Below are positions 1 through 64,000 of a stretch of DNA of 64,000 nucleotides, piece by piece. Location: positions 192,001 to 256,000 of the IMG/VR virus record IMGVR_UViG_3300017716_001697. One strand, written 5' to 3'. Source of the DNA: a virus (Duplodnaviria; Caudoviricetes). Positions within the stretch are counted from its first letter, which is position 1. Each line of letters starts with the position of its first letter. The notes below the pieces were generated by a model. The model searched no databases, was not told the DNA's origin, and worked only from the letters and a program-made list of their open reading frames with translations. Both the position numbers and the translations under genes were made by a program.

Positions 1-1
1 C

Positions 2-376
2 TTCGCTAAGGCAATCAACATTGCAGCAAAGGAACTGGGTGTAACTGTAAATGATTTCCTACACACAGACGCAGGTAAACTTACCGCTGCGCTGATTGTA
101 TGGAAAGTGGCCGGTGCTGCAATTTCACATATGTTGTACGGATTTATATTCCTTACAGTCGGTCTTACGTGCATTCGTGTATTGTATGTACGTCTATTCA
201 CTAATGAATATAAGGAAGTACCTTTTAGTCATCTGTTCGGGCTCTGGTCCGGGGTGAAACTGGTTCGTATTCCTAAAACAATTGGCCAGTTTCGGACAGA
301 CGGTGAATGGTTTGCATTCTGGGTTCTTATGCTTGCTACGATTGGCGTATTATGGATAGGTGGAGCATTCTTCTAA
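2..376 (+). CDS. Membrane protein, 5'-truncated by the window edge
   Basis: Frame open from base 2 (FAKAINIAAKELGV...) into track ORF 107..376; several hydrophobic segments. Confidence 0.7.
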   Translation, partial: FAKAINIAAKELGVTVNDFLHTDAGKLTAALIVWKVAGAAISHMLYGFIFLTVGLTCIRVLYVRLFTNEYKEVPFSHLFGLWSGVKLVRIPKTIGQFRTDGEWFAFWVLMLATIGVLWIGGAFF

Positions 377-380
377 TCAG

Positions 381-408
381 TTGACAATTACTGTAGTAAT
401 AGTATAAT
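381..408 (+). promoter_or_regulatory. sigma70-type early promoter
   Basis: TTGACA-N16-TATAAT. Confidence 0.75.
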
Positions 409-430
409 TAGGGTAACAGAGTTTGCCCTA

Positions 431-799
431 ATGCCATTTAAGGAGTTTATAATGGGTTCAGTAAAATATGAAAAATATCTGCAGACAGATATTGGACGCA
501 GCCTTATCAGTAAGCATACATGTGATGAAATAAGTCTGTGGAGAATTAGAAGTGAAGGTGACGTCGATTTTGGTGGCGTCGATTTAGGGATTGTTAATGG
601 TAAGCTAGACGATGTAATTGAATATGCTGTAAATCTGCCCGAATTTTGGTCCTGGGGTAGCGGTGGCTCAATAGACCCTTACGGCCCTATACCGACAATT
701 ACGGCCGCCAACAATGAAGCAAAAATTGCAAAGCAACGTGAGGTTGTAGAGCTAGAAAAACGGTTACTGATTGCAAAGGCAGAATTGGAGAACATGTGA
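431..799 (+). CDS. Hypothetical protein with C-terminal coiled coil
   Basis: 122-aa ORF directly after a promoter; start could be 452. Confidence 0.7.
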   Translation: MPFKEFIMGSVKYEKYLQTDIGRSLISKHTCDEISLWRIRSEGDVDFGGVDLGIVNGKLDDVIEYAVNLPEFWSWGSGGSIDPYGPIPTITAANNEAKIAKQREVVELEKRLLIAKAELENM

Positions 800-972
800 T
801 AATTCGTGTACCCAATGATAACTGTGGACCGGAAATTGATACATGGCTGGTTGCAAATGCAGGGTACGGTGGCTACAAAGAATGGCTCAATCCATTCGTT
901 AGACAGCCATACAGATGCTTCGAAATTTTTGATGAAGAACTTGCAATCATATTCAAACTTATGTGGTTATGA
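796..972 (+). CDS. Family A small protein (58 aa, absent from ORF track)
   Basis: GTG start overlapping the upstream TGA; ends FEIFDEELAIIFKLMWL. Confidence 0.8.
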   Translation: MIIRVPNDNCGPEIDTWLVANAGYGGYKEWLNPFVRQPYRCFEIFDEELAIIFKLMWL

Positions 973-1169
973 ATACAAGAGCCTACTATGCATTATACAA
1001 ATATCATGTACCGTATAAACGGACTAATGATTGGTATCCCACAGTATGGAGAGAATTGAGTGGGTGGTGTGATACTGCATTTGGAACCGGGCATTGGGAA
1101 TATTTTAATGAAAATTTTATGTTCGAAACCGAAGAACAGAAACTCTTATTTAAACTAAGGTGGTTGTAA
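969..1169 (+). CDS. Family A small protein
   Basis: Ends FETEEQKLLFKLRWL; ATGA overlap. Confidence 0.8.
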   Translation: MNTRAYYALYKYHVPYKRTNDWYPTVWRELSGWCDTAFGTGHWEYFNENFMFETEEQKLLFKLRWL

Positions 1170-1498
1170 TGGCACAAGAATTCGGATTCATTGGTTGGTG
1201 TAAAGAAGATAATCACGATAAGGTCTGGGGATACTTTTATCGCCCTACACCAGATGCAAGCACCTGGGCCCGTAAGAGTAGCGGCTGGAATTGCTGTGTT
1301 TTTTGGGCAAAGCGCGGTGCCGCTATGCGATTTAAAGCTGATGTTACCGGCTGGGAACTCGATAAGTTAGTTAATTCTAAACTTAAGAAAGGATACAGCA
1401 GAATTTATGAACCAAGGCTTTTCGAAATTTGGCCAACCTTTGTCGAAGAGGCAGAAGCTAAATTAATGTGGGACGTTCTTGCAGGAAAGATAAAATGA
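1169..1498 (+). CDS. WGR-like domain protein
   Basis: DKVW...FWAKRG...KLKKGY pattern resembles WGR domains. Confidence 0.5.
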   Translation: MAQEFGFIGWCKEDNHDKVWGYFYRPTPDASTWARKSSGWNCCVFWAKRGAAMRFKADVTGWELDKLVNSKLKKGYSRIYEPRLFEIWPTFVEEAEAKLMWDVLAGKIK

Positions 1499-1872
1499 AT
1501 GAGTTACAACTGTTTGGTAAGAAAGTGTTTGCTAGGATGAAAATGCGCCGCGGCAAAGAAAGTCTACGCACACGGCTTTGGTGGAGATTTATGCCCGGTA
1601 CCTACATACATATGAATTGGCCTACAGGCCCTGTAAATGTTAAAAATCCATGCGGAGAAATTTTCCTACACATGCCCGGTCCAGACTCAGCTGACCCAAA
1701 TGATCACTGGCGTGCATGGTTAGAACGAGAAGTAGGTAAACAGGGCATGGCGTGGGACTGGGAGGTTGGTTCAATAGGCGGGCCACAAACACATGGTCAG
1801 GATACCGTAGTGATTAAGTTTAGATTCGATAAAGGGAGTGTTGCAACAGCATTCAAACTAATATATGGATGA
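1495..1872 (+). CDS. Family A protein
   Basis: Ends FRFDKGSVATAFKLIYG. Confidence 0.7.
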   Translation: MNELQLFGKKVFARMKMRRGKESLRTRLWWRFMPGTYIHMNWPTGPVNVKNPCGEIFLHMPGPDSADPNDHWRAWLEREVGKQGMAWDWEVGSIGGPQTHGQDTVVIKFRFDKGSVATAFKLIYG

Positions 1873-2227
1873 AGAATTTAGAAAAATAATGCTCCCTATG
1901 ATTCGGAGGATAGCGCCTGCCCTAATTGCGCAAGATATGCTCGGTGTGCAGCCAATGGCGTATCCGACTAAATTATCGTATACTACTGGTGCAGATTATT
2001 CAATTGAAAATCCATTTGAAATAGAGTGGCACTGGGTCCAAACAAGATCGCCATTTATTTTCAGTCTAAAGTTTGGAAAGAAGCCACCACTCACCGATAT
2101 GGAAGACTGGTGTAACGAAGCGTTTGGCGCGGACCAGACAACATGGAAAACGCATCTGTCAAAATACTATTTTAAAGAAGAAGAAATGCGCACCATGTTT
2201 ATTCTAAGGTGGTCAAATGAGTTATAA
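1865..2227 (+). CDS. Family A protein with N-terminal gp23 (major capsid)-like peptide
   Basis: N-term IRRIAPALIAQDMLGVQPM; C-term YFKEEEMRTMFILRW. Confidence 0.75.
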   Translation: MDEEFRKIMLPMIRRIAPALIAQDMLGVQPMAYPTKLSYTTGADYSIENPFEIEWHWVQTRSPFIFSLKFGKKPPLTDMEDWCNEAFGADQTTWKTHLSKYYFKEEEMRTMFILRWSNEL

Positions 2228-2453
2228 ATTCGAATTAGAACATTCGTGGTCACATTGTCCAGTCTCGTGGAAAAACTTCATAAGTTCTTTGGATCATCAA
2301 CCAGGCGAAAATGGCGTAAGTATAGAAACCATAAATGGTGCATTGCAACCCTATGATGCTAATTACGTAAAGATGGGAGATATCAATGGTCCATATGTCG
2401 AGTTCAGAGACGAAGCTGACTTACTGATGTTTATACTGAAATATACTACTTAA
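2217..2453 (+). CDS. Family A small protein
   Basis: Ends VEFRDEADLLMFILKY. Confidence 0.8.
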   Translation: MSYKFELEHSWSHCPVSWKNFISSLDHQPGENGVSIETINGALQPYDANYVKMGDINGPYVEFRDEADLLMFILKYTT

Positions 2454-2470
2454 CAAATTACAGGATTTAT

Positions 2471-3118
2471 ATGCCACAAATTATCGCATGGCAATGTGCT
2501 AACACAAAAAAGGTGTTTGTTGAAAAAGATGATTACACTAAACATCTTCGTAAACTTGCTAATGAGCGTAGAAAAGACAAACGGTATGCAGACCTAAAGA
2601 CCAATTTTTATAATTGGCTTACAGCAGAAAAAGAGAATATTCATTCTGTTACTGAAATTGCATCCTGGGTGTTGCTAAATCAGAAGAAGTTGATGGACGC
2701 ATCTAATGCTCTTAAAATCGGAACATTCACCAATGACAAATATTTTGACGATGATGAATTTATAAAATTCATGTTAGTTGATATGCGTTACTCGCAATCT
2801 GTAAGTAACACTCATTCATGCCCACACAACGGTGTGCAGAACTGGCGTGGTGACACTAAATTAAAAGATGGGACACCTGCACCAAATGGTTATCCCGGAT
2901 GGGCCGGAAACATTAAAGGCGCATTGAGCCGCAACAAGAACAGAATGGGGTCTTATCCATATGACAACATACTAAAATTGATTAGACTACACACCGGCAC
3001 CGGTGGCGGCGGAAATGAAAGTTGGGGATACGATTGCAAGATTTTTCTTGCCGATTGGCCAGGACTCTCAAATCAAGTGTTATTTGACAAATTAAAGGGC
3101 GTAAAAATAACCAATTGA
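2471..3118 (+). CDS. Hypothetical phage protein
   Basis: 215-aa ORF in operon context. Confidence 0.75.
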   Translation: MPQIIAWQCANTKKVFVEKDDYTKHLRKLANERRKDKRYADLKTNFYNWLTAEKENIHSVTEIASWVLLNQKKLMDASNALKIGTFTNDKYFDDDEFIKFMLVDMRYSQSVSNTHSCPHNGVQNWRGDTKLKDGTPAPNGYPGWAGNIKGALSRNKNRMGSYPYDNILKLIRLHTGTGGGGNESWGYDCKIFLADWPGLSNQVLFDKLKGVKITN

Positions 3119-3183
3119 CGTTACCCTGGTATTAACATACAATACATACATAGCAACTTTTTAACAACTGGAGAAAACACACA

Positions 3184-4278
3184 ATGGCTACACTTGATAC
3201 TTCCCGCGTTGAACGTCCCCGTGATGTACGCACACTTTTGACACGCTGCATGAAGGTGGGTCGTCCTGCAATGATCTGGGGTCCTCCCGGCATTGGCAAG
3301 TCTGAACTGATTGCAGAAATTGGTTTGGAAACCGGGCGCCCTGTTATCGACATGCGTTTGCTGTTGTTGGAACCAACTGACATTAAGGGCATCCCATACT
3401 TCGACGTTGACACAAAGACAATGAAGTGGGCTCAACCTGCAGATTTGCCAACAGATACGCATCTGGCTGACGCAATCCTGTTCCTGGACGAAATTAACGC
3501 TGCCGCTCCTAGCGTGCAGGCTGCTGCGTATCAGTTGATTCTGAATCGCCGAGTTGGTGAATATCACCTGCCTAAGGGTGTTAGCATGGTGTGTGCAGGT
3601 AACCGTGACAGCGACAAGGGTGTTACATATCGTATGCCAAGCCCGCTGGCAAATCGTTTGGTGCACATCGAAATGACTGCTAACTTCGAAGACTGGCAGA
3701 AATGGGCGATCGGTGCAAAGATTCACGCAGACGTGGTTGGCTTCTTGTCGCACCACAAGCAAAAGCTGTTTAACTTCGACAGCAAGAGCCCAGACAAGGC
3801 ATTTGCTACACCGCGTAGCTGGGTGTTCGTTTCGCAACTGATTAGCGACGACATGCCAGAATCGATGAATACATCGCTGGTCGCTGGTACAGTTGGTGAT
3901 GGTCTGGCTACTGAGTTTGCATCGCACCGCAAGGTTGCATCTAAGATGCCTAAGTCGGAAGACGTGCTGTTGGGCAAGGAAAAGACGCTCAATGTCAAGG
4001 ACCTGAGTGCTATGTACTCGCTGACGATCTCTATGTGCTACACACTCCAAGAGTGGGTTGCAAAGGCTAAAGCCAAGGAAGATGGCTTCGACGTTAAGGC
4101 GTGGCACGAATGTGTCGACCGGTTCTTTGAATTCATGATGGACAACTTCCAGACTGAAATGATTGTGCTGGGTGCTAAGACTGCGCTGCGTGACTATCAG
4201 CTGCCAATCAACCATCGTGAACTGAAGAAGTTTAAGGCCTTCCACGACAAGTTCGGTAAGTACATCCTGGAAGATTAA
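3184..4278 (+). CDS. MoxR-like AAA+ ATPase
   Basis: Walker A GPPGIGKS, Walker B ILFLDEIN, AGNR sensor, PLANRL; RBS GGAGA. Confidence 0.93.
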   Translation: MATLDTSRVERPRDVRTLLTRCMKVGRPAMIWGPPGIGKSELIAEIGLETGRPVIDMRLLLLEPTDIKGIPYFDVDTKTMKWAQPADLPTDTHLADAILFLDEINAAAPSVQAAAYQLILNRRVGEYHLPKGVSMVCAGNRDSDKGVTYRMPSPLANRLVHIEMTANFEDWQKWAIGAKIHADVVGFLSHHKQKLFNFDSKSPDKAFATPRSWVFVSQLISDDMPESMNTSLVAGTVGDGLATEFASHRKVASKMPKSEDVLLGKEKTLNVKDLSAMYSLTISMCYTLQEWVAKAKAKEDGFDVKAWHECVDRFFEFMMDNFQTEMIVLGAKTALRDYQLPINHRELKKFKAFHDKFGKYILED

Positions 4279-4290
4279 TAACAGGCAACA

Positions 4291-4320
4291 ATAAAACCCG
4301 CCTGGTGCGGGTTTTATTTT
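4291..4320 (+). terminator. Intrinsic terminator
   Basis: ATAAAACCCGC/GCGGGTTTTAT stem plus T tract after the ATPase gene. Confidence 0.85.
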
Positions 4321-4339
4321 GGTTTAAATTAAGGTAGAT

Positions 4340-4603
4340 ATGAGTTTTGATTTTGGATCGATGCCAACAAAATTCCTTAACCTAACAGGTAGAACGTGGA
4401 ATTATAGTGGCAATAACGATATAAACGGACTGGCTAGACTGACTACTGAAGTAGTTGTCAATATACCGATAGCGGACGTAGCATTTCTCTCAATAAGAGA
4501 TTGGTGCCAGGATAATTTTGGTGACGACTGGATTTATAATTGGAATGAATTCTACTTTAAGCATAAAGAAGATGCACTACTGTTTAGGCTAAGATATCCA
4601 TGA
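4340..4603 (+). CDS. Family A small protein
   Basis: Ends FYFKHKEDALLFRLRYP. Confidence 0.8.
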   Translation: MSFDFGSMPTKFLNLTGRTWNYSGNNDINGLARLTTEVVVNIPIADVAFLSIRDWCQDNFGDDWIYNWNEFYFKHKEDALLFRLRYP

Positions 4604-4830
4604 AATATATAATCACAACAGGTGATGTCGAAGGAAGAGCACACCATTGGTTTGCTGTGTTCCTGGCATACGCATATGATCATACTATAGATGGTGATTA
4701 CAATCTTCAACATCTTCTCGATCGTCATATTTCTAATGCAACATTATCTGTTGACTATTTTAAGATCGGCGACTCGATTGAATTTAAGTCCGAAGCTGAC
4801 TTCTTGGTATTTAAACTAAAATGGTCATAA
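4600..4830 (+). CDS. Family A small protein
   Basis: Ends IEFKSEADFLVFKLKWS. Confidence 0.85.
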   Translation: MKYIITTGDVEGRAHHWFAVFLAYAYDHTIDGDYNLQHLLDRHISNATLSVDYFKIGDSIEFKSEADFLVFKLKWS

Positions 4831-5042
4831 AGTTTGATCAGGCTGTGACTGATTTGCAGAACAAGTTCTGGATGCAGCCAGTTGATGCATATATATGGGC
4901 AGAGATTAAAAGATTATTGCAAGAAGATTATCCAGGTGAATATGACGTTAACTTGGGATATGATCAGCATGATTATCTACACATTAGTATTGACTTCGGA
5001 AGCCCAGAATATGAAACATACTTTAGGTTAAAATACTCATGA
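4821..5042 (+). CDS. Family A small protein
   Basis: Ends IDFGSPEYETYFRLKYS. Confidence 0.8.
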   Translation: MVIKFDQAVTDLQNKFWMQPVDAYIWAEIKRLLQEDYPGEYDVNLGYDQHDYLHISIDFGSPEYETYFRLKYS

Positions 5043-5242
5043 TATCATTCAAATACCCTAATGGCCCGTACACACTTCTGTGGCAAGCATATGTTGATGC
5101 TGGCTGGGCAAAAGACGGATTTAAGGGGTTTACTTCTAGACTAATCCCATACGCTACAGTAGAGGGCACAACACAAAAGGGTCTGATCCTGCATTTCGAC
5201 AATGAAGAAGATTTCATTGCATTTAAATTGGGGTGGCTATGA
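5039..5242 (+). CDS. Family A small protein
   Basis: Ends LHFDNEEDFIAFKLGWL. Confidence 0.85.
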   Translation: MISFKYPNGPYTLLWQAYVDAGWAKDGFKGFTSRLIPYATVEGTTQKGLILHFDNEEDFIAFKLGWL

Positions 5243-5511
5243 GACCAGATTATGTTGTCATGTTAGATTTCAGGTCCAGGGCCGATGATGAAGAAAAAAG
5301 CAAATGGTGCATGAAAAATGTAGGGAAACCATTTACTGTAGTCGATCATCCGTACGAGGGTGTGCCATACGGATTTAATTATGAAAACGATGACGGTAAA
5401 TGGTGTGCATATGTTAATAACACATATGTCTATGGACCCGAGCGGCCAGTTAATACATGGTGTTTTGTTGATAGCATCGATGCAGATGCCTTTAAACTGA
5501 GGTGGATATGA
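5239..5511 (+). CDS. Family A small protein
   Basis: Ends WCFVDSIDADAFKLRWI. Confidence 0.8.
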   Translation: MRPDYVVMLDFRSRADDEEKSKWCMKNVGKPFTVVDHPYEGVPYGFNYENDDGKWCAYVNNTYVYGPERPVNTWCFVDSIDADAFKLRWI

Positions 5512-5732
5512 GATCTCACGAAAAGGTGCAATGTGTATACCTAGACGAGGTATTCTACGCAATAGAAGATCTAGGGTGGCAAGGTGTATTTCTTAAATAC
5601 ATGGATTATAAATTTAACAAATTGGTTGCATGGCTGAATGACAACTGTGTCGACCGTGTAGTATTTCATGCCGCAGGATTTGCATTCGAAAACAAAGAGG
5701 ATGCGATATTCTTTAAACTAAAGTGGGCTTGA
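5508..5732 (+). CDS. Family A small protein
   Basis: Ends FAFENKEDAIFFKLKWA. Confidence 0.85.
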   Translation: MRSHEKVQCVYLDEVFYAIEDLGWQGVFLKYMDYKFNKLVAWLNDNCVDRVVFHAAGFAFENKEDAIFFKLKWA

Positions 5733-5757
5733 CACCTGACATCGATTAGTATATAAT
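5729..5757 (+). promoter_or_regulatory. sigma70-type early promoter
   Basis: TTGACA-N17-TATAAT. Confidence 0.8.
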
Positions 5758-5763
5758 ATAAGA

Positions 5764-6003
5764 ATGTCAAGATATACACTAAAAACTTTTTGCAATGATA
5801 AGGTGCTAGAGGTGTTCGAACATCGCAACCCGTCTAAACTCCGGGTAATCTTATCACACGATAGATTCCATCATGCAGGTAAAACAGGCCCATTTGGGGA
5901 ACCATCGGCCCATCCAGACAAATTTATTATTGTTGATTCTCAACGATACAGGCTATTCGAAGGCAGCATTGTCGACGCAATAGCATTCTTAAAGAAATTG
6001 TAA
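5764..6003 (+). CDS. Hypothetical protein
   Basis: 79-aa ORF just after a promoter (near-leaderless). Confidence 0.65.
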   Translation: MSRYTLKTFCNDKVLEVFEHRNPSKLRVILSHDRFHHAGKTGPFGEPSAHPDKFIIVDSQRYRLFEGSIVDAIAFLKKL

Positions 6004-6015
6004 ATAAGGTAAACT

Positions 6016-6192
6016 ATGGAAGATATTGACAAGACACATGCTATCTTGGTACACGGATTATGTGAAAGATGTAATATAGAACCGGGGACAGATGTGCATA
6101 CATGCCCGTACTCCGAAGAAATAAATGGTGACTACCTCTCTGAGTGCAATTGTTGTAATGATTGCTGTGGGCAATGTTCAGACGACATTTGA
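6016..6192 (+). CDS. Small Cys-rich metal-binding protein (58 aa, absent from ORF track)
   Basis: CERC...HTCPY...CNCCNDCCGQC; RBS AAGG. Confidence 0.7.
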   Translation: MEDIDKTHAILVHGLCERCNIEPGTDVHTCPYSEEINGDYLSECNCCNDCCGQCSDDI

Positions 6193-6201
6193 ATTTAGTA
6201 G

Positions 6202-6230
6202 TTGACTAACCATCAGCATTGTATTATAAT
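6202..6230 (+). promoter_or_regulatory. sigma70-type early promoter
   Basis: TTGACT-N17-TATAAT. Confidence 0.75.
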
Positions 6231-6253
6231 TACTGTAACACATAGGAGTTTAC

Positions 6254-7453
6254 ATGGCAGACAACAGTCCAGAAGCAGTACTAGAACAACTTACACGAGC
6301 ACGAATTTCGTTGTTGCTCCAACAACCATTTTGGGGCACATTGGCCACACGTCTTATTCTGCGTGACAAGACCGACGACGAATGGTGCAAGACCGCAGCA
6401 ACTGATGGTCGCTATTTTTACTACAATCGCGATTTCATTTCTAAGCTGAACAAGCAGGAATGTATTTTCTTGATGGCACACGAAGTTGAGCATTGCGTGT
6501 ATGATCACATGGATCGTCGTGGTAGCCGCAAGCCTAAATTGTGGAATGCAGCCGCAGACTATGTTATCAACTGGGAGTTGCACGAACATAACATCGGCAA
6601 ATTGCCAGACGCAAAGACATCCGGTGTGCAGGCATGTTTTGATCCAAAGTACAAAGGCATGTTTGCTGAAGAAGTGTACGAATTGTTGATGCAAGACCCG
6701 GACAAACAATATCCGGAATTTGATATTCACCTCGAACCAGGTGATGGCAAGGGCGAACCTATGTCGTCCGAAGAACAACGTGTACTCAGCGACGAAATTC
6801 GTAATGCTGTTATGCAAGCCGCTAAAGGCGCATCCGGTGGTAATGTACCGGCTGGTGTAAAGCGCATGTTGAAGGACTTAACTGATCCACAGATGGATTG
6901 GCGCGAAATCTTGAACATGAAATTGCAGTCCATGGTTAAGTCTGATTTTACATGGGAGCGTTGCTCGCGTAAAATGCAAGCAAGCGGTATCTATCTGCCA
7001 GCAACCAAGAATGATTTCAAGGTTAAAGCAGCAGTGGCAATCGATTGTTCCGGGTCAATGGGCGACGATATGTTGCGTGATTTGCTGTCTGAAACCAAAG
7101 GCATTATGCAACAGTTTATGGACTTTGAACTCGAAGTGTGGTGCTTTGATACAAAGGTGTATAGTTACGAAAAATATACACCAGACAACCTCGATGACAT
7201 TGACAGTTACGAAATCAAGGGTGGTGGCGGCACTGACTTTGTGTGTAACTTCGACTTCATGAAAGAGAAGGGTATCGAACCAGAACGCTTCATTATGATG
7301 ACAGACGGTTATCCATGTGGTAGCTGGGGTGATGAAAATTACTGCGATACGTTGTTCCTGATTCACGGTGATCCTGGTCGCAGGTTAGTAGCACCGTTTG
7401 GTATGACAGCATGGTACGAGCCAGATAGTCATTCTCCTGGTAAGAAAAAATAA
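6254..7453 (+). CDS. VWA-like domain metallopeptidase (DUF2201-type), MoxR partner
   Basis: AHEVEH zinc motif; C-terminal MIDAS DCSGSM, GGGGTDF, MTDGY; RBS AGGAG. Confidence 0.9.
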   Translation: MADNSPEAVLEQLTRARISLLLQQPFWGTLATRLILRDKTDDEWCKTAATDGRYFYYNRDFISKLNKQECIFLMAHEVEHCVYDHMDRRGSRKPKLWNAAADYVINWELHEHNIGKLPDAKTSGVQACFDPKYKGMFAEEVYELLMQDPDKQYPEFDIHLEPGDGKGEPMSSEEQRVLSDEIRNAVMQAAKGASGGNVPAGVKRMLKDLTDPQMDWREILNMKLQSMVKSDFTWERCSRKMQASGIYLPATKNDFKVKAAVAIDCSGSMGDDMLRDLLSETKGIMQQFMDFELEVWCFDTKVYSYEKYTPDNLDDIDSYEIKGGGGTDFVCNFDFMKEKGIEPERFIMMTDGYPCGSWGDENYCDTLFLIHGDPGRRLVAPFGMTAWYEPDSHSPGKKK

Positions 7454-7461
7454 GGACTAAT

Positions 7462-7704
7462 ATGAAGAAAGTATTATTGGCACTAGTTGCCGTGGCAATG
7501 TTAGCTGGATGTACACAGCGCACCGAACACGGTGCATGCATTGGTGTCACTGAAGATAAAGATCCTGCACTTACATACAAGGTAAGTGCGTGGAATGTAT
7601 TCTTAGGTATTATCTTTGTCGAGACAATTATTGTGCCGTTGGTTGTGGTATTTGATAATATTCAATGCCCATCCGGCAAGAAAATGTCTGCACCGAAGGA
7701 GTAA
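7462..7704 (+). CDS. Lipoprotein
   Basis: Lipobox LAGC after signal peptide, plus a second hydrophobic helix. Confidence 0.75.
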   Translation: MKKVLLALVAVAMLAGCTQRTEHGACIGVTEDKDPALTYKVSAWNVFLGIIFVETIIVPLVVVFDNIQCPSGKKMSAPKE

Positions 7705-7705
7705 G

Positions 7706-7984
7706 ATGAATATATTGTTACCAGTTGACGATCAATTTATTGAGCATGTAGCCAAGGCTGTAGGAAAAGATCGTTTGCACAGGGAGGCAGCGGAAATTCT
7801 ACAGGAGGCTGCTGGGCTCGATATTAATGCCACACCGGCACTTGATGCTAAATTTGATCGTGAATTTGACCGTCTGTGGAAGAGTGACGAAGAAGAGTGC
7901 GTGTGGAATAGAGAACATTACAGGGCCGATGCACGTGCCGCTGTCAACCACATTAATTTTCTTTTACTGACAATGATGACTTGA
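7706..7984 (+). CDS. Hypothetical protein
   Basis: ATG 2 nt after the upstream stop; RBS AAGGAG. Confidence 0.7.
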   Translation: MNILLPVDDQFIEHVAKAVGKDRLHREAAEILQEAAGLDINATPALDAKFDREFDRLWKSDEEECVWNREHYRADARAAVNHINFLLLTMMT

Positions 7985-8009
7985 GGATAAATACATTAAG
8001 GGCAACTTA

Positions 8010-8279
8010 ATGTATCAAACATCACTCTTCTTTAAATTAAAAGATTCGGTTACTTTAGAAAAACATCGGATACTCGAGATATTTTTTAAATCTTGGGTAG
8101 ACGATGTTTGCAACAATGATGTAGATTACACATTAGTGGATGTTTCAGAGGCGCCGCCTGGATCTTTTCAGTGGGAAGAAACATACCGGGTAGACTTCGA
8201 ATATCTAGAAGATGCTTTAGCATTAAAACTCAGAGATGTTCCTTTAGAATTCAAAAGTTATATAGAAATGGTCCATTAG
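8010..8279 (+). CDS. Family A-like small protein
   Basis: VDFEYLEDALALKLR; late-type GATAAATA box upstream. Confidence 0.7.
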   Translation: MYQTSLFFKLKDSVTLEKHRILEIFFKSWVDDVCNNDVDYTLVDVSEAPPGSFQWEETYRVDFEYLEDALALKLRDVPLEFKSYIEMVH

Positions 8280-8285
8280 GACTGC

Positions 8286-8314
8286 TTGACATACCTTGTT
8301 ATACAGTATATAAT
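8286..8314 (+). promoter_or_regulatory. sigma70-type early promoter
   Basis: TTGACA-N17-TATAAT. Confidence 0.8.
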
Positions 8315-8358
8315 GTAGGTACGGATTATAAATCCAAAACAAATAAACATAAATTATC

Positions 8359-8967
8359 ATGGCTGATTGCTTATTACTCAACGCTGACGGAATGCCGTTA
8401 TCCCTTGTCCCACTATCTGTGGTAGACTGGACTGTAGCCATGCGTCTGTTGTTTACAGACAAGGTTAAGGTACTTAAAAGCTACGATGATTGGATTGTAA
8501 GATCACAGCATCTGGAAATGCCGGTACCGTCAATCATCATTATGAGTGAACAAGTCAAGTGGACAAAGACGCTGAAGTACAGCAGAACAAACGTCTATTT
8601 ACGTGATGATTTCACCTGTCAGTTGCAGATCACTAGCAGATGCCGTGACAGGCACGGCAAGTCACATATCGACGAATTAACACTCGATCACGTGGTACCG
8701 AGATCGCACGGTGGTAAGACCGTGTGGAATAACGTCACTACATGCTGCAAGGCATGCAATGGTGAAAAAGGTGACGATAAGACTATTGTGCCAAAGAAGG
8801 TACCAGTCAAACCGACCTATTACCAGATTCTTGCAAAGCGTAAGACTTTACCTATTCATATTAAAGATGAAGATTGGAAATTTTACATACAGTGGCCGGA
8901 ACATTTGGTTAAGGTTGTGCCGCACATGCAGGGCACAAAACCAAAACCATTAACTGATGATGAATAA
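8359..8967 (+). CDS. HNH endonuclease (McrA/HNH_5-like)
   Basis: RDDFTCQ...C...LTLDHVVPRSHGG...WNNVTTCCKACNGEKG. Confidence 0.9.
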   Translation: MADCLLLNADGMPLSLVPLSVVDWTVAMRLLFTDKVKVLKSYDDWIVRSQHLEMPVPSIIIMSEQVKWTKTLKYSRTNVYLRDDFTCQLQITSRCRDRHGKSHIDELTLDHVVPRSHGGKTVWNNVTTCCKACNGEKGDDKTIVPKKVPVKPTYYQILAKRKTLPIHIKDEDWKFYIQWPEHLVKVVPHMQGTKPKPLTDDE

Positions 8968-8995
8968 ACAAAAGGGCTATATGCCCTTTTGTTTT
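8967..8995 (+). terminator. Intrinsic terminator
   Basis: AACAAAAGGGC/GCCCTTTTGTT stem. Confidence 0.75.
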
Positions 8996-9116
8996 GGCCG
9001 TTTTCTGCATACTTAATGGTTAAAATGTCCAATAAAAGGCCGTATTTTTGTGTACGATGGTAAATAATATTAGCATTTAAACATGTTAACAAACCATTTT
9101 TATACGGAGAATTACA

Positions 9117-9416
9117 ATGGCAAAACCAAACAAGAAACAAGTATCGGCACCAGTTGCAGCACCAGTGACAGAGGCCACAGAGGCACCAACTACTACGCTA
9201 GAACCAGTGCAATTAACAATTGCTGATCTACAGTTGTTGGCTCGCATCATTGACCTAGCTTCGCGTCGTGGCGCATTCCAGGCCGGCGAATTGTCGCAAG
9301 TCGGTGATACATACAACAAGCTGTCTAGCTTCCTTACTTATGTTGAAAGCACACAGGCTAAAGATGCAGCTACTGAAGAAGCTGAATCACCAGCGGTTAC
9401 CGAAACAGCAGCATAA
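9117..9416 (+). CDS. Hypothetical phage protein (acidic, helical)
   Basis: RBS GGAGA; LTIADL...ASRRGAFQAGEL core. Confidence 0.8.
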   Translation: MAKPNKKQVSAPVAAPVTEATEAPTTTLEPVQLTIADLQLLARIIDLASRRGAFQAGELSQVGDTYNKLSSFLTYVESTQAKDAATEEAESPAVTETAA

Positions 9417-9421
9417 ACATC

Positions 9422-9445
9422 GGGGGTATTATCCCCCTTTGTTTT
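9422..9445 (+). terminator. Intrinsic terminator
   Basis: GGGGGT/ATCCCCC stem plus T tract. Confidence 0.7.
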
Positions 9446-9460
9446 CTTAAGGAAAATATC

Positions 9461-10219
9461 ATGGCTTTAGAAAATCTAAAGAAGCACCAAGGGCTTCTTA
9501 AAAATACAGGAGTGCGTGTTGCTGTCGTCTTTAGAAAATTACCTAATGATGATAAGACATGTTTGATTGTCGAAACTGAGAGGCTACCCGATAGCTATCA
9601 TGACTATGTTATGCAAGTCCTTAGTTCACGCGAAGCTTCTGAAACAAACGAATTTTACGAAATTCTTAATCGCAGAACATTCCCAGATGGAACTAACTGC
9701 CTTACATCTTTGCACCAACGCGGATTCTTACGTAGGGAACCTGTTACGAATGTAACAATGGTACCACTACCAGGCCAATCGGTCCCACTAGAACTCATTA
9801 ATGCAACTATTGATAAGAAAGTTGACGAATATGTAGCCCGTCAGAAGGCAGAGAGCGAAGCAGCTAATCCAGTAGCCGATCTTATTGCTAGCACGGTAGC
9901 TAGTGCATCGCCATCTGCCAATGCAGAGTCTATTGCTAAGGGATTAATTGTCCAGGCTGAAATGTTAGAAGCAGATGCTGCTGCAAAGCGTGAAGAAGCA
10001 TACACACTGTATCCTGATTCACGCCCGGGAAGAGGCCGCCCAGCATTGCCAGAAGACACGAAAGCTGTCAAGCTTGAAGAACGTAAGGCAAAGCGTAGAG
10101 AGCGTGATCAACGCAAGGCTGCTGAAGCTAAAGTCGAAAAGAAGGACTCAGCAATCGACGCCAAGGTAAAAGCAAAACTAGTTAGAGATGCATCTCCTAC
10201 TCGTAAGACTGCTATCTAA
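9461..10219 (+). CDS. Hypothetical phage protein with AT-hook-like motif and basic coiled-coil tail
   Basis: 252 aa; RPGRGRP motif; RBS AAGGA. Confidence 0.8.
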   Translation: MALENLKKHQGLLKNTGVRVAVVFRKLPNDDKTCLIVETERLPDSYHDYVMQVLSSREASETNEFYEILNRRTFPDGTNCLTSLHQRGFLRREPVTNVTMVPLPGQSVPLELINATIDKKVDEYVARQKAESEAANPVADLIASTVASASPSANAESIAKGLIVQAEMLEADAAAKREEAYTLYPDSRPGRGRPALPEDTKAVKLEERKAKRRERDQRKAAEAKVEKKDSAIDAKVKAKLVRDASPTRKTAI

Positions 10220-10286
10220 CCGTGTTAAGTTAGCCGGTATCATTCCGGCTAACTTACATAAATACTTGTAACTGGGAGATACAAGT

Positions 10287-10619
10287 ATGGCAAAAAAAGT
10301 AACAAGTTTCAGTTTCGATAAAGCTATTAATCGAATAGCACGCCCCTCGGTATTCGATCGCATCGTGAAGGAAATAGATGCAAAAGAAATACCAGCGAAG
10401 TATGTAGAACAGATACTTGTTCAGTATTACGACGGTAATGTTGTTGAGCTAAGTGGTAACGAAATAACACATCCTATCCCAATGAACAGAAATGCGCAAT
10501 GGGCAAAGATGGAAGAATCGTTTAAGCGTATGCGCGATGTGAAAGTCTTTATCAACACAGATGTGTTAGAAGAAGACATAAATGAGTTAGTAGAGAAATA
10601 TCTAGGATCATATTGCTAA
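10287..10619 (+). CDS. Hypothetical phage protein
   Basis: RBS GGGAG; late-type CATAAATA at 10257..10264. Confidence 0.8.
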   Translation: MAKKVTSFSFDKAINRIARPSVFDRIVKEIDAKEIPAKYVEQILVQYYDGNVVELSGNEITHPIPMNRNAQWAKMEESFKRMRDVKVFINTDVLEEDINELVEKYLGSYC

Positions 10620-11677
10620 TCAGCAAATTTAGACTCCAACCAGGCATAGTTATTAATCAACCCGAGCATATCGGGTTGATTCTTATGTGATGTACCAAAC
10701 ATAACGCCAGCCTTTGCACCAGCGATTGCGAAATCACCAAATTCGCGATCATGCCCTTTTTCACACCATATTGCTAAACGTTCTTCTGTTTCGACATCAA
10801 CGCCGTTAGATATTAGTTTAGCAGACAGTTTAGTGCATTCTCTAAACCCGCTTCTCCAAGCAGAGAATGGGTCAACGTTAAACTTAGTGACATTACTTAC
10901 TTCCGGCATAACTTTGAAATGTGGTGATACCGTTGTAGTGAAATCTATTGGTGCACCAGAATATTCCAGCACCATCTGTCTAGGGAACAGCTTGACACCA
11001 CCATATCCGTAAATAAGATCGTTTACTGGATTTCTGGAATACCATACGTGTGTAGAATCTTCATTATATCCGTTGGGCTTATAATCGAAATTAAACGAAG
11101 GTTCGATTTCTGCGTCTGCATCAACAACAAAGAACATATGTGATTCGGCTTTTCTTGCTGCGGCCTTGTGTGCTTCAAGAATACCCTTAACACCGTGAGA
11201 CCGTTTTGCTAAAGGAAATCTATCCTTTAATTTAGCATAGCTATCATCTGCATTGCTTTCATCAAAACTTATGAATACAATGTCTAGTGGCATGTACTCA
11301 AATATCTTACCATACATTACCTTGATAGGCACATTACCTAATTTCATTTGACTGTCGGTATATTTTTCTGCATCGGCCAACACCAAATCTTTATTAAATA
11401 ATCTAACGTTAGAATTGTTATTCCATAGGTGAACCAATTTACTATCCCAGGCCGGTGGCTTGAATGAGAAATCGAACATAGGGAATTTTATTTCTATGTC
11501 ACTGTTTATGACATAGAAGAATTCAGTAGTACTTAATAACGCCATACGATACAGTTCAGCGGCCGATATTTCATCTGACTCTAACTGTATTTTGGCATTA
11601 AAGAATGTGTGACTACCTATTGCATCTGCTACTCGTTTTAATAGATTGGTATATGTTATGAATACGTGTTGTGACAT
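10616..11677 (-). CDS. GT-A fold glycosyltransferase-like protein
   Basis: DIVFISFDE, FFVVDAD (DxD motif), YGYGGVKLFP; degenerate N-terminal copy of the domain. Confidence 0.7.
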   Translation of the reverse strand: MSQHVFITYTNLLKRVADAIGSHTFFNAKIQLESDEISAAELYRMALLSTTEFFYVINSDIEIKFPMFDFSFKPPAWDSKLVHLWNNNSNVRLFNKDLVLADAEKYTDSQMKLGNVPIKVMYGKIFEYMPLDIVFISFDESNADDSYAKLKDRFPLAKRSHGVKGILEAHKAAARKAESHMFFVVDADAEIEPSFNFDYKPNGYNEDSTHVWYSRNPVNDLIYGYGGVKLFPRQMVLEYSGAPIDFTTTVSPHFKVMPEVSNVTKFNVDPFSAWRSGFRECTKLSAKLISNGVDVETEERLAIWCEKGHDREFGDFAIAGAKAGVMFGTSHKNQPDMLGLINNYAWLESKFAD

Positions 11678-11714
11678 GATGTTATTATAATGCATTTATT
11701 TATAGTATATCAAG

Positions 11715-11743
11715 TTGACAAGGATCAAAAGTGACATTATAAT
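11715..11743 (+). promoter_or_regulatory. sigma70-type early promoter
   Basis: TTGACA-N17-TATAAT. Confidence 0.8.
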
Positions 11744-11750
11744 TTAATGT

Positions 11751-12239
11751 ATGAATATACTTCTTGCCCTTGTCATTGCATTATCGTGTACCACAACATT
11801 TGCTGCCGATAACTGGAAGCTTACTGCGGTATTGGGTAACGATAAACCCGTAGGATATGTGTATCACACATCGTCTATGGGTACGCAGACAAATCCAGTA
11901 AACAAGTCATACAGTGGCCTAAGATTAATATGTTCGTTAAAGGGTGGTGAACCAGTTGTTGCATTATATTGGAACAACGGAATGAACATCCGTGAAGAAA
12001 TTCTGGTCACTGTTATAGCAGATAATAAGGCAACAGTACATCCTACACTCTGGGGCTCAGAGGGGGATCTATTGTTTAGAAATGTTGCTGAATCAAAGGA
12101 ACTGTTAGCATTGATTAAAACCAGTAAGGTTGTAAAATTTCAATGGATGGCAGGTGCTGCATCCCAGTACACAACTGCATTCAATGTGGCAGGTATAAAT
12201 CTTAGTGATTTTAACGCAAAATGTAAGACAGAGTTATAA
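11751..12239 (+). CDS. Exported protein
   Basis: Signal peptide ending TFA-A. Confidence 0.7.
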   Translation: MNILLALVIALSCTTTFAADNWKLTAVLGNDKPVGYVYHTSSMGTQTNPVNKSYSGLRLICSLKGGEPVVALYWNNGMNIREEILVTVIADNKATVHPTLWGSEGDLLFRNVAESKELLALIKTSKVVKFQWMAGAASQYTTAFNVAGINLSDFNAKCKTEL

Positions 12240-12242
12240 ATA
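12235..12242 (+). promoter_or_regulatory. T4-type late promoter box
   Basis: TATAAATA upstream of gene 12268. Confidence 0.5.
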
Positions 12243-12267
12243 GGGGTATAATATATTGGAGCTCTCT

Positions 12268-12609
12268 ATGAGGCATGGTCTAGTGACAGTTGGCATTTCT
12301 TTGGCAGTTGCAGCAGTTGGCGCAGTGTTGGTACTCAATTGGTTAGTTAACGACGACATCGCTAAGTCGTTTTTAATTCATGCTACTGTCGAGCATAGGC
12401 AGAGTGGCATTGGCGAGATGAATGTTGCATTTGAGGACAACGACATCCTGTTAAATGTCAATCTGACTAGACCAATGTCGTGCTACGATGTTATAGACTT
12501 GTTAGGAGTAGAAGATCTCCCTTTGCGTGGAAGAATCTATGTGCCAACATGCAAGATTGTTAAACCGGAATATGTGGTTATTACATATAAGAAACAGGAT
12601 TTGATGTGA
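12268..12609 (+). CDS. Membrane-anchored hypothetical protein
   Basis: N-terminal TM helix. Confidence 0.65.
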   Translation: MRHGLVTVGISLAVAAVGAVLVLNWLVNDDIAKSFLIHATVEHRQSGIGEMNVAFEDNDILLNVNLTRPMSCYDVIDLLGVEDLPLRGRIYVPTCKIVKPEYVVITYKKQDLM

Positions 12610-12869
12610 ATGAATTTGTATTGGCAGAATTCACATTTACACGCGACGGATTAATTGATGGATATAAACTGTTAGGTGAACTAGGTGATGATTTTGTTCT
12701 TATAGGGTCAGCAATAGACATCGAGGCGTACCCGTCATCTACCTTAATCGTATCTGGTAAGTTAAGTTCCTCTATGGCGACTGTGATTAAATTAGGTAAT
12801 ACGGTGCTGGCCGATGCAATGCATGTCTCGTATATCTCAGACGATTTAAAGAATAAGTATCGGCGATGA
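12606..12869 (+). CDS. Small hypothetical protein (loose family A)
   Basis: GTGA overlap; SSSMATVIKLG. Confidence 0.6.
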   Translation: MNEFVLAEFTFTRDGLIDGYKLLGELGDDFVLIGSAIDIEAYPSSTLIVSGKLSSSMATVIKLGNTVLADAMHVSYISDDLKNKYRR

Positions 12870-13168
12870 AACATTATTGGTCGTGTTGGTTCACTAAAGA
12901 TGAACTGAAAGCTGCTGGAGCATTTGATATTCATCCTGCATCTTTTTGCGGGTCAGGCCTGGTACCATATCAGCCGTCTGGGTATGAACATAATTGGGTG
13001 TTTAAGGCAGATACAGAGTTCGCCACTTTTGTAAAATTAATGAAAGATAAATCTGTAGCAGAAATATCGAACAAACAATTCATGCTATTATATCGAAACG
13101 AATGTGCTACCATTGGGCGTAGATCAAAAACATTCGATGCATTAAACAGTTGCCACCTAGATTTTTAA
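12866..13168 (+). CDS. Small hypothetical protein (loose family A)
   Basis: FKADTEFATFVKLM. Confidence 0.6.
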   Translation: MKHYWSCWFTKDELKAAGAFDIHPASFCGSGLVPYQPSGYEHNWVFKADTEFATFVKLMKDKSVAEISNKQFMLLYRNECATIGRRSKTFDALNSCHLDF

Positions 13169-13169
13169 A

Positions 13170-13484
13170 ATGCTATTCTACACTGATGCTGTATACTACA
13201 ACCTATTAGAAAGTATGGGGTGCCTATTTCTGGAACAGGTGAATGTAAAACTCCACGGGTGCTCTACACTAAAGTTATCACGCTGGCCCACAGGGTTTAT
13301 CGTCGAGTCAGATGATCAATTTGACGTATATTGCACTATGATGAAAGGCTTTGCTCCTGCTAAAGTCATGGAGGAGGAATATTACGAACTCGTGGAAAAT
13401 GGCATCGTGTTCCTTAGTAAACCACGCAGTAAAGAATTAAGAGAAGGTGTGCTCAAACTTAGGAACCGGCTAAATAATAGATGA
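13170..13484 (+). CDS. Hypothetical protein
   Basis: Operon-coupled ORF. Confidence 0.6.
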   Translation: MLFYTDAVYYNLLESMGCLFLEQVNVKLHGCSTLKLSRWPTGFIVESDDQFDVYCTMMKGFAPAKVMEEEYYELVENGIVFLSKPRSKELREGVLKLRNRLNNR

Positions 13485-13867
13485 CTATATCTATTACTGG
13501 CATTATTGCTCTCCCTACAAGCCCTTTTCAGGGCACTGGCATAAACGGAATTGTTATTACACCGGGTGTCCCAAGCTACTTCAAAGTTGAGGGCGCTGAA
13601 TTAGATAAGATAGTTGATGTGAATTGGTACCCTATAGATCCTGCGTCAGTTGAGTTTGAAACACGTAAACTGATATTAATGGGTACCACAGTAGGAACAT
13701 TCATGATTAAGGTAACTAACAATTTCTTATCGACCGCCGATCGTGGTGGGAAGATAAGTTTCCGGTTAGACACAGGGGAAACACTAGCATTTCCTGTTAG
13801 GACATATGGCCCTGTATCCTATCAGCCATTGTGGCAGAGTCCGTACGAAGGCCTAAACACCGGTTGA
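13481..13867 (+). CDS. Beta-rich, possibly Ig-like or virion protein
   Basis: Alternating beta-strand pattern, Gly/Thr/Pro-rich. Confidence 0.5.
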   Translation: MTISITGIIALPTSPFQGTGINGIVITPGVPSYFKVEGAELDKIVDVNWYPIDPASVEFETRKLILMGTTVGTFMIKVTNNFLSTADRGGKISFRLDTGETLAFPVRTYGPVSYQPLWQSPYEGLNTG

Positions 13868-13908
13868 GCATGTTAGCATAACTGTGTATAATTACACAAA
13901 GGATTAAT

Positions 13909-14109
13909 ATGCACTTCGATTTTAAATCATTCTGGGATTCGAGCACTGTAGTTGATCAACAACGCCGTGCAGAAGCAATGGCCAACGGCCTTGTGGCAAT
14001 TGGCTATAGCCCTGCTGAGGCAAAAGCCACAGTAGAAATATTTCAGCAGACTGCGTTCTATGATGGGGAGATGGAAGAGTCGTTCAACAATTGTGGCGAA
14101 GACGCATGA
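13909..14109 (+). CDS. Hypothetical protein
   Basis: RBS AAGGA; -10 TATAAT upstream. Confidence 0.65.
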   Translation: MHFDFKSFWDSSTVVDQQRRAEAMANGLVAIGYSPAEAKATVEIFQQTAFYDGEMEESFNNCGEDA

Positions 14110-14891
14110 ATAGGTTGATTCTTACCTTACTCTGCATGTCAGTTGCTACCAGTGTATATGCACGACAACCAGTAAAGAAGAAAATTAGGGCTGTTGTGGC
14201 AGTGTCGGCATTTACTACAGAAAGTTATCTTATAGCTGATAACCAAGGTCTAATACTTCAGGAACGCGACAGCGACCTGCAACGACCAATCGCGTCAATA
14301 TCAAAATTAATGGTAGGGTTACTAGCATCTGAGCAAGATCTCGATGAACAGTTATTGATACCGAAAAAGCGTACAGTTCAAAGCGGCATTCCTTACCGGC
14401 ATGTTAGCATGTCTCGAAAAGAATTGCTAACACTTGCATTAGTGAAGTCTGATAATTTCGCAGCGCAGATACTCTGTGAAAATTTAGATAACTGTGTTGA
14501 ATTAATGAATTCAAAGGCAACCGAACTAGGCATGACACATACTCGCTATGTTGAGCCTACGGGGCTCAGTAAAGAGAATGTAAGCACAGCATCTGACCTG
14601 CTGAAACTAATGCTCAACGTTGCGTCAAACCAAACAATAACATCATTGTCAAGTCTTGCTAGCGCGGAAATTCTGGTGGGTAAGACTACTATGAGAATTA
14701 GGAATACAAACCCGTTGACCGCAAAATTAGACGTATTTTTGTCTAAGACAGGTTTCACCAACCCTGCTGGCGGGTGTTTAGTTATGGCTGTAAATTCGCC
14801 GATTGGGCAACGATTTTTAGTGTTACTAGGCAGTCGCAATGCACATACTCGTATCCCGTCTATGGAAAAATTGTACAAAGAGATGATCTAA
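14106..14891 (+). CDS. D-Ala-D-Ala carboxy/endopeptidase (peptidase S11, PBP7/PbpG-like)
   Basis: SxxK (ASISK), SxN (SDN) and KTG motifs; signal peptide. Confidence 0.92.
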   Translation: MNRLILTLLCMSVATSVYARQPVKKKIRAVVAVSAFTTESYLIADNQGLILQERDSDLQRPIASISKLMVGLLASEQDLDEQLLIPKKRTVQSGIPYRHVSMSRKELLTLALVKSDNFAAQILCENLDNCVELMNSKATELGMTHTRYVEPTGLSKENVSTASDLLKLMLNVASNQTITSLSSLASAEILVGKTTMRIRNTNPLTAKLDVFLSKTGFTNPAGGCLVMAVNSPIGQRFLVLLGSRNAHTRIPSMEKLYKEMI

Positions 14892-14897
14892 ACTCGG

Positions 14898-14926
14898 TTG
14901 ATATAATTACGATTATAGTGTATAAT
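14898..14926 (+). promoter_or_regulatory. sigma70-type early promoter
   Basis: TTGATA-N17-TATAAT. Confidence 0.7.
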
Positions 14927-14931
14927 ATATT

Positions 14932-15150
14932 ATGATTACGCTAATATACATGGTAGAGCCAGAGAAAGAATTAGCTGAGCGAGCTTGGCTGAAAGAACTG
15001 AAGATTTATCCTTCTACCCAAAAATATTATGATCCAACACACGACTACAAATTAATGACTAGATTTGCAGCCATTGTTTCGCCGGATGCTGCCGTAACAA
15101 TAAAGTTACGTCATCCACTGCAATTCCAGGGCGAGTACAAGCCGCGATGA
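14932..15150 (+). CDS. Small protein (loose family A)
   Basis: VSPDAAVTIKLRHP. Confidence 0.65.
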   Translation: MITLIYMVEPEKELAERAWLKELKIYPSTQKYYDPTHDYKLMTRFAAIVSPDAAVTIKLRHPLQFQGEYKPR

Positions 15151-15371
15151 TAGCACTTACATTATATGTAGATGAATATGAAGATCAACAACCATACATA
15201 GATTATGTGAAAGGGCTGGCAGGGGTAACATTCAGGCCATTCAGTCCTGTGTATGTATACGGCGAAGATGAGCCGTTAGGGTTCACGATGATAATTTTTG
15301 CGATAGATGATGAAGTAGCAACAATGCTATCATTGAGATACGGTGACAAGATTGAAACAAGGTCAGCATAA
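15147..15371 (+). CDS. Small protein (loose family A)
   Basis: FAIDDEVATMLSLRYG. Confidence 0.7.
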   Translation: MIALTLYVDEYEDQQPYIDYVKGLAGVTFRPFSPVYVYGEDEPLGFTMIIFAIDDEVATMLSLRYGDKIETRSA

Positions 15372-15384
15372 ACAAAATAACAAA

Positions 15385-15630
15385 ATGGTAAAGAACTATT
15401 ATATCAGAGTTGATCGAGAGATATTACCTGCATTCTTTGATTTCTGTGCTAGGACAAAATTAGAAGAGCATCACCACTCGACAGGGTTTGTTACAAAGCA
15501 TGCAGGCACTACTTTATTCAGATTGACAATGACTGAATCAGATAGAACAGCAATGGCACTGGCGGTTCCGGTAAGTATAATGCTTGATCCGAACAGCGAC
15601 CGAAATATTAAACAACCCGTAGGAGCATAA
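15385..15630 (+). CDS. Small protein (loose family A)
   Basis: LTMTESDRTAMALA. Confidence 0.6.
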   Translation: MVKNYYIRVDREILPAFFDFCARTKLEEHHHSTGFVTKHAGTTLFRLTMTESDRTAMALAVPVSIMLDPNSDRNIKQPVGA

Positions 15631-15631
15631 G

Positions 15632-15973
15632 ATGGAAGAAGATCGTACACAGTATACATTCACATTCAACCCGAATGATGAAAAATCATTCAATCGAATT
15701 AAAAGTAGATTGGATCCAGAAGAATATACAGTTGACGAAGAAATTCGCAAGGTTGATGAAGAGCAAGGCAAATATAGCGACCTAACTACCAAAATGACTA
15801 TGGTGCCGGAAGCAGCATCAACATTCCGCTTTGGGATGAAGGAAGTTAAGATCCGTCGGTATCGCACAGAAGCAGAAGAAGCCGAAATTAAGGCCCAGGA
15901 AGAAAAGAACAAGATCTCAATCACCATTAAGGTCGACGGGTGGGATGGTACAGGGCCACTACCTAAGATTTAA
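15632..15973 (+). CDS. Acidic hypothetical protein
   Basis: RBS AGGAG. Confidence 0.7.
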   Translation: MEEDRTQYTFTFNPNDEKSFNRIKSRLDPEEYTVDEEIRKVDEEQGKYSDLTTKMTMVPEAASTFRFGMKEVKIRRYRTEAEEAEIKAQEEKNKISITIKVDGWDGTGPLPKI

Positions 15974-16476
15974 TGGGCTTAACTGAAGAGCAAATCTGCG
16001 AACTTATAGCGTGTAAGGATTTGGATACATTCTGTGCTAAAATAGGGCATCATCCTCTTAAGATGGTGTTCGATCTTAAACAGATTATGTATCCAACCAG
16101 AGCGGACATAATTGTCTATATGCTGTGGTCAGTGATATACAATTTCGATAAAACGTATTTCATTATAGAAAATTCTATAACACAATGCAGAGAGACAATG
16201 CGGCAATTTTATCAGCTAGCTGCTAGACTGCCTATGTGGATGCAACCCGAACCTTGGAAAATGCAAAGTGCATGCATTGATTTTGCAAACGGGTGTAAAT
16301 TAAGGACAATCAGTAATAGCACAAATTTAAGAGGATGGACAATATCCGGTGCTATGATATCCACTGACATTGTTGGTGAGAAGTCACAGAAACTTTGTCA
16401 CGATCTAATACCTGCTATAATATCTAACCGACCTATAATAGAATTCAACAATGGAGCAGAAATATGGGACACATAA
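15973..16476 (+). CDS. Truncated, degenerate terminase-large-subunit (gp17) ATPase-like protein
   Basis: LPMWMQP...IDFANGCKL...STNLRG resembles gp17 LP.(F/W)LQP...IELxNGS...xxRG; no Walker A and no DE Walker B. Confidence 0.55.
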   Translation: MGLTEEQICELIACKDLDTFCAKIGHHPLKMVFDLKQIMYPTRADIIVYMLWSVIYNFDKTYFIIENSITQCRETMRQFYQLAARLPMWMQPEPWKMQSACIDFANGCKLRTISNSTNLRGWTISGAMISTDIVGEKSQKLCHDLIPAIISNRPIIEFNNGAEIWDT

Positions 16477-16745
16477 TGAATAACCGACTTAAAACACTTG
16501 CCGCTGAAGCACATGTTATTGTATATGCAGACAGCCCGGGTAAAGGTCCCGTGGATGTTGCACTCAATCTAAAAGCTTTGGAAAAATTTGCTGAACTGAT
16601 TATCGCAGATTGTTCTAATGCAATAGGTAAGAATATTGTCGGTAGTGTACACAGTGCAGCAGGACCGTGGAATAGTGCGGTTGCAAAATGTCAACAGGTA
16701 TTGCGCGATCATTATACCGGGCACGGAGGTGTAGAGAATGAATAA
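16476..16745 (+). CDS. Family D small protein
   Basis: MNNRLKTLAAEA...EKFAELIIADC. Confidence 0.75.
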   Translation: MNNRLKTLAAEAHVIVYADSPGKGPVDVALNLKALEKFAELIIADCSNAIGKNIVGSVHSAAGPWNSAVAKCQQVLRDHYTGHGGVENE

Positions 16746-16880
16746 ACCTAGGGAGCGAATTGGCTACTATATAGGAAGTTTTTTCCTATTGCCGTTAGCA
16801 CTGGTACTAAACATTCTTCGATATATAGAACATGCTAACTATAAACGCAACGAAGCAAGAGAGAATAAGAAGAGACTAAA

Positions 16881-17144
16881 ATGAGTAATCTACACAACAA
16901 TATTAAGAACCCGATAATTAGACAGATAGCAGATGAATGTACGCATCGTAGCGTAGGTGACTTTGGATTAATAATTGTTGGTGGCGTTAAGATTGAAGAG
17001 TTTGCACAAGCAATTATCAAGGAATGTGTTAAACGTATCCTAGATGATTGTAATGCACAGCTTAATTCTGGTGCTACAATTAACCTTGGTGGAATAACGC
17101 AGGCAAAGAAATCAATCAAGAATCATTTTGGTGTAGATGTATGA
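16881..17144 (+). CDS. Family D small protein
   Basis: EEFAQAIIKEC...IKNHFGV. Confidence 0.75.
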   Translation: MSNLHNNIKNPIIRQIADECTHRSVGDFGLIIVGGVKIEEFAQAIIKECVKRILDDCNAQLNSGATINLGGITQAKKSIKNHFGVDV

Positions 17145-17335
17145 ACACGCGAATTAACGAACTGCTGGTAAAGTGTACTCAACCATCCATTGATGGTATA
17201 GGCAACTGGGTTGATCAGGATAAACTTATCAAACTGATTATTGCTGAATGTGCAGATACAATTGATACATGGGGAGATTCTGGGCGGTTTAAAACTTTCG
17301 GCCAAAGGTTGAAAGCACACTTTGACGAAAATTGA
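17141..17335 (+). CDS. Family D small protein
   Basis: MNTRINEL...LIIAEC...LKAHF. Confidence 0.75.
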   Translation: MNTRINELLVKCTQPSIDGIGNWVDQDKLIKLIIAECADTIDTWGDSGRFKTFGQRLKAHFDEN

Positions 17336-17354
17336 CACTATTGGTAAATATAGT

Positions 17355-17804
17355 ATGCTTAAATTATTTGTTAAATTACTGTTACTTGTATCTTGCGTAG
17401 CCTATGCACAGCAACCTATAAGAGAAATACAATGGGTTAAGATACACGATCTTACGCATCCAGAATTTACTACATACTTCGATGCTAAGACATTAAATCG
17501 TACAGTTGATAAGGACGGTGATTTTGGTGTAGGTGTTATTGCATATCACAGAGCTGAACCTATTACTGTGGATTTTGGGTTAGGTAAGAAAACTGTTACT
17601 ACGTTTGCTAGACACTATATGGTCGATTGTAAACATGCAAGAATAACTCCGATGGAAGATTTCTATTTCAACAATGCTAATAGATTACCTACAGCACTGG
17701 ACCGCCCAGTGGGTGCAGTTAATTACGAAAGTGCTACCGCTGAGCCAACAAAGATATCAAGAGACAATCCGGTATTTAAAACCTTGTGTCCGACATACAT
17801 CTGA
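17355..17804 (+). CDS. Exported protein
   Basis: Signal peptide ending AYA-Q; two Cys, one near the C-terminus. Confidence 0.7.
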   Translation: MLKLFVKLLLLVSCVAYAQQPIREIQWVKIHDLTHPEFTTYFDAKTLNRTVDKDGDFGVGVIAYHRAEPITVDFGLGKKTVTTFARHYMVDCKHARITPMEDFYFNNANRLPTALDRPVGAVNYESATAEPTKISRDNPVFKTLCPTYI

Positions 17805-17810
17805 TTTACA

Positions 17811-17897
17811 ATCTCAGTTTTCGATCTCAGATTTGTATCTCAGATTTGGATTTTAAAATAGGAAAGTTGCACGGGAATCGTGCACGAAAATCGCACG
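17811..17897. repeat. Three 13-bp-period tandem repeats (ATCTCAGWTTT) followed by three GCACG repeats
   Basis: Units start at 17811, 17824 and 17837; intergenic. Confidence 0.75.
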
Positions 17898-17915
17898 TAT
17901 AGACACACCCGCTAT

Positions 17916-17944
17916 TTGACTTGTGTACGCATATCGTGTATTAT
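17916..17944 (+). promoter_or_regulatory. sigma70-type early promoter
   Basis: TTGACT-N17-TATTAT. Confidence 0.65.
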
Positions 17945-17950
17945 ACGTGT

Positions 17951-18478
17951 ATGAATAATAAAGAAGACAACGGCGAACAACTGTTCGAAGAGCTGGCGAA
18001 GTCATACCCAGAATTGATGCAGAAATCGACTATAGGTGAGCACTTAGGTGTCGACGATGGTTGGTTTAATATCATCAATGCATTATGTTCCTGTATCTAC
18101 AGTAAATTGTACCAAGCAAAAAGTAGACTGGCGGGTGCTACAGAATACCCGCGTGATGATGGCGGTGCCTATTTGCAAGAGACTACCGCAGCAGTAGAAG
18201 CCGAGTTAGAAGCATTGCCAGAGATTGTGCAGATAAAAGAAAAATACGGAACGCTGAGATTCTATGTACATAATGGATCAGATCGGGTATATGACTTAAT
18301 CGACTTTGCTGAGACAATGTCCGAAACCACATGCGAGGTTTGTGGTAAGCCCGGTGAAGCAGACCACGGAAGTGGATGGGTTAAGACGCATTGCATCGAT
18401 CATAGGCATCCAGAAAAAAACAGTAAAATGCAGGCTGACGGAAAGGTTTTCGCGGCTATCGACGACGAAAATGCTTAA
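17951..18478 (+). CDS. Hypothetical phage protein with C-terminal Zn ribbon
   Basis: GWFNII...QIKEKYGTLRFY...CEVCG...HC. Confidence 0.8.
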   Translation: MNNKEDNGEQLFEELAKSYPELMQKSTIGEHLGVDDGWFNIINALCSCIYSKLYQAKSRLAGATEYPRDDGGAYLQETTAAVEAELEALPEIVQIKEKYGTLRFYVHNGSDRVYDLIDFAETMSETTCEVCGKPGEADHGSGWVKTHCIDHRHPEKNSKMQADGKVFAAIDDENA

Positions 18479-18602
18479 AGAATTTCGCGTGTTGCGAATA
18501 CCTGATTCCAATCCTTACAATTGTTGGGTTTAGACAACACCGATCAACTTGACATTGGTCATTTCAAAAAGTTTAATTATTACATCTTGTTACAACTATC
18601 AG

Positions 18603-18631
18603 TTGACAAGTTTCAAGTTTTACTATATAAT
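18603..18631 (+). promoter_or_regulatory. sigma70-type early promoter
   Basis: TTGACA-N17-TATAAT. Confidence 0.8.
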
Positions 18632-18651
18632 AAAGGCTTACGGGAGATACT

Positions 18652-18807
18652 ATGCTAGAAGACGAAAACGAAGACTGGTACGACGCTGACGGAAACTGTG
18701 ATGAAAACGGTTGCTTCGACGCTGGTGGCCACTTCTATAGTGAGCGTGGTGCGGCAGCAGGTGATGATTACAAAGATCGCATGCAAGACAGGGATATGGG
18801 GCTCTAA
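18652..18807 (+). CDS. Very acidic 51-aa protein (absent from ORF track)
   Basis: Own promoter and RBS GGGAG; MLEDENEDWYDADGNCDENG... Confidence 0.7.
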   Translation: MLEDENEDWYDADGNCDENGCFDAGGHFYSERGAAAGDDYKDRMQDRDMGL

Positions 18808-18912
18808 TGATTGAGCTTCTGCTGATTGTCTGTGTGACAATTGTCATTCTACCATTAGCGCATGCTAAAGCAGAAGAAATTCACGAACGTGCAAGAAAAA
18901 TGGAAATAGAAA

Positions 18913-19209
18913 ATGACCGTGCCGAACTCGAATAGTATGAAAGAACAGATTGCACGATTTGCCGATATGGCCGGGTGGTATGTGTCAGACGAAGGTGTGA
19001 TATTCTCGAACAATCGTAGCGGCATTGTTAACAATGAGCTAGAAAAGTTTGCCAATCTCATTATCTTGCAGTGTATATCGTCTTGCCGTACTGTAGGTAA
19101 CGTGGCCGAGATTACTAACGACGGCGAAATGGCACGCAAGACTAAGGCTACCGCTAACAGTTGTGAAATGTTAATCAAGCAATATTTTGGAATTACAAAT
19201 GAAGACTGA
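18913..19209 (+). CDS. Family D small protein
   Basis: EKFANLIILQC...IKQYFGI. Confidence 0.75.
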   Translation: MTVPNSNSMKEQIARFADMAGWYVSDEGVIFSNNRSGIVNNELEKFANLIILQCISSCRTVGNVAEITNDGEMARKTKATANSCEMLIKQYFGITNED

Positions 19210-19579
19210 ACAATTCATCGACCCTGTCGAAGCACTAGACCGTTTAAAAGTGCTCACCGAAGGGGACAACACCATTGAGGTCTATAAAACCGATGATGGG
19301 TTATATCAGTTGTCGTGGGTGGAAAACGTAAAATACACGGCATTCGATGGTACAGAATACACTGATGAGGTGTGGACTAAAGAAGATGGCACTATGATGC
19401 CCGTCCAAACTATCGAATTAGCCCATGCTCATAACATCATTCGTATGATGCTCAGGAACGAGCGGCTACAGAATATGGATGATTCACTCGTAATCGACCA
19501 ATTAGAGGCACTACTAGACAGCGCAGAGGATGTGATATCTACTGTGCTGACAACTGACTCTAATCGGGTGCTTCATTAA
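19199..19579 (+). CDS. Acidic hypothetical protein
   Basis: EVWTKEDG...HAHNIIRMMLR. Confidence 0.7.
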   Translation: MKTEQFIDPVEALDRLKVLTEGDNTIEVYKTDDGLYQLSWVENVKYTAFDGTEYTDEVWTKEDGTMMPVQTIELAHAHNIIRMMLRNERLQNMDDSLVIDQLEALLDSAEDVISTVLTTDSNRVLH

Positions 19580-19603
19580 TTTGATAAATAAATAATATAA
19601 CAG

Positions 19604-19632
19604 TTGACAGCATTGTCAAACACTGTTACAAT
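19604..19632 (+). promoter_or_regulatory. sigma70-type early promoter of the tRNA-Arg/rtcB unit
   Basis: TTGACA-N17-TACAAT. Confidence 0.75.
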
Positions 19633-19658
19633 ACATACATCGCAACAAGGAGTCTATT

Positions 19659-19739
19659 ATGCTTAATCAAATTGCAATGTATGTTAACTGGGAATTCATG
19701 GCTTCAGTCGTCATCCCGGTTCTGACTCGACTGTTTTAA
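19659..19739 (+). CDS. 26-aa hydrophobic peptide
   Basis: RBS AAGGAG; MLNQIAMYVNWEFMASVVIPVLTRLF. Confidence 0.55.
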   Translation: MLNQIAMYVNWEFMASVVIPVLTRLF

Positions 19740-19745
19740 ACACTT

Positions 19746-19820
19746 CTGGCGTTAGTACAATGGATAGTACAGGGGATTTCTACTCCCTAGATAGGGGTTC
19801 GATTCCTCTACGCCGGACCA
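19746..19820 (+). tRNA. trnR: tRNA-Arg(UCU)
   Basis: Full cloverleaf: acceptor CTGGCGT/ACGCCGG, anticodon loop TT-TCT-AC, T-loop TTCGATT, encoded CCA. Confidence 0.95.
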
Positions 19821-19837
19821 CCTAATTGAGAATACAA

Positions 19838-20095
19838 ATGACTATTTTACAAGAAACCAAACGTGTTGATTTCGACCCCGCTATTACCGAGCATCGTCAT
19901 GCTGTGGTAGCGTTCATGAAGCGTACAGCGTGGATGGACTCGCCTTTGCGATTCAATTACGACCCTGACTACGGCAGCGTTGCCGACCAAGTTCGCATTA
20001 AGATGCTGGACTGGTACATCGAGCAAGACACAGGCTTCAAGCCAGCGCCACACAAGAATCTCCCGGTGTTCGAACGCAGGCACGAAGATGTTTAG
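19838..20095 (+). CDS. Hypothetical protein
   Basis: ORF directly after the tRNA. Confidence 0.7.
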   Translation: MTILQETKRVDFDPAITEHRHAVVAFMKRTAWMDSPLRFNYDPDYGSVADQVRIKMLDWYIEQDTGFKPAPHKNLPVFERRHEDV

Positions 20096-20372
20096 TCCAC
20101 GTAACAAAATTGAAACTGTGACAATGATGGCATCCGAAGTTGAGACAGTGGACACACTGTACGAACTTTGCGATGCTGAATTCAACAGCAGAAGTGATGT
20201 GCATAACAGCTTCCAATCCGCACGTGGTGCAGCGAGCTGGGCACGATACTTCCTATTGCACGAAGTGCGTAAGGTAGCGGCTCGTGAAGATATCTTCTGT
20301 AGCTATCACATGGCATTTGTGGTTGCATCTAAGCTGTCAGAAGTCTGGTTTGAACAGAAAGAAACAGCGTGA
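20088..20372 (+). CDS. Hypothetical protein
   Basis: Overlap-coupled ORF. Confidence 0.65.
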   Translation: MFSPRNKIETVTMMASEVETVDTLYELCDAEFNSRSDVHNSFQSARGAASWARYFLLHEVRKVAAREDIFCSYHMAFVVASKLSEVWFEQKETA

Positions 20373-20566
20373 CATACGAAAGCAGAAAAGAGCAAGCAGA
20401 ACAAATTCTTGCGCTAACTCTGCTGGATATATCAGTACTCCGGCATGCCGCAGCACGCCAACAATCCATTACACACGAAAAGCATATTGATCATCATTAT
20501 CGCGACGCAATTGATGTGTTAGAAAAGAAAGCTGTGAGCGACAGAGCATATCTTGCTAGGTTTTAG
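20369..20566 (+). CDS. Hypothetical protein
   Basis: GTGA overlap. Confidence 0.6.
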   Translation: MTYESRKEQAEQILALTLLDISVLRHAAARQQSITHEKHIDHHYRDAIDVLEKKAVSDRAYLARF

Positions 20567-20574
20567 GATACGGT

Positions 20575-20745
20575 ATGATTTGTCCGAAATGTGATACACT
20601 GATGGGTGCAATGGGGTATGGTGATGAACGGTGTCCTGCTTGTGGACACACATCATATTCTGAATCTGATGAAGAATTTAATCTTCGCATATACGGTACA
20701 ACATTCCGTGAAGGCGAAGATATTGACACTGAACAAAGAGAATAA
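20575..20745 (+). CDS. Small Zn-ribbon protein (56 aa, absent from ORF track)
   Basis: MICPKC...RCPACG; stop 1 nt before the rtcB ATG. Confidence 0.7.
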   Translation: MICPKCDTLMGAMGYGDERCPACGHTSYSESDEEFNLRIYGTTFREGEDIDTEQRE

Positions 20746-20746
20746 T

Positions 20747-21940
20747 ATGGAAATCGAAAATGTAAAAATGTGGGTAGGTGATATGGAAGTAGAGCAAGCA
20801 GCTCTATCCCAAATCCTAAACATTTCCCAACTACCTATCCTTGCTGGACACATGGCTATCATGCCAGACGTACACATGGGTAAAGGTGCCACTGTGGGTT
20901 CTGTTATCCCTACACGTTCTGCAATTATTCCTGCGGCTGTGGGTGTGGATATCGGCTGTGGTATGATTGCAGCAATGACCAACCTTACTGCCGATGATCT
21001 TCCTGACTCATTGTTTTCGTTGCGTAATGCAATTGAAAAGGTAGTACCTGTAGGATTCAACGAACACGCAAAGGGCATCCCTTCTGTATCGGGACCTTAC
21101 GCAGATATCCTGCGCAAGAATTTGCACAAGACAATGGATCAATGGGATCACTTGGCAATGAAGCAGCACCTTGGTCGTGCTGACGAAAAGCGCATTGCTC
21201 GCCAAATCGGTACGCTAGGTGGTGGTAACCACTTTATCGAAATCTGTCTCGATACATCTAACCGTGTGTGGATTATGTTACACAGTGGTTCACGCGGTAT
21301 CGGCAATCAAATCGGCACTGTTGCAATCGAAATGGCTAAAGAACAGGCTGCTAAACGTGCATGGGGTCTCCCTGATGCTGATCTTGCATGGCTGGACGAA
21401 GGCACAACCGAATTCGATGCATACATTGAGGCAATGCATTGGGCACAGGACTATGCAAAATTCAACCGCGATACAATGCTGAATTTGGTTATTTCTGCAA
21501 TGAAGGTAAAGTTTCCTACAATGAAGATTGTTGGCGAAGTTGTAAACTGCCACCATAATTTTACAAGCGTGGAAGAGCACTTCAATGAAAAGATCTGGGT
21601 GACACGTAAGGGTGCAGTTTCTGCGCAGTATGGGCAAATGGGTATTATTCCCGGCTCAATGGGTGCAAAGTCATTCATTGTTCGCGGTAAAGGTAATCCT
21701 GATTCCTACTGCTCGTGTTCGCATGGTGCTGGTCGTAAGATGAGCCGCAACCAAGCTAAGAAGTTGTTCACATCACTTGATCTAGAACAACAAACAGCCG
21801 GTGTTGAGTGCCGTAAGGATGCAGACGTAGTTGATGAAATTCCGGGTGCATATAAGGATATTGATCAGGTAATGGCAGCGCAGGCTGATTTGGTTGATAT
21901 TGTACACACGTTGAAGCAAGTTCTTTGTATTAAGGGGTAA
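20747..21940 (+). CDS. rtcB: RtcB RNA ligase (joins 3'-P or 2',3'-cyclic-P to 5'-OH)
   Basis: PDVHMGKG, VGVDIGCG, GTLGGGNHFIE, HSGSRG, HHNF, RKGA, PGSMG, SHGAGR, YKDI motifs. Confidence 0.97.
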   Translation: MEIENVKMWVGDMEVEQAALSQILNISQLPILAGHMAIMPDVHMGKGATVGSVIPTRSAIIPAAVGVDIGCGMIAAMTNLTADDLPDSLFSLRNAIEKVVPVGFNEHAKGIPSVSGPYADILRKNLHKTMDQWDHLAMKQHLGRADEKRIARQIGTLGGGNHFIEICLDTSNRVWIMLHSGSRGIGNQIGTVAIEMAKEQAAKRAWGLPDADLAWLDEGTTEFDAYIEAMHWAQDYAKFNRDTMLNLVISAMKVKFPTMKIVGEVVNCHHNFTSVEEHFNEKIWVTRKGAVSAQYGQMGIIPGSMGAKSFIVRGKGNPDSYCSCSHGAGRKMSRNQAKKLFTSLDLEQQTAGVECRKDADVVDEIPGAYKDIDQVMAAQADLVDIVHTLKQVLCIKG

Positions 21941-21942
21941 TC

Positions 21943-22995
21943 ATGGGATCATGGAACGGAACATGTGCAGTATCTAACCTGCACGTACGAAGCGGGCAAG
22001 AGGTAGCAGTATTCATGCTGCTCGAAAACAAAAGATCAAAATCCTTCTGTTATGGTAATGCATTGTACGATGTATGCCCGTTACCATTCTATGGCAAGTA
22101 TAATGATTACGGTGCAGTAGAAGACTGCCAAGGCCCGGTGTTGCCCATTGTGGTTGACGAAATCAAGCGCCAGCTGTACGAATTTGGCCAAGGCCCGAAC
22201 AGTAGCCACGACATGGTAGTACGCAGGGCCGATTTTGACATTGATCTGTTATTTGAAGCCGACCACGAAGATCGTCTCGGTATTCAATATACACCCTTCT
22301 TCGACGAAGATGATTATGATCTTCGCGAATTGCGTAAAGACGGTGAAAAAGATCAACTTACACCAGATCAGCAATTCGAGCTTGACAGACTAGCCAACAA
22401 ACTCAAACAGGTAGATACATTTAGACGTGTTACACACGTAATTATTCATGGTGATATTTTCCGTGATATCATGAATAAATATTACATCGATGAATATGTT
22501 GGTGACAGCAAAGGTACAACAGGTTATGGAAATAACTATAACCGTGTATTCTTTAAGGATATTCTTGCATCTATTCCTGCATACATCGATGCCTGCAAGT
22601 CTGAAGCGGCAAGAATTAATGCTATGACTGACCCGCATGAACAATGGGCAGAACGAAACATTCCTAAGGATGAATGGAAGAATCCTAATCTTGCAGCAAG
22701 ATGGCTAAACAGCTTCAGTAATAGCAGCGAAGGATTCGGGCTTCTTCGTGTCGACGAATACATTCGCGAATATAAGAATGACGGCCGGTGGGACGAGCTG
22801 ACAGACTTTGTTACAGAAGCGTTAAAGGGTGCATGGGTAAATAGATATATGTCATCCATCCGTAAGCTGTGGTCGAAGCAGACAGGTGCCGGCTCTCAGA
22901 ATGATGAACATGATGGATACAATATCCTGATCCAATCAATGACAGACGTATTGGCGGCCGAGAAGAAGGCGTGGGATGACGAGAACGGGGAGTAG
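21943..22995 (+). CDS. Hypothetical phage protein
   Basis: 350 aa, MGSWNGTCAVSNL..., coupled to rtcB. Confidence 0.8.
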   Translation: MGSWNGTCAVSNLHVRSGQEVAVFMLLENKRSKSFCYGNALYDVCPLPFYGKYNDYGAVEDCQGPVLPIVVDEIKRQLYEFGQGPNSSHDMVVRRADFDIDLLFEADHEDRLGIQYTPFFDEDDYDLRELRKDGEKDQLTPDQQFELDRLANKLKQVDTFRRVTHVIIHGDIFRDIMNKYYIDEYVGDSKGTTGYGNNYNRVFFKDILASIPAYIDACKSEAARINAMTDPHEQWAERNIPKDEWKNPNLAARWLNSFSNSSEGFGLLRVDEYIREYKNDGRWDELTDFVTEALKGAWVNRYMSSIRKLWSKQTGAGSQNDEHDGYNILIQSMTDVLAAEKKAWDDENGE

Positions 22996-23006
22996 TTGGT
23001 AATCAG

Positions 23007-23035
23007 TTGACATTGTTGCTGTGATAGTATATAAT
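23007..23035 (+). promoter_or_regulatory. sigma70-type early promoter
   Basis: TTGACA-N17-TATAAT. Confidence 0.8.
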
Positions 23036-23054
23036 TTGTTAACAGGAGAAATTT

Positions 23055-23297
23055 ATGATTTTTACCGAAGACGAGCTTGCTCAAATAGATAAGTTGTTGC
23101 GCTGCAATGCGCCAGATTTGCCAGAGACTGTTGCAGCGGCCAGTAAGTTGGGAGCCGAGTTGAAAGCAAAATACGGGAATGATTTGCGAATACAAGGTAT
23201 GAATGAAGCTAGTGCTTTCTTCAAGGAAGCTCATGCTGCTGCCCGTCCGCAAGAAGAGGCAATAAAGTGGATTAAGAAGAATTCGAAGATTCACTAA
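23055..23297 (+). CDS. Hypothetical protein
   Basis: RBS AGGAG after a promoter. Confidence 0.75.
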   Translation: MIFTEDELAQIDKLLRCNAPDLPETVAAASKLGAELKAKYGNDLRIQGMNEASAFFKEAHAAARPQEEAIKWIKKNSKIH

Positions 23298-23317
23298 ATA
23301 GTTTGTAAGAATATCGT

Positions 23318-23395
23318 GCGATGGTAGCTTAGATGGCCTAAAGCCCTCGACTCATAATCGAGATATCGTGGGTTCGACTCCCACCCGTCGCACCA
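23318..23395 (+). tRNA. tRNA with CAU anticodon (elongator Met or Ile2)
   Basis: Acceptor GCGATGG/CCGTCGC, anticodon arm CTCGA-CTCATAA-TCGAG, T-arm GTGGG-TTCGACT-CCCAC, ACCA end. Confidence 0.95.
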
Positions 23396-23399
23396 TTTA

Positions 23400-23720
23400 A
23401 TAAGGTAATAACAATGTTGTTCATTACGGACAATGGAAATATATAGAGACTCCTGATCACAGTAGCTTGCTATATTTCGCGATTGTTGAATCCTCGACGC
23501 GGATTCGTCTGTGGGTCAATGAGGACTGGTTGCGTGTGACCGGCGCAACAGGTAATAGATATATTTGTGTACGAGACGCTTCAATAATCGTGATTACCAA
23601 CCTTTAAGGTGTATAGCGGTCGTTCCGTTATGTACTGGTAGTGGAAGTATCTCTGCCTACAATCGTTGAGAGACGCCCTAGGCACATCTCTACATCGCGA
23701 CTGCCAACTATTATAAAATA
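23400..23720 (+). ncRNA. Candidate structured non-coding RNA downstream of the CAU tRNA
   Basis: No ORF of 60 aa or more; stems GAAATATA/TATATTTC, GAATCC/GGATTC, GTTGCG/CGCAAC, GGTAAT/ATTACC. Confidence 0.4.
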
Positions 23721-23724
23721 GTGC

Positions 23725-23753
23725 TTGCCCTGATTCCTGTTATATTGTATAAT
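23725..23753 (+). promoter_or_regulatory. sigma70-type promoter
   Basis: TTGCCC-N17-TATAAT. Confidence 0.6.
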
Positions 23754-23759
23754 AGGGTT

Positions 23760-24272
23760 ATGAAGCACATACTATTACTACTGGCATTAATCCCTACCAC
23801 TGTAGAATTAGGTAAAGACATCATCTGCCGACGTGACCCACCTAAGATTGATGCTGCACAAGCAAAATGTTTGGCCACTACCATTTACGGCGAAGCTCGC
23901 GGGGAGAGCGAGAAGGGTCAGGTAGCAGTAGCATATACTGTCATGAATCGTGCTGTAAACCGCACATTATGCCAGGTTGCACTAGCACCTAAGCAGTACA
24001 GCATCTTTAACAATAACCCTGAATTACGAGCTGCGGCTACAAGCATGCATATCGAGCCAAAGCAGAAAAATGTCATCGATCAGAAAAGTTGGGATCGTGC
24101 TGTTAAGGTTGCTAACATGGTAATCCAACGTGCAGTCAAGGACCCAACTAACGGTGCAACACATTATCTTGCACCAATCGTAATGAAGGCTAAAAACTAT
24201 CGTTATCCGCGCTGGTCTAGGGAATACAAATTGGTCGCAGTGATTGACGGGCACAAATTCTTCAAAGCATAA
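23760..24272 (+). CDS. SleB-like cell wall hydrolase (Hydrolase_2)
   Basis: CLATTIYGEARGES...QVAVAYTVMNR, QYS, GATHY, IDGHKFF; signal peptide. Confidence 0.92.
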   Translation: MKHILLLLALIPTTVELGKDIICRRDPPKIDAAQAKCLATTIYGEARGESEKGQVAVAYTVMNRAVNRTLCQVALAPKQYSIFNNNPELRAAATSMHIEPKQKNVIDQKSWDRAVKVANMVIQRAVKDPTNGATHYLAPIVMKAKNYRYPRWSREYKLVAVIDGHKFFKA

Positions 24273-24273
24273 C

Positions 24274-24546
24274 ATGGCTATTAAACCAACTGACTATGTT
24301 GTCAACGTGAGTAAACTGCCAAATATACCTATGGATATGTGGCCCGCGTTCTGGATGAATTTCCAGAGACATATTGAGAAGAATATAAACTGGTCTGTCC
24401 GATATAACGGCGATCGTGTCGGGGACGAAATTAACAAATATCTTAGAAATATCGACGCCGAAATGAAACATAATAAGAAGAATGAAATCATTGTGAAATT
24501 TAAATCCGAAGCTGATTTCTTAATCTTCAAAATGAGATGGCTATGA
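24274..24546 (+). CDS. Family A small protein
   Basis: PxxWxNF...VKFKSEADFLIFKMRWL. Confidence 0.85.
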   Translation: MAIKPTDYVVNVSKLPNIPMDMWPAFWMNFQRHIEKNINWSVRYNGDRVGDEINKYLRNIDAEMKHNKKNEIIVKFKSEADFLIFKMRWL

Positions 24547-24794
24547 GTGGATATAGGGTTAACTTCGAAACACTCGAGCCCGATTTACCTACCTATCCTA
24601 CATGTTGGATTAATTTCTGCGACAAAGTACGAGAAGATGATGATTTTGTATCTAGGAGCGGCGGAATGCATTGCGCACTTACTGAGCGTCTCAAATCAAT
24701 TGGTATCAAACGCATAAAAGACCCCGCGCAGTGGGTTATACTTGAGTTCGAATCAGAGGCAGATTTTCTTGTCTTTAAACTAAGGTGGGGTTGA
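24543..24794 (+). CDS. Family A small protein
   Basis: PTCWINF...LEFESEADFLVFKLRWG. Confidence 0.85.
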   Translation: MSGYRVNFETLEPDLPTYPTCWINFCDKVREDDDFVSRSGGMHCALTERLKSIGIKRIKDPAQWVILEFESEADFLVFKLRWG

Positions 24795-24795
24795 T

Positions 24796-25080
24796 ATGTA
24801 TCGCGTAAACATACAGGAGGTATCCGAAATTGTTGATCACGGTGATGCGTATATTCCTCCGCAGTGGTGGATTAATTTTGAAAAATATGCGAATACGCTT
24901 GTTGACTGGACCGAAGCATGGCGTCGCGATCCTCATGCATTTAATGAATGCTCGCCAGGATTTTATGCAATGAAGGGGTTACTTAGGGGATTAGGTGCAG
25001 ACATTATCGCAGATGGCAGCTATACTCTCTTGTTCGCAGATGAGGCTGACTTCTTGGTATTTAAACTAAAGTGGGGCTAA
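24796..25080 (+). CDS. Family A small protein
   Basis: PQWWINF...LLFADEADFLVFKLKWG. Confidence 0.85.
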   Translation: MYRVNIQEVSEIVDHGDAYIPPQWWINFEKYANTLVDWTEAWRRDPHAFNECSPGFYAMKGLLRGLGADIIADGSYTLLFADEADFLVFKLKWG

Positions 25081-25092
25081 TTCATAAACCTG

Positions 25093-25120
25093 TTGACATT
25101 ACTGTGTAAGACTGTATAAT
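25093..25120 (+). promoter_or_regulatory. sigma70-type early promoter
   Basis: TTGACA-N16-TATAAT. Confidence 0.75.
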
Positions 25121-25176
25121 TAACTTCTTAGCAAGTAAAAACGTTTAATTTTATTAACACACATAGGAATTAACAA

Positions 25177-25506
25177 ATGACACAACTGAACGCAAAATCC
25201 AATCCTATCGAGTACATGCATTTCCGACCGATCTTCCGTGATGTGTCCGGTGGCGCAACTGTTGCCATCATGCCACGTGCAAGTTTGGGCACTGCATTGA
25301 TCTCTGTTGCTCGCTGCGGCCCAATGGACAACTTCAACAAGAAGATTGGCCGCGATGTTGCTACTGGTCGTCTGAGTGCATACCTGGCAGGTCGCCAATC
25401 TGTTGCAGGCCACGTGCGCGAAATTGCTGTGCCAGACATGCTCAAACTCAAAGAGACTGTTGCGATGGCCCTTGAAAACGAAATGGCTGACAACGATCTG
25501 GCGTAA
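25177..25506 (+). CDS. Hypothetical phage protein
   Basis: SVARC..DNFNKKIGRDVATGRL; biased codon usage. Confidence 0.8.
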   Translation: MTQLNAKSNPIEYMHFRPIFRDVSGGATVAIMPRASLGTALISVARCGPMDNFNKKIGRDVATGRLSAYLAGRQSVAGHVREIAVPDMLKLKETVAMALENEMADNDLA

Positions 25507-25570
25507 GGCAGTTGACATTGTACGCAAAATAGCGTACAATTAATAGGCAGTGTGAGTGCAGACCCAGAGG

Positions 25571-25603
25571 GGGCGGTGTTTAATTACATCGCCCTTTCTT
25601 TTT
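25571..25603 (+). terminator. Intrinsic terminator
   Basis: GGGCGGTGT/ACATCGCCC stem plus T tract. Confidence 0.8.
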
Positions 25604-25663
25604 GGCTCTGTTTTAAGTTAAAAATTGCGTATACCAGATAAATAAGTGTAGGAGACTACACTT

Positions 25664-26290
25664 ATGATATGCGAATACGGATGTAATGGGGAGGCCAATC
25701 ATCAATTACTAAACGGTAAATGGTGTTGCAGTAAACGGCCCGCTGGTTGCAAGGTGCTAAAGGCAGTTAACTCGGCAGGTCTGAAGAAAGCGCATAGTGA
25801 GGGTAGGGGCGGATATATTTACAAAGATCTATCTGACGAAACCAAAGCCCGAATGAATTGGGCTAAGGGTAAGACTATTACACCCGATAGCGAAATATTT
25901 ACAGAAAATAGCACATACTCTAACGAGATGGTTAAACATAGAATTGTTAAAGGTGATCTATTAGAATACAAATGCTCTAATCCGAAATGTGGAATAACCG
26001 AATGGTGCGACGAATCTATTGTGTTAGATTTGGATCATATAAATGGTAACAACACAGATAACAGATTATCTAATTTACGATACTTATGCCCAAATTGCCA
26101 TTCTCAGACAGACACATACAAGGGCAGAAATAAGAATACAGGTAAGTTGAAAGTAACCGACACTGAATTGTTGGCAGCATATAAGGAATGCAATAATATT
26201 AGGCAAGCATTAATCAGCGTAGGAATTGCTGCAAAGGGTGGCAATTATGAAAGATTAAAAAAATTAATTAGCAAAACGCTTGCCCTATAG
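25664..26290 (+). CDS. Free-standing HNH homing endonuclease
   Basis: LDLDHINGNNTDNRLSNLRYLCPNCHSQT; N-terminal CEYGC..WCC Zn motif; C-terminal HTH-like tail; late box GATAAATA and RBS AGGAG. Confidence 0.9.
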   Translation: MICEYGCNGEANHQLLNGKWCCSKRPAGCKVLKAVNSAGLKKAHSEGRGGYIYKDLSDETKARMNWAKGKTITPDSEIFTENSTYSNEMVKHRIVKGDLLEYKCSNPKCGITEWCDESIVLDLDHINGNNTDNRLSNLRYLCPNCHSQTDTYKGRNKNTGKLKVTDTELLAAYKECNNIRQALISVGIAAKGGNYERLKKLISKTLAL

Positions 26291-26308
26291 CTAAATATGT
26301 TGTATAAT
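26280..26308 (+). promoter_or_regulatory. Promoter for the tRNA/ncRNA array
   Basis: TTGCCC-N17-TATAAT with an internal TAAATA. Confidence 0.6.
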
Positions 26309-26358
26309 TAATGCATAGCAGCTGATTACAGTAGCTTGTAGAGATCATTAATAAATTA

Positions 26359-26648
26359 GCGGGTATGGAGAAATTGGTAAACTCACCAGACTTAGAGAAA
26401 TAAAATTTGAGTGCCCGGTCGGAAACGATCGGAGTAGAACCTGTCAAATTCGGCGAACACTTTAACATGTCAACGCCGAGCGAAGCCCGAAAGGGAACGT
26501 GTAGAGACTTGACGGCAGGTACCTAACGCAGAAATGCTACGGTAAAGACAAAGTCCAGACTATCAAACCGAGAGGGTAGCGAAAGCTATAGTAGTAAGAA
26601 AATCTGGCGCCGCAAGGCTTGACGGTTCAAGTCCGTCTACCCGCACCA
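26359..26648 (+). tRNA. trnL: tRNA-Leu(UAA) interrupted by a group I intron
   Basis: Exons 26359..26393 and 26599..26648 join into GCGGGTA/TACCCGC acceptor, CCAGA-CTTAAAA-TCTGG anticodon arm, long variable arm and ACCA. Confidence 0.93.
26394..26598 (+). mobile_element. Group I intron (IC3-like, 205 nt, no ORF)
   Basis: P1 ACTT/GAGT with U-G at the splice site; P AAATTCGGCGAA, Q AACGCCGAGCGAAG, R GTGTAGAGACT, S AAGACAAAGTCC; terminal G. Confidence 0.92.
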
Positions 26649-26746
26649 TATTAGGATACATTGTGCAGACGCGGTAGCTAGCCCAAAAGGGACTTTACTA
26701 GCGACAATGGTGAATGCAGGTACAACAGTGTATCCCAATATGGTGC
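26643..26746 (+). ncRNA. Array element E1 (long closing stem, branched interior)
   Basis: GCACCATATT-A-GGATACATTGT / ACAGTGTATCC-C-AATATGGTGC. Confidence 0.75.
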
Positions 26747-26927
26747 CATATTAAAACGCATAAATGCATTAGTTGCATTGGTAATCTGAATGACGTGGAT
26801 AGCTGCATCTTACCCACTGTCAAACAGAGGACATTGCAGGTGATAGCAAATGTAATGGTTTACAGCTAGGCGATTAGAGTCTGGTAGGTGGGTTCAACTC
26901 CTGCTAATGCGGTTTAACATGGCACCA
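26744..26927 (+). ncRNA. Array element E2 (long stem enclosing a tRNA-like domain, ends in CCA)
   Basis: TGCCATATTAAAACGCAT / ATGCGGTTTAACATGGCA; internal T-arm GTGGG-TTCAACT-CCTGC. Confidence 0.7.
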
Positions 26928-27017
26928 TATCGAAGTACATTAACTGAGTACAAGGCTCAGCGTGCGAATTTTAGTAACTAAGCCTCAAGAGGAAGCTATA
27001 GTGTACTTCGATATGGT
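26924..27017 (+). ncRNA. Array element E3
   Basis: Perfect 16-bp stem ACCATATCGAAGTACA/TGTACTTCGATATGGT with three small internal hairpins. Confidence 0.8.
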
Positions 27018-27065
27018 ATAATGTAGACGTATATTGTAACATACACGGAAGGTAATTGGTCCGTG

Positions 27066-27189
27066 AAACTCGACTGTGGTGTAATGGTAGCACTCAAAAG
27101 TTCCTGGTTCGAATCCAGGCCCGCAATAACCAAAGGGGGTTCGGCACAACGAGTAGGAGAGATGGTTCGATTCCGTCCGAATAGAGTTT
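27066..27189 (+). ncRNA. Element E4: D-arm plus two T-arms, no anticodon arm
   Basis: GTGT-AATGGTA-GCAC; CCTGG-TTCGAAT-CCAGG; GATGG-TTCGATT-CCGTC; closed by AAACTC/GAGTTT. Confidence 0.6.
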
Positions 27190-27190
27190 G

Positions 27191-27269
27191 CATATTAGAG
27201 GGCATTATGCTTCTATTTAAAAAGGGAGCCTGTGCTGGCACATTGGCACATCTAATGTCCTCTAATATG
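27191..27269 (+). ncRNA. Array element E5
   Basis: 17-bp stem CATATTAGAGGGCATTA/TAATGTCCTCTAATATG. Confidence 0.8.
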
Positions 27270-27423
27270 ATGCAGGTAGGCAAATGTGGTAAAGCCGCCG
27301 GTTCGGTCCGGTGAGAGATATGTTGAAGTCTTACATGATGACGGGTAGCTGGGTCGACACAGTCCGTACAGTGGCAGGAGCGATATATTTCGTTTATGGG
27401 TTCGATTCCCATCTTGTATCCCA
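27269..27423 (+). ncRNA. tRNA-His-like RNA with 84-nt variable region and 6-nt anticodon loop
   Basis: G-1:C73 pair, acceptor ATGCAGG/CTTGTAT, D-arm GGC/GCC, T-arm ATGGG-TTCGATT-CCCAT, CCA end. Confidence 0.7.
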
Positions 27424-27428
27424 GAATA

Positions 27429-27628
27429 GCCAGGGTAGCTCAGTCAGGCACGAAACTTAAAGGGAAGATGTTGCAACATTCAACGGAGAGAAGTAATGAC
27501 TTAGGAAGGTTAAGTAGTAAGCATCTTATGATACGCGGTGTAAGGTGTGTAGGTGATAGCCAACTATTAAGTAGAGCAACCAGTATCTAACTGGAAGGTC
27601 GTTGGTTCAATTCCATCCGCTGGCACCA
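27429..27628 (+). ncRNA. tRNA-like RNA with a ~120-nt structured D-loop insertion
   Basis: Acceptor GCCAGGG/CGCTGGC, D-stem GCTC/GAGC enclosing 132 nt, anticodon arm CCAG-TATCTAA-CTGG, T-loop TTCAATT, ACCA. Confidence 0.75.
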
Positions 27629-27634
27629 AATTAT

Positions 27635-27749
27635 GCGATGATAGCTTCAGGTTGGTAGAGCGCGTCATTGAATGCCCTATTTATTCTACGTTATGGTATA
27701 TAGGCGAGTGGTCAGGACGAGGTCGCAGGTTCAACGCCTGCTCATTGTA
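27635..27749 (+). ncRNA. tRNA-Phe(GAA)-like RNA with ~40 extra nt in the anticodon loop
   Basis: Acceptor GCGATGA/TCATTGT, D-arm GCTT/GAGC, CGTCA-TT-GAA...GGACG, T-arm GCAGG-TTCAACG-CCTGC. Confidence 0.72.
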
Positions 27750-27753
27750 TAAG

Positions 27754-27861
27754 CCATATGAGAATACACTGTGGAGAGCACTGCGTATGACTGGGAAGGT
27801 TTGAACCCGACTCACATCGTCACTCGGTATCCTGCGGCCGCAACAGTGTATTCCCATATGG
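27754..27861 (+). ncRNA. Array element E7 (paralog of E1)
   Basis: CCATATG-A-GAATACACTGT / ACAGTGTATTC-C-CATATGG; compensatory changes relative to E1. Confidence 0.8.
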
Positions 27862-28185
27862 TACGAAGGGTAGAAGATGATATCAAAGGCTATTTCCTTT
27901 TTTGATAGACGAAACGCTGTGGCCACGGTGTTAGACTACTTATTGGTTAACCATTGTACCGCCAGATTCCGAAGCCTGTAATCAGGCCTGCCAAACAGTA
28001 AATTGGAGTGTGGGAGGACGCACTTAAAACCATCTCCCGCAGGGTCACCATGTGTTATGAGCGGTGATAGTTTAGCGAACCGGAGTCCTAAAAACCGGAA
28101 GGGTAAAGCAAACTTACCTACAAGTAGCGAAAGGTCTGCTATAGCAGTCAAGCCATCCTAGTCTGGAAAACTAGGGTGCATTTAT
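27862..28185 (+). ncRNA. Unassigned multi-hairpin RNA ending in a terminator-like stem
   Basis: Stems TATCAAA/TTTGATA, GCCTG/CAGGC, GAGTGTG/CGCACTT, TCACC/GGTGA, GGGTAA/TTACCT, CATCCTAG/CTAGGGTG. Confidence 0.45.
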
Positions 28186-28348
28186 TTTAGAAAGATATCC
28201 ATATGTACACTTATGCATGGACCATATTTGGTTATTACGGTGGACCTACTATGACAACAAATTATCAACAACACTGTTCGTGGTACACTGTTGACGATTT
28301 TGGTGATCTCGTACCTGCCACATACAAAATGGATTATTTGGAGACAAC

Positions 28349-28558
28349 ATGACACAGAAAATTTACGGATTAATTGCTGACGGCGGTGACGGAAGTTCTA
28401 GCATGCGTTGGTTTCGATCTTTTGATAAGGTTAACGAATTGCTCGACGAAGAGAATGGGCACGAGGAATATTGGGCGAACGAAGGCGGACCTGCCGAAAG
28501 ACTTACCTTCCCCGATGATCTTAATCTTGAGGAGTGCGGATTCTACTTTAGTGACTGA
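28349..28558 (+). CDS. Acidic hypothetical protein
   Basis: RBS GGAG; DGGDGSSS...WF. Confidence 0.7.
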   Translation: MTQKIYGLIADGGDGSSSMRWFRSFDKVNELLDEENGHEEYWANEGGPAERLTFPDDLNLEECGFYFSD

Positions 28559-28563
28559 AACGT

Positions 28564-28797
28564 ATGACGTACAAATACGTGATTACTGTAGACTATCCTG
28601 AGCGAAGGCATATCTGGGATTGGTGTGTAGAACACATAGGTAAGTCAGCGCATGATACATTTTACTATGATCCGGGACAAGGGCAGTGGCCCAATATTCC
28701 GAAATTCATAATTTATAATCCAGAACATGCTACATTGTTTAAATTAGTATGGGGTGAATATATAAAGGGCAACGTGAAGGCCCCGTGCAGTATATAG
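28564..28797 (+). CDS. Family A small protein
   Basis: IWDWCVEHIG...FIIYNPEHATLFKLVWG. Confidence 0.8.
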   Translation: MTYKYVITVDYPERRHIWDWCVEHIGKSAHDTFYYDPGQGQWPNIPKFIIYNPEHATLFKLVWGEYIKGNVKAPCSI

Positions 28798-28874
28798 CGG
28801 CATACCCGTATCTACTGCATAAAGGTATAGACTAGTAATACCACGGCTCTTGGTTGTTATCGGACTAAACAACC

Positions 28875-29011
28875 ACCATATCAAATCATATTGCCCTACC
28901 CATTGGGTAGCAGACAGTGGTTGGAAGGATCTGCTCGTTACTCGCCGCGTTGGATGCACTCGGGTTGCACCGATGCCAACAGACAGTGATTGCAGTATGA
29001 TTTGATATGGT
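28875..29011 (+). ncRNA. Array element E8
   Basis: 20-bp stem ACCATATCAAATCATATTGC/GCAGTATGATTTGATATGGT with a branched interior. Confidence 0.8.
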
Positions 29012-29119
29012 CATTATATAGAAACAGAATTCTATGTTACAGGCGTGGGGGGTACGAACCACATTAAATAAATAAGTAACTGAAAATCCTGTGCCCCTCG
29101 AGTATGTTTCTATATGGTG
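29012..29119 (+). ncRNA. Array element E9
   Basis: 15-bp stem CATTATATAGAAACA/TGTTTCTATATGGTG abutting E8. Confidence 0.7.
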
Positions 29120-29242
29120 ATGTAGTGTCCTCGAAAGGGACTGTGGCGGGGCGGAACGGATCGTTATACGGTGATGCCCATGAGAATTCAATCCACACGG
29201 AGCAAGAGTAAGTGAACGTGAGTAGCCGACTACCAATCACCA
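29115..29242 (+). ncRNA. Array element E10
   Basis: TGGTGAT-GTAGT / ACTAC-CA-ATCACCA; overlaps the 3' end of E9. Confidence 0.55.
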
Positions 29243-29275
29243 TAACCATTAGACAGCGGCGGCGCCGGGTGTTAT

Positions 29276-29333
29276 AATATGCTGAGCCTAGTACAAAGGG
29301 TCGACACGCAAGATACATAATTCGCAGCATATT
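29276..29333 (+). ncRNA. Array element E11
   Basis: AATATGCTG/CAGCATATT stem abutting E12. Confidence 0.5.
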
Positions 29334-29463
29334 TCTTATTGAAGTACATTTTTGTCCACATTTCTCCAGGGAGCGACTGTGGGTGCGTTGTCACTAAACT
29401 ATACGACGCCAACCATCCCTAGACTGTACGTAAGACACACAGTTGGAATGTGCTTCAATAAGA
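29334..29463 (+). ncRNA. Array element E12 (paralog of E3)
   Basis: 17-bp stem TCTTATTGAAGTACATT/AATGTGCTTCAATAAGA. Confidence 0.78.
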
Positions 29464-29480
29464 TTTAACACATAAATTAT

Positions 29481-29750
29481 ATGTCACACTCAATGCAACT
29501 TAACATACCAGACCGAGTTTTCGGTAATTGTCATTACCTTGTGGCTCCTCGCATCAGAGAATGGATGGATGAATATAAGTTGCATATCTCGTACTGTGGA
29601 TCTAATTTATCGGGTACAGGATACAACAAGAACGGGGAATCTAATAAAGAATGGTCCTACATGGTGTACAATATCAAAGAAGAAGATGCATCCATGTTTA
29701 AAATCCGATTCCCGGATTGCAAAGTGTATCTTAGTGAACAGGTTGCATAA
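29481..29750 (+). CDS. Family A small protein
   Basis: YNIKEEDASMFKIRFP. Confidence 0.75.
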   Translation: MSHSMQLNIPDRVFGNCHYLVAPRIREWMDEYKLHISYCGSNLSGTGYNKNGESNKEWSYMVYNIKEEDASMFKIRFPDCKVYLSEQVA

Positions 29751-29965
29751 TGGTAACATTTGAGCGTGGTACACACTATTGGCGTCAGATACGTAGGGAA
29801 TTCATTATGACACCAATGAATGCAAGAGCATACAAAGATGGATATGCAACGTATGGAGACTGGCTATTTAAACTAGGTGCAATGGAAGATAAGGCAACTA
29901 ATATAATTTTCGTTAACGACGAAGATGCCACATTAATCAAGCTACAGCATGGTTGGTGTGGATAA
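29750..29965 (+). CDS. Family A small protein
   Basis: IIFVNDEDATLIKLQHG. Confidence 0.75.
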   Translation: MVTFERGTHYWRQIRREFIMTPMNARAYKDGYATYGDWLFKLGAMEDKATNIIFVNDEDATLIKLQHGWCG

Positions 29966-30061
29966 GCTGTGAGGGTCGGCCACCGGGAACCGTAAATACC
30001 AAAGCAGAGGCAATGGAAGTATGTTCGACAAAATAACTATCTACAATCGCGATTGCCAACC

Positions 30062-30310
30062 ATGACTGAAGACGATACATTTCGTAAGTTAACTCAACGC
30101 CCATTTAAGGAAGTTCAGAGACGGATAATAAATGAACAGTTTGGGCGCATTGGCGGCGTTCGTGGATGGTCTGTTAGCAAGGATGGCACTACCCAGGCGG
30201 TAATACTAAAAGAATGCGGATGGACACGCGAAGAATATAACAAAGCTGAAGAACTATCAAATCCGTTATTGTACAAATATTTGAAAATGATTAAAGCTAT
30301 TCAAGTATAA
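30062..30310 (+). CDS. Family B small protein
   Basis: MTEDDTFRKL...GWTREEY. Confidence 0.8.
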   Translation: MTEDDTFRKLTQRPFKEVQRRIINEQFGRIGGVRGWSVSKDGTTQAVILKECGWTREEYNKAEELSNPLLYKYLKMIKAIQV

Positions 30311-30312
30311 TT

Positions 30313-30555
30313 ATGACTGAAGACGATACATTCCGTTTACTAAAGCGAACACCATATAGTGAAGTCCGTAGACTTATATACAAAGCAGAATATAATGTGT
30401 TGATGGGCATTGGCCGCACGTCTGTTACAAAGTCATCTCATATCTTAGCAGCCAATGGTTGGACAAGGGACGAGTACGACAATACAACACGGGACGAAAA
30501 CCCGTTGTTACATGCTTATCTCGATTCCATTAAAGATCTCAAACGGCTTGACTAA
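30313..30555 (+). CDS. Family B small protein
   Basis: MTEDDTFRLL...GWTRDEY. Confidence 0.8.
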   Translation: MTEDDTFRLLKRTPYSEVRRLIYKAEYNVLMGIGRTSVTKSSHILAANGWTRDEYDNTTRDENPLLHAYLDSIKDLKRLD

Positions 30556-30576
30556 TGTTGTTGCTCGCGTTATAAT
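30548..30576 (+). promoter_or_regulatory. sigma70-type early promoter
   Basis: TTGACT-N17-TATAAT. Confidence 0.75.
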
Positions 30577-30582
30577 ATACAC

Positions 30583-31029
30583 ATGGCAAAACCTAAACTA
30601 ACCACAGAAGAACGCGCAATGCGTAAGGCATTGAAACTTGCAGAAGAAGCTAATGCTCGCATGACCTATGAAGCAGAGAAAGCTGCGGCCGATGCAGTAT
30701 ATAAAGCTGGTCTACCAAAACGCTTAATGGATGCACAAGCATTGGCAGGTAGTTGTGGTGTCGCAACACATGTCGAACTTACTGCCACAGGCCCATCAGT
30801 TCGATTCGAATATGAGGATCATTCTCATAAATCATACATCGACGAGACACTAACGTACAAAAGCGAAGAATGGGAAGTTGAGTTCCTCGAGGGTAAGCTT
30901 CGTGACCTAAAGGCTCTACGTGATGCTGCTGCTGCACGATTACTCCTTGCCAAAACAGTCTTCGCCAAGTTAACTGATGATGAGAAGATTGCACTAAAAG
31001 AAAACATCATGTGGCTGCGGCTAACATAA
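30583..31029 (+). CDS. Hypothetical coiled-coil protein (near-leaderless)
   Basis: ATG 6 nt after the -10 box. Confidence 0.75.
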   Translation: MAKPKLTTEERAMRKALKLAEEANARMTYEAEKAAADAVYKAGLPKRLMDAQALAGSCGVATHVELTATGPSVRFEYEDHSHKSYIDETLTYKSEEWEVEFLEGKLRDLKALRDAAAARLLLAKTVFAKLTDDEKIALKENIMWLRLT

Positions 31030-31032
31030 ATG

Positions 31033-31061
31033 TTGACCTAGATTGATATCTGTCGTATAAT
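31033..31061 (+). promoter_or_regulatory. sigma70-type early promoter
   Basis: TTGACC-N17-TATAAT. Confidence 0.75.
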
Positions 31062-31091
31062 ACATTTAACGTAACAAAGAAGGATACTAAA

Positions 31092-31265
31092 ATGGCTGGT
31101 AAAGCAAAATCAATCTACCTTACAGTTTGCCCAAAAGGCAATCACAAAAGCGTATTGAAGAAGGTGTTCTTCGAAGCCAAGGCTTACAACGAGTTTGTGG
31201 GCACCGAAGAATTCAAAGCCCAATATCCTAAAGAAGAATTTGACATCATCAAAGAGACATACTGA
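31092..31265 (+). CDS. 57-aa protein (absent from ORF track)
   Basis: RBS AAGGA; MAGKAKSIYLTV...KETY. Confidence 0.75.
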   Translation: MAGKAKSIYLTVCPKGNHKSVLKKVFFEAKAYNEFVGTEEFKAQYPKEEFDIIKETY

Positions 31266-31266
31266 A

Positions 31267-31545
31267 ATGGACAACTGTGAAATCTGCAAGGGTGCCAGCG
31301 GTGGGGTTCTCGGCAACGAGAACATCATTGAAGGTGTTGTGATGTGTGATTATTGCAGTGCAGATTTCAAAGGTCCATATCTGATTGGTGGAACTACTAA
31401 ACCATCACCCGGCAAATACAACGTGGTTGTTGAGGGTGTACATACTTTCCTCCCAATATTTGCAACATATGACGGAGAGAATTGGAGTAAGATTCCTTTC
31501 TACGGCACGGGAAAGAAGGCATACTGGTATCCTAACAAGGAATGA
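31267..31545 (+). CDS. Small Zn-binding protein
   Basis: CEICKG...GNEN...MCDYC. Confidence 0.7.
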   Translation: MDNCEICKGASGGVLGNENIIEGVVMCDYCSADFKGPYLIGGTTKPSPGKYNVVVEGVHTFLPIFATYDGENWSKIPFYGTGKKAYWYPNKE

Positions 31546-31546
31546 G

Positions 31547-31813
31547 ATGAAAGATATTGTATTTGAAATAAATTCACCCGAATATATTACACGGCACCGT
31601 GATGATGACCGTGTAAATGTTGGGAGAATAGGCCCCGGTGGCAATCTGCAAATTGATTACTGGAATACAAAAAAGAAATGGTATATTTCTGCATACCATG
31701 CATATGACAATTGGTCAGCATATGTGGAAATCCCGGGCTCCCCATCAATTGATGAGTTTATTGAAAAATACAAAGTGGGCGATACGGTAGAATCAACAGT
31801 TATTCGGAACTAA
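31547..31813 (+). CDS. Hypothetical protein
   Basis: RBS AAGGA, coupled ORF. Confidence 0.65.
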   Translation: MKDIVFEINSPEYITRHRDDDRVNVGRIGPGGNLQIDYWNTKKKWYISAYHAYDNWSAYVEIPGSPSIDEFIEKYKVGDTVESTVIRN

Positions 31814-31819
31814 TACAAG

Positions 31820-33202
31820 ATGTCACATAAACTACTCGCAGAAATCGCAGCCGACAATGGTAAGCTGTACAAGATTGCTGTTATCAACCGCGAAGCCATT
31901 AAGGGCAACAATGAATTCTTTGCTGGTCTGCGTTATGCATTGGACAATATTGATACCTTTGGTGTAAAGAAGATTCCGGTTCGCGCTGGCTACGATGGTG
32001 CTGGTTTGCCGTTTCCTGCATTCGCTACATTTGCTAATGAACTGATCGCTCGCAACCTAACGGGCGGTGCTGCGATTACTGCAATCGAGCAGCTCATGGC
32101 TATCGCAACCAATGACGAGTGGAATGGCTGGTATCGTCCGATTCTTATTAAGGACTTAGGCTCTGGATTCAGTGAGTCCACTGTTAACAAGGCGGTTAAG
32201 GGCGTTAATCCGGCATACATTATCCCTGTTACTCCTTACATGCGGTGTAGTCTGCCACCTAAGTCCAACATGGACACATGGGACTACTCTGAAGGTGTGT
32301 ATTCACAAATCAAAGCAGACGGAATGTTTGCTTATGTGAATGTAAGCAAGGATGGTTTCGTGCAGATTACTTCACGTGGCGGTACAGTGATGCCACAGGG
32401 CGTACTCGGTATCGAGGATGCTGCGTCAAAGACTTTCCGACACGGTACAAGCACACACGGCGAGCTGACAGTGTATCGTAACGGTGTGATGCTGGAACGT
32501 CAGGTCGGTAATGGTATTCTGAATTCTGTATCCAAGGGCGGTGAGTTTGGCCCTGGTGAAGTTGTTGTATTTGATTGCTGGGATCAGATCCCACTGGAAC
32601 ACTTTGTTTCTAAAGGCAAGTACAAGGTTACATACCATAATCGTTTCGTCGATCTGGAAGCACAACTAGCTGCCAGTGCATCCGATCAAATCAAAATGAT
32701 CGAAACAAAGATTGTGTACAGTCCAGATGAATTGCTGGCACACTATCGTGATGCTCGTAAGCGTAAGCTGGAAGGCACTGTAGGCAAATGGCGTCACGGT
32801 GAATGGAAGGACGGCACAAGTAAGGACCAAGTAAAGCAGAAGGAAGTGATCGATGTTGAGCTTGAAATCAAAGGTTTTACCGTTGGTAAAAACAAGTTTG
32901 CACACTTGTTTGGCTCGCTCATCTGCCGTAGTAGCTGCGACCTGCTAGAAGTCAACGCTTCGGGTATCCCGGATGATTTACGAATTGAAATTAGCAACAA
33001 CCGCGACAAGTACATGAATAGTATTGCTACCATTCGCTCGAACGGTATCATGTATTCCACTAAGGAAGGTAAGTTGCATTCGCTGTTCCTGCCACGCCTA
33101 ATTGAACTGCGTGATGACAAAACGGTTGCTGACTCGTTCGAATACATTGAAGAGCAATTTGCTGCTGCAATGGGCACTGAAGAAGTAGAGGTCGAAGAAT
33201 GA
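31820..33202 (+). CDS. lig: ATP-dependent DNA ligase (T4 gp30-like)
   Basis: Motif I KADG, HGEL, FDCW, EGTVGK, motif V KQKE, OB fold ending LFLPRLIELRDDK. Confidence 0.93.
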   Translation: MSHKLLAEIAADNGKLYKIAVINREAIKGNNEFFAGLRYALDNIDTFGVKKIPVRAGYDGAGLPFPAFATFANELIARNLTGGAAITAIEQLMAIATNDEWNGWYRPILIKDLGSGFSESTVNKAVKGVNPAYIIPVTPYMRCSLPPKSNMDTWDYSEGVYSQIKADGMFAYVNVSKDGFVQITSRGGTVMPQGVLGIEDAASKTFRHGTSTHGELTVYRNGVMLERQVGNGILNSVSKGGEFGPGEVVVFDCWDQIPLEHFVSKGKYKVTYHNRFVDLEAQLAASASDQIKMIETKIVYSPDELLAHYRDARKRKLEGTVGKWRHGEWKDGTSKDQVKQKEVIDVELEIKGFTVGKNKFAHLFGSLICRSSCDLLEVNASGIPDDLRIEISNNRDKYMNSIATIRSNGIMYSTKEGKLHSLFLPRLIELRDDKTVADSFEYIEEQFAAAMGTEEVEVEE

Positions 33203-33357
33203 GCTTTACAGAACAGACACCATATCGCAGAGGATATGAGGATGCGCAGAACGGTAAGGAGTTCTATGAGAATCCATTCTTCCCCGGTACACCGGATCAC
33301 AACCAATATCGTGACGGTTGGGAAGATGTTGCAGGCGAAATAGGGGAAGAAGAATGA
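33199..33357 (+). CDS. Rmf/CrpP-fold-like 52-aa protein (absent from ORF track)
   Basis: YRRGYEDAQNG...NPF...QYRDGWED; ATGA overlaps at both ends. Confidence 0.55.
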   Translation: MSFTEQTPYRRGYEDAQNGKEFYENPFFPGTPDHNQYRDGWEDVAGEIGEEE

Positions 33358-33740
33358 AATCGCATGAATTAGCTGCTTTATTGTTGTCTCAACCTGACGT
33401 AGAGGTGGTAGCAAAAGGCGAGTGGGGATCAGAAATCATCACAGGGACAGTAATGGTAAAGCCTGCAGATGGTAATGCGGTGTATACCGATGCTGAATTG
33501 CAATCAATACGTGATGCTGTTGTTGAGTTCGATACAAAAGACTTTGCCGGCGAATACAATACAATGATTGAAGACATTAACGCAACGGCTGATCCGAAAC
33601 ATATCAAAGAACAGTTAGAGTATTGGGGTTCTCTGGAAAAATATACAGAAGTGTTTGCACGTGGCAGGGTGTACAATATGGAAATTCTAAATGCGTGTGA
33701 CACCGCTGAATATCAACTATTGCTGGTAGTGGAGACATGA
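33354..33740 (+). CDS. Hypothetical protein
   Basis: MKSHELAALLLSQPDVEV. Confidence 0.7.
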   Translation: MKSHELAALLLSQPDVEVVAKGEWGSEIITGTVMVKPADGNAVYTDAELQSIRDAVVEFDTKDFAGEYNTMIEDINATADPKHIKEQLEYWGSLEKYTEVFARGRVYNMEILNACDTAEYQLLLVVET

Positions 33741-34063
33741 AACAAGAAACTGCTATAACCCGTGTGTGGGCTCTTATCAGCACACGAAAGTATGTTGAAG
33801 CTGATGCGCTGATGCGTAAGTATAGACGCAAGTTTGGTAATCGCAAATTCGATTATTGGATGCGTCTTAACATCTTAAATGGACTTTGGGAACTGGAGTG
33901 CGAAATGATACAAAAATATCCATCAGCGTATTACTGCCACATAGGCACTGAACACTACATGATGTGCGAAGGAATTCGTAGCAGACATGTGACAAAGGAA
34001 GAAGTGATTGGATTGTGCAAGAAATACAATGCAGAACATAATCTGCCGAATGTAACATTATGA
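33737..34063 (+). CDS. Hypothetical protein
   Basis: Overlap-coupled ORF. Confidence 0.65.
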   Translation: MKQETAITRVWALISTRKYVEADALMRKYRRKFGNRKFDYWMRLNILNGLWELECEMIQKYPSAYYCHIGTEHYMMCEGIRSRHVTKEEVIGLCKKYNAEHNLPNVTL

Positions 34064-34371
34064 ACTTCGTATTTGTTAGACTGTGTGATAACGACTTTCA
34101 GAGTCTTGCTGAAGCAACAGAATACGTCTGGAAGAACAAAGAGCATCCGCTTACTGAAGCAGAGTTTAAGCACTTTGTGGTAAACTATGTTGTGTTCCAG
34201 AATAGCGTAAGAAGAATTGGTAAAAACTTCATGAACAAGGACCATGAACACACACGCAAATATTTAGAAGGTCGCATCAAGGTCGAATACGTTGATATCA
34301 AACCAAACGTCGATCACGATGGTGGTAGCGTTATTCTGGATGTAAATACAGGATATACCTGGAGAACATAA
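34060..34371 (+). CDS. Hypothetical protein
   Basis: Overlap-coupled ORF. Confidence 0.65.
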   Translation: MNFVFVRLCDNDFQSLAEATEYVWKNKEHPLTEAEFKHFVVNYVVFQNSVRRIGKNFMNKDHEHTRKYLEGRIKVEYVDIKPNVDHDGGSVILDVNTGYTWRT

Positions 34372-35189
34372 TGGCGCAGCACGCACACTACTGGTCGTGT
34401 TCCACATTTGCAGATTGGCTGCGTGGTACACCAAAATTGAAGTCAGGAACAAGCAAACAGTGGTCTGAGTGGAAAAAGGCTGCACGTAAGGCGCATCCGC
34501 ATCGGTATTGGATGGCCGAAGAAGCATTGGGTAAGATTCAGGATGCAGTAACTTGGCCTGTGCGATCACTCTACGACATCAAATATTATTGCGTTAATAG
34601 ATGGGTTACCAAATCACATGCTCTTACTGCTCATTCAACAGACATTAAACCCGGCGCGTGGTGCGATCTGAGCAACAGATTCCTGTTCTGCATGTTCAAC
34701 GAGTTGGTTGACTTTGTAGAAATCGAGACTGCATGGAGTCACATTGCATGGGGCGACAAAGAGCTACGTGAAAAATATGACGCACCGTGGAATGCAACAG
34801 GATGGTTCCGCACACGTAAATGGCGTAGTGCCGAAGCTGGATTAGACCATCTCAAATGGGCAAGTGAACTAACGTGGCCAGAGGACAACACAGGCGAACC
34901 CACGTCCCAAGCACTCACTGCTATTAAAATTCGAATGCTGTATGATTGGTGGAAAAATGTTCGACCTGCCAGGCCTGATCCTTACGATGCAAGTGGATGG
35001 AGTGAAATTTGCGATGCACGCCGTGAGCGTGACGGTGATAGCATCTTCGGCGAAGATCGTTCAGACGAAGAGCGTGCCCAAAGTAAGGTAGCATTAGACA
35101 AGCTGCACGAAATCGAAGAGCGGTACGAAGACGAAGACGAAACTATGATGATCCAGCTTATTAAGATAAGAAAAGGATTGTGGACATAA
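34371..35189 (+). CDS. Trp-rich hypothetical phage protein
   Basis: 272 aa, HYWSCSTFADWLRG...LIKIRKGLWT. Confidence 0.8.
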   Translation: MAQHAHYWSCSTFADWLRGTPKLKSGTSKQWSEWKKAARKAHPHRYWMAEEALGKIQDAVTWPVRSLYDIKYYCVNRWVTKSHALTAHSTDIKPGAWCDLSNRFLFCMFNELVDFVEIETAWSHIAWGDKELREKYDAPWNATGWFRTRKWRSAEAGLDHLKWASELTWPEDNTGEPTSQALTAIKIRMLYDWWKNVRPARPDPYDASGWSEICDARRERDGDSIFGEDRSDEERAQSKVALDKLHEIEERYEDEDETMMIQLIKIRKGLWT

Positions 35190-35308
35190 TTAATTTCTGA
35201 AATGGGGATGCGCTGGATGTAATATGTCATCGGGCCCTACAAGTATGCCTTCGTGACCATTCAGTGGCTGGTTCAAGACCAGCGCAGGAATTTTAAAGGA
35301 TAAAATAT

Positions 35309-35509
35309 ATGGAAGATACAGTTCAAATAACTATTACCTCGTGTGATAAATGTCCACAGGTAGCAATTAGACGCCACTACACTGCTGATTCGTTTGAGCA
35401 TGTTATGGCATGGGAGTGTAGGAAAAGCGACATGAAGCACATCACATTCAACGAGTGGAATGATCCAAAACCGCCTATACCGAAGTGGTGTTTGCTTCGT
35501 AAGGGTTAA
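35309..35509 (+). CDS. Small Cys-containing protein
   Basis: SCDKCP...WEC...IPKWCLL. Confidence 0.65.
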   Translation: MEDTVQITITSCDKCPQVAIRRHYTADSFEHVMAWECRKSDMKHITFNEWNDPKPPIPKWCLLRKG

Positions 35510-35511
35510 GA

Positions 35512-35850
35512 ATGGGAGTATCTACAAATTTTTACACAATATACGGAGTACGCACTGAGTGGGACAGCGATTTCTCAGAGGCGTATGACGAAGTATACAA
35601 AGATCCCGATGTACCATTTGTGTTGATGGATAGCATGGGTGGCGAATATTTTATATTTGGTATTGTGTTATTCAACTCTGGCGATATGCGCTGGGGATTC
35701 GAAAATGGTGATGCATTCAAAGAAATTGATTTAGGCGCGCTATCGGGATTAGAAACAGAATATCGTCAGAAATTTATTCCTAAATTTCCGCAATTTGCAT
35801 CATTGATTGACCAACCATTTAAACTAATGACTCTTGCCCATTACGGATGA
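35512..35850 (+). CDS. Hypothetical protein
   Basis: MGVSTNFYTIYG...LAHYG. Confidence 0.7.
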   Translation: MGVSTNFYTIYGVRTEWDSDFSEAYDEVYKDPDVPFVLMDSMGGEYFIFGIVLFNSGDMRWGFENGDAFKEIDLGALSGLETEYRQKFIPKFPQFASLIDQPFKLMTLAHYG

Positions 35851-35860
35851 ATTCATCCGA

Positions 35861-35889
35861 TTTACAAGCTGTATAAATAGCATTATAAT
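35861..35889 (+). promoter_or_regulatory. Composite promoter: sigma70 with an embedded T4-late box
   Basis: TTTACA-N17-TATAAT with TATAAATA at 35872..35879. Confidence 0.65.
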
Positions 35890-35894
35890 TAGAT

Positions 35895-36068
35895 ATGAAC
35901 AAAAGAGGACGGCGAGAAGCATTGATGGAAAGGCGGCGAGGCCCTAAGCCACTAAAGACTCGCGAACAATGGATAGCAGAAATGCAAGAACAGTGGAATC
36001 AGATAAAGGAATATAAAGAAATAAATCCCGAAAGTGTAAGGATTGCTAAAGAATTAGGTTTGAAGTAA
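35895..36068 (+). CDS. 57-aa basic protein directly upstream of the ribozyme (absent from ORF track)
   Basis: MNKRGRREALMERRRGPKP...; stop 2 nt before hammerhead stem I. Confidence 0.55.
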   Translation: MNKRGRREALMERRRGPKPLKTREQWIAEMQEQWNQIKEYKEINPESVRIAKELGLK

Positions 36069-36070
36069 AT

Positions 36071-36228
36071 CACAACTGATGAGCCTGTAAGGGCGAAATC
36101 ACAGAACTTGTAGAACTGTTTGGGAACCTTTTAACTCGGTGTATACAACATCCGAAAGGATGCCCGTAAGGAAACGAAGGGAACTGCCTGAGACTAGGAT
36201 ATAGGACTTCTCGTTCTGTGATATTGTG
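36071..36228 (+). ncRNA. Type I hammerhead ribozyme with ~105-nt insertion in loop III
   Basis: Stem I CACAA/TTGTG, core CTGATGA, stem II GCC-TGTAAG-GGC, GAAA, 10-bp stem III ATCACAGAAC/GTTCTGTGAT, cleavage triplet AUA (cut 36223/36224). Confidence 0.88.
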
Positions 36229-36510
36229 TTAGAAAGGTTGATCCACTGGCTTTCACTGCCCACTGGCTTGCTGCTTAAAATTGGCCGCCATGGATTTGTA
36301 CTAAGGATCAAAGGTAACTTGCGCTCATCCAAACGCAGAAGGAGATATATCCAAAGGATCTTTAACCAACTCTAATAGACGATGATAGTAGGGCAAAATA
36401 TTAACGCCCGAGCCACTTACTCGTACCGATAGCCGGGGTGTAATGCATATAGATTATAAATGTAGTATAGATAGAGTTAGGAAGGTAGTAATACTGAAAC
36501 TAACAGGAGT
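36229..36510 (+). ncRNA. Structured RNA downstream of the hammerhead
   Basis: No plausible ORF; stems GGTT-GATCC/GGATC-AACC, AACTCTA/TAGAGTT, GGGC/GCCC, CGAG/CTCG; repeat CCACTGGCTT x2. Confidence 0.55.
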
Positions 36511-36538
36511 AAGCCCATGTAACAGTGGGCTTTCTTTT
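36511..36538 (+). terminator. Intrinsic terminator
   Basis: AAGCCCA/TGGGCTT stem plus T tract. Confidence 0.8.
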
Positions 36539-36553
36539 GACTTAAAATAGCAG

Positions 36554-36582
36554 TTGACAAGATTGACAAACTACGTTACAAT
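36554..36582 (+). promoter_or_regulatory. sigma70-type early promoter
   Basis: TTGACA-N17-TACAAT. Confidence 0.75.
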
Positions 36583-36604
36583 ATAAGCATACAAAGGAGA
36601 TAGT

Positions 36605-36940
36605 ATGAACAATTCTGTAAAAGGCTGGTTGGGTGGTGTGGGTTTTATCGCAACAGGTATTGCCGTTGTGTTCGGTATGGCGTATGGCAGTTTCGCACTG
36701 TATTCATACTTCAATCCAAAGTACACCGCCGTGAATAACCAAACATTCAAGGAATCGCAACAGTACAACGACGGTATGGTTCGTGATCTGGAAAACCTGC
36801 AGATGGAATACATCAATGGCGACCAGGGTAAGAAAGACGCTATACGTGCCATTGTGTTGCATCGCTTCTCCGTCTACCCAATGGACAAGATGCCTATCAA
36901 TCTCCGCAATTTTTACAACTCTCTTAAGTCTGGAAACTAA
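36605..36940 (+). CDS. Single-pass membrane protein
   Basis: RBS AAGGAG, TM helix, ESQQYNDG. Confidence 0.8.
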   Translation: MNNSVKGWLGGVGFIATGIAVVFGMAYGSFALYSYFNPKYTAVNNQTFKESQQYNDGMVRDLENLQMEYINGDQGKKDAIRAIVLHRFSVYPMDKMPINLRNFYNSLKSGN

Positions 36941-36942
36941 AA

Positions 36943-37407
36943 ATGAAATACACACTAATCCTTGCTATTCTCTCTGTTGCAGCATTGTCTGCTTGCAATG
37001 AAACGAGCACTGAAATTCAGCAGCGACAACAAGAACAAGTCAGTCTGCAAGGAGCTCAATCGGTTGGCATGCCGGCTATCACAAATTTTGCTGAAAAGCG
37101 GATGATGAAGGACATCATCGAGATGCGTGACCAGAGCGTTGCTACCATTACTTATATCGTTGGCATGAACAATGAATATAAGAAACTGTGCAACAGTGTT
37201 GGTTTTGGTCTTCCGTATGCTACGCAATACACGAACCCAATGCGGTCACAGCAATACGGACCGATTCCACAGGCTGATCCAAATGGTTTGTTTAGCCCAT
37301 CTTCGGCTGAAGGTACATGGATTCTGTGTGTGAATCCGGAGACAAAGAAAGCGGTCCCAATCTATGTGGAACCACGTGTCATCATTAGTCAATTCGAACT
37401 GAAGTGA
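36943..37407 (+). CDS. Lipoprotein
   Basis: Lipobox LSAC; SVGFGLPYATQYTNP, PQADPNGLF, VEP motifs. Confidence 0.8.
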   Translation: MKYTLILAILSVAALSACNETSTEIQQRQQEQVSLQGAQSVGMPAITNFAEKRMMKDIIEMRDQSVATITYIVGMNNEYKKLCNSVGFGLPYATQYTNPMRSQQYGPIPQADPNGLFSPSSAEGTWILCVNPETKKAVPIYVEPRVIISQFELK

Positions 37408-37414
37408 GTTTAGC

Positions 37415-37870
37415 ATGAAAAAGGGCGAAGAACTTTCCACAATGATCTTGTTGGCCGTAAATGGTCACTCGGGTCAATTTGATAGGGGCGGTAATCCATA
37501 CATCTTGCATACACTGAAAGTGATGCATTATCTGAAATCAGACGACGAAGCATTGCAGGCAATGGCTGTAGGGCATGACCTTATCGAAGATACAAAAACG
37601 ACATACAAAGATCTCCGTGACGCAGGAATTAGCGAGCGTGTAATCGACGGTATCCGTGCACTGACTAAAGTGCCTGGTCAGACTCTGGAAGAATACAAGG
37701 AAGCTGTATTCGCTAATGTTGATGCGATGCGTGTGAAACTAGCTGACCTGCGTCACAACAGTGACATTAGACGCCTCAAAGGTGTCACTGAAAAAGACAT
37801 CGCAAGGATTGCAAAATATATGCAATTCTATACTGAAATTCAGGCAAGGCTTGACCAACCGAAAGGCTAA
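37415..37870 (+). CDS. HD-domain (p)ppGpp hydrolase-like protein (small alarmone hydrolase/Mesh1-like)
   Basis: H.GQFDRGG.PYILH, GHDLIEDT, VKLADLRHNSD. Confidence 0.85.
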   Translation: MKKGEELSTMILLAVNGHSGQFDRGGNPYILHTLKVMHYLKSDDEALQAMAVGHDLIEDTKTTYKDLRDAGISERVIDGIRALTKVPGQTLEEYKEAVFANVDAMRVKLADLRHNSDIRRLKGVTEKDIARIAKYMQFYTEIQARLDQPKG

Positions 37871-37871
37871 C

Positions 37872-38303
37872 ATGAAAGTGCATATTGAAGCTAACACAAA
37901 CGGTAAAGGTGCGCATTCAGAAGAAGCCCGCAAAGTCCTAATCACAGAAGTTAAGATCGGATATTCAAACCAAGAGTATTATCCGGAATCTGACTTTGCT
38001 GGCGAATTGCGTGCGTATTTTGACCCCACAGGATTGTCGCCCGGTGCGTGGAATGTGGATGCATATGGGTTCATCTGCACCGACAAGCAATGGTTGAGAG
38101 AATTCAAGGGTGGATTGCGAGCACTGGGAATCAGTATCAAGGGTGCGCAAAATATCAAATACGGCGAACAGAGCCTCCAGCGCCACAATTATGTGTCAAT
38201 GGATATCGGGCCTGTGTTTTATGCATCGTGGAAACGGGTTAACAGGGAAAAGGCAAAAGAAGATGAAATCAACTCTGCTCTATCTTCTATCACTGCCGGG
38301 TAG
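37872..38303 (+). CDS. Hypothetical protein
   Basis: GELRAYF...GFICTDKQW...YGEQSLQ...YVSMD. Confidence 0.7.
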   Translation: MKVHIEANTNGKGAHSEEARKVLITEVKIGYSNQEYYPESDFAGELRAYFDPTGLSPGAWNVDAYGFICTDKQWLREFKGGLRALGISIKGAQNIKYGEQSLQRHNYVSMDIGPVFYASWKRVNREKAKEDEINSALSSITAG

Positions 38304-38481
38304 GCTTATTGGCCTTGCGGTAGTGTTATGTATCATGTGTTATTATATGGTTAAGCACATGAGACACAACAAACGAACCATAGGAGTATATTGGAATGAT
38401 ATCGACTAAAGTAGTGTTATTAGTATGCCTTGTGGTGTTCGTTGGACTGATCCTGGTTTACGCATATCACCACATCAATAA

Positions 38482-38772
38482 ATGAATAATTTAAAATTGG
38501 TGCAGCAGGTAAACGAAGCGGTATACGGGACACATAACTATCGCTTCTTTACAGACGAAACTGGCAGCACATATGTGAAACGTACACCAAATAACGATGG
38601 CCCTATTCTGTGGAATCATGGTGTCATTGTCGAATCAATTAGCGTCGAGGAAGACGACTTCGACTGTATGATTCGGTGCGGAATGTTGCGCAAATGGTCT
38701 ACGTTGCAAGAGGCAATTACTTTCGTTGAGGGCAGGTTCTATGCCAGTTACGAATGTAAAGACGGCCTGTAA
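38482..38772 (+). CDS. Hypothetical protein
   Basis: 96-aa ORF. Confidence 0.6.
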   Translation: MNNLKLVQQVNEAVYGTHNYRFFTDETGSTYVKRTPNNDGPILWNHGVIVESISVEEDDFDCMIRCGMLRKWSTLQEAITFVEGRFYASYECKDGL

Positions 38773-38784
38773 TTCACAAAGTTG

Positions 38785-38830
38785 TTGACATATAGTGCAT
38801 CCTGCGTTATAATAAACACATGGCAACAAA
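38785..38830 (+). promoter_or_regulatory. Repeated promoter cassette, copy 1
   Basis: TTGACA-TATAGTGCATCCTGCGT-TATAAT-AAACACATGGCAA. Confidence 0.85.
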
Positions 38831-38838
38831 GGATCATC

Positions 38839-39147
38839 ATGAAGACATCAGAAATATTCCGTAAGGCAAAGAAACTTGTGACATATAAACCCGATAATGT
38901 CCATCGCAGATACATCTGCTTCGGCATTGAGGATTCGGATATTTCGTACAAAGATTCAGATAGGGCAAGGAAAATTATTAATCAGCGGCTTGGCCGTGGT
39001 TGCAACTCGCTGGAAGAGTGGCTGAATAAGAAAGGGTATGCACCCAGGCATTTTGGATTAACTAGGGCACATCGTATCAAAATGCAGAAGACACGGCATG
39101 CATGGTTGGATTCATTAATCAAAGAATTCGAAGCAAAAGGGGATTGA
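38839..39147 (+). CDS. Hypothetical protein
   Basis: MKTSEIFRKAK...YIC...RHAWLDSLIKEF. Confidence 0.75.
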   Translation: MKTSEIFRKAKKLVTYKPDNVHRRYICFGIEDSDISYKDSDRARKIINQRLGRGCNSLEEWLNKKGYAPRHFGLTRAHRIKMQKTRHAWLDSLIKEFEAKGD

Positions 39148-39148
39148 T

Positions 39149-39562
39149 ATGCATCCACTATTTCAAGAATGGAAAGACGCAGTCAACATACTATCGCTTG
39201 TTGAAATTGATCTTGAGAATGCAATCAGGGCACAATTTGCAGTAGAGAAGATGGCGTTCTTTGAAGTGTTCGGTAAAGACACTACACGTCGTGGCGCAGA
39301 ACTGTACGACGATCGACATATCAATTATTACGATATTGATGATGACGGTTGTCTGGAAGCGTGGATTTACGGATCGTATGGTGGCGAAAACTATATGAAG
39401 TGGGAGCGCAGCTTAATTGACAAGACAGGTGATGAACTGTATTACCACTTTATCAGCGTGTTCACAACGCTCAAAGAACATGAAGAAAACGAAGCTCGTA
39501 AATCAAAAGATGCTAAACGGGCACAACTGATAGCAGAACTTGCTGAACTCGATAAAGTATAA
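39149..39562 (+). CDS. Hypothetical protein
   Basis: Coupled ORF with a coiled-coil tail. Confidence 0.7.
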   Translation: MHPLFQEWKDAVNILSLVEIDLENAIRAQFAVEKMAFFEVFGKDTTRRGAELYDDRHINYYDIDDDGCLEAWIYGSYGGENYMKWERSLIDKTGDELYYHFISVFTTLKEHEENEARKSKDAKRAQLIAELAELDKV

Positions 39563-39712
39563 CATGACGAACAACGAATTACTGGCAGTCACATCTAAAC
39601 TCGCGTACGAGTGGGTGAAAACTGGTCATTGGAATTATGTGCAGTTTAGGCTATGGCTCGACGCAAAAATGGAAGAATGCGCTGAGCAAGCCTGGGCGCA
39701 AAGGGAATAATC

Positions 39713-40090
39713 ATGAAACCAATAAACGTATTCCCGCGTCGTATCTATGCTCGACAAATGCCGGGTTGGGTAGATTCCCCAAATCTTGCAAAGACAGTTT
39801 GGCTACGGATAAAAACAGGTTTAATCTGGTATGCTGTTGACTACGAAATCCTTTCACCAACATCTATCAGACTGTTTGTTTATGACATGGCTGATAGCTG
39901 CCACGGTGGCATTGGTAAGCAAATTTACACAACGGTGGTTACTGACCTGGAACCTGCTGAACAGGCTATGCTCGATGCTGTTGTGTTGCAAATTTATCAC
40001 GATGCTGCAGAACGAGTGATAAATGAACGCGCAGCGGCAAAATACGAAAAAGAAATTAGCAAAGTTCGAAAAGAACTATTTGGGGTATAA
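39713..40090 (+). CDS. Hypothetical protein
   Basis: 125-aa ORF. Confidence 0.7.
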   Translation: MKPINVFPRRIYARQMPGWVDSPNLAKTVWLRIKTGLIWYAVDYEILSPTSIRLFVYDMADSCHGGIGKQIYTTVVTDLEPAEQAMLDAVVLQIYHDAAERVINERAAAKYEKEISKVRKELFGV

Positions 40091-40243
40091 ACATGAATTT
40101 TAGTTTTCGTGGTCGTCTAATCTTTATATCTTGTTTCACATCATTATTTTTCGGCCTATGGATGTCTAGCATATGGGCAGGATTCTTTATGATGGAACTA
40201 CTGTTGTTTGTTGCCGCCTGTTTAGATTACATGAAAGCCACGA

Positions 40244-40498
40244 ATGATTAAAGTGTCAATGATCAAGGTCATTCAAATCCGCCATACTTACATATATGAT
40301 GGTAAGGAACAAGGCTACAATAATAAATTTCAGAGACCTGGTGCCGCTGCCAAAGATTGGGCAACGTGGAAACGGGTTGAATGGGATCGTAGGTTCTTCG
40401 AGATAACATCCCGGAATCCTACTTCTGCCGAATCAAGGAGACAAGAAGCCCGCTATTACAACAAATCACTACCAATTTTTAAAAGGATGCTAGCATGA
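40244..40498 (+). CDS. Hypothetical protein
   Basis: Basic 84-aa ORF. Confidence 0.6.
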   Translation: MIKVSMIKVIQIRHTYIYDGKEQGYNNKFQRPGAAAKDWATWKRVEWDRRFFEITSRNPTSAESRRQEARYYNKSLPIFKRMLA

Positions 40499-40761
40499 GT
40501 ACGTCGAAGACAAAATATATCATTGTGGACAGCTTCGGTGTACAGCTACCGGTTGTATTTCCTGAATTAATGGTCCACCAGGAGGTTGCCCAGGCGCTGG
40601 GTTTCGGCGACCGGGTGGTGGGCGCTGGCTTCTGTGAAGTAGGTGCAAATCACGATGGTACCGCCGATTACAACTGCTTCGGCGAAAGCATATCACTCCG
40701 CGTAATGAGCAGGCGCAGGCAGGATGCAGAGATTCTAAATAAATGGTGCAGAGGCTATTAA
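40495..40761 (+). CDS. Hypothetical phage protein
   Basis: YII...LPVVFP...H...VVGAGF. Confidence 0.7.
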   Translation: MSTSKTKYIIVDSFGVQLPVVFPELMVHQEVAQALGFGDRVVGAGFCEVGANHDGTADYNCFGESISLRVMSRRRQDAEILNKWCRGY

Positions 40762-40765
40762 GTTG

Positions 40766-40820
40766 TTGACATAGGACCCAACCTGCGCTATAATTAACAC
40801 ATAGCAAGCAACAAGGAGCA
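40766..40820 (+). promoter_or_regulatory. Repeated promoter cassette, copy 2
   Basis: TTGACA-N17(..CCTGCGC)-TATAAT-TAACACATAGCAA..CAAGGAG. Confidence 0.85.
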
Positions 40821-40824
40821 TACA

Positions 40825-41142
40825 ATGTCTTATGTAATCGTAAATGTTGATACAAATAAAGCGTTTAGTCTGAGATCATATCCTAAGAATGTGTATCCGA
40901 CCGAGCGTGGTGCCAAGGGTATGTGTACACGTCTGAATACAACAGTGTCAATGGATCATGCCACTGGTGAAAAACTCAGGATGTATACCGAGCAATGGAA
41001 AGTAATGCCATTGGCAGAATATAACGCAATACCTGTCAAGATGGTTGAACGCATTAACATGATGTCTGGCTTGCCGTATATGGAAGCGGAAGACACTCCG
41101 AACTACTGCTCGCCTGCTTCCGAAACGTACTGGAGCACATGA
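40825..41142 (+). CDS. Hypothetical phage protein
   Basis: Ends VERINMMSG..YME..DTPNYCSPASETYWST. Confidence 0.8.
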   Translation: MSYVIVNVDTNKAFSLRSYPKNVYPTERGAKGMCTRLNTTVSMDHATGEKLRMYTEQWKVMPLAEYNAIPVKMVERINMMSGLPYMEAEDTPNYCSPASETYWST

Positions 41143-41360
41143 TGGCTACAAAGTATTTCTGGAAAAAAGCAAAAGGCCTGAATGCCGACCTTGAACGGCA
41201 CCGTGCTGAAGAGTTCAAGTTAACCACGAAGATTGCAGAACTTGAGGCAGGAGAGCAAACCGAGTGGACTGATGGGTATCTACGAACCTATCGTAACTTT
41301 CTCTACCAGCTTGAGCTAAGTAAGGTAGGAGTTGTAACATTGATTGGAAAGAAGAAATGA
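41139..41360 (+). CDS. Hypothetical protein
   Basis: Coupled ORF. Confidence 0.65.
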   Translation: MMATKYFWKKAKGLNADLERHRAEEFKLTTKIAELEAGEQTEWTDGYLRTYRNFLYQLELSKVGVVTLIGKKK

Positions 41361-41545
41361 ATACTGCGGTAATTGTATGGATCATGATGGTGCAGACAAG
41401 CGGTGGGGCGTGGATCCCTACACTGGAATTTAAGACTGATGCGAAGTGTAATGCCGCCGTTAAAGTCATTTCTGATTTTGGCGACACACATAAATTGTTA
41501 GGTCGCAAGCCGTCTGTTCCTGTTTGCATCAAAATCGAAAAGTAA
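41357..41545 (+). CDS. Family E small exported/membrane protein
   Basis: Hydrophobic N-term, GG, FxT.xKC..A, C-terminal C. Confidence 0.7.
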   Translation: MNTAVIVWIMMVQTSGGAWIPTLEFKTDAKCNAAVKVISDFGDTHKLLGRKPSVPVCIKIEK

Positions 41546-41551
41546 ATCACA

Positions 41552-41962
41552 ATGGATACAGCATTGCAATCGAAGGTAGCGGCTATTGCTAAACGAGTGC
41601 GAATTTGGACAACGGATCGCGCTAAGAAAGCAAACTATAACCCACGCGACTTAACCGGTTGGTGCGCTATCTCTGCTGCATACTTGTTTCGTGAATTGCA
41701 GAAGGAAGGAATTAAGTCTGCAATTCACGTAAAGGATTACTACAACTGCCACTGTTTCGTTGTAGTGGATGATCATGTAGTGGATGTTACCGCAACTCAG
41801 TTTGCTGAATTTAGAAACAAGCCTATTGTGATTATGCACATCAAGGAAGCCGAAGCGTATAGTTTCTACACAACTGAAAAAGTATTTAAGTTACCTGATG
41901 AGCTTCGTGCACATCAGCTTCGTACCAAATGGCCTAAACGCCAAATTGCTGACACAAGGTGA
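41552..41962 (+). CDS. Transglutaminase/papain-like Cys-His-Asp protein
   Basis: GWCAISA...HCFVVVDDHVVDVTATQF. Confidence 0.55.
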   Translation: MDTALQSKVAAIAKRVRIWTTDRAKKANYNPRDLTGWCAISAAYLFRELQKEGIKSAIHVKDYYNCHCFVVVDDHVVDVTATQFAEFRNKPIVIMHIKEAEAYSFYTTEKVFKLPDELRAHQLRTKWPKRQIADTR

Positions 41963-41963
41963 T

Positions 41964-42191
41964 ATGCCGGGCACATATATGGTGGATATGAGCAGCGACG
42001 ATGGGCTGCTATGTGGTGACATCGAGTGTGTGGCGACATCTATATCCATAAGTTATATAGTCCGGTTGTATAAGACTAGACCACAGTGGAACACTATCGA
42101 TATTAAGGTATTCGGTAATGGTGTAGACGCGGAGGACTTTCTGATAGCCAAACTGGAATGCCCTTTATTTACTTTGTTAGGACGAATATGA
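41964..42191 (+). CDS. Small protein (CPLFTLL pair)
   Basis: Ends LECPLFTLL. Confidence 0.65.
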   Translation: MPGTYMVDMSSDDGLLCGDIECVATSISISYIVRLYKTRPQWNTIDIKVFGNGVDAEDFLIAKLECPLFTLLGRI

Positions 42192-42350
42192 TATTCTGGA
42201 TTTTGCTTTACCTGGTATATGCTGTTGTGCAGGCTGCGTGGGTCGCTGCGCATAGCGACGAATTCACGTTTGAAGCATCGCTGACTACAGTTGTGATCGC
42301 AGCACCGCTATACACAGTCCTGATCATCATTAGATACTTCAAAAAATAAT

Positions 42351-42593
42351 ATGTCTTACAAATCAAGACCAGATCCCATTCTATATCACTTCTCAAAAGA
42401 TAAGAGGATTCGTGGCAGAATAGTTAACACCACCACGGCTGTTGTGGTGTACATCATTGACAACAAGAAAGAGTCCATATTAATAAAGCAAGTATTTAAG
42501 CTCAAAGAAGTACGCGAAGCCAATGTATGGATGTATGAGCACTTGGACTGCCCGCTCTTCACATTGTTGCAATCTTTACCTAAACAAGCATAA
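42351..42593 (+). CDS. Small protein (CPLFTLL pair)
   Basis: Ends LDCPLFTLL. Confidence 0.65.
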   Translation: MSYKSRPDPILYHFSKDKRIRGRIVNTTTAVVVYIIDNKKESILIKQVFKLKEVREANVWMYEHLDCPLFTLLQSLPKQA

Positions 42594-42599
42594 TAAGTG

Positions 42600-42660
42600 T
42601 TGACAGATAGTGCTTCCTGCGTTATAATAAACACATAGCAAGTAAACAACCAAGGAGCCT
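42600..42660 (+). promoter_or_regulatory. Repeated promoter cassette, copy 3
   Basis: TTGACA-GATAGTGCTTCCTGCGT-TATAAT-AAACACATAGCAA..CAAGGAG. Confidence 0.85.
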
Positions 42661-42663
42661 ATT

Positions 42664-42912
42664 ATGGCAAGTCTTAAGAAATGCGTAGAATTAAAGTGCA
42701 AGGACTGCACCTATGATCAATACGTCCCGGGTTCCTGGCGCCAACAGGTCGAAGAATGCCGCGTGAAGTCTTGCGCACTGTGGGAAGTGCGTCCGGTCAC
42801 AATGGAGACCGTGCTGCTGCGCCGCAAGGACAAAGGTGTGGCTGGTGTAGATATTGACTCACTAGTTGACGGGCTGGAAGACGACGAAGATGAGCCTGTG
42901 GTGGCAGTATGA
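42664..42912 (+). CDS. Small Cys-rich protein with acidic tail
   Basis: KCKDCTYD...C...CALWEVRP. Confidence 0.75.
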   Translation: MASLKKCVELKCKDCTYDQYVPGSWRQQVEECRVKSCALWEVRPVTMETVLLRRKDKGVAGVDIDSLVDGLEDDEDEPVVAV

Positions 42913-43106
42913 ATTTTCTTACGTTAGAGCTCAAGCATGCAGAGCAAACAGTTATCCAGGTAGAACATATTGTACGCATGTCGCCGGCAATTGCTACAGG
43001 CACCAGAATTCGGTTTGTAGATGGCAGCGAAATAGATGTAGTTGAATCTATTGCCTGGATACTGAAATGTATTAACGCACCGAAAGATAATCATGCGAGT
43101 AACTAA
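42909..43106 (+). CDS. Small hypothetical protein
   Basis: FLTL...I.VEHIVRM...GTRI.F.DG..I.V.ES pattern. Confidence 0.6.
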   Translation: MNFLTLELKHAEQTVIQVEHIVRMSPAIATGTRIRFVDGSEIDVVESIAWILKCINAPKDNHASN

Positions 43107-43467
43107 AGACAGACTGAGAAGCCGTATTGGTGGGTTGAACATGATGCTGGAACGACCGATGGCGCTGTTTACGCCCGGCGAGACCAAACCTAACACTGGT
43201 CATCTATCACTTGATATCAACTCGACGGGTTTCCGTCTTGTCGAACAGTTGGACACCGGTGGCGAACGCGACTGGTCGCAACGGATGACTGGCAAAGAAA
43301 TGGACAATTTTATTGACGGCATTGTGCGCGGACTTGCACTGCGCAATGAGCACATAGGTGCCATTCTGGTCAAAAATAAGTTGGAAAAGGCTGGATTAAC
43401 CGCCGCTGCATTGCTTTACAGCGACGACAATGTACTCAAATTAACTGCACAGACAGAGACTGTATGA
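43093..43467 (+). CDS. Hypothetical protein
   Basis: 124-aa coupled ORF. Confidence 0.7.
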   Translation: MRVTKDRLRSRIGGLNMMLERPMALFTPGETKPNTGHLSLDINSTGFRLVEQLDTGGERDWSQRMTGKEMDNFIDGIVRGLALRNEHIGAILVKNKLEKAGLTAAALLYSDDNVLKLTAQTETV

Positions 43468-43715
43468 CATTCCTAGGTAAAAACATTCGGTTGAAGGGTA
43501 AGACACAAAAGGGCAAGAACCGCATCAGGGAACACGGTGAGTTCTGGTTTGTGTTTGCTGAGACCGATCATGTATTGTTTGCAAAGGACAAGGCTGGACC
43601 GTGGCTATTTGTTGCGCCAGCCGAAAAGAATCAGAACGACAAATCATCACGCTGGATTCACAGCACAAATGATTTGGATTTTGATGTATTTATTCAGGTT
43701 GACATTATCCCTTAA
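43464..43715 (+). CDS. Hypothetical protein
   Basis: LKGKTQKGKNRIREHG. Confidence 0.7.
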   Translation: MTFLGKNIRLKGKTQKGKNRIREHGEFWFVFAETDHVLFAKDKAGPWLFVAPAEKNQNDKSSRWIHSTNDLDFDVFIQVDIIP

Positions 43716-43727
43716 AGCCTGCATAAT
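43699..43727 (+). promoter_or_regulatory. sigma70-type early promoter
   Basis: TTGACA-N17-CATAAT. Confidence 0.7.
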
Positions 43728-43791
43728 ACATACAAGTTGATAGGGATTATCCTACTAACTTTAAATTTAACACACACAAAGGAAATTTAAA

Positions 43792-44277
43792 ATGACCACT
43801 ATCGATACCACTGTTACTACTCCTGCTGACACCACTGTTGCTGTTGCTGTTGCAACTGTTAAGGCCCCAAAGGCACCTAAGGCTGTCAAGCCCGTGGTTG
43901 TGAAGGCTCCATCCAAGACATCTTTGGCTGCTGTGATTTTTGCTGCTGCAATGGCTGATCGCACTGCTGGCGTGTACGCTACCAACAAGGCATTCCGTGC
44001 CGCTGTGTTGGGTAAGATCGAAACCGACTTGGGCGTGTCCACTGCATCTGCTGCTACCATGTTCAATGCATGCAAGATCAAGGCCGAAGCTGCTGCTACT
44101 GCTGCCGGTACTACCGTCGGTCTGGGCCGTGATCCTAAGACTGTGAAAGTCAAGGTCGAAGGTGCCAAGCGCGGGCGCCCAGCTAAGGCAAAGACTGAAG
44201 TCGCCACAGTGATTGTGGTTACCGAGCCAGTCGCTGAAGCTGTCGAAGCTGCTCCTGCAGAAGCTGTTGCTGCTTAA
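43792..44277 (+). CDS. Ala/Lys/Thr-rich DNA-binding-like protein with AT-hook
   Basis: KRGRPAK AT-hook; strong high-expression codon bias; own promoter and terminator. Confidence 0.8.
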   Translation: MTTIDTTVTTPADTTVAVAVATVKAPKAPKAVKPVVVKAPSKTSLAAVIFAAAMADRTAGVYATNKAFRAAVLGKIETDLGVSTASAATMFNACKIKAEAAATAAGTTVGLGRDPKTVKVKVEGAKRGRPAKAKTEVATVIVVTEPVAEAVEAAPAEAVAA

Positions 44278-44304
44278 TCAACCAACTAACTTGGTTTAAG
44301 GATC

Positions 44305-44330
44305 GGGCCCTAGTGGCCCTATTCTTTCTT
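44305..44330 (+). terminator. Intrinsic terminator
   Basis: GGGCC/GGCCC stem plus T tract. Confidence 0.6.
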
Positions 44331-44336
44331 AAAAAT

Positions 44337-44846
44337 ATGATCAAATATCCAAAACAACTCTATGTGGTTGCTAAGAGCCAAGGGAAAGGTGTTGCACCAC
44401 TCGGCTTCTTCCATGTGTACGAGCCCGGTAAGGCTGCGTTTGAAAAGAAGCGCGAAACTCAAATCAAGTGGGCGTACAACAACTACAGCAATATCTACGA
44501 TTTCGAATTTGTAGAGCGGCACGGACAATGGTGTGCCAAAGGATTTAGGTCGGAACGAGACCCTAATTCCCAATGGGGTACAATTAAGGTAGCAGTCTGT
44601 GAACCAGTTGAATATCAACCTGTTGTGTGGGACAATGAACCACTGGCAGGATTTAAGATTGAGAAATCTGTTAGCCGCTATTCTACATCCAACAAGCTGT
44701 GGCGCATCTTGGATCCACACGGCGTTGAGTTCGAAGTGTCGACTGATGTCATGGAAGATATCATTGATACCGCAACCATTACCAAAGGTCTCATCGAGAA
44801 CCGCTGCGTCTGGACTAAGGCAAAGGTACTCGAAGTTTTTGATTGA
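44337..44846 (+). CDS. Hypothetical phage protein
   Basis: DNEPLAGFKI..SVSRYSTSNKLWRILDP. Confidence 0.75.
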   Translation: MIKYPKQLYVVAKSQGKGVAPLGFFHVYEPGKAAFEKKRETQIKWAYNNYSNIYDFEFVERHGQWCAKGFRSERDPNSQWGTIKVAVCEPVEYQPVVWDNEPLAGFKIEKSVSRYSTSNKLWRILDPHGVEFEVSTDVMEDIIDTATITKGLIENRCVWTKAKVLEVFD

Positions 44847-44871
44847 CACCCGATGCTCTAAGTGCTATAAT
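44843..44871 (+). promoter_or_regulatory. sigma70-type early promoter
   Basis: TTGACA-N17-TATAAT. Confidence 0.8.
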
Positions 44872-44893
44872 GAATACTTTACAAGGAGTCATT

Positions 44894-45352
44894 ATGGACT
44901 TAGAGCAAATGGTAAAGGATGCTAAGGCTGCTGTCAGGAAGACAATTAATGCTTCAGCAAAGAAACATGTCAAGGCAATGGCAGCAGAATACAAATCTGC
45001 CCGTGAACGGCTTAAAGTTGATGAACCCTTATATGAAGAGTTCAAAGTTATTCGCGAAAGAATGGGAATTCCGGTAGCAGACCCTGTTGCTAATCCGTAC
45101 GGGTCTCAATCCAGAATCACAAAAATCAAATTAGATCAAGGTGTAATCACACACGTCGAATTAGATGGAATTAGATTAGTGAGCAAAGAAGAAGCAGTGA
45201 CCATTATTAAGAGTGGTGGTCGCATATTCACAGTATCACCAGATACAGGCGAACAATTAGTAGTGGTCGCAAATAGGCTGAGTGGTGAATACATAAGAGC
45301 AAGTCGCGATAAAGAGTCAAACGATAATTTACTAAGTCTGCCAAGATTGTAA
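44894..45352 (+). CDS. Coiled coil fused to a DUF3892-like domain
   Basis: RBS AAGGAG; C-term KEEAVTIIKSG...YIRASRDKESNDNLLSLP. Confidence 0.7.
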   Translation: MDLEQMVKDAKAAVRKTINASAKKHVKAMAAEYKSARERLKVDEPLYEEFKVIRERMGIPVADPVANPYGSQSRITKIKLDQGVITHVELDGIRLVSKEEAVTIIKSGGRIFTVSPDTGEQLVVVANRLSGEYIRASRDKESNDNLLSLPRL

Positions 45353-45366
45353 ATTTCAAATAGTTG

Positions 45367-45395
45367 TTGACTTCGTCCGTGTTGTGTTATATAAT
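45367..45395 (+). promoter_or_regulatory. sigma70-type early promoter
   Basis: TTGACT-N17-TATAAT. Confidence 0.75.
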
Positions 45396-45422
45396 ACATA
45401 CATACATAAACAGGAGTAGATC

Positions 45423-45953
45423 ATGAGCAACATCAAAGAACGAGCATTGGAAATTTACAATCAACATATCGCGTTGGCAGCAACCGATGGTCGGTTGTTT
45501 CGCAAGACAGTGCTCGATCAACTCCGGGCAGAAACCGGCTGTACGCTAGCTGGTGCAGCAACTCACTACAACAATTCCAAGAAAGCATCCGCACCAGTCG
45601 AAGGCCTGGGTCGTGCTCCTGTTTCAAAGAATGTACGCCGCCCCGGTGCCAACAAAGGTAAGCCGGAAGAACTGCAAGACGAAGACGAATGCTTCACAGT
45701 TATTGAATTGTTGAAGCACAATGATGGTGTCACCGTAGGCCGTTGCCGCTCACACTTGTTACAAGGTGATGCAAGCGAAGAATTCGACGATCGTGTGCAG
45801 TACAAACCGCGTAATGAATGGGTGATGATTAAAGGCATTGGTCCCAACCACGGCGACACCTTCAAGCTCAGCTCATCCGAAGTTGAAATCAAACGCTATA
45901 CGCCTGCGGTAGTAGCGGTTGTGGAACACGAAGAACCACTGTTGGTTGATTAA
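45423..45953 (+). CDS. Helical DNA-binding-like protein, paralog of 43792..44277
   Basis: FRKTVL...GCTLAGAATHYN..K...GLGR. Confidence 0.75.
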   Translation: MSNIKERALEIYNQHIALAATDGRLFRKTVLDQLRAETGCTLAGAATHYNNSKKASAPVEGLGRAPVSKNVRRPGANKGKPEELQDEDECFTVIELLKHNDGVTVGRCRSHLLQGDASEEFDDRVQYKPRNEWVMIKGIGPNHGDTFKLSSSEVEIKRYTPAVVAVVEHEEPLLVD

Positions 45954-45954
45954 T

Positions 45955-46143
45955 ATGATTGCCACATACATTTTGGTTGTGCTTCAGCAGGTGGCCAGTG
46001 GTGGGGCAACATGGCACACAATTGGCGAATTTACATCCTTCGAAACCTGTCAGAAGGCAAGTGTGCAGATATCGGCTTCTACATCTGCACACTTTAATGG
46101 CAGTTATTCGTATGTCAAGAAATTTGAATGTCTGAAGAAGTAA
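45955..46143 (+). CDS. Family E small protein
   Basis: Hydrophobic N-term, SGG, FTSFETC..A, C-terminal C. Confidence 0.7.
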   Translation: MIATYILVVLQQVASGGATWHTIGEFTSFETCQKASVQISASTSAHFNGSYSYVKKFECLKK

Positions 46144-46144
46144 C

Positions 46145-46402
46145 ATGCCTAAGTCAACAATCATCGATGGTGAAATGTATCGCACACGTCGCGGTAAACT
46201 TGTAAAAATCCCCGATGAATGGGTGGGTAACTTTACAACACGGCAAACCATCCGCAAGCGTGATAGTAAGTTAACGAATAAGCTGGCACGCGATACGAAA
46301 TGGAACAGGAACAGGGCAGGATCAACCGGCCCTCTATACATTAAGTACAGGGACGCAAAGGAACTCGGCAATCAATACATTGAGGATGTTTATGGCGAAT
46401 AA
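46145..46402 (+). CDS. Basic hypothetical protein
   Basis: RRGKLVKIPDEWVG..T..QTIRKR. Confidence 0.7.
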   Translation: MPKSTIIDGEMYRTRRGKLVKIPDEWVGNFTTRQTIRKRDSKLTNKLARDTKWNRNRAGSTGPLYIKYRDAKELGNQYIEDVYGE

Positions 46403-46522
46403 GAAACAGGGCAACCTAACACCAAGTCCGCAATGGTGGAAGCACTTGCAGGATTGGAAGCGCGTGTTCTGGAAGAGTGAGCGTCAAGCACAGAACAAAG
46501 ACATCAAGGAACGGAGCAAAGA

Positions 46523-46792
46523 ATGAACGAACAATTCAAAGAACTTGCGAAACAGTCCGGACTAAACATTGATGGGTTTGGCGACCCGATCTGGGGTTGT
46601 CTGGATAGTGCTGATGCTAAGACACAGTTTCTGGAAAAATTCGCTGAATCGATTGTTGCTGAGTGTGTGAAATCATATGAGACGGAAGTAGATACCTGGA
46701 TAGAAATGGCCTCGAAGCGAGGTGCAATTAAACGAGTGGGTGTCAGGGCAATTAAACGACCTTTTGGAATCGATGAACGGAGCAAAGAATGA
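46523..46792 (+). CDS. Family D small protein
   Basis: MNEQFKELAKQSG...EKFAESIVAEC...FGI. Confidence 0.8.
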   Translation: MNEQFKELAKQSGLNIDGFGDPIWGCLDSADAKTQFLEKFAESIVAECVKSYETEVDTWIEMASKRGAIKRVGVRAIKRPFGIDERSKE

Positions 46793-47052
46793 ACAAACGG
46801 ATTGAGGAACTCATTGAGAAGGCAGGTTTGGACTGCGATGAATGTGCAAACCTAGACCCAAACCTGCAAGAATTTGCCGCACTGGTCATTAAAGAAACAC
46901 TCGGTGTCATATTTGATGGTCGCCAACATGCAATTGCTGAATTTGAAATATCTAGCCGTGCTAATATCCAAAAATTCATTCTGGATACAAGTTGCGCAGC
47001 AATGGGTGATACAGTTAAAGAACATTTCGGGATCAAAGAATGGTCCTGCTAG
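46789..47052 (+). CDS. Family D small protein
   Basis: MNKRIEELIEKAG...EFAALVIKE...KEHFGI. Confidence 0.8.
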   Translation: MNKRIEELIEKAGLDCDECANLDPNLQEFAALVIKETLGVIFDGRQHAIAEFEISSRANIQKFILDTSCAAMGDTVKEHFGIKEWSC

Positions 47053-47199
47053 ATAAAACATACTATGGTGAAAACATTCACGAAGCCGAACAAGACATAA
47101 GTGAAATGTTCGATACCAATCAGGTGCCGCAGGATGAACACGGGTTTCATCTTGGCACATTTAAAGTTACAGTAGAGTGGATTCCACAGGAGAATTAAT

Positions 47200-47568
47200 A
47201 TGCCATGTAGAGATTATTACGACGACCATCCTGACCAGTTCTTTAAGGATCATACTGAGCCTGCACTGAAAAAGCAAATCAGCTTTGCTGAGTCAGCCCT
47301 GTGTCAGACGCTTGCTGCATTTGAGAAGGTGTTAGCAAGTGTTAAACACGACTACGATGACACAGTAGATACCGATGTAAATCATTACATTGATTTTAAA
47401 GCTGCGGGCATTACGATGAAAGAGCTTAACACGTGGTGGAAAGAACACAAAGCAATTGATGAAAAGCTTCGTGCAGAAGAAGCTGCCAAGAAGAATGCCA
47501 AACAGCTACGCAAGTCAGCATTAGCGAAACTGACAGACGAAGAAAAACTTGTTTTAGGAATCAAATGA
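47200..47568 (+). CDS. Hypothetical phage protein
   Basis: RBS AGGAG; MPCRD...WWKEHK..D...ALAKLTDEEKLVLG. Confidence 0.8.
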   Translation: MPCRDYYDDHPDQFFKDHTEPALKKQISFAESALCQTLAAFEKVLASVKHDYDDTVDTDVNHYIDFKAAGITMKELNTWWKEHKAIDEKLRAEEAAKKNAKQLRKSALAKLTDEEKLVLGIK

Positions 47569-48080
47569 ATAGTGCTATCTTTAATCCTTCTGTGCTCACA
47601 TTTCGTGTAGCAAAGAAAACAAAAGGCTTGCGAGCCAAACCGATGGTCAACCTGCTGGTTGATAAAACAGTGATGTCAAAGTTCCTTGTTGACACGCTGG
47701 AGGCAAAGGAACCAGTACATGCCGATGCAATGTTTTGCATTGGTGAAAGTAATGATGCGTGGCAGCAATCTGCAAAGAACCTGCTAAAGAAATATACAGT
47801 GGACGCAATTGATGCCGAAGGATGGTTGGTATGTAATCCTAAGGCAGAGAATAGCGTTGAGTTTGCAGAAATTACTGACGCTGGGTTGGACCTAGATACT
47901 TCATTCGGCACAGCCGGTTCTGGATGGATCGTTGGGCAATGGGGCGAAACAATTAACGGTGTGCAAAATCTACAACGATTCAAAATGGATGACTTCGTAG
48001 TGCGTAACCGCGAAGATCACAGCGATGTGTGGATTGTTGCACGTAAGATCTTCCTCAACACATATACGGAGTTGGCATAA
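47565..48080 (+). CDS. PGDYG-like hypothetical protein
   Basis: C-term DFVVRN..D..DVWIV...IF..TY pattern. Confidence 0.5.
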   Translation: MNSAIFNPSVLTFRVAKKTKGLRAKPMVNLLVDKTVMSKFLVDTLEAKEPVHADAMFCIGESNDAWQQSAKNLLKKYTVDAIDAEGWLVCNPKAENSVEFAEITDAGLDLDTSFGTAGSGWIVGQWGETINGVQNLQRFKMDDFVVRNREDHSDVWIVARKIFLNTYTELA

Positions 48081-48373
48081 TGAAATATCTATTACCATTG
48101 TTTGTAATTGCGTTAGTCGGGTGTTCGCCTACACCTCTAGAGAAAGAGGCTGCTAAAGTCGAAGCTGAAAAGGAAAAGCCGGCTGTAACAACAATTCTGG
48201 GTAAGCACGAAGATTGTACAATCTATCAAACCCACAAACCTTACACCGATAGAGTGAATTGGGTACGTTGCAAAAAAGAACCCAAGGTGACCGAAACTGA
48301 AACAACCGAGTATTGCGGCAAAAGCTGCACCAGAAAGGTTATCACAACAACAATTGACGAGGAAGCAAAATGA
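48080..48373 (+). CDS. Lipoprotein
   Basis: Lipobox LVGC. Confidence 0.75.
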   Translation: MKYLLPLFVIALVGCSPTPLEKEAAKVEAEKEKPAVTTILGKHEDCTIYQTHKPYTDRVNWVRCKKEPKVTETETTEYCGKSCTRKVITTTIDEEAK

Positions 48374-48549
48374 ATGTGACTACTGCTCTGGTATGGGTGT
48401 TAATGTCAGTGAATCCTTTGGGTAATGCGGCTGTGACCTATTCCCCACCTGCTGCCACCATGGAAGATTGCAAACGAATGCAAGAATTCACTATACGCAA
48501 TCGGGTGCCATCGCAATGTGTCCAAATCACCATGGTGGTGTCAAAATGA
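48370..48549 (+). CDS. Family E small protein (59 aa, absent from ORF track)
   Basis: LVWVLM...TMEDC...SQCVQI; ATGA overlaps. Confidence 0.65.
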   Translation: MNVTTALVWVLMSVNPLGNAAVTYSPPAATMEDCKRMQEFTIRNRVPSQCVQITMVVSK

Positions 48550-48737
48550 ATGGTGTGCAATATTACAGTCACTTCCTTATGAAAAATTCTACAGCGTATG
48601 AGCTGTATGAAGCAATGAAGAAGGATCCGTCAATCAAGACCAAACTTGATGCACATCTTAAGGAAGTGAATAAGAGTTATATTCCATTACCTGCTCATCT
48701 TGTTAACTTTAAAATTGGTAATGTCGTTGACACATAA
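48546..48737 (+). CDS. Hypothetical protein
   Basis: ATGA overlap. Confidence 0.6.
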   Translation: MNGVQYYSHFLMKNSTAYELYEAMKKDPSIKTKLDAHLKEVNKSYIPLPAHLVNFKIGNVVDT

Positions 48738-48755
48738 CCCGTAACCTGCTATAAT
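48727..48755 (+). promoter_or_regulatory. sigma70-type early promoter
   Basis: TTGACA-N17-TATAAT. Confidence 0.8.
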
Positions 48756-48813
48756 ACATTAAGCAGTTAGTGGCATACTGCATCTTATGCCACAGAGAAG
48801 AAAGAGTTAATTT

Positions 48814-49074
48814 ATGGAATCACGTGCATTTATTGTCGAAGCTCAAGCATTGATTGGCGACATCAAAACATTCCAGGTTGCATACCTGTCACCCGAAGAC
48901 GAAATGGCTCAAGGAACTGCATTGCAGCGCCGTCTGAATCAATCGTTTGCTGGATTGCAAAATCCTACCTTGCCATCGGCTTACAAACTGCGTGATGCAG
49001 CAATGGGTGCCGGTTTCAGTATCGACCCAAAGCGCCTGCATTGGTTGTCACAATTCGAAACCATTAGGGGTTAA
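48814..49074 (+). CDS. Hypothetical protein
   Basis: First ORF after a promoter. Confidence 0.7.
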   Translation: MESRAFIVEAQALIGDIKTFQVAYLSPEDEMAQGTALQRRLNQSFAGLQNPTLPSAYKLRDAAMGAGFSIDPKRLHWLSQFETIRG

Positions 49075-49076
49075 TC

Positions 49077-49322
49077 ATGCCACCCGGATTATTCACAGCC
49101 CTTGTCATCTGGGCAATCTTCCTTGGACTAATCTACATAGGGATCTTTGGATCAACATGGAAGATCGGTAAGCGGCTTCGCAATGCTACTAGTCCGTGGG
49201 AGAAGTTTTGGTTGTGGATAGTCCGGATCCTGTATATTATTGCGTTGCCTATCATCTTAGTGATGTGTGTGCTTGGTGCAAAGTTTATGTGGGATGATTT
49301 CGTTAATTTGTTTAAAGGCTAG
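49077..49322 (+). CDS. Two-TM membrane protein
   Basis: Two hydrophobic helices. Confidence 0.7.
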   Translation: MPPGLFTALVIWAIFLGLIYIGIFGSTWKIGKRLRNATSPWEKFWLWIVRILYIIALPIILVMCVLGAKFMWDDFVNLFKG

Positions 49323-49373
49323 ACAATAGGTTCTTTCTGTAGTATAATCAATGTATTGCAACAAGGAGATATA

Positions 49374-49853
49374 ATGCTCACTAAAGAATCTATTGTTACC
49401 CTGTTACAGAATGACAAACGTGCAGTGGCAAGGGCGCTTGTTGTGCTCACTGCACGTCAAACCGCAGATGAGCAGGCCACTGAGCACACTCGTCATTTGA
49501 ACGGTCGCGGCTTCCGGCCATGTCATGCGCGTATGGGTACAAACATGGCACAATTCTTCCAGCGGCAGGGCTATCTCACTGACAAGCAGATTGCATACTG
49601 GCGCATGAAGGACAAATCCGGCGCGATGCGTATTGGTATCTACGCAGGCCAATTGCTTGAAGAAGCAGAACTCAAACAAAAACAGGCAGAGGCATATGCA
49701 CTCCAAGGTCTTACACTGTTAGGTGAGATTGCCACGCAAAGAATGCTCGAGAATGAACTCGGCATGGTGTTGGATAGCGAAGATCCAACATTAATCAAAC
49801 CAGCCAAAGATGCGCTGGATAACTTTATGGCTCAGTGCCGAAACAAAACTTAA
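49374..49853 (+). CDS. Hypothetical phage protein
   Basis: RBS AAGGAG; RALVVL.ARQTADEQ...NGRGF...LTDKQ. Confidence 0.8.
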   Translation: MLTKESIVTLLQNDKRAVARALVVLTARQTADEQATEHTRHLNGRGFRPCHARMGTNMAQFFQRQGYLTDKQIAYWRMKDKSGAMRIGIYAGQLLEEAELKQKQAEAYALQGLTLLGEIATQRMLENELGMVLDSEDPTLIKPAKDALDNFMAQCRNKT

Positions 49854-49863
49854 GGAAATAGAA

Positions 49864-50070
49864 ATGAGTACAATCTTGCAATTGGCTGTCGTATTGGTGG
49901 TAATCGCTGTCATTCTGGCCATTGGGCCATGGTGCTTCATCTGGGCTATCAACACATTGGTTGCCGCTGGCGGAGTTACAACATTCGTTATCCCATTCAC
50001 GTTCTGGACTTGGCTGGCTGCTGCTATCATCGGTGGTATGGCTATCATCCCTAGCATGCGTCGCGGTTGA
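49864..50070 (+). CDS. Small membrane protein
   Basis: Two to three hydrophobic helices; RBS AAGGA. Confidence 0.75.
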   Translation: MSTILQLAVVLVVIAVILAIGPWCFIWAINTLVAAGGVTTFVIPFTFWTWLAAAIIGGMAIIPSMRRG

Positions 50071-50095
50071 CAATAATGTTGGGTGGTGTTATAAT
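50067..50095 (+). promoter_or_regulatory. sigma70-type early promoter
   Basis: TTGACA-N17-TATAAT. Confidence 0.8.
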
Positions 50096-50127
50096 AAGAC
50101 ATCACCCAACATGTTACAAAGAAATAA

Positions 50128-50508
50128 ATGACTACCTTAGCTGCAATTCCCGAAATAGTTGTCGTGTCTATCCCCGGTGGATACAGTCCTGGTCAGAATA
50201 AAATCGAGGTGATTAAGGCTCTCCGAAATCTCTCATATATGGGATTGAAGGAGGCAAAGGATTTGTCCGAGACGGCTGGCCAGCACACACTTCCCGTCAA
50301 CATGCGACTGACAGTAGATGCCGGCCGCGCCTTCGAGGATTACTGCCGCATATTGCGAAATAACGGGTGCGAAGTAGGCCCATCTATTCACAAGGTGCTT
50401 CAATCATTGCGCGAGCTCGGTGCAGAAGCATTGAGGTTGGGCGAAGACGATATCGCAAACGAAATCTTGCAAATGGTGTTAGCCGAGAAACTTAGAAAGG
50501 GGTTCTAG
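50128..50508 (+). CDS. Ribosomal protein L7/L12 C-terminal-domain-like protein
   Basis: NKIEVIKALRNLSYMGLKEAKDLSE...L..NGC matches the bL12 CTD motif KI.VIK.VR..TG.GLKEAK.LVE. Confidence 0.75.
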   Translation: MTTLAAIPEIVVVSIPGGYSPGQNKIEVIKALRNLSYMGLKEAKDLSETAGQHTLPVNMRLTVDAGRAFEDYCRILRNNGCEVGPSIHKVLQSLRELGAEALRLGEDDIANEILQMVLAEKLRKGF

Positions 50509-50661
50509 TATGAACGACAAACAACCACTCTATACCATTGTGTATCAAACACAGGCTTGGCCCGAATGGGAAAAGCAACGAGAATCATTTGAAGAAGTGT
50601 TGCTGGAACACAGCGAACTTACAGAAGCCAATGAAGTGCTTCGCAAAATCATGGATATGAA

Positions 50662-50802
50662 ATGACTGACGAAGAGTTGACTGCTATCTACAAAGATGCA
50701 AACAACATTCCTGAAGGGAAGAATCCTTCGATCAGCACAAAATTCATCTTCGCGGCAATGCGAAAGTGCTACGAACTTGGCAAAGCCGAAAAGGAAAAGT
50801 AG
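50662..50802 (+). CDS. 46-aa protein (absent from ORF track)
   Basis: MTDEELTAIY...YELGKAEKEK. Confidence 0.55.
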   Translation: MTDEELTAIYKDANNIPEGKNPSISTKFIFAAMRKCYELGKAEKEK

Positions 50803-50993
50803 AATGAAGAAGTCTGACAGAGAGCTATTGCTGCGTGCAAAATTCGAATCGGCTGTCCGATCTTCGTGGGGCTGGACAATATTAGAGCGTGATGGTGAAA
50901 GTTATGTTGCAACTATTGTCGCGACAGCATGGAAAGCATTTAAATACGGTTACGAACTTGGCAAAGCCGAAAAGGAAACACAGAATGAAGAAG
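50770..50993 (+). repeat. 43-bp direct repeat pair at gene junctions
   Basis: TACGAACTTGGCAAAGCCGAAAAGGAAA-NNN-AGAATGAAGAAG at 50770..50812 and 50951..50993. Confidence 0.9.
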
Positions 50994-51004
50994 ATCACAG
51001 TTAA
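50804..51004 (+). CDS. Small protein flanked by direct repeats
   Basis: MKKSDRELLLRAKFE...YV...AWKAF. Confidence 0.7.
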   Translation: MKKSDRELLLRAKFESAVRSSWGWTILERDGESYVATIVATAWKAFKYGYELGKAEKETQNEEDHS

Positions 51005-51458
51005 CAGTGGACGCGAAGATGCCTTCTGCGATATCGCTAAGGTAGAAGAAAAATACAACGCAAAGTTTGTCGGTCAGTTCTGCCTGAAGACCAGGGACGG
51101 CCAGTGGGCTAACAGTCCTGCTGATGTGTACTGGCAAGCCACGCCACCTGTAGCTGGTTATTCCAACTATTTTGGACTCATTATCCAAGGCGGCACACTG
51201 TACATTACGAGCGGTGCAGCTGGTGTCGAGCCAATCATCACTGCCGCTGTAGCAAAGGATGGCGAGATTATCTATAGTCGTTACAGGCACGATTATCGCA
51301 CATCCAAAGATGGATCAGTGTTCATCGACGGCGGTCGCGATTACACCAAGGGTGGTAACGGCAAGTACATCAATATCAAAGTCGTTGACGGCGAGTTCTA
51401 CGAAGTGGAAGATAGCGACTTAGCTGTTGCTACTGAAAAAGGTTGGATTGAGCCGTGA
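50985..51458 (+). CDS. Hypothetical phage protein
   Basis: IYSRYRHDYRTS..GSVFIDGGRDY. Confidence 0.8.
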   Translation: MKKITVNSGREDAFCDIAKVEEKYNAKFVGQFCLKTRDGQWANSPADVYWQATPPVAGYSNYFGLIIQGGTLYITSGAAGVEPIITAAVAKDGEIIYSRYRHDYRTSKDGSVFIDGGRDYTKGGNGKYINIKVVDGEFYEVEDSDLAVATEKGWIEP

Positions 51459-51739
51459 GAGACTATGCACAGGCAATTGAAGAAGTCGTGAGTGGCAGGA
51501 CTGCTGCTAGTTACAATGACTATCGATCTATGTATGACAGCATCTCAGCACATATGATTGCATATATTTTCAAGATCGACATTAGCATTGTATTCAGCGA
51601 TATAAGAACTGCTAAGGAAGAAATTGAAATTGCTAAGAAAGCTGCTCGTAAGGCAGCATCACAGGTAGGAAACGAGGAGCGCCGATTGGCAAATTTAGCC
51701 AGGCGCCGTAACGATGATGCAAATAGATCCACAGATTAA
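51455..51739 (+). CDS. Hypothetical protein
   Basis: GTGA overlap; basic coiled-coil tail. Confidence 0.6.
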   Translation: MRDYAQAIEEVVSGRTAASYNDYRSMYDSISAHMIAYIFKIDISIVFSDIRTAKEEIEIAKKAARKAASQVGNEERRLANLARRRNDDANRSTD

Positions 51740-51871
51740 AGAAGACCTCATTAAGATATCTAAGTTCGATATGAAGACTAAGATTAGTTTGTTGTGGATG
51801 GTTCCGTGGCTTGTCAGCGTCATTGCATTTGAAACATTTATAGCGTGGGCAACCACAAAGAAAGATACAAA

Positions 51872-52045
51872 ATGATTACCTGGACATTAGTATTCTATAT
51901 CAGCCATGGATTCGGCCTTGGCGCGACCGGTGGGCCTGCTGTCATCGACGGGTTTACTTCTGAGGAGAAATGCTTGGCGGCAAAGGCACAGGTGGAGAAA
52001 TTAAAAGGTTTTGATTATGCATATTGTTTAAGGATTGAAAAATGA
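51872..52045 (+). CDS. Family E small protein
   Basis: WTLVF...GG...FTSEEKCLAA...YCLRIEK. Confidence 0.7.
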   Translation: MITWTLVFYISHGFGLGATGGPAVIDGFTSEEKCLAAKAQVEKLKGFDYAYCLRIEK

Positions 52046-52251
52046 AAAAGATAGAAGGACTTATTATTCCAATGGAAGTTGGTGATATGATTGTTGTTGC
52101 TAGCCTTAAGGAACAGATTGGTTACCTTAAGAAGGATAACAAGAAGATTCGAAAGCTTGATGACATTCCTGACTTCAAGATGCAAGATCTGATAGCAAAC
52201 GAACAATTTATTAAGCATGCCGAATATGTAATTCAATACTACGGCGGTTGA
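52042..52251 (+). CDS. Hypothetical protein
   Basis: ATGA overlap. Confidence 0.6.
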   Translation: MKKIEGLIIPMEVGDMIVVASLKEQIGYLKKDNKKIRKLDDIPDFKMQDLIANEQFIKHAEYVIQYYGG

Positions 52252-52252
52252 T

Positions 52253-52852
52253 ATGAATGCATTCGAAATTTTAGCAGACGCGGCCATACGTTACTATCAA
52301 TTCAATCAACATGGCAGGCCTTACCACAATTATGCACATGCCATGCATGTACTGAATCATGTCGGTCAGGATGCAAGTCTTTCAGTAAGGATTGCTGCCG
52401 TGTGGCACGATGCAGTCTATATTCCACGTGGCCATGTTAACGAGCAGGCTTCGTCTGACGCGCTGACGTACGAATGGATTGAGAATAAAATCGCTGAGAA
52501 CATTCCTGTGCTTCATGCTGCCAACAAATTGATCGAAGGTACAGTGGTTGCTAATCATCTGCGTACTACCGCACTGGATGCTGATTCCGATATGGCATTG
52601 CTGTTGGATGCCGACCTTGCTAGTCTCGGTGCACCATACGATGTGTTTGTAGGTAATCAAGCCAACATCATTCTGGAAAATGGTGGAGATCCGGATAAGA
52701 AAGAATCCCGTATCCTATGCGGTAACTTCCTGAATGCATTTCTTACATGCAGGCCGTATATCTATCACACTGCGGCGTTTCGTGAAAAATATGAATCTGC
52801 CGCAAAAGATAATATTCGAAAATACGTTAAGTCACATGGTAGTGCAGAGTAA
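52253..52852 (+). CDS. HD-superfamily metal-dependent phosphohydrolase
   Basis: YHNYAHA, VWHDAVY, LLDADL motifs. Confidence 0.85.
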   Translation: MNAFEILADAAIRYYQFNQHGRPYHNYAHAMHVLNHVGQDASLSVRIAAVWHDAVYIPRGHVNEQASSDALTYEWIENKIAENIPVLHAANKLIEGTVVANHLRTTALDADSDMALLLDADLASLGAPYDVFVGNQANIILENGGDPDKKESRILCGNFLNAFLTCRPYIYHTAAFREKYESAAKDNIRKYVKSHGSAE

Positions 52853-52894
52853 AATCTGTGCTATAATACACAGTAACACAGCACAAGGTATATC

Positions 52895-53080
52895 ATGAAG
52901 ATTAACGATTCTGCACTGAAAGATTTGTTGGAGAAGATGGTTAAAGATATTAAGACCGGCTTCCACGATAGCGAAACTGCATGCATTGCTAACTTCAACG
53001 GTGTGCAGATTCATGTGAAAGTGACTGTTGATGCTGAAGAATTCATTGACAGCACCGCAGACAAGATCATCACAGGCTAA
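52895..53080 (+). CDS. Hypothetical protein
   Basis: RBS AAGG, -10 box upstream. Confidence 0.65.
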   Translation: MKINDSALKDLLEKMVKDIKTGFHDSETACIANFNGVQIHVKVTVDAEEFIDSTADKIITG

Positions 53081-53081
53081 T

Positions 53082-53840
53082 ATGAAAACAGTAACTCAAA
53101 AGGTAGCATTCGCACGTGGTCTACCAAAGTGGCCACAATTGCTCATCACAGGGAAGAATGTAACGGCCACGCAGGCCAAAGACATTATCTTCCATACCGA
53201 TTCGTTCATGAGTGCAAATCACTATGGTGGTAACAACCACGAGTGGAACGAATGGGTTAATGCTGCGTTAGGTAGAGCAGAATTGGAGAACATAAAGGAC
53301 TTTAACCGCAGTTGGCGTATTAAAGACAAACTCAACGAAGAATTAAAGTTTGTAAGTACAGAATACTTACACAATGACTGGATGTCTAGCTCATATATCT
53401 ATGGCCCACACGGCTGGTGCTCGCCGGATGGCATCATCTCTCATGTTGACAACGTAGGTAAATGGCCGGGTGTTGAAGAAGTGTATAACGACTTGGTCAC
53501 CATTGCTGCGGCATTTCCGTATCTCGTCATGACTGCCACTCTGTATGATCAGGAACACTGCGAAGACGAGGTCGAGAAGAAACCGGTAATCACGTTTGTC
53601 GTTAAGAAAGGCAAGGTGAAACTTACTGACGAACACACCGAACATCACTTCGATGTACCAAAGCCTGATCGAAGCGACGGTGCTATGCTTCGCAGATTTA
53701 GTTTGGCCAGCACCGAACAAGGTGTACCAGATAGCTGGATTCTAGACTGGGAGGGCGAATATAGTGCCGCGGTGAAACGTGCGCTTGCTCGCCAGGACGA
53801 AGAAGACCGTACAACACCAGCAGAAGAAGAGACTATGTAA
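53082..53840 (+). CDS. Hypothetical phage protein
   Basis: LPKWPQLLITG...SSYIYGPHGWCSPDG...VGKWP. Confidence 0.8.
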   Translation: MKTVTQKVAFARGLPKWPQLLITGKNVTATQAKDIIFHTDSFMSANHYGGNNHEWNEWVNAALGRAELENIKDFNRSWRIKDKLNEELKFVSTEYLHNDWMSSSYIYGPHGWCSPDGIISHVDNVGKWPGVEEVYNDLVTIAAAFPYLVMTATLYDQEHCEDEVEKKPVITFVVKKGKVKLTDEHTEHHFDVPKPDRSDGAMLRRFSLASTEQGVPDSWILDWEGEYSAAVKRALARQDEEDRTTPAEEETM

Positions 53841-53847
53841 ATAGTCG

Positions 53848-53876
53848 TTGACCTTATTGTCCACCTGTTGTATAAT
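53848..53876 (+). promoter_or_regulatory. sigma70-type early promoter
   Basis: TTGACC-N17-TATAAT. Confidence 0.75.
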
Positions 53877-53882
53877 ATGTGT

Positions 53883-54152
53883 ATGCAAAAGACAAAATAC
53901 ACAGTTTACTGGACATATGGTGGACAACATCCACATTCATTGTCCACGTTTAATATGGGCGAAGCAATGGCCCACATGGAATCGTTGCGAAAGAATGCAA
54001 AAGAAGTCGGCAATTCCGCAATCGTATTAGCATGTGAGAACGCTGACCGGGTGGGCGAGGACGGTGTTGATGAAGTGAAGGACGGAAAGACACCAGACGG
54101 TGTGGACTACACCTGGAACAAGAGTTCACGCATTGGAGCAACACGCAAATGA
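53883..54152 (+). CDS. Hypothetical phage protein (near-leaderless)
   Basis: VGEDGVDEVKDGKTPDG.DY.W.K. Confidence 0.75.
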   Translation: MQKTKYTVYWTYGGQHPHSLSTFNMGEAMAHMESLRKNAKEVGNSAIVLACENADRVGEDGVDEVKDGKTPDGVDYTWNKSSRIGATRK

Positions 54153-54367
54153 CCACCCCAATTTCAGCTAACGGTGTGAACGGTATGTTGATACAGGTAG
54201 GTTTTGGCGTACTAATGTTCCGCGTCTACAACGCAGATCACACATTCACTGACTACGATATTCATCACGCTGACTTGTCAGTAACTATCAACGATACGGA
54301 TGCATTCTTCTATCGTGATGGCACAAATCGTATCGACCATTCTCCTGCAACCTTAGGATTAAAATGA
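54149..54367 (+). CDS. Hypothetical phage protein
   Basis: FRVY...FTDYDI.H.DL.V.I.D...IDHSP.TLG. Confidence 0.75.
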   Translation: MTTPISANGVNGMLIQVGFGVLMFRVYNADHTFTDYDIHHADLSVTINDTDAFFYRDGTNRIDHSPATLGLK

Positions 54368-54527
54368 GCCAACTTGCCGATCTTACACATATTGTGAAAA
54401 TGCATACCGAGACCGATGACAAGGCTGGTGCATTGTTTTGGGATATCCTAAACGCACTAGGATGGGATATCGAAGGTGTATGCAGTGCAGAAGATGCTGC
54501 CGTATATTTAACACTGGTCAGATAATC

Positions 54528-54698
54528 ATGCATCACTTTATTACATTTCTAATGCTTGTTATTGGATTGCTTGCAGGTCATGCTGTAGGAAACTACATGC
54601 GGAATGCACCACAGCGTGAAGCTATCGAAAAGTGCGAACAACCATTGCCGCGAGAGCAACATTGTAAATTGATATTTACGGCAGAAGTGGTGAAATAA
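54528..54698 (+). CDS. Family F single-TM protein
   Basis: AIEKCEQPLPREQHC. Confidence 0.75.
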   Translation: MHHFITFLMLVIGLLAGHAVGNYMRNAPQREAIEKCEQPLPREQHCKLIFTAEVVK

Positions 54699-54699
54699 G

Positions 54700-54876
54700 A
54701 TGGAACAGTTTTTAACAGGAATACTAGCTGGTTGGGCCATAGCTGCTGTATTAGTTATACTGGTGCCAGGTTCGTATAACGAACTAGCACGGAATGCTAT
54801 TGCCGAATGCGAAAAGAACTTACCACGTGATCAACATTGCACTGTCATCGGTGTAAAGAAGGAAGACTCGAAGTGA
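54700..54876 (+). CDS. Family F single-TM protein (58 aa, absent from ORF track)
   Basis: AIAECEKNLPRDQHC. Confidence 0.75.
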   Translation: MEQFLTGILAGWAIAAVLVILVPGSYNELARNAIAECEKNLPRDQHCTVIGVKKEDSK

Positions 54877-55109
54877 GTAACATCAACACACGTACATATG
54901 TTGAAAATTTTGTCAGGACGCCCACGAAAGGATTACGTACTAAACTACGAACCGAGCTTCGCGCACGTGGGGTAACTGGTAAATTTGGCACTGATGAAAT
55001 GCGTGACGGAAGATTGCGCGTTAAGGGCAATGTTAGCGATACCTCATTGACGATGTTTGATGGGCATCCAGTTTATTATGTTTTGGAGAAAAAGAATGAC
55101 ATTATTTGA
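54873..55109 (+). CDS. Hypothetical protein
   Basis: GTGA overlap. Confidence 0.55.
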   Translation: MSNINTRTYVENFVRTPTKGLRTKLRTELRARGVTGKFGTDEMRDGRLRVKGNVSDTSLTMFDGHPVYYVLEKKNDII

Positions 55110-55524
55110 ACGAATTAAGGCAGACCAATTGGCTTCACGTAAGGCACACAATGCACTGGCATCATCCCTGTTGACTACGTTAATTGGTGAAGCAGCAGCC
55201 ATTGGCAAGAACGCGGGCAATCGAGATGTCACGGATGCCGAAGTGGTTGCACTAGTGAAGAAGTTCACTAAGGGTATGGACGACACGCTAGGCTTCTTGG
55301 GTGGCACCAATCCAGAGGCTACTGCGGTAGTAGTGGCAGAAAAGGGTATTTTGGCTAAGTATCTGCCACTACAGTTGACAGAACTTGCATTGCGCCATGC
55401 TGTTACGAGCATTATTGCAACAGAAGGCAACAACATGGGTAAGGTGATGGCTGCATTGAAATCTCGTTACGACGGTCAGTACGATGGGAAGATGGCATCA
55501 GCCATTGTTAAGGAATTGATTTAA
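55096..55524 (+). CDS. yqeY: GatB/YqeY domain protein
   Basis: LFERIKADQL.ARK...L..LIGE...D.EV...VKKF...YLP.QL...NMGKVM..LK...G.YDGK..S..VK.L. Confidence 0.88.
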   Translation: MTLFERIKADQLASRKAHNALASSLLTTLIGEAAAIGKNAGNRDVTDAEVVALVKKFTKGMDDTLGFLGGTNPEATAVVVAEKGILAKYLPLQLTELALRHAVTSIIATEGNNMGKVMAALKSRYDGQYDGKMASAIVKELI

Positions 55525-55525
55525 C

Positions 55526-55741
55526 ATGTTAACAATCTATATCGTATCAGTCTTGTTTAGCTGGAGTGTATCGGGACTCCTGTTTTATTTACAAGGTGAT
55601 GTCACGGTGTCCGATATAATCTGCTCAGTTGTTGTGGGCCTGGTCCCTGTTATAAATGTAGGCATTGCAACTTCTATGATAGTGTTTATTTTTGAGCAAA
55701 CCGACATAATGAATAAGGTAGTATTCAGGAGAAAGAAATGA
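55526..55741 (+). CDS. Small membrane protein
   Basis: Hydrophobic; VPVIN motif. Confidence 0.65.
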   Translation: MLTIYIVSVLFSWSVSGLLFYLQGDVTVSDIICSVVVGLVPVINVGIATSMIVFIFEQTDIMNKVVFRRKK

Positions 55742-56214
55742 AACAAATGTATGTAATTACCGCGGCTGGTGGCCGCTACGACAGTGCATGGGAACGTGCA
55801 GAATTTGTCACAGACGACGAAACAAAGGGCGAAGAATTTGTTGCCGCACGGAATAAACTTTCACAAGAAGTTATTGCTGCCAACGAGCAGACAGAAATGG
55901 CCATGCAACATTGGCGCAAAGTAAATCCGTGTCCACCACAGTTACCATATACAGAATTGGCTGTGCCTAGTTTCGAAGGTATTAAACAGAAAAACATTAC
56001 TAAGGAAATGCGCGACGAACGCGATACTATCCGTGCTCACAACAATACGATGTTGTCTGTTTCAATTAAACCAGTAGGCGACTGGTATCGTAAACAAGAC
56101 GAAGCGTTGGTAGCATATAGAGCGGCAACATTCAAACCCGAAGTAGTCAAGGGTATTGAACACGGTTATCACGATACCAGCTGGACTATCGACCCTATTG
56201 CGTGGCTAGAATGA
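55738..56214 (+). CDS. Hypothetical protein
   Basis: 158-aa coupled ORF. Confidence 0.7.
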   Translation: MKQMYVITAAGGRYDSAWERAEFVTDDETKGEEFVAARNKLSQEVIAANEQTEMAMQHWRKVNPCPPQLPYTELAVPSFEGIKQKNITKEMRDERDTIRAHNNTMLSVSIKPVGDWYRKQDEALVAYRAATFKPEVVKGIEHGYHDTSWTIDPIAWLE

Positions 56215-56423
56215 ACGAACGAATCGAAGAATTCCGCAAACAATGTGATATGTACGACCGCGAATTCGGTACTTCATGGTTTGACCATAAAAAGTTTGCG
56301 GAATTGCTAATTAACGAATGCATCAAGGTCGCGAAGCAGCAACACGACCCGCACATTCTAAACTACAAACCAAGCGAACGGTTTGTAGAAGATTTACGAC
56401 AGCATTTTGGAGTCGCAGAATGA
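56211..56423 (+). CDS. Family D small protein
   Basis: MNERIEEF...KKFAELLINEC...RQHFGV. Confidence 0.8.
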   Translation: MNERIEEFRKQCDMYDREFGTSWFDHKKFAELLINECIKVAKQQHDPHILNYKPSERFVEDLRQHFGVAE

Positions 56424-56683
56424 ATGAACGAATTGAAGAAATTAGGAGCATATGCTACATACCGAATAGCCAGGATCGGTATGACATGGACAAGTTTGCA
56501 GAGTTGCTCATCGAAGAATCTCTTAAGGTAATGCAACAAGAGTGGTACGACCTGAACAACGCGCCTGCAGTTGAAAACGAATCTTCCCGCGACGTTGGTC
56601 TCAGGGTAGGACAGAAAAGCGAAGTTATTATGCTGATGGCAAAAATTCGCAATCACTTTGATTTTGGAGTAAAGAATGACTGA
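56420..56683 (+). CDS. Family D small protein
   Basis: MNERIEEI...DKFAELLIEE...RNHFDFGV. Confidence 0.8.
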   Translation: MNERIEEIRSICYIPNSQDRYDMDKFAELLIEESLKVMQQEWYDLNNAPAVENESSRDVGLRVGQKSEVIMLMAKIRNHFDFGVKND

Positions 56684-56915
56684 TGTAGTATATCTAACTG
56701 AACGTAATTTGCGTACATTGCTTTCTAAGCTAGAACGTAAAGCCAAGGGTGATACAACTATGTGTACCCTGATTAAGTACAAGCAAAAGACACCGGAATA
56801 CGCACAATCTATGGACGAATTAATGGTGGTTGCTGTAGCAGATGACATCTACTATGCTGCACAGAATCGCGTGGCGGGCGATGTTCATCCTCTCGATGCC
56901 CCAAACACAAAATGA
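56676..56915 (+). CDS. Hypothetical protein
   Basis: VYLTERNLRTLLSKL...V.AV.D..YY...AG.VHP. Confidence 0.7.
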   Translation: MTDVVYLTERNLRTLLSKLERKAKGDTTMCTLIKYKQKTPEYAQSMDELMVVAVADDIYYAAQNRVAGDVHPLDAPNTK

Positions 56916-57217
56916 CTATACTGGATGTCTTACGATACCCAGTCACGGATATCTATAACCTAGGAGAGATAGATGCGCTGCCTGCGAATCTGTTCATTGA
57001 TTGGGCAACAGAATGTTCCGGACAGCCACGAGAACGTATTGCAAAAGCAGAAGCATCGGCTGGCCTCACTCGCAAATCAATCACCCATGCAATGGTGTTA
57101 GCAAAAGTGCAGACTGAAACACGTAGACAGCACCGAAACTCTGGTTGGACAGATCTATACAAAGCACAGTTTCTGAAACGGTTAAAAGAAATGATAGCAG
57201 AGTATGAGCCTATTTGA
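56912..57217 (+). CDS. Family C small protein
   Basis: MTILDVLRYPVTDIY...W...LKEMIAEY. Confidence 0.75.
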   Translation: MTILDVLRYPVTDIYNLGEIDALPANLFIDWATECSGQPRERIAKAEASAGLTRKSITHAMVLAKVQTETRRQHRNSGWTDLYKAQFLKRLKEMIAEYEPI

Positions 57218-57458
57218 TGTACTTAGATACCAAATCAGCGTGCCACCTACTGAAGCAGAGTTAGAAGCACTTCCTAAGGGTATACTTAAAAAGTGGCTCG
57301 TAGAGATAGGAGCACTCGGCTGGCATTCTTACGACGACGCATCCCATTTGCCGGGGGTTATAGCCGAATACTATCAACGAAATAATCGAAGGGATGACCT
57401 TTTCGATATACCTACATTAAAAAGAATAATCAAGGAGCACGACAATGAGTCTCTTTGA
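57204..57458 (+). CDS. Family C small protein
   Basis: MSLFDVLRYQIS...LKRIIKEH. Confidence 0.75.
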   Translation: MSLFDVLRYQISVPPTEAELEALPKGILKKWLVEIGALGWHSYDDASHLPGVIAEYYQRNNRRDDLFDIPTLKRIIKEHDNESL

Positions 57459-57786
57459 CTTAATCCGATATCCGATTACCGATATATACGATCAGAGACA
57501 ACTAGATCATGTTCCACAATTTATAATTGACACATGGGTAGAGTTGTGTGCTGTTGATGCACGACTCGACTTAAAGGAATTTTTATCATTTAATGCGATA
57601 ACATCGTTGACTGGGTTGAATACCACAGTAAACATTATCAAGGTGTGTGTGAAGCAAAAGATACTTGCCCACAATCTGCGATCAATGCAGACGTCTGATA
57701 TGCTAACCGGGTTTGAAATAAAAGCACAATATACAAGGATGCTTCGAGAGCTTGTATATGAGAATGAGTACTACGGTGAGGTATGA
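57445..57786 (+). CDS. Family C small protein
   Basis: MSLFDLIRYPITDIY...LRELVYEN. Confidence 0.75.
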   Translation: MSLFDLIRYPITDIYDQRQLDHVPQFIIDTWVELCAVDARLDLKEFLSFNAITSLTGLNTTVNIIKVCVKQKILAHNLRSMQTSDMLTGFEIKAQYTRMLRELVYENEYYGEV

Positions 57787-59114
57787 GAGCTCGTGAATTT
57801 ATCGTAGAAATACAATGGTTCCATATCCTACGGGAAGCACATAAGAATATCACTATATTACCGTACACAAAAGATTTCTCCGGGGCAGTGTATATATCCA
57901 TACCAGACATAACAAACGAAGATCTATTATACATGAAGTTAATGCATCCTAATTTTAAATATAGAGAAGTATGACTGTAACATCGCATCAACCGAAATAT
58001 AAGTTCCAGTATGTAACAATCCTGTATAGCGATCTTCAAGAGCTACATAATTACATGAATGCATTGCCGAAGAGTTATGTTGTGTGCAGTCCAAAAGTGG
58101 TACCATCCGAGTTTACAACAGTCAAGACTCCGTGTAAACTACTGTTAGATATCACAGACGAAGAACTCTTATTCCTTAAACTAAAATTTAAAACATACGA
58201 TGTCGACGAACATAAAAGTAGCAAATGAACAGATACGATCATTGTTTGATACAGTGAAAATGTCTTGCGGCGAACCATTAGTGAAATACCTGCAATACAG
58301 AAATTCAAAGGATGGCGTATCCACATTTGCATTTACTAATGCAGCTGATAAGGAATCAGTAAACTTCATTACATTAAAATTCGATCAACCGGCAAACAAC
58401 CATGGCAATTCATAAGATATCAATCAGGGCAAGTGATTACACAAGGCTGGAAGATCTCATTCTAACCATGCCCGGGCGTGATGTAACGATAATGAGAGCC
58501 GACGAATACCCTGACGGCGATGCTCCATATACTGTAGTATATCTACGTCTAGAACAGACAGAAGATCTTTCATATATCTTGTTAATGGTGGGTGGTACAC
58601 AACTGCGACATCCATGACAAACATATATTCGGTACGTTTCGATCCCGAAACATCTGCCAACGAATATAGAGAAATAAGAATCTTCTTACGTCAAATCGAT
58701 GTTCCATTCAAACGGTATCTGCAACATGCACCGGATAATGCACAGATACGAATTACCTACGATCTGTATACAACTCCAGACAACATAAGTTTTCTATCAC
58801 TAAAATATAACAAATTTGAAGTGTTATCGACTATCAAAGGGTTCAATGGATAAATATCCTAAACGGGTATTATCATGGTCAATCATTACGAAGTTACAGT
58901 AAGCACAAAAGACAAAGATAAATTTCTGAATGACTTCTACGAAATAATTGATGCATATATCTTGTATCATACCATGGTTAGTATAGACACGGATAAGATT
59001 ACAATATCAATCAACGATGAGGATCTTGCATTCCTTGCGTTGCGTTATAAAATCGCCCCTTGTAGAATTAATAATGCTCTAACCTTGTTGACAGACTTCA
59101 ACATACTGCACTAA
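57783..59114 (+). CDS. Six tandem loose family A genes (57783..57974, 57971..58228, 58200..58415, 58402..58617, 58614..58853, 58875..59114)
   Basis: C-terminal motifs ITNEDLLYMKLMHP, ITDEELLFLKLKF, DKESVNFITLKF, QTEDLSYILLMV, TPDNISFLSLKY, INDEDLAFLALRY; overlapping starts and stops. Confidence 0.7.
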
Positions 59115-59152
59115 CCAATTTACACGGCCAGACCCGCATGTTATAATGTAAC

Positions 59153-59718
59153 ATGACTGAAGACGACACATTCAACAAGCTACGCAAACCCACATTCGAC
59201 GCAATGTATAACAATTATATCGGGTGGTTGAATAATGAATTTTCATTCAATGGGCTAACATTAACCCTCTGGCTCGATAAAAACAATTGGGACTATGTTG
59301 AATTTGCCAATGCATGCATAAAACAAGCAGAAGATCATTAAAATGACTGAAGATGATACATTCGGTGCCTTGCAGAGGGAAGACTTCCATAGTGTATATT
59401 CTCGATATCTACGAGCTAGTGATTACACACCCATATCGGACGAAGATCTAAAAGGCACGGGCTGGACATTGGTAGAATTTCAGATTGCATTTAATAAATG
59501 GTTGATATCAAATGCCAGCCAAGATGAATAAACAATACACAGAAGAAGATACATTCAATGCTCTTAGGCAAACAAAACTCGAACGAGTGCAAATAGCTGT
59601 CGCTGAAGCACAAGGTAGTAATTACCGATTAGAACATGCTGATCTGATTAAGGTATTAAAGGAACATAATTGGAAAGTATCCGAATACTGGAAACAAGTC
59701 AAGGCAGCATCAAAGTGA
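59153..59718 (+). CDS. Three tandem family B genes (59153..59341, 59343..59531, 59524..59718)
   Basis: TEDDTFNKLR, TEDDTFGALQR, TEEDTFNALRQ, each with a later (N/G)W..xEF/Y. Confidence 0.8.
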
Positions 59719-60175
59719 GAACATATCTCCTTCGTGTGAGTGACATAGATAAGAGTAAGTTAAATACCATTCTTTCTCTAGATCAGCGTATGAACATAAA
59801 CTCGGATTTGGACGAGTATGGATTTCAATTTAAACAATTTAATTTAACAGACGAAGAGCTTCTTGTGATTAAACTTATATTTCCATGGTGCATCCCGATG
59901 CTGCTAAAATGAAAACATTTCTACTCGAATTCAATGTTCACGCACCATTCTACAGTTACAGTCAAGATATTAAACGTATCGAGAAAGTAATAGGGACTAA
60001 GCTAATTCAGGTCGGTACATCCTATTCGCGGTTGCGCAGATTCGAATTGGACGACACCAGTGCCATTATTATACTCAAATTTGCATGCGATGATATTATC
60101 TTAAGCCTCAAACAAGTTGAAAAAATGGATAGTATGTTCGTCGATGATTACCGTGTGGTAGCAAATATATGTTAA
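59715..60175 (+). CDS. Two loose family A genes (59715..59912, 59909..60175)
   Basis: LTDEELLVIKLIFP; LDDTSAIIILKF. Confidence 0.7.
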
Positions 60176-60762
60176 CAGAAGAAGATACATTCAATGCACT
60201 TCGCAGAATACCGCTGCGGAAGATGCATATACTATTGAAACCGCTTTTGATGCATGACGCACCAGGCGAAGTAATAGATAACCTATTGCACGCCAATGGA
60301 TGGACACTCGACGAGTATTACACAGAAAGGGATGCCACAGCAATGGCACGTATCAATGCATACTGCTGAAGATACGTTCAACACGTTAAGACGCATACCA
60401 TTTGACATGGTAAGACAGACACTTATTACTATCGCTATCGGAACCAATGTAAAGACCTTCCTGGAAAGTAATGGCTGGACAGAAAAAGAATACAGTGATA
60501 TGTGGCATCACAAATACAATAATGGCGTGCTCTTGGTTGGGCGCACCAGATAACAATAATGACTGAAGACGACACATTTAACACCCTACGGAGGCCATCT
60601 GTTACGGAGATGTATGCTATTCTGCATAATCATTCATATAGCATAACCTTAAATAATCCTGTACTAGAACAGCACGGCTGGACACGAGAAGAATATGATA
60701 AAGCAAAGTCCGGGATAGATATGGGTATATTCAAAGAGATACGACGTAGGTTGAACAAATGA
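60169..60762 (+). CDS. Three tandem family B genes (60169..60369, 60356..60553, 60559..60762)
   Basis: TEEDTFNALRRIP, TAEDTFNTLRRIP, TEDDTFNTLRRP, each with GWT..EY. Confidence 0.8.
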
Positions 60763-62721
60763 AAAGCTATAAGATAGCAGTGCATGAGGATGAAGTAGTC
60801 GCGTTTATCAAAGAAACTGGTGCAACCTGCGACACAGCATGGGATGAACAAACCAGAACAACGAAACGATTCTTCGTGTTTGGTACTAATGGCATCCCAT
60901 ACTTCCTACACCACTTGACAACAGAAGAAGAACATGTAACAATGATACTAATGAAATACAAATCCATCCGTTATAGCAGACCTATGCACGGGATGCTGTA
61001 TTGGTGTAACGCGGGTGAGGAAATATGAAAGATCACTACCGTGTCTGGATTAATTTACACGATAAAAAGAAGTTTGAAGCACTGCTGCGTATCAACGGTA
61101 TCTACATTACATGCAGCCCTGATGCATACTTTAGATCTGAGTACGTACCAGTTTGTTATGATACACTAATGAGTGGAGAAGATGAACTAATGCTCCAACT
61201 CTCAATCGATTGTGTAATACTAAACAGGAAAGACGATGCTACAGATCTTCGAACTAAGGCATTAGAAAAAGTAAGAGCAATGGTATGAAAACTTATATCA
61301 TAGACTTTGGCGACCACACACTAGATCAATTCAATAGTATTGTGGAGCCATCACGCAGACTTAAGGATGAGAATACAGGCTGGGTAAGACGCTGGCGTGC
61401 AGTAAAGCTAACAGACGAAGAAGCCACAGTAGTGTGTCTCATCTTCAAACATATCAGAGTAAATGAAGGAGAAGGCGTCCAACTTCTCACCAAGCACTTT
61501 AGCGATCCAAAATGAACAATACACGCGAAATAGAAATAACAGTACAAACCGAAAGGTGTAACGAGCTTGCCGATGTATTGTCAACCCTGAGGCTGACATA
61601 CTATGCCTCAGATCAAGCAACCGGTACAATCACATCCACATTCAGTATCAGAGCAACCCCAGAAGACCTAGTATTGCTGAAACTTAGTATTAGCGATATA
61701 GTATTAACTGATGTATCACTTAGTATTAATGATGCAGGATATAAGGCAAGGATGACAGGCGAAGTGATAGCTCTCCGCCACAAGTATGTAGGTAAATGGC
61801 TGGGATTGAAACTGTGATAGATTGTCTTATATACTTAGATGAAACAACTGTGTCTCGCTTTAATGAACTTGTCGCACCATGTCACAGACATAAAACTTCG
61901 ATAAGCGATGTTCCACAATGGTATAGAGTTGTGCTGTATGACGAAGAAGCTACCGCAGTGTTTCTAGTATTCAAACACTTAGCAGCACAAAGAATGCCTC
62001 CATATTTCCGGGAAATGTTAGGGGATATCCATGAGTATTAAAATGCATAAGATATTTCTTGACCATAATTCCGCACAAGGATTCAATAATGTAGTGTGCG
62101 AAGAGCATCAAGTACACCACAACTTAATAGATTACTTCCCACACGGTGCCTGGTTTAATGTACTACTATCAGACGAGGAATTGACCATAATTACGCTAAA
62201 ATTCGAACCTAATCTCATTAATACATATAGACCCACCCAATAGCTCATCAATCATATTTGTGCTATAGTATTGTTATGAGTAAACTCCACTATTTGGCAT
62301 TCCTTAGTAATGATGAAATCCCCGAGTTCAACAAGATAGTATCCAACGAATCACAACTCACAATGTGCAGCCACGGCCTATCAGCTCAGTGGTTTTATAT
62401 CACACTATCACCCGAAGAATCGACCATAATTAAGCTAAAATTCAGATATGTAGAGCGAGACACACATCAACGCAATGTCACCGCTTATTCTGAATAAAGA
62501 GAACGAAAATGAATGATATTACAAAGAACTATAGTGTATTCATACATAGGAAAGATGTAGATAGATTCTATACTATAGTGAGTAACTTCGATCACAACAG
62601 CGGCCTAATGGAAACACTCTTCAATAAGCTACATGCAGGCTATCGCTTAAAAATGCATGATCATGAAACAATTATACTAAGACTTAGTATAGAAGACATA
62701 TCGATCACAGAATCCCACTAA
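60759..62721 (+). CDS. Eight tandem loose family A genes (60759..61028, 61025..61288, 61285..61515, 61512..61817, 61814..62041, 62031..62243, 62276..62497, 62509..62721)
   Basis: TTEEEHVTMILMKY, MSGEDELMLQLS, LTDEEATVVCLIF, ATPEDLVLLKLS, LYDEEATAVFLVF, LSDEELTIITLKF, LSPEESTIIKLKF, MHDHETIILRLS. Confidence 0.72.
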
Positions 62722-62793
62722 GGAAAAATACACTGTGTACGAAACATGTACAGTAAAGAACCTTAGCATAATATTGCTTGAATAGTGAGAATG

Positions 62794-62810
62794 ATAGCAT
62801 AGTATGCTAT
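62794..62810. promoter_or_regulatory. Palindromic operator-like site, copy 1
   Basis: ATAGCATA-G-TATGCTAT. Confidence 0.5.
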
Positions 62811-62899
62811 AGAAAAAGACTTAATTGGACGTAGCGGTTTAAAGGTTATTTGCAGAGGCCTCTCTCCAGGAAATAGAATGAAAAAGGGAAAGCCCCCAT

Positions 62900-63650
62900 A
62901 GGTCTAAGATAGGAATCCTGTGTGAATTTCACGGTCAGATTTGGAAATCAGATTTGGAATCCTAGGTGCCCTTTTCAAATAGGAATCCTACGGGAGGTTT
63001 TGGCGGCAGATTCCTGCCTATGCGCCTAAAGGGCGGTCTAGGTGCCAATATGCGGCGCAATGCCCACATCAGTGCGCCGTGGCGTATGCGTATATGTGAA
63101 ATCCTTTCCACTTTAATTCACTTTGGCTTATGGTTATCGATTCGATGCCCTATAGCTTTTCACTGTGGAATCCTTATGTGCGCAATATTATGCTAAGATT
63201 TCCACGATTCGAAGCATAGAATCAAGATCTTGCACTGTGTGAATCTAAACTTTTCACTACGATCAAAGCTTTTCTTAGCATACTATGCTATGCATACCAC
63301 ATTGGAAACCTTAGTTAAACCACTAGACTGTGCTTATGCCAACAGTTATAATGGTAGGGCACGCTAGCGGGAGCAGAACAGTCACTGTAAAAGATTACAT
63401 ACAGTAAGGCCTGTACACCGGTCCGTCTCTGTTCGCCGCTAGCAACTTTATACTATAGTAGAGATCATGAACTTCTTTACTATACGTTTCTTTACTACAT
63501 AGAGTTTCTATGAATTTCACACTGTGGTTTTCTGTGAATTTCGATAAAGAGTTTCGGATTTCATAAGAATTTCACAGTGCGGATTTCGATCGGTTAGTAA
63601 GTGCTTACCAACATAGTGTGGTTTTCTTGCTACTGTGAGTTTCATGCAAC
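62900..63650. repeat. Non-coding region with strand-biased short repeats (GGAATCCT x4, TCAGATTTGG x2 at 13-bp period, many GAATTTC/TTTCAC)
   Basis: GGAATCCT at 62912, 62956, 62982 and 63167; TCAGATTTGG at 62935 and 62948. Confidence 0.65.
63276..63290. promoter_or_regulatory. Palindromic operator-like site, copy 2
   Basis: TAGCATA-C-TATGCTA. Confidence 0.5.
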
Positions 63651-64000
63651 GAAACGTGGAATCGGTTCCGCTTCGGTGTGGCGTATGGCCAACAGCGTTT
63701 GATCTGGTGGTTGGTGGCTTTCAACCTCGGAGGGCTGGTCTTGTGATCGTAGTACGGCCACGTGGGTTAATGCGAGGATTGTGCCCTAAGGTGTCTAAGG
63801 TATCGTTTAGCCTCGGCAGTAAAATCTTAGGTATCGTGCTCTTATCCGAGGTGGGCCGTAAGAGCATTGATTCTTATAGTGATTCTGTCTAACCTAAGCA
63901 CTAAGCCTCGCAAACGGTTCTTAAGACTCTGCAGACAGATTGCGAGGCTGTAGATATCGCTTTACTTTGAGTGTGTGCTATGCTATAATAAGGTATCAAC

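Follow-up and report, generated by a model that had tools for sequence, protein, structure and literature searches.

Two tandem arrays of putative small structured RNAs with a common 18-bp closing helix near the tRNA cluster of an uncultured jumbo phage

The stretch of DNA analysed here (the window; 64,000 nucleotides) comprises bases 192001-256000 of a 364,576 bp single-contig virus record with direct terminal repeats. The source assembly of this jumbo-phage record is a freshwater metagenome. The phage genes lie nearly all on the + strand, strong sigma70-like promoters are present across the genome, and an RtcB ligase, a DNA ligase and HNH endonucleases are encoded. Within the window, the RtcB gene (Pfam E 1e-127) is situated 7 kb upstream of the RNA units described below. 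A tRNA-Arg gene is found just upstream of it, and it is followed by a 350-aa ORF (both within 20606-22995), for which there is no Pfam match and no informative Atlas neighbour, the Atlas model being of low confidence. An HNH endonuclease gene (25664-26290) lies directly upstream of a tRNA-Leu gene and the RNA array, an arrangement that recalls segB in the T4 tRNA cluster; at the equivalent position of a related contig (L004:7260-7690) there is an ORF that is HNH-like by eye.

There is no close relative of this phage among 50,697 deposited phage genomes, in which the top ligase match reaches 44%; the same records contain no match for the region (blastn) and none for either of the flanking ORFs (tblastn). 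An uncultured clade of relatives is present in IMG/VR and public assemblies, with ligase identities of 54-81%, and contigs from these sources are designated here by L numbers. The ligase of L016, the contig to which we refer most often, is 58% identical in protein sequence to that of the window phage. The following features, of which the units are predicted RNAs, are considered below:

26643-27862, + strand: first array, with units E1, E2, E3, E5 and E7 of the same family, among which lie an intron-bearing tRNA-Leu and aberrant tRNA-like genes
28154-28188, + strand: hairpin resembling a terminator, with a T-run, where the first array ends; conserved at L016:8099-8144
28851-28878, + strand: minihelix, a 7-8 bp stem (UGGUUGUU/AACAACCA) with a 9-nt loop, then A-CCA (-8.0 kcal/mol, z -2.5)
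28875-29012, + strand: E8, closed by a 20-bp helix (ACCAUAUCAAAUCAUAUUGC / GCAGUAUGAUUUGAUAUGGU), the 97-nt interior forming three hairpins
29010-29121, + strand: E9, a closing helix of 19 positions around a 74-nt interior
29113-29244, + strand: E10, a predicted structured RNA between unit arms, closed by UAUGGUGAU/AUCACCAUA plus GUAGU/GACUAC
29250-29278, + strand: sigma70-like promoter, TAGACA-17-TATAAT with a TG extension (11/12 matches, the best in the region)
29276-29333, + strand: 'E11', a 9-bp inverted repeat that overlaps the leader and the -10 element of the promoter; its status as a unit lacks support
29334-29463, + strand: E12, a branched interior inside a closing helix, within the 5' leader of ORF 29481-29750

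The first array is intimately mixed with tRNA sequences. The tRNA-Leu(UAA) gene at window 26359-26648 carries a 205-nt group I intron after U34 (Rfam 53 bits; ARAGORN with introns allowed), and an intron-less version is present in L016, L004, L008, L012, L034 and L010. Four tRNA-like genes (26765-26912, 27270-27423, 27429-27628 and 27634-27750) have intact T-arms and insertions of 40-120 nt, and are called by ARAGORN only when introns are allowed or the score is relaxed. One whole tRNA-like gene is enclosed by the helix of E2. The T-arm motif GGTTCNANNCC occurs 13 times in the window against 0.9 expected, with 7 occurrences between 26624 and 27738; T-arm-like motifs are also found outside called tRNAs, at window 35270 (GGTTCAAGACC) and 38735 (GGTTCTATGCC). 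Rfam at its gathering score identifies no hammerhead. The end of the tRNA cluster is formed by a non-coding block of about 330 nt (27870-28195; L016:7840-8144; L010:3261-3494), which terminates in the terminator-like hairpin. By blastn, 27966-28195 is 70% identical to L010 and the last ~47 nt are 88% identical to L016, and more likeness to L016:7840-8140 can be seen by eye. The block has no Rfam match and may be a larger unrecognised RNA.

The second array differs in that tRNA arms are absent, as the original prediction had stated: in 28797-29480 ARAGORN makes no call at its default score, with or without introns, and GGTTCNANNCC does not occur. An Rfam 15 cmscan of 28500-29800 with E values up to 10 also returned no match, tRNA (RF00005) and Y RNA included. 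The + strand frames of 28797-29480 contain 9-16 stop codons each and no ORF of more than 60 codons. E8 to E10 are preceded by three small ORFs, and E12 lies between the promoter at 29250 and the ORF at 29481.

This array had been predicted to consist of five units, E8 to E12, each with a stem around a cargo. E8, E9 and E12 are solid, E10 is retained by virtue of its conservation and E11 is lost; the number of units is three or four, not five. The arms of E8 (28875-28894 and 28992-29011) form the anticipated 20-bp stem with 20 pairs out of 20, one of them G-U, and for the 138 nt of the unit the predicted folding energy is -55.8 kcal/mol (z -4.17 against shuffles). Upstream of it, a hairpin ending in ACCA is present as described, with an 8-bp stem (TGGTTGTT/AACAACCA) at 28851-28875 and a z of -2.5. 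The E8 helix consensus starts with the CCA of this minihelix, and the minihelix lies within a block that is ~98% identical in the contigs of relatives. In E9, the arms (29010-29028 and 29103-29121) pair at 18 of 19 positions, with three G-U pairs (z -4.35). E9 had been placed from the base after the end of E8; it overlaps the last 2 nt of E8. On the - strand the E9 helix acquires C-A mismatches and goes undetected. A helix of the E9 type with another interior is found at L016:8333-8404.

E10 had been described as overlapping E9, and it does share the 3' arm of that unit (TATGGTGAT at 29113-29121 with ATCACCATA at 29236-29244), but it does not possess an 18-bp helix of its own. Folded alone it has a 9-bp stem and is no better than shuffles (z -1.11). 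We accept E10 as a conserved, putatively structured RNA because of its conservation and covariation in relatives: its identity is 82-84% in L003 and L016, and 5 of its 36 consensus pairs are compensatory in the three sequences compared. The 5' strand of E10 is also the end of the E9 3' arm, which makes the E9 and E10 folds mutually exclusive. We regard E10 as an inter-unit RNA that the arm ends of its neighbours close, not as a unit in its own right. Across 542 kb of related loci, a covariance model of E10 revealed no more copies, and exact patterns of E10 and E3 recovered only the L016 contig in IMG/VR, where scans with the E8 stem, the E8 cargo and the E12 cargo gave no match. L035, a high-GC bacterial contig that emerged from a metagenome scan with the E10 core, was rejected as a chance match to a 21-nt hairpin.

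The 9-bp repeat of E11 (AATATGCTG/CAGCATATT) exists, but its z of 0.02 is at chance level. E11 is a promoter and leader, not a unit. The promoter at 29250-29278 has its predicted start near 29285 and would drive E12 and the ORF at 29481; at the equivalent position L003 has a different sequence, with TTGCGT-17-TATAAT just upstream of E12 (by eye). E12 itself pairs at 21 of 22 positions, with five G-U pairs (arms 29334-29355 and 29442-29463; z -3.90). Its L003 ortholog differs at five positions, three of them paired, and all three of these changes keep the pairing. The E12 stem, which had been proposed to be a paralog of that of E3, is of the same helix type, the arms differing at 2 of the 12 variable helix positions, and this type recurs in units L004_a and L011_b. 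At stem positions 14-15, the T-A reported for E8 is present; the C-A reported for both E9 and E12 is found in E12, but in E9 only in the earlier register.

The feature that unites both arrays is the closing helix. An alignment of 17 units from the window and contigs L016, L004, L011 and L012 (5 phage contigs) shows that this helix is 18 bp long and common to both arrays and to the relatives, and the two arrays are of one family. Pairing at positions 1-18 is present in 14-17 of the 17 units, at position 19 in 8. The 5' arm follows the consensus YCAUAU-YRRA-RYR-CAYU (YCAUAU-N7-CAYU), in which AUAU, A10, C14, A15 and U17 are near-invariant; the middle of the helix varies in sequence and keeps its pairing. 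Across the 17 units G-U pairs (21) are more frequent than A-C mismatches (6), and on the - strand neither E9 nor E12 is detected; both results point to selection of the pairing in + strand RNA. Long-range stems of at least 18 pairs number 28 on the + strand genome-wide, 8 of them in the 2.9 kb at 26.6-29.5 kb, and shuffled genomes contain 5-13 in total; such helices are enriched about 50-fold at the RNA-array locus. For CATAT...ATATG stems of 13 pairs or more, the locus has five sites and the remainder of the genome a single weak one. A chance origin of the stems at the locus is excluded. At 30350 and 33218, CACCATAT falls within coding sequence. The fold z of E8, E9, E12 and the units of relatives ranges from -3.9 to -6.2.

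All 3' arms end in AUAUGG(UG) and all 5' arms start with (CA)CCAUAU; RNA between two units, as in E10 and E2, would therefore be closed automatically, in competition with the helices of the neighbours. The closing-helix arms contain no strong promoter or terminator match (at least 11/12), the only strong promoter being that in E11.

Comparison with relatives shows how the helix changes and how whole units come and go. In L016, E3 and E10 retain 87% and 84% DNA identity. Between E3 and its L016 ortholog, the helix shows 5 double compensatory changes, all of them transitions, and the interior two substitutions and one gap; covariation for any unit is drawn from 2 or 3 sequences. Helix types recur with different interiors across phages, the E9 type in L016 and the E3/E12 type in L004 and L011. 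Unit content, when compared amongst relatives as the original prediction had suggested, differs by whole blocks with joints at unit boundaries. Relatives from wastewater, compared with the window as alignment summaries rather than base by base, keep 28766-28940 (3 differences in 175 nt, ~98%), 29101-29247 and 29334-29471; they have 52 nt in place of 28940-29101 and 137 nt of other sequence in place of 29247-29334 (E11), and ~495 nt are inserted after 29471 before the next ORF. Their E8-type unit closes on a 3' arm of the E9 type, with which pairing would be restored by exactly 4 changes in the 5' arm, at helix positions 7, 8, 11 and 16; 28758-28940 contains 3-4 differences. The wastewater relatives are also devoid of E1 and E2, such that the tRNA-Leu runs straight into E3. 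In the window, E1 and E2 together are flanked by a 9-nt direct repeat, GCACCATAT, and gain or loss in relatives occurs exactly there. The small ORFs between the two arrays (28188-28349 and 28554-28758) are likewise block-swapped in the wastewater relatives, one by 12 nt and another by 218 nt. The proposal that units duplicate and spread as modules thus holds for their modular turnover at unit boundaries, but not for the stems of orthologous units: because their differences are compensatory transitions, these look like in-place RNA evolution rather than copy-and-paste.

The independence of the units from tRNAs, which had also been proposed, is borne out in part. No tRNA is found in the second array, nor near L011:12200-12630, where three tandem units lie downstream of the ligase gene (z -5.9 and -6.2). 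At ~12200-12230 of that contig a consensus TTGACA-17-TATAAT can be recognised by eye, with its predicted start on the arm of the first unit. Putatively promoter-driven second arrays downstream of the ligase operon are also present at L008:12235-12365, L005:12162-12281 and L012:11407-11561, and the equivalent position of the window contains ORFs only. Against full independence stand the minihelix of E8 and a tRNA-like end in L016. In L016, whose tRNAs are intact, the CCA of the GCACCA terminus of tRNA-Thr is where the helix of the following unit starts; the E9-type helix of this contig likewise starts on a CCA, that of a tRNA-like end which consists of a T-arm plus GCACCA and is not called by ARAGORN. 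The tRNA-Leu of the window is joined to E1 in the same manner as the tRNA-Thr of L016 to its unit, and E8 follows a 7-bp minihelix plus A-CCA.

These observations suggest that the arrays are phage small RNAs associated with a tRNA cluster, although that the units are RNAs at all, like their transcription, cleavage, enzyme and cargo function, is something that we infer from the sequence. The explanation that we favour, at about even confidence, is that small structured RNAs are encoded in tandem, each within a standard helix for processing and stabilisation, and that host RNase III probably cuts them. The + strand of the phage would carry genes for structured RNAs of ~100-140 nt, each an unrelated branched interior ('cargo') inside the standard 18-bp closing helix, the pairing of which stops at position 19. 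The helix would provide the common signal for processing and stabilisation, and a double-strand-specific endonuclease would cut within it. The phage genome contains no gene for RNase III, a dsRBD protein, Ro60, a CCA-adding enzyme, reverse transcriptase, integrase or Y1 transposase; as RNase III is not encoded by the phage, that of the host is the most likely candidate, and the enzyme would have to come from the host or be an unrecognised phage protein. Cutting would free the cargo RNA with a short protective stem and separate it from the adjoining tRNA, minihelix or mRNA, whose 3' CCA would otherwise pair with the helix. The cargos would be the working parts, possibly as decoys or regulators, and at the DNA level the conserved junction GCACCAUAU also serves as the breakpoint for gain and loss of units.

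RNase III cuts dsRNA leaving 2-nt 3' overhangs and is best known for freeing rRNAs from stems formed by distant complementary flanks (PMC5371410). E8, E9 and E12 form comparable near-uninterrupted dsRNA of about two helical turns, with 18-21 pairs and at most one mismatch. As in rRNA operons and T7-type early transcripts, a long helix is made by the flanks of the RNA to be released, in tandem within a multi-gene transcript, and the E2 helix around a tRNA-like gene resembles the processing stems around rRNAs. Unlike such stems, the 18-bp helix is strongly conserved at both ends, is common to many units and overlaps the CCA end of the upstream RNA. RNase III does not need a strong sequence consensus, and its natural E. 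coli sites have a weak one (PMC5371410). Conservation of AUAU and CAYU goes beyond these needs and therefore calls for another constraint, which might come from the CCA ends, from common descent or from a protein that recognises the sequence, for example. Other points also count against the processing reading: RNase III and dsRBD genes are absent from the phage, 18 bp is at the short end of the RNase III substrate range, a cut upstream of the tRNA CCA would damage the tRNA, and the E10 fold competes with the helices of its neighbours.

It is because the conservation of the helix ends exceeds what RNase III needs that we keep a second explanation alive, if as a distinctly minor possibility: the RNAs would act intact, the 18-bp helix being a docking site for a sequence-specific phage or host protein and the interiors recruiting or trapping factors. 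Roughly one turn of the helix, whose length is fixed, separates the two conserved blocks (positions 1-6 and 14-17), a spacing that fits recognition of one face better than generic cutting of dsRNA. Docking would also agree with the strong conservation of interiors, as seen in E3 and E10, with the tRNA-like ACCA ends at many junctions, and with the proximity of RtcB, since the interiors could be decoys for tRNA-targeting defence nucleases that act alongside this repair ligase. The architecture recalls bacterial Y RNAs (YrlA/YrlB), which function with Ro60/Rsr, have a stem bound by Ro60 and are encoded beside rtcB in some bacteria. The units, too, have a long stem of 5' and 3' ends around a variable module, are modular at ~100 nt, have tRNA-like links and lie near an RtcB gene. 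They differ from Y RNAs in that their helix consensus is their own and Rfam gives no Y RNA match, and the phage has no Ro60: the TROVE domain (PF05731) is absent from the complete genome, in which controls responded. The lack of TROVE/Ro60 and dsRBD genes weighs against docking, as does the fact that no candidate partner protein emerged and that a k-mer search found no motif common to the interiors.

We also speculate, on similarly slender expectations, that the phage possesses an RNA cassette system. A sequence-specifically recognised 18-bp address helix would let unrelated small RNAs be excised, stabilised and loaded, and the same junction would permit their gain, loss and re-pairing between phages. 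The cargos would then be decoys, sponges or regulators against host RNA-targeting defences. In a bolder variant, a nuclease that leaves cyclic-phosphate ends would cut the helices and the phage RtcB would circularise the cargos. If true, this system would be an RNA-level counterpart of integron cassette arrays. True integron attC arrays and retrons are not indicated, with no tyrosine recombinase (PF00589) and no reverse transcriptase (PF00078) in the genome and with sites that are not separated by ORF cassettes.

The arrays are clearly shaped by recombination at their junction sequence. The units might also be viewed as DNA-level modules, that is, as MITE-like inverted-repeat elements or PeSL-like recombination cassettes in which the RNA fold is incidental. 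This would account for the indels of relatives that begin and end at unit boundaries, for the GCACCATAT repeat around E1 and E2, for the different combinations of helix types and interiors among phages and for the HNH endonuclease gene just upstream of the cluster. In T4-type phages, PeSL are short conserved motifs at the breakpoints of insertions, deletions and replacements in hyperplastic regions, where they mediate comparable shuffling (PMC2839356, PMC4122927). The joints in relatives similarly fall at the conserved motif of the units, but PeSL are promoter and terminator motifs that flank ORFs, whereas the units have two paired arms around non-coding interiors, show RNA-type covariation, and carry neither promoter nor terminator motif in their arms. 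With MITEs the units share a short non-coding segment with inverted repeats of 18-20 bp that is present or absent as a block; unlike MITEs, they are not dispersed but restricted to one or two RNA-gene loci, share a single orientation and have unrelated interiors. In addition, no integrase, Y1 transposase or reverse transcriptase gene is available in the genome. The G-U asymmetry (21 to 6), together with compensatory changes that are transitions throughout, indicates selection on RNA pairing; for this reason we disfavour a purely DNA-level cassette and deem it improbable.

Even less probable, in our estimation, is that the arrays are the debris of a decaying tRNA cluster, with stems left over from tRNA trailers or old RNase sites and interiors that are junk. 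Such decay would explain the several aberrant tRNA-like genes of the first array, the minihelix plus ACCA before E8 and the wide variation of unit content among relatives. Debris would hardly be expected, however, to retain 84-87% DNA identity in E10 and E3 against 58% protein identity in the ligase, with pairs kept by compensation, nor to keep its helix consensus in at least 5 contigs and dedicated putative promoters upstream. That the region instead codes for protein on the - strand, where frames of 116 and 88 codons are open (28886-29236 and 29064-29330), can practically be discounted, given that neither ORF has a Pfam or PHROG match, that the neighbouring genes are all on the + strand and that single-base indels and block replacements in relatives disrupt both frames.

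Literature searches retrieved no description of such arrays. Of the known systems, T4 species 1 and 2 come closest by position and size, PeSL by evolutionary behaviour and Y RNAs by architecture. The two T4 RNAs (rnaC and rnaD; 119 and 139 nt), which the T4 record annotates only as 'small, stable RNA', abut each other and a tRNA-Arg in the same orientation, within a tRNA cluster beside the homing endonuclease gene segB; the window and L016 have the same layout of 100-140 nt RNA genes that abut tRNA genes on one strand. Neither T4 RNA has an 18-bp CCAUAU helix: the terminal stem of rnaC, which does have a T-arm, is short, and the fold of rnaD is at the level of shuffles (z -0.8). Both are closer to the aberrant tRNA-like genes of the first array than to E8-E12. 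Small stable RNAs thus adjoin tRNA genes in large phages, and the present locus is a richer and more tractable case, with at least 17 modules, one helix, covariation and natural gain-and-loss variants. If the helix is a common processing or loading signal, the units would constitute a new RNA family in an uncultured jumbo-phage clade. They would then also hint at a set of phage RNAs that act in the takeover of the host or against its defences, and could provide a compact, portable scaffold with which to express stable small RNAs in bacteria.

A short motif, GAC(A/T)GTG, is found at window 28913 and 28982 (both in E8), 29139 (E10) and 29375 (E12), at unpaired or junction sites of these units, and again at 27072. 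In its stricter form, GACWGTGG, it occurs 3 times in the second array, 5 times in the window and 16 times on the + strand of the whole genome, a post hoc observation.

Follow-up and report, generated by a model that had tools for sequence, protein, structure and literature searches.

A type I hammerhead with a long stem III arm forms the 5′ module of a conserved RNA unit in large freshwater phages

We identify and characterize a type I hammerhead ribozyme in a phage genome segment, and find that it stands at the 5′ side of a conserved RNA gene. The segment analysed here, referred to as the window, is a stretch of 64,000 nt that covers positions 192001-256000 of a virus record 364,576 bp in length and bounded by direct terminal repeats, and its best-matching sequencing run is a freshwater metagenome. 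The layout of the RNA gene is shared within a clade of large freshwater phages and consists of a variable upstream region, a hammerhead with a long stem III, a non-coding RNA (ncRNA) of ~300-420 nt and an intrinsic terminator. The motif occurs non-randomly, its helices covary, the unit is conserved and retains its synteny, and the 3′ RNA lacks coding signal. In our assessment the element at 36071-36228 is probably a functional type I hammerhead of the phage lineage, serving as the 5′ module of this RNA gene and providing constitutive 5′-end maturation of the ncRNA. An earlier note on this DNA had described the hammerhead; its membership in a conserved hammerhead and ncRNA gene was absent from that account.

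Hammerhead motif and covariation of its helices

The hammerhead is made up of the following elements, read from the sequence unless stated otherwise.

36071-36228, plus strand: type I hammerhead ribozyme, identified by sequence, fold, descriptor scan, covariation and covariance model
36071-36075, plus strand: 5′ strand of stem I, CACAA
36076-36082, plus strand: core CUGAUGA
36083-36094, plus strand: stem II, GCC(U)/(G)GGC closing a GUAA tetraloop
36095-36098, plus strand: GAAA
36098-36107 with 36213-36222, plus strand: stem III, 10 bp including A15.1-U16.1
36223, plus strand: A17 (H17), with the predicted cut at 36223/36224
36224-36228, plus strand: 3′ strand of stem I, UUGUG

The TAA stop codon of a 57-aa ORF (36066-36068) is followed by two bases, AU, and then by the hammerhead, which accordingly lies 2 nt after a stop codon, as the earlier note had placed it. 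The order of elements is CACAA-CUGAUGA-GCCUGUAAGGGC-GAAA-UCACAGAAC, 105 nt, GUUCUGUGA-UA-UUGUG. All invariant core nucleotides are present (C3-U4-G5-A6-N7-G8-A9 in CUGAUGA, 36076-82, and G12-A13-A14 in GAA, 36095-97), A36098 pairs with U36222 as A15.1-U16.1, a pair that is A-U in 49/49 aligned phage hammerheads, and A36223 is H17, the non-G nucleotide directly before the scissile bond. Stem I consists of 5 bp and stem II of 3 bp, with an additional U-G pair closing the GUAA tetraloop; the cleavage triplet is AUA. The complete hammerhead that had been claimed, with its core, stems I (5 bp), II (3 bp) and III (10 bp), AUA triplet and predicted cut between 36223 and 36224, can thus be read directly in the sequence. 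With loops capping stems II and III, both transcript ends exit via stem I, which defines a type I topology. Loop II is a GNRA tetraloop, GUAA in the window and GGAA in 6/8 other long forms, and the flank 3′ of stem I is conserved among the long forms as UUAG, UUGG or UUGA; in these forms neither pairing nor covariation defines a contact of loop II with stem I, the tertiary interaction that permits fast cleavage at physiological Mg2+; stem I is only 5 bp long. When the 158 nt are folded in isolation, the minimum free energy (MFE) structure is exactly the hammerhead architecture (-42.7 kcal/mol, z = -2.1). With flanking sequence included the MFE fold is no longer a hammerhead, so cleavage would rely on co-transcriptional folding.

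Relatives of the element were collected by pattern searches. Patterns derived from the insert and the downstream sequence retrieved homologues of the whole region in four loci (L014, L020, L021 and L022). A scan with CACAA-CUGAUGAG-N10-14-GAAAC returned 73 loci, in which 62 complete type I hammerheads were resolved by script; most of these are compact, and four (L047, L059, L072 and L093) have a stem III content of 64-94 nt. L047, L048 and L070 are identical over the stretch shown and were counted once. Eight further long-arm homologues (L014, L020, L021, L022, L047, L059, L072 and L093) therefore make nine sequences with the window. The exact 23-nt core plus stem II was also found in five IMG/VR contigs, each with a compact type I hammerhead that has stem I AUCAAA/UUUGAU, a stem III content of 16-56 nt and a GUC triplet. 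The compact hammerheads of L001-L005 sit just 5′ of a ribosome-binding site, which is followed by a gene. Two relatives at about 90% identity occur in sequencing-run contigs (probably DNA), and none of the listed runs containing the stretch is recorded as RNA. The window unit and two homologous units gave no blastn match against 50,697 phage records, and a pattern scan gave none in prokaryote genomes. Syntenic relatives reached through the downstream 111-aa protein (L007-L013) are without a hammerhead, and the two inspected for it, L007 and L013, are without an intergenic gap.

Seven loci (L001, L003, L005, L058, L073, L074 and L078) carry two or three compact type I hammerheads each, 0.3-1.8 kb apart and flanking single genes, the same arrangement as that of the prophage hammerheads in PMC3088659. 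One contig with compact hammerheads, L001, also holds a Betaproteobacteria-1 RNA (RF02932, 100 bits) at 3371-3489, which may hint at the host of the compact-hammerhead phages.

In a descriptor scan of the 364,576-bp genome the window hammerhead is the sole strict match. Strict criteria returned no match in 20 first-order Markov shuffles of the genome, and loose criteria returned 1.35 per shuffle; scans for the other topologies gave no credible type II or type III hammerhead elsewhere in the 364-kb genome. Rfam does not call the window hammerhead at its gathering score, and in E-value mode it yields a partial HH9 match alone (18.5 bits, E 0.23). Because the Rfam library likewise misses the compact canonical hammerheads of L001-L005, this failure reflects the limits of the models together with the long insert.

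Covariation was assessed on two alignments. Among the first five long-arm sequences, in a MAFFT-based alignment, 97.5% of cells pair and 15/35 pairs are compensatory, values reached by 0/500 shuffles, and slid controls are ~40-50% paired. When long and compact forms are combined (49 distinct phage hammerheads), pairing reaches 99.4% of cells and 24/35 pairs are compensatory; this model-fitted alignment leans toward the covariance model by construction, and the independent MAFFT-based count points the same way. By helix, the compensatory pairs of the 49-sequence alignment are distributed as 4/5 in stem I, 3/4 in stem II and 12/16 in stem III with its continuation P3a. Stem III of the window differs from that of L014 at 6/10 pairs with pairing fully kept. 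At the first stem II position of L014 (1235-1247, minus strand), U10.1 lies opposite U11.1. A covariance model built from the long-arm sequences detects the long form exactly once in the 364-kb genome and once in each of three related contigs, finds none in the complete 354-kb relative G001, and aligns compact type I hammerheads end to end with the arm treated as a deletion. Taken on comparative sequence evidence, the window hammerhead is a genuine, non-random type I hammerhead with covarying helices.

The stem III arm

The 105 nt that separate the two strands of stem III are organized as follows.

36108-36212, plus strand: stem III extension (105 nt), from RNAalifold and pair counts
G36110 and AGAA 36112-36115 with CUUC(U) 36208-36212, plus strand: helix P3a, from covariation
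36118-36125, plus strand: invariant loop GUUUGGGA, from the homologue alignment
36127-29 with 36196-98, plus strand: helix P3b, from RNAalifold and pair counts
36135-41 with 36185-92, plus strand: helix P3c, from RNAalifold and pair counts
36142-36184, plus strand: lineage-specific branched tip with a CAUCC-GAAA-GGAUG hairpin and a CCC/GGG helix, from homologue comparison

P3a varies among homologues with its pairing retained (AGAAG/CUUCU, AGGAU/AUUCU, AGUGU/ACACU), and an internal loop GUUYGGGA is found in most long-arm homologues, with L014 and L093 deviating. The distal arm is highly variable in both size and sequence, measuring 33 nt in L022, 42 nt in L047 and L059, 66-74 nt in others and 105 nt in the window. 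In L022 the arm ends after P3a in an 18-nt loop, in L047 and L059 a simple hairpin takes the place of the P3b/P3c module, and the branched tip, which adds a three-way junction in the window, is elsewhere missing or replaced. A contig from another study retains the large tip (92% identity over 36114-36261); in P3c its 3′ strand has three substitutions, each of which preserves pairing. Among the inner helices that the earlier note had drawn, CATCC-GAAA-GGATG (36149-36162) is plausible as a lineage-specific element, and TTGTA/TACAA and GAAG/CTTC conflict with the covarying P3a; in the 92%-identical relative the TACAA arm is altered and neither of the two latter pairings is kept. The 105-nt insert is a conserved coaxial extension of stem III and not a foreign insertion; its internal loops are conserved and its tip evolves freely.

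Several long-range contacts of the arm were considered. A pseudoknot between UUUUAAC of the arm (36129-35) and GUUAGAA of the tail (36228-34) is complementary in five homologues, and was rejected since its duplex energies are no better than those of shuffled tails (p 0.11-0.94) and four homologues are without the arm module. A possible pairing between core U7-G10.1 and the GUUYG segment in the arm was discarded as consisting mostly of G-U pairs, and inspection by eye revealed no covariation for a long-range pairing between the arm and the AUAUCCAAA block.

The downstream RNA and its genomic context

Upstream and downstream of the hammerhead, the window contains the following features.

35861-35889, plus strand: promoter-like region TTTACA-17-TATAAT, sigma-70-type, 11/12 matches, from sequence
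35872-35879, plus strand: TATAAATA embedded in the promoter-like region, from sequence
35895-36068, plus strand: 57-aa orphan ORF ending 2 nt before the hammerhead, from the ORF list and codon usage
36224-36540, plus strand: conserved ncRNA of ~317 nt, the predicted 3′ cleavage product, starting 5′-OH-UUGUGUUAGA and aligning with eight homologous units
36311-36357, plus strand: most conserved block of the ncRNA, composed of AAGGUAACU, a hairpin and AAGGAGAUAUAUCCAAAG, from the homologue alignment
36320-36337, plus strand: hairpin with an AUCCA loop inside this block, with a covarying stem
36511-36540, plus strand: intrinsic terminator closing the unit, hairpin and U-tract
36554-36582, plus strand: sigma-70-type promoter TTGACA-17-TACAAT of the next gene (36605-36940), outside the RNA, from sequence

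Every resolved long-arm hammerhead is followed by a UUGUGUU (AG or G) tail and then by conserved RNA with a terminator, whereas other sequence lies 3′ of the compact hammerheads with a GUC triplet. In full, the order 3′ of the hammerhead is the UUGUGUU tail with its AG or G, variable sequence, AAGGUAACU, the AUCCA hairpin, AAGGRGAUAUAUYCAAA, further hairpins and the terminator. As read from the alignments, the stem of the block hairpin takes the forms UGCG/CGCA, GCGA/UCGC, GCGGA/UCUGC and UGUGGG/CCUACA. The near-invariant AAGGRGAUAUAUYCAAA (36340-36357 and homologues) combines a Shine-Dalgarno-like AAGGAG with the 8-nt palindrome GAUAUAUC, and no start codon after it is conserved among the homologues. 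The terminator hairpin and U-tract occupy the same place in all homologues, with a lineage-specific hairpin sequence. No homologue of the ncRNA matches an Rfam family, no tRNA or tmRNA was found inside the unit, and close relatives differ by single-base indels within the ncRNA. A minus-strand ORF at 36099-36332 was dismissed because a single-base indel interrupts it in a closely related sequence. Between the 57-aa ORF and the next plus-strand ORF, which begins at 36605, lie 536 nt that contain no convincing gene.

Past the terminator, the long-arm loci continue with a sigma-70-type promoter for a non-conserved gene, and a TTGAC motif at this place is kept in most homologues. A 41-nt similarity (80% identity) links 36543-36583 to 19593-19633, that is, the post-terminator promoter to the region 5′ of tRNA-Arg and RtcB, and one contig from another run matches the post-terminator promoter piece only. 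A repeat or mobile-element origin of the unit was set aside, given that the unit is single-copy and only the post-terminator promoter resembles another promoter (19593-19633).

The region upstream of the hammerhead is variable. The combined early/late promoter assigned to it previously holds for the sigma-70-type site (11/12 matches); the late component is unsupported, as the window shows no enrichment of TATAAATA (3 found vs 4.6 expected) and the label had been conjecture only. A (G/T)ATAAATA motif lies 5-17 nt 5′ of stem I in L020, L021, L022 and L093. By codon usage the 57-aa ORF looks coding: its own frame scores +0.12, the other two -1.70 and -0.66, and its score exceeds that of 99.3% of out-of-frame windows. 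A search of 5.8 billion proteins returned no homologue, and none of the homologous units contains this ORF. ORFs of 84 or 93 aa end 7-8 nt before the hammerhead in L093 and L022, and an aberrant tRNA-like RNA lies 5′ of the hammerhead in L020, L021, L047 and L059. This tRNA-like element, located ~100 nt 5′ of the hammerhead on the minus strand of L020 and seen also in L021, L047, L059 and L070, combines the T-arm UCCGG-UUCAAGA-CCGGA with a CUCUUG/CAAGAG pairing that resembles an acceptor stem, and is not called by ARAGORN; a second T-arm-like sequence, GGGGUUUCGAGUCCCC, is found further upstream.

In every locus long enough, 5-9 kb separate tRNA-Leu(UAA) from the unit, which is downstream on the same strand, and tRNA-Met and/or tRNA-Arg(UCU) precede this array where the locus reaches them. 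With such conserved synteny, the unit resembles a vertically inherited gene of one phage clade and not a mobile element. At 26339-26574 of the window, Rfam calls a group I intron above its gathering threshold; at the corresponding position, related contigs carry tRNA-Leu(UAA) either intact or interrupted by an intron.

Alternative readings, proposed role and known systems

The features of the unit can be read in several ways. A score under the Rfam gathering threshold, a short stem I and an MFE fold that is not a hammerhead once flanks are added would all be expected of a chance or decayed motif without activity; we judge this very unlikely in view of the absence of strict matches from the 20 shuffled genomes, the extensive covariation of all helices and a core that shows no variation across the eight complete long-arm sequences or in the retained part of the 5′-truncated L014. 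The suggestion that the insert could be a regulatory or aptamer domain is not supported. An allosteric ribozyme, whose stem III domain would act as an aptamer or protein-binding switch for cleavage, is unlikely: the 10 bp of stem III and the 5-6 bp of P3a are stably paired between the conserved loops and the core, and with ~16 stable and covarying bp in between a ligand bound at those loops would be without an obvious route to the core. The distal half of the arm is moreover dispensable and hypervariable (33 nt and a plain loop in L022, 42 nt in L047/L059, 105 nt in the window), riboswitch and aptamer families in Rfam give no match, and in compact relatives sharing this core and stem II the loop is just 4 nt. 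These points stand against the sequence conservation of unpaired arm nucleotides while the helices around them covary (GUUYGGGA in most long forms), the presence of UUUUAACUC with GAGACUARGA in 5/9 long forms, and the alternative folds that compete once flanks are included. The best explanation of the arm is a structural or factor-binding element, not an allosteric switch.

Two further readings concern the fate of the cleavage products. Hammerhead cleavage leaves a 2′,3′-cyclic phosphate and a 5′-OH, and such ends are the substrates of RtcB. The window does encode RtcB, as had been noted (PF01139, 427 bits, 20810-21937), between tRNA-Arg(UCU) at 19746-19820 and tRNA-Met at 23318-23395, 14 kb upstream of the hammerhead in the same RNA-gene-rich region. 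Position and chemically suitable ends thus speak for a cut-and-rejoin scheme, in which the phage RtcB would religate or circularise the products or join them to other RNAs. The proposed partnership finds no counterpart in the relatives, however: RtcB (PF01139) was not found in the unit-bearing contigs G006, G007 and G008, all of them incomplete records for which a host RtcB is possible, nor in the complete relative G001, and in G008 it was not found in the tRNA-Arg to tRNA-Leu interval, the site of the window's RtcB. Each genome contains a single hammerhead, and one cut cannot supply either product with the two ends that RtcB needs for circularisation: the 3′ product ends in a 3′-OH at the terminator, and the 5′ product starts with a 5′-triphosphate. 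The repair of tRNAs is a simpler account of an RtcB gene beside tRNA genes, and we regard cut-and-rejoin as highly improbable. Least credible of all is that cleavage would generate a nearly leaderless mRNA, with the 3′ product UU-GUG encoding a small peptide (49 codons in the window). A GUG two bases past the cut opens 18-49 codons in five homologues (by eye), with starts M-L-E or M-L-D, and a 2026 study (PMC13725137) describes ribozyme-dependent initiation of translation in RNA viruses. Against this, the peptides are alike in three residues only, which overlap stem I and the conserved tail, close relatives are separated by single-base indels, a ribosome-binding site is lacking, and the GUG frame of the window is not coding-like, with a codon score of -0.25 against an in-frame mean of +0.42 (sd 0.18).

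We therefore return to 5′-end maturation of the ncRNA as the favoured role of the hammerhead. Cleavage itself, its constitutive mode and a role for the 5′-OH end are what we infer from the organization of the unit. A type I cut falls 5 nt from the 3′ edge of the ribozyme, so nearly the whole ribozyme would be kept on the upstream fragment. In the window this fragment would be the mRNA of the 57-aa ORF, which would gain a structured 3′ end with a 2′,3′-cyclic phosphate, and the downstream RNA would be released almost clean, with the invariant 5′-OH end UUGUGUUAG. The ribozyme would then operate as a constitutive 5′-end maturation and insulation device, so that the ncRNA would begin identically in any upstream context, a role that fits the combination of variable upstream sequence and invariant downstream RNA. 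Resistance to 5′-end-dependent decay is a plausible purpose of the 5′-OH. A more ambitious proposal, which we put forward as speculative and on balance rather doubtful, is that the long-arm hammerhead and the RNA it releases constitute a new family of ribozyme-matured ncRNAs of giant freshwater phages, in which the GUUYGGGA arm and the 5′-OH would be recognised by a phage or host factor and the RNA with AAGGRGAUAUAUYCAAA would act in trans, for instance on ribosomes or as an anti-defence decoy.

Hammerheads located between genes of phages and prophages have been reported, with a proposed role in transcript processing (Perreault et al. 2011, PMC3088659), and the reading of the window hammerhead as a 5′-maturation element extends that proposal. 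The element shares with phage and prophage type I hammerheads (RF00163, clan CL00010; PMC3088659) its core, three-helix junction, open stem I and intergenic position. It differs from the compact phage forms in several respects: the window family has a multi-helix stem III arm of 33-105 nt in place of a 4-nt loop, its triplet is AUA or GUA instead of GUC, and its downstream partner is a conserved ncRNA instead of a protein gene; the window form also falls under Rfam thresholds. Like the mouse discontinuous hammerhead (cited in PMC3088659), it accommodates a long sequence in one helix with the core intact, but the mouse ribozyme is eukaryotic and its insert is not reported in PMC3088659 as a conserved structured domain. 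A parallel among phages is provided by theta (minimal HDV-like) ribozymes, which occur beside phage tRNA genes (Kienbeck et al. 2024, PMC10879173); they too are small self-cleaving phage ribozymes that set an ncRNA end in or near tRNA clusters. Theta ribozymes belong to another class: HDV-like ribozymes cut at their own 5′ edge, maturing the 3′ end of an upstream RNA. The window type I hammerhead, in contrast, has its cut near its 3′ edge and would mature the 5′ end of a downstream RNA. In engineered insulators such as RiboJ, a hammerhead-type ribozyme strips variable 5′ context and yields a uniform RNA start with a 5′-OH. Insulators of the RiboJ type are synthetic; the window hammerhead would be their equivalent in nature, equipped with a conserved accessory arm.

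Our literature search returned no paper describing the arrangement of a long-arm hammerhead with a conserved ncRNA. New relative to the hammerhead class are the long conserved stem III arm, the AUA/GUA triplet and the obligate tie to an undescribed conserved ncRNA. These findings add a hammerhead subtype and an ncRNA beyond Rfam 15, and they remove an attractive but unsupported link to RtcB. A hammerhead subtype with a fixed ncRNA partner and a context-specific accessory arm makes the "transcript processing" proposal for phage hammerheads concretely testable.

Follow-up and report, generated by a model that had tools for sequence, protein, structure and literature searches.

Type I hammerhead ribozymes occur in the intergenic regions of phages and prophages, and the processing of phage transcripts has been proposed as their role (Perreault et al. 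2011, PMC3088659); the purpose of bacterial and phage hammerheads is not yet known (PMC6765202). Self-cleavage by the glmS ribozyme yields a 5′-OH product, an mRNA that is marked for decay (PMC6765202). T4-type phages also carry PeSLs, cassettes that combine a promoter with a stem-loop (Arbiol et al. 2010, PMC2839356).

The phage locus described here has features in common with each of these systems. With the phage hammerheads (PMC3088659; Rfam clan CL00010) it shares the catalytic core, the three-stem layout, the cleavage chemistry and a place between parts of a transcription unit. It differs from them in a 105-nt stem III insert, in Rfam scores far below threshold, and in that the cut is followed not by a gene but by a non-coding RNA whose conserved core lies in the stretch up to a terminator. 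As in glmS and engineered ribozyme-cleaved RNAs (PMC6765202), self-cleavage would leave a downstream 5′-OH RNA whose end decides its fate, but here it is a non-coding product that is presumably the useful molecule. Like PeSL cassettes (PMC2839356) and phage morons, the locus has a terminator hairpin and a strong sigma-70-like promoter bordering a small accessory unit, and the same border stands before different genes in another phage (contig L019, see below). Unlike in PeSLs, the cargo is a ribozyme with a 315-nt non-coding RNA, and the conserved core is no component of PeSLs. Finally, the RNA is phage-borne, non-coding and without known function, as are GOLLD (RF02032), ROOL and RAGATH. It gives no match to any of the three at E ≤ 10, is much smaller than GOLLD or ROOL, and has low predicted stability, with conservation at the level of sequence rather than structure.

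A self-contained unit in a giant T4-type phage

The window, the whole 64,000-nt stretch of DNA analyzed, spans bases 192001-256000 of a viral record that is 364,576 bp long and bears direct terminal repeats. The phage is a giant T4-type, with a match to the Gp23 major capsid protein (257 bits) in the capsid gene proper at genome positions 341341-342321. Cultured phages are all remote, the DNA ligase being at most 44% identical to that of any GenBank phage. A second, short match to a Gp23-family N-terminus (window 1874-1999, 36.7 bits, profile positions 3-44) sits in a 120-aa ORF (1865-2227) distant from the true capsid gene. Elsewhere in the window are two tRNAs and, within the tRNA/small-RNA region, a group I intron match (RF00028, 26339-26574) that at 53 bits is barely over the gathering score. 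A full-length RtcB RNA ligase (PF01139, 427 bits) is encoded at 20606-21940, and its gene end lies ~14 kb upstream of the hammerhead start at 36071.

The unit is placed between two plus-strand genes and contains, in order, a promoter, a 57-codon ORF, a hammerhead, a 315-nt tail and a terminator, after which comes the promoter of the next genes. Its features are as follows (window positions):

35861..35889, plus strand: sigma-70-like promoter of the unit, TTTACA-17-TATAAT, 11/12 matches; promoter function predicted
35872-35879, plus strand: T4-type late-promoter word TATAAATA, within the sigma-70-like promoter; from sequence
35895..36068, plus strand: 57-codon orphan ORF (P0001), arginine-rich at its N-terminus and lacking a Shine-Dalgarno (SD) sequence
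36071..36228, plus strand: type I hammerhead ribozyme, from its consensus core, its minimum free energy (MFE) fold and compensatory changes of stem III in L019
36108-36212, plus strand: stem III insert with two or three GNRA-capped hairpins
36224..36310, plus strand: variable 5′ arm of the tail, 87 nt, with tandem CCACTGGCTT at 36243 and 36260
36311..36421, plus strand: sequence-conserved core of the tail, 111 nt, 83% identical to L019
36412..36446, plus strand: hairpin in which UUAC pairs with GUAA, apical stem CCG/CGG at 36426-36436; from RNAalifold on two sequences and single folds
36476..36504, plus strand: GUUAG/CUAAC stem around a GNRA-capped hairpin with loop GUAA at 36488-91; from RNAalifold and single folds
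36511..36538, plus strand: intrinsic terminator, an 8-bp hairpin (36511-36532) with a U-tract to 36538
36554..36582, plus strand: next promoter, TTGACA-17-TACAAT, strong by its sequence and serving the downstream genes

The earlier note had proposed that the 3′ end of the RNA is made by an intrinsic terminator, and our analysis bears this out: the hairpin at 36511-36538 is GC-rich and followed by a U-tract, as in Rho-independent terminators, and its pairs are preserved in L019 through one-sided changes. The tandem repeat that it reported is likewise present, at the two positions listed.

Codon usage of P0001 is clearly frame-specific (score +10.2, vs -27 ± 14 in off-frame slices and 22 ± 7 in in-frame slices), and by this measure it is probably a real small gene. 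It could be translated as a leaderless message from the sigma-70 promoter. P0001 matches nothing in Pfam or PHROG, and relatives are absent from the viral contigs, a set of 5.8 billion proteins and the Atlas. A full HMMER scan returned just one weak repeat protein, P0005, a 776-aa metagenomic protein with about eight 74-aa tandem repeats, each of which P0001 weakly resembles (31-33% identity). Its N-terminus may resemble N-type arginine-rich motifs, and P0001 could represent a small domain of HTH-like or RNA-binding type.

A type I hammerhead with a long stem III insert

The ribozyme that the earlier note had placed at the 5′ end of the RNA proves to be a canonical hammerhead and is a member of a known family. 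The conserved core of the type I class (C3-U4-G5-A6-N7-G8-A9, G12-A13-A14, A15.1:U16.1, H17 not G) is present throughout, with CUGAUGA at 36076-82, GAAA at 36095-98, the A15.1:U16.1 pair (U36222) and A36223 as A17. Stem I is an open stem of 5 bp between 36071-75 and 36224-28 (UUGUG), stem II (36083-94) has 4 bp and a GUAA loop, and stem III pairs 36099-107 with 36213-21 (9 bp plus the A:U) and encloses the 105-nt insert. All three stems are recovered by the MFE fold of 36060-36235, and the motif is single in the whole 365-kb genome. Cleavage should fall between A36223 and U36224, as the sequence predicts, giving a product that starts at U36224 with a 5′ hydroxyl. In the global MFE fold of the whole precursor the hammerhead is not retained, suggesting that cleavage depends on co-transcriptional folding.

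Rfam models miss this hammerhead because they do not allow an insert of 105 nt in stem III: the best hit, Hammerhead_HH9, reached 18.5 bits (E = 0.11; threshold 52), with an alignment that is misplaced across the insert. The insert and its counterpart in L019 have short blocks in common (UKGUAGRAYU and GGGA..UUUUAACUC) in otherwise diverged sequence, and the insert may serve the ribozyme as a functional domain. In Erwinia phage RAY (KU886224), neither a core pattern nor RF00163 revealed a convincing hammerhead for comparison.

The hammerhead begins 2 nt past the stop codon of the 57-codon ORF. This position, together with the coding character of the ORF, speaks for a different role, in which the ribozyme would serve the ORF by trimming its mRNA 2 nt past the stop and setting its 3′ end and half-life, the 315 nt being a discarded 3′ UTR and terminator. 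Processing of phage transcripts to gene-length mRNAs is indeed the published suggestion for phage hammerheads (PMC3088659, PMC6765202). This is the main rival to the reading that we favor, and we place it on the unlikely side for reasons that appear in the comparison with homologues.

A single distant homologue retains the ribozyme and the tail

Homologues of the unit are scarce. A blastn search of 50,697 phage records returned only chance matches within genes. Neither five DNA patterns in IMG/VR contigs, one of which had a fixed 3-nt spacer and would miss spacing of the L019 type, nor two patterns in GTDB genome contigs found any. Relatives of the flanking proteins, 55-70% identical, are encoded on nine viral contigs; at these nine loci the unit is absent and gene order is not preserved. 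Neither G001 (354 kb), the closest relative with a complete genome, nor other whole related records contain it.

Near-identical words appeared, by a public-run index, in many freshwater and wastewater runs. Contigs covering part of the unit came from run X7 (two contigs, 36114-36394, about 92% likeness), run X16 (36263-36459, about 88%) and run X3 (36445-36595, 98.7%); run X2 had no contig on the stretch. Over the core, the X16 and X7 contigs are about 88-92% identical to the window. Both runs are labelled RNA-Seq and flagged as probably DNA, and they are therefore silent on expression; the index gave no RNA run containing the stretch. A 24-mer invariant in the run contigs retrieved one JGI metagenome contig, L019, which is the only distant homologue. 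The family as known thus comprises one full distant homologue and three partial, short contigs, so that covariation rests on two sequences only.

L019, read as its reverse complement, begins inside the ribozyme at N7-G8-A9 and keeps the layout of the hammerhead: stem II with a GGAA loop, the GAAA box, stem III, the U-A cleavage site and UUGUG after it, as in the window. As the contig starts mid-ribozyme and its 10.1-11.1 pair would be U-U, activity of this copy is uncertain. With the start at N7 and stem I identical, stem III was the sole stem compared for covariation; in five of its nine pairs both bases differ, in a sixth only one does, and none is broken. A 380-nt tail follows, and then a terminator, a TTGACA-17-TATAAT promoter and unrelated genes.

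Identity between the window and L019 is unevenly distributed. It amounts to 53% in the stem III insert, 49% in the 5′ arm of the tail (shuffled 46 ± 2), where L019 has 124 nt and the window 87 nt, 83% in the core (36311-36421), 63% in the middle, 65% in the 3′ part, 67% in the promoter and 52% in the downstream genes. A short direct repeat is present in each of the two unalignable 5′ arms but differs between them: CCACUGGCUU occurs twice in the window (36243-36269) and GUGGAUUU twice in L019 (reverse complement ~163-195). The repeat of each homologue is vaguely like the 3′ strand of its own terminator.

A non-coding tail of low predicted stability

The earlier note had described the tail as a structured RNA. 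Its MFE is -74.6 kcal/mol, compared with -76.2 ± 4.1 in shuffled sequences (z = +0.38), and the tail is thus no stabler than chance; by part, z is +1.1 for the 5′ arm, +0.14 for the core and -1.5 for the 3′ part. This absence of excess stability also agrees with the view of the tail as a discarded 3′ UTR. The complementary words that the note had named are all present (GGTTGATCC at 36236, GGATC at 36356, AACC at 36364, AACTCTA at 36368 and TAGAGTT at 36472), but the two-domain fold that it built from them is unsupported. The closing helix of the first domain appears in the MFE structure, but 3 of its 9 pairs are broken in X7 (36359, 36360 and 36365 changed, the 5′ strand not), if both X7 contigs, ~92% identical to the window, come from one genome. 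Of the second, just 4 contiguous pairs remain in L019, and RNAalifold prefers a competing hairpin, GUUAG/CUAAC. Covariation, which the note had suggested as a check, supports stem III of the ribozyme, with compensatory change in 5/9 pairs; the two-domain fold fails against the relatives.

Smaller hairpins, on the other hand, keep their shape. In the one at 36412-36446, the G36412:C36446 pair is A:U in L019, a change seen in two sequences only, and the apical stem CCG/CGG is replaced by UUUGA/UCAAA with the AUAG loop unchanged. Within the GUUAG/CUAAC stem, the inner GNRA hairpin is longer in L019 and has a GAAA loop, so that both length and sequence differ. The CUAAC of this stem (36500-04) has two possible partners, the local GUUAG and a GUUAG at the 5′ end (36228-32), with partition-function probabilities in the window of 0.51 for the 5′ partner and 0.47 for the local one. 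In L019 the partition function splits it 0.44/0.36 between the 5′-end partner and the local one. The 5′-end partner, GUUAG or GUUGG, corresponds to nucleotides 5-9 of the cleaved RNA. Since it overlaps the 3′ strand of stem I, the freed 5′ end could, in these models, refold after cleavage into a closing helix.

Concerning coding potential, the note had found no credible ORF or ribosome-binding site. As to the frames this holds: those of 49 and 35 aa have codon scores of ~0 on phage usage and are not preserved in L019, which has no ORF on the minus strand. An SD-like AAGGAG (36340-45) does exist, without a start codon 5-12 nt after it; the word AAGGAGAUAUA may resemble the ribosome-binding site of T7 gene 10. 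A small peptide encoded in the tail, or a non-standard start after AAGGAG, strikes us as barely plausible. In its favor are this SD-like word and the sole shared mini-frame, 16 codons from an ATG at 36382 with a same-frame counterpart in L019. That mini-frame is destroyed in X7 and X16, the latter with frame-shifting indels, and a 1-nt indel near 36337-39 makes the frames of the window and L019 differ across the core, the 49-aa frame included. By these sequence criteria the tail is shown to be non-coding.

Rfam gave no plus-strand match in 36224-36500 at E ≤ 10 (tmRNA, RNase P, SRP, 6S, Y RNA, GOLLD, ROOL, RAGATH and riboswitches), and ARAGORN found no tmRNA in the tail. The note's failure to match the RNA to tmRNA, RNase P, SRP or 6S RNA therefore stands, and the Rfam search that it had proposed, GOLLD, ROOL and RAGATH included, has been run. 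RAGATH motifs are defined by nearness to hammerhead- and twister-associated genes.

A core conserved in sequence

The note had counted as evidence against its proposal a tail conserved only as random intergenic sequence. Conservation of the core does not have this character. Invariant blocks cover 36311-36336, 16 columns from 36340 and shorter stretches up to 36420. The variable columns cluster: invariant runs reach 26 columns against 14.4 expected (P = 0.013), and the three longest total 51 against 33 expected (P = 0.002). The core contains AAGGAG and a GGGC-loop-GCCC hairpin (36391-36409), and most of it is predicted to be unpaired (z about 0). The phage genome has a single copy of the core and no paralogues. 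A candidate antisense target at genome positions 92951-92980 (26/31 nt, E = 0.11) is attributed to chance. Parts of the core presumably resemble boxA; the boxA-like word is not preserved in X7, X16 or L019.

These observations weigh against the idea that the ribozyme merely trims the mRNA of the 57-codon ORF. It leaves unexplained why a 111-nt core stands at 83% identity with clustered blocks when the 5′ arm and the neighboring genes are randomised, nor does it account for the shape-conserved hairpins; for trimming, a terminator directly behind the ribozyme would suffice. In contrast, linkage of hammerhead and tail in two otherwise randomised lineages favors an RNA that is under selection and whose ends arise by ribozyme cleavage and termination, as do the frame-independent, blockwise conservation of the core and the shape-conserved hairpins. 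With most of the conserved core predicted to be unpaired, it probably functions through recognition of its sequence by a protein or RNA partner.

One specific form of such recognition would be sequestration: like CsrB or RsmZ, the tail would act as a sponge for a factor that binds GGA or SD sequences, for example a CsrA/RsmA-type protein or 30S subunits. AGGA occurs 9 times in the window unit (36069-36538) against 2.9 in dinucleotide shuffles (P = 0.003), only 0.45% of genome windows have as many ANGGA, and the AAGGAG of the core is invariant. L019, however, is not enriched (AGGA 3 times against 2.6 expected, P = 0.5), and several GGA lie in predicted stems. The GGA density of the tail is far below that of known sponges. 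We regard this reading as highly improbable, and the CsrA version was dropped because L019 lacks the enrichment.

The border between terminator and downstream promoter

The terminator hairpin and the sigma-70-like promoter (window 36511-36582; L019 reverse complement 447-540) are preserved as a pair, and the genes behind them differ. A contig from run X3 has only the promoter (36543-36583) in common with the window, with unlike flanks, and one weak promoter paralogue, but no multi-copy PeSL family, was seen in the genome. To judge by this arrangement, the junction looks like a shuffling border of the PeSL type.

All of this would also fit a role in DNA, with the core, terminator and promoter forming a mobile PeSL-type cassette for regulation or recombination that spreads among T4-type phages by recombination, and the RNA having no role. 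The border preserved in L019 before unrelated genes, the X3 contig, the similar promoter elsewhere in the genome and the behavior of PeSLs in T4-type phages (PMC2839356) are all as this would predict. We nevertheless think it quite unlikely. A block of 300 nt that includes a ribozyme is unlike PeSLs, which are short units of a promoter and a stem-loop; the genome contains the core only once; the hammerhead co-varies with the tail; and the hairpins keep pairing despite sequence change, including G-U pairs that are valid only on plus-strand RNA. Mosaic exchange between phages could still be partly responsible for the high identity of the core.

A model for the released RNA

Together, these findings lead us to favor a reading to which we give about an even chance: the 315 nt would be the 3′ product of a self-contained, moron-like unit with its own promoter and terminator, and a selected 5′-OH RNA that works through an open, sequence-conserved core. 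Transcription would start from the promoter at 35861-35889, cross the probably real 57-codon ORF, the type I hammerhead and the tail, and stop at the terminator (36511-36538). The hammerhead would be complete before the tail is made and would cut after A36223 in vivo. Upstream of the cut, this would release the ORF mRNA with the ribozyme and a 2′,3′-cyclic phosphate at its 3′ end, and downstream a non-coding RNA with a 5′-OH end and a terminator hairpin.

The released RNA would be modular rather than one compact fold, consisting of a fast-evolving 5′ arm, the 111-nt core, a few shape-conserved hairpins and the terminator. Its functional part would be the core, on which a protein or RNA partner most likely binds. 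The freed 5′ end GUUAG (36228-32) may pair with CUAAC (36500-04), a switch that would close the molecule and hinder re-ligation. For the hammerhead as a maturation device of a non-coding RNA, as the earlier note had it, this is the best reading, consistent with the hammerhead-tail linkage in L019 and with the conserved, non-coding core. The second part of that proposal, stabilization of the RNA through resistance of its 5′-OH end to 5′-monophosphate-dependent decay, is conceivable as a conjecture.

The ends made by a hammerhead, 5′-OH and 2′,3′-cyclic phosphate, are exactly those that RtcB joins, which raises the idea that the hammerhead and the phage RtcB form one pathway. In such a pathway the released RNA or the upstream fragment would be re-joined, closed into a circle or attached to other cleaved RNAs, with a product that might serve, for example, as a decoy or repair substrate under host nuclease attack, and the choice of the end presented would depend on CUAAC as a switch between two partners. 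We consider this very unlikely.

Implications

Neither the literature that we found nor Rfam describes a non-coding RNA that is matured by a hammerhead, has a conserved core and belongs to a moron-like unit. On present evidence the family is rare and tiny, and its RNA is presumed to be expressed. In two diverged phages, the ribozyme is tied to a downstream non-coding RNA with a sequence-constrained core. For the phage hammerheads this offers a testable hypothesis: the ribozyme would be a maturation device that fixes the 5′ end of a phage non-coding RNA.
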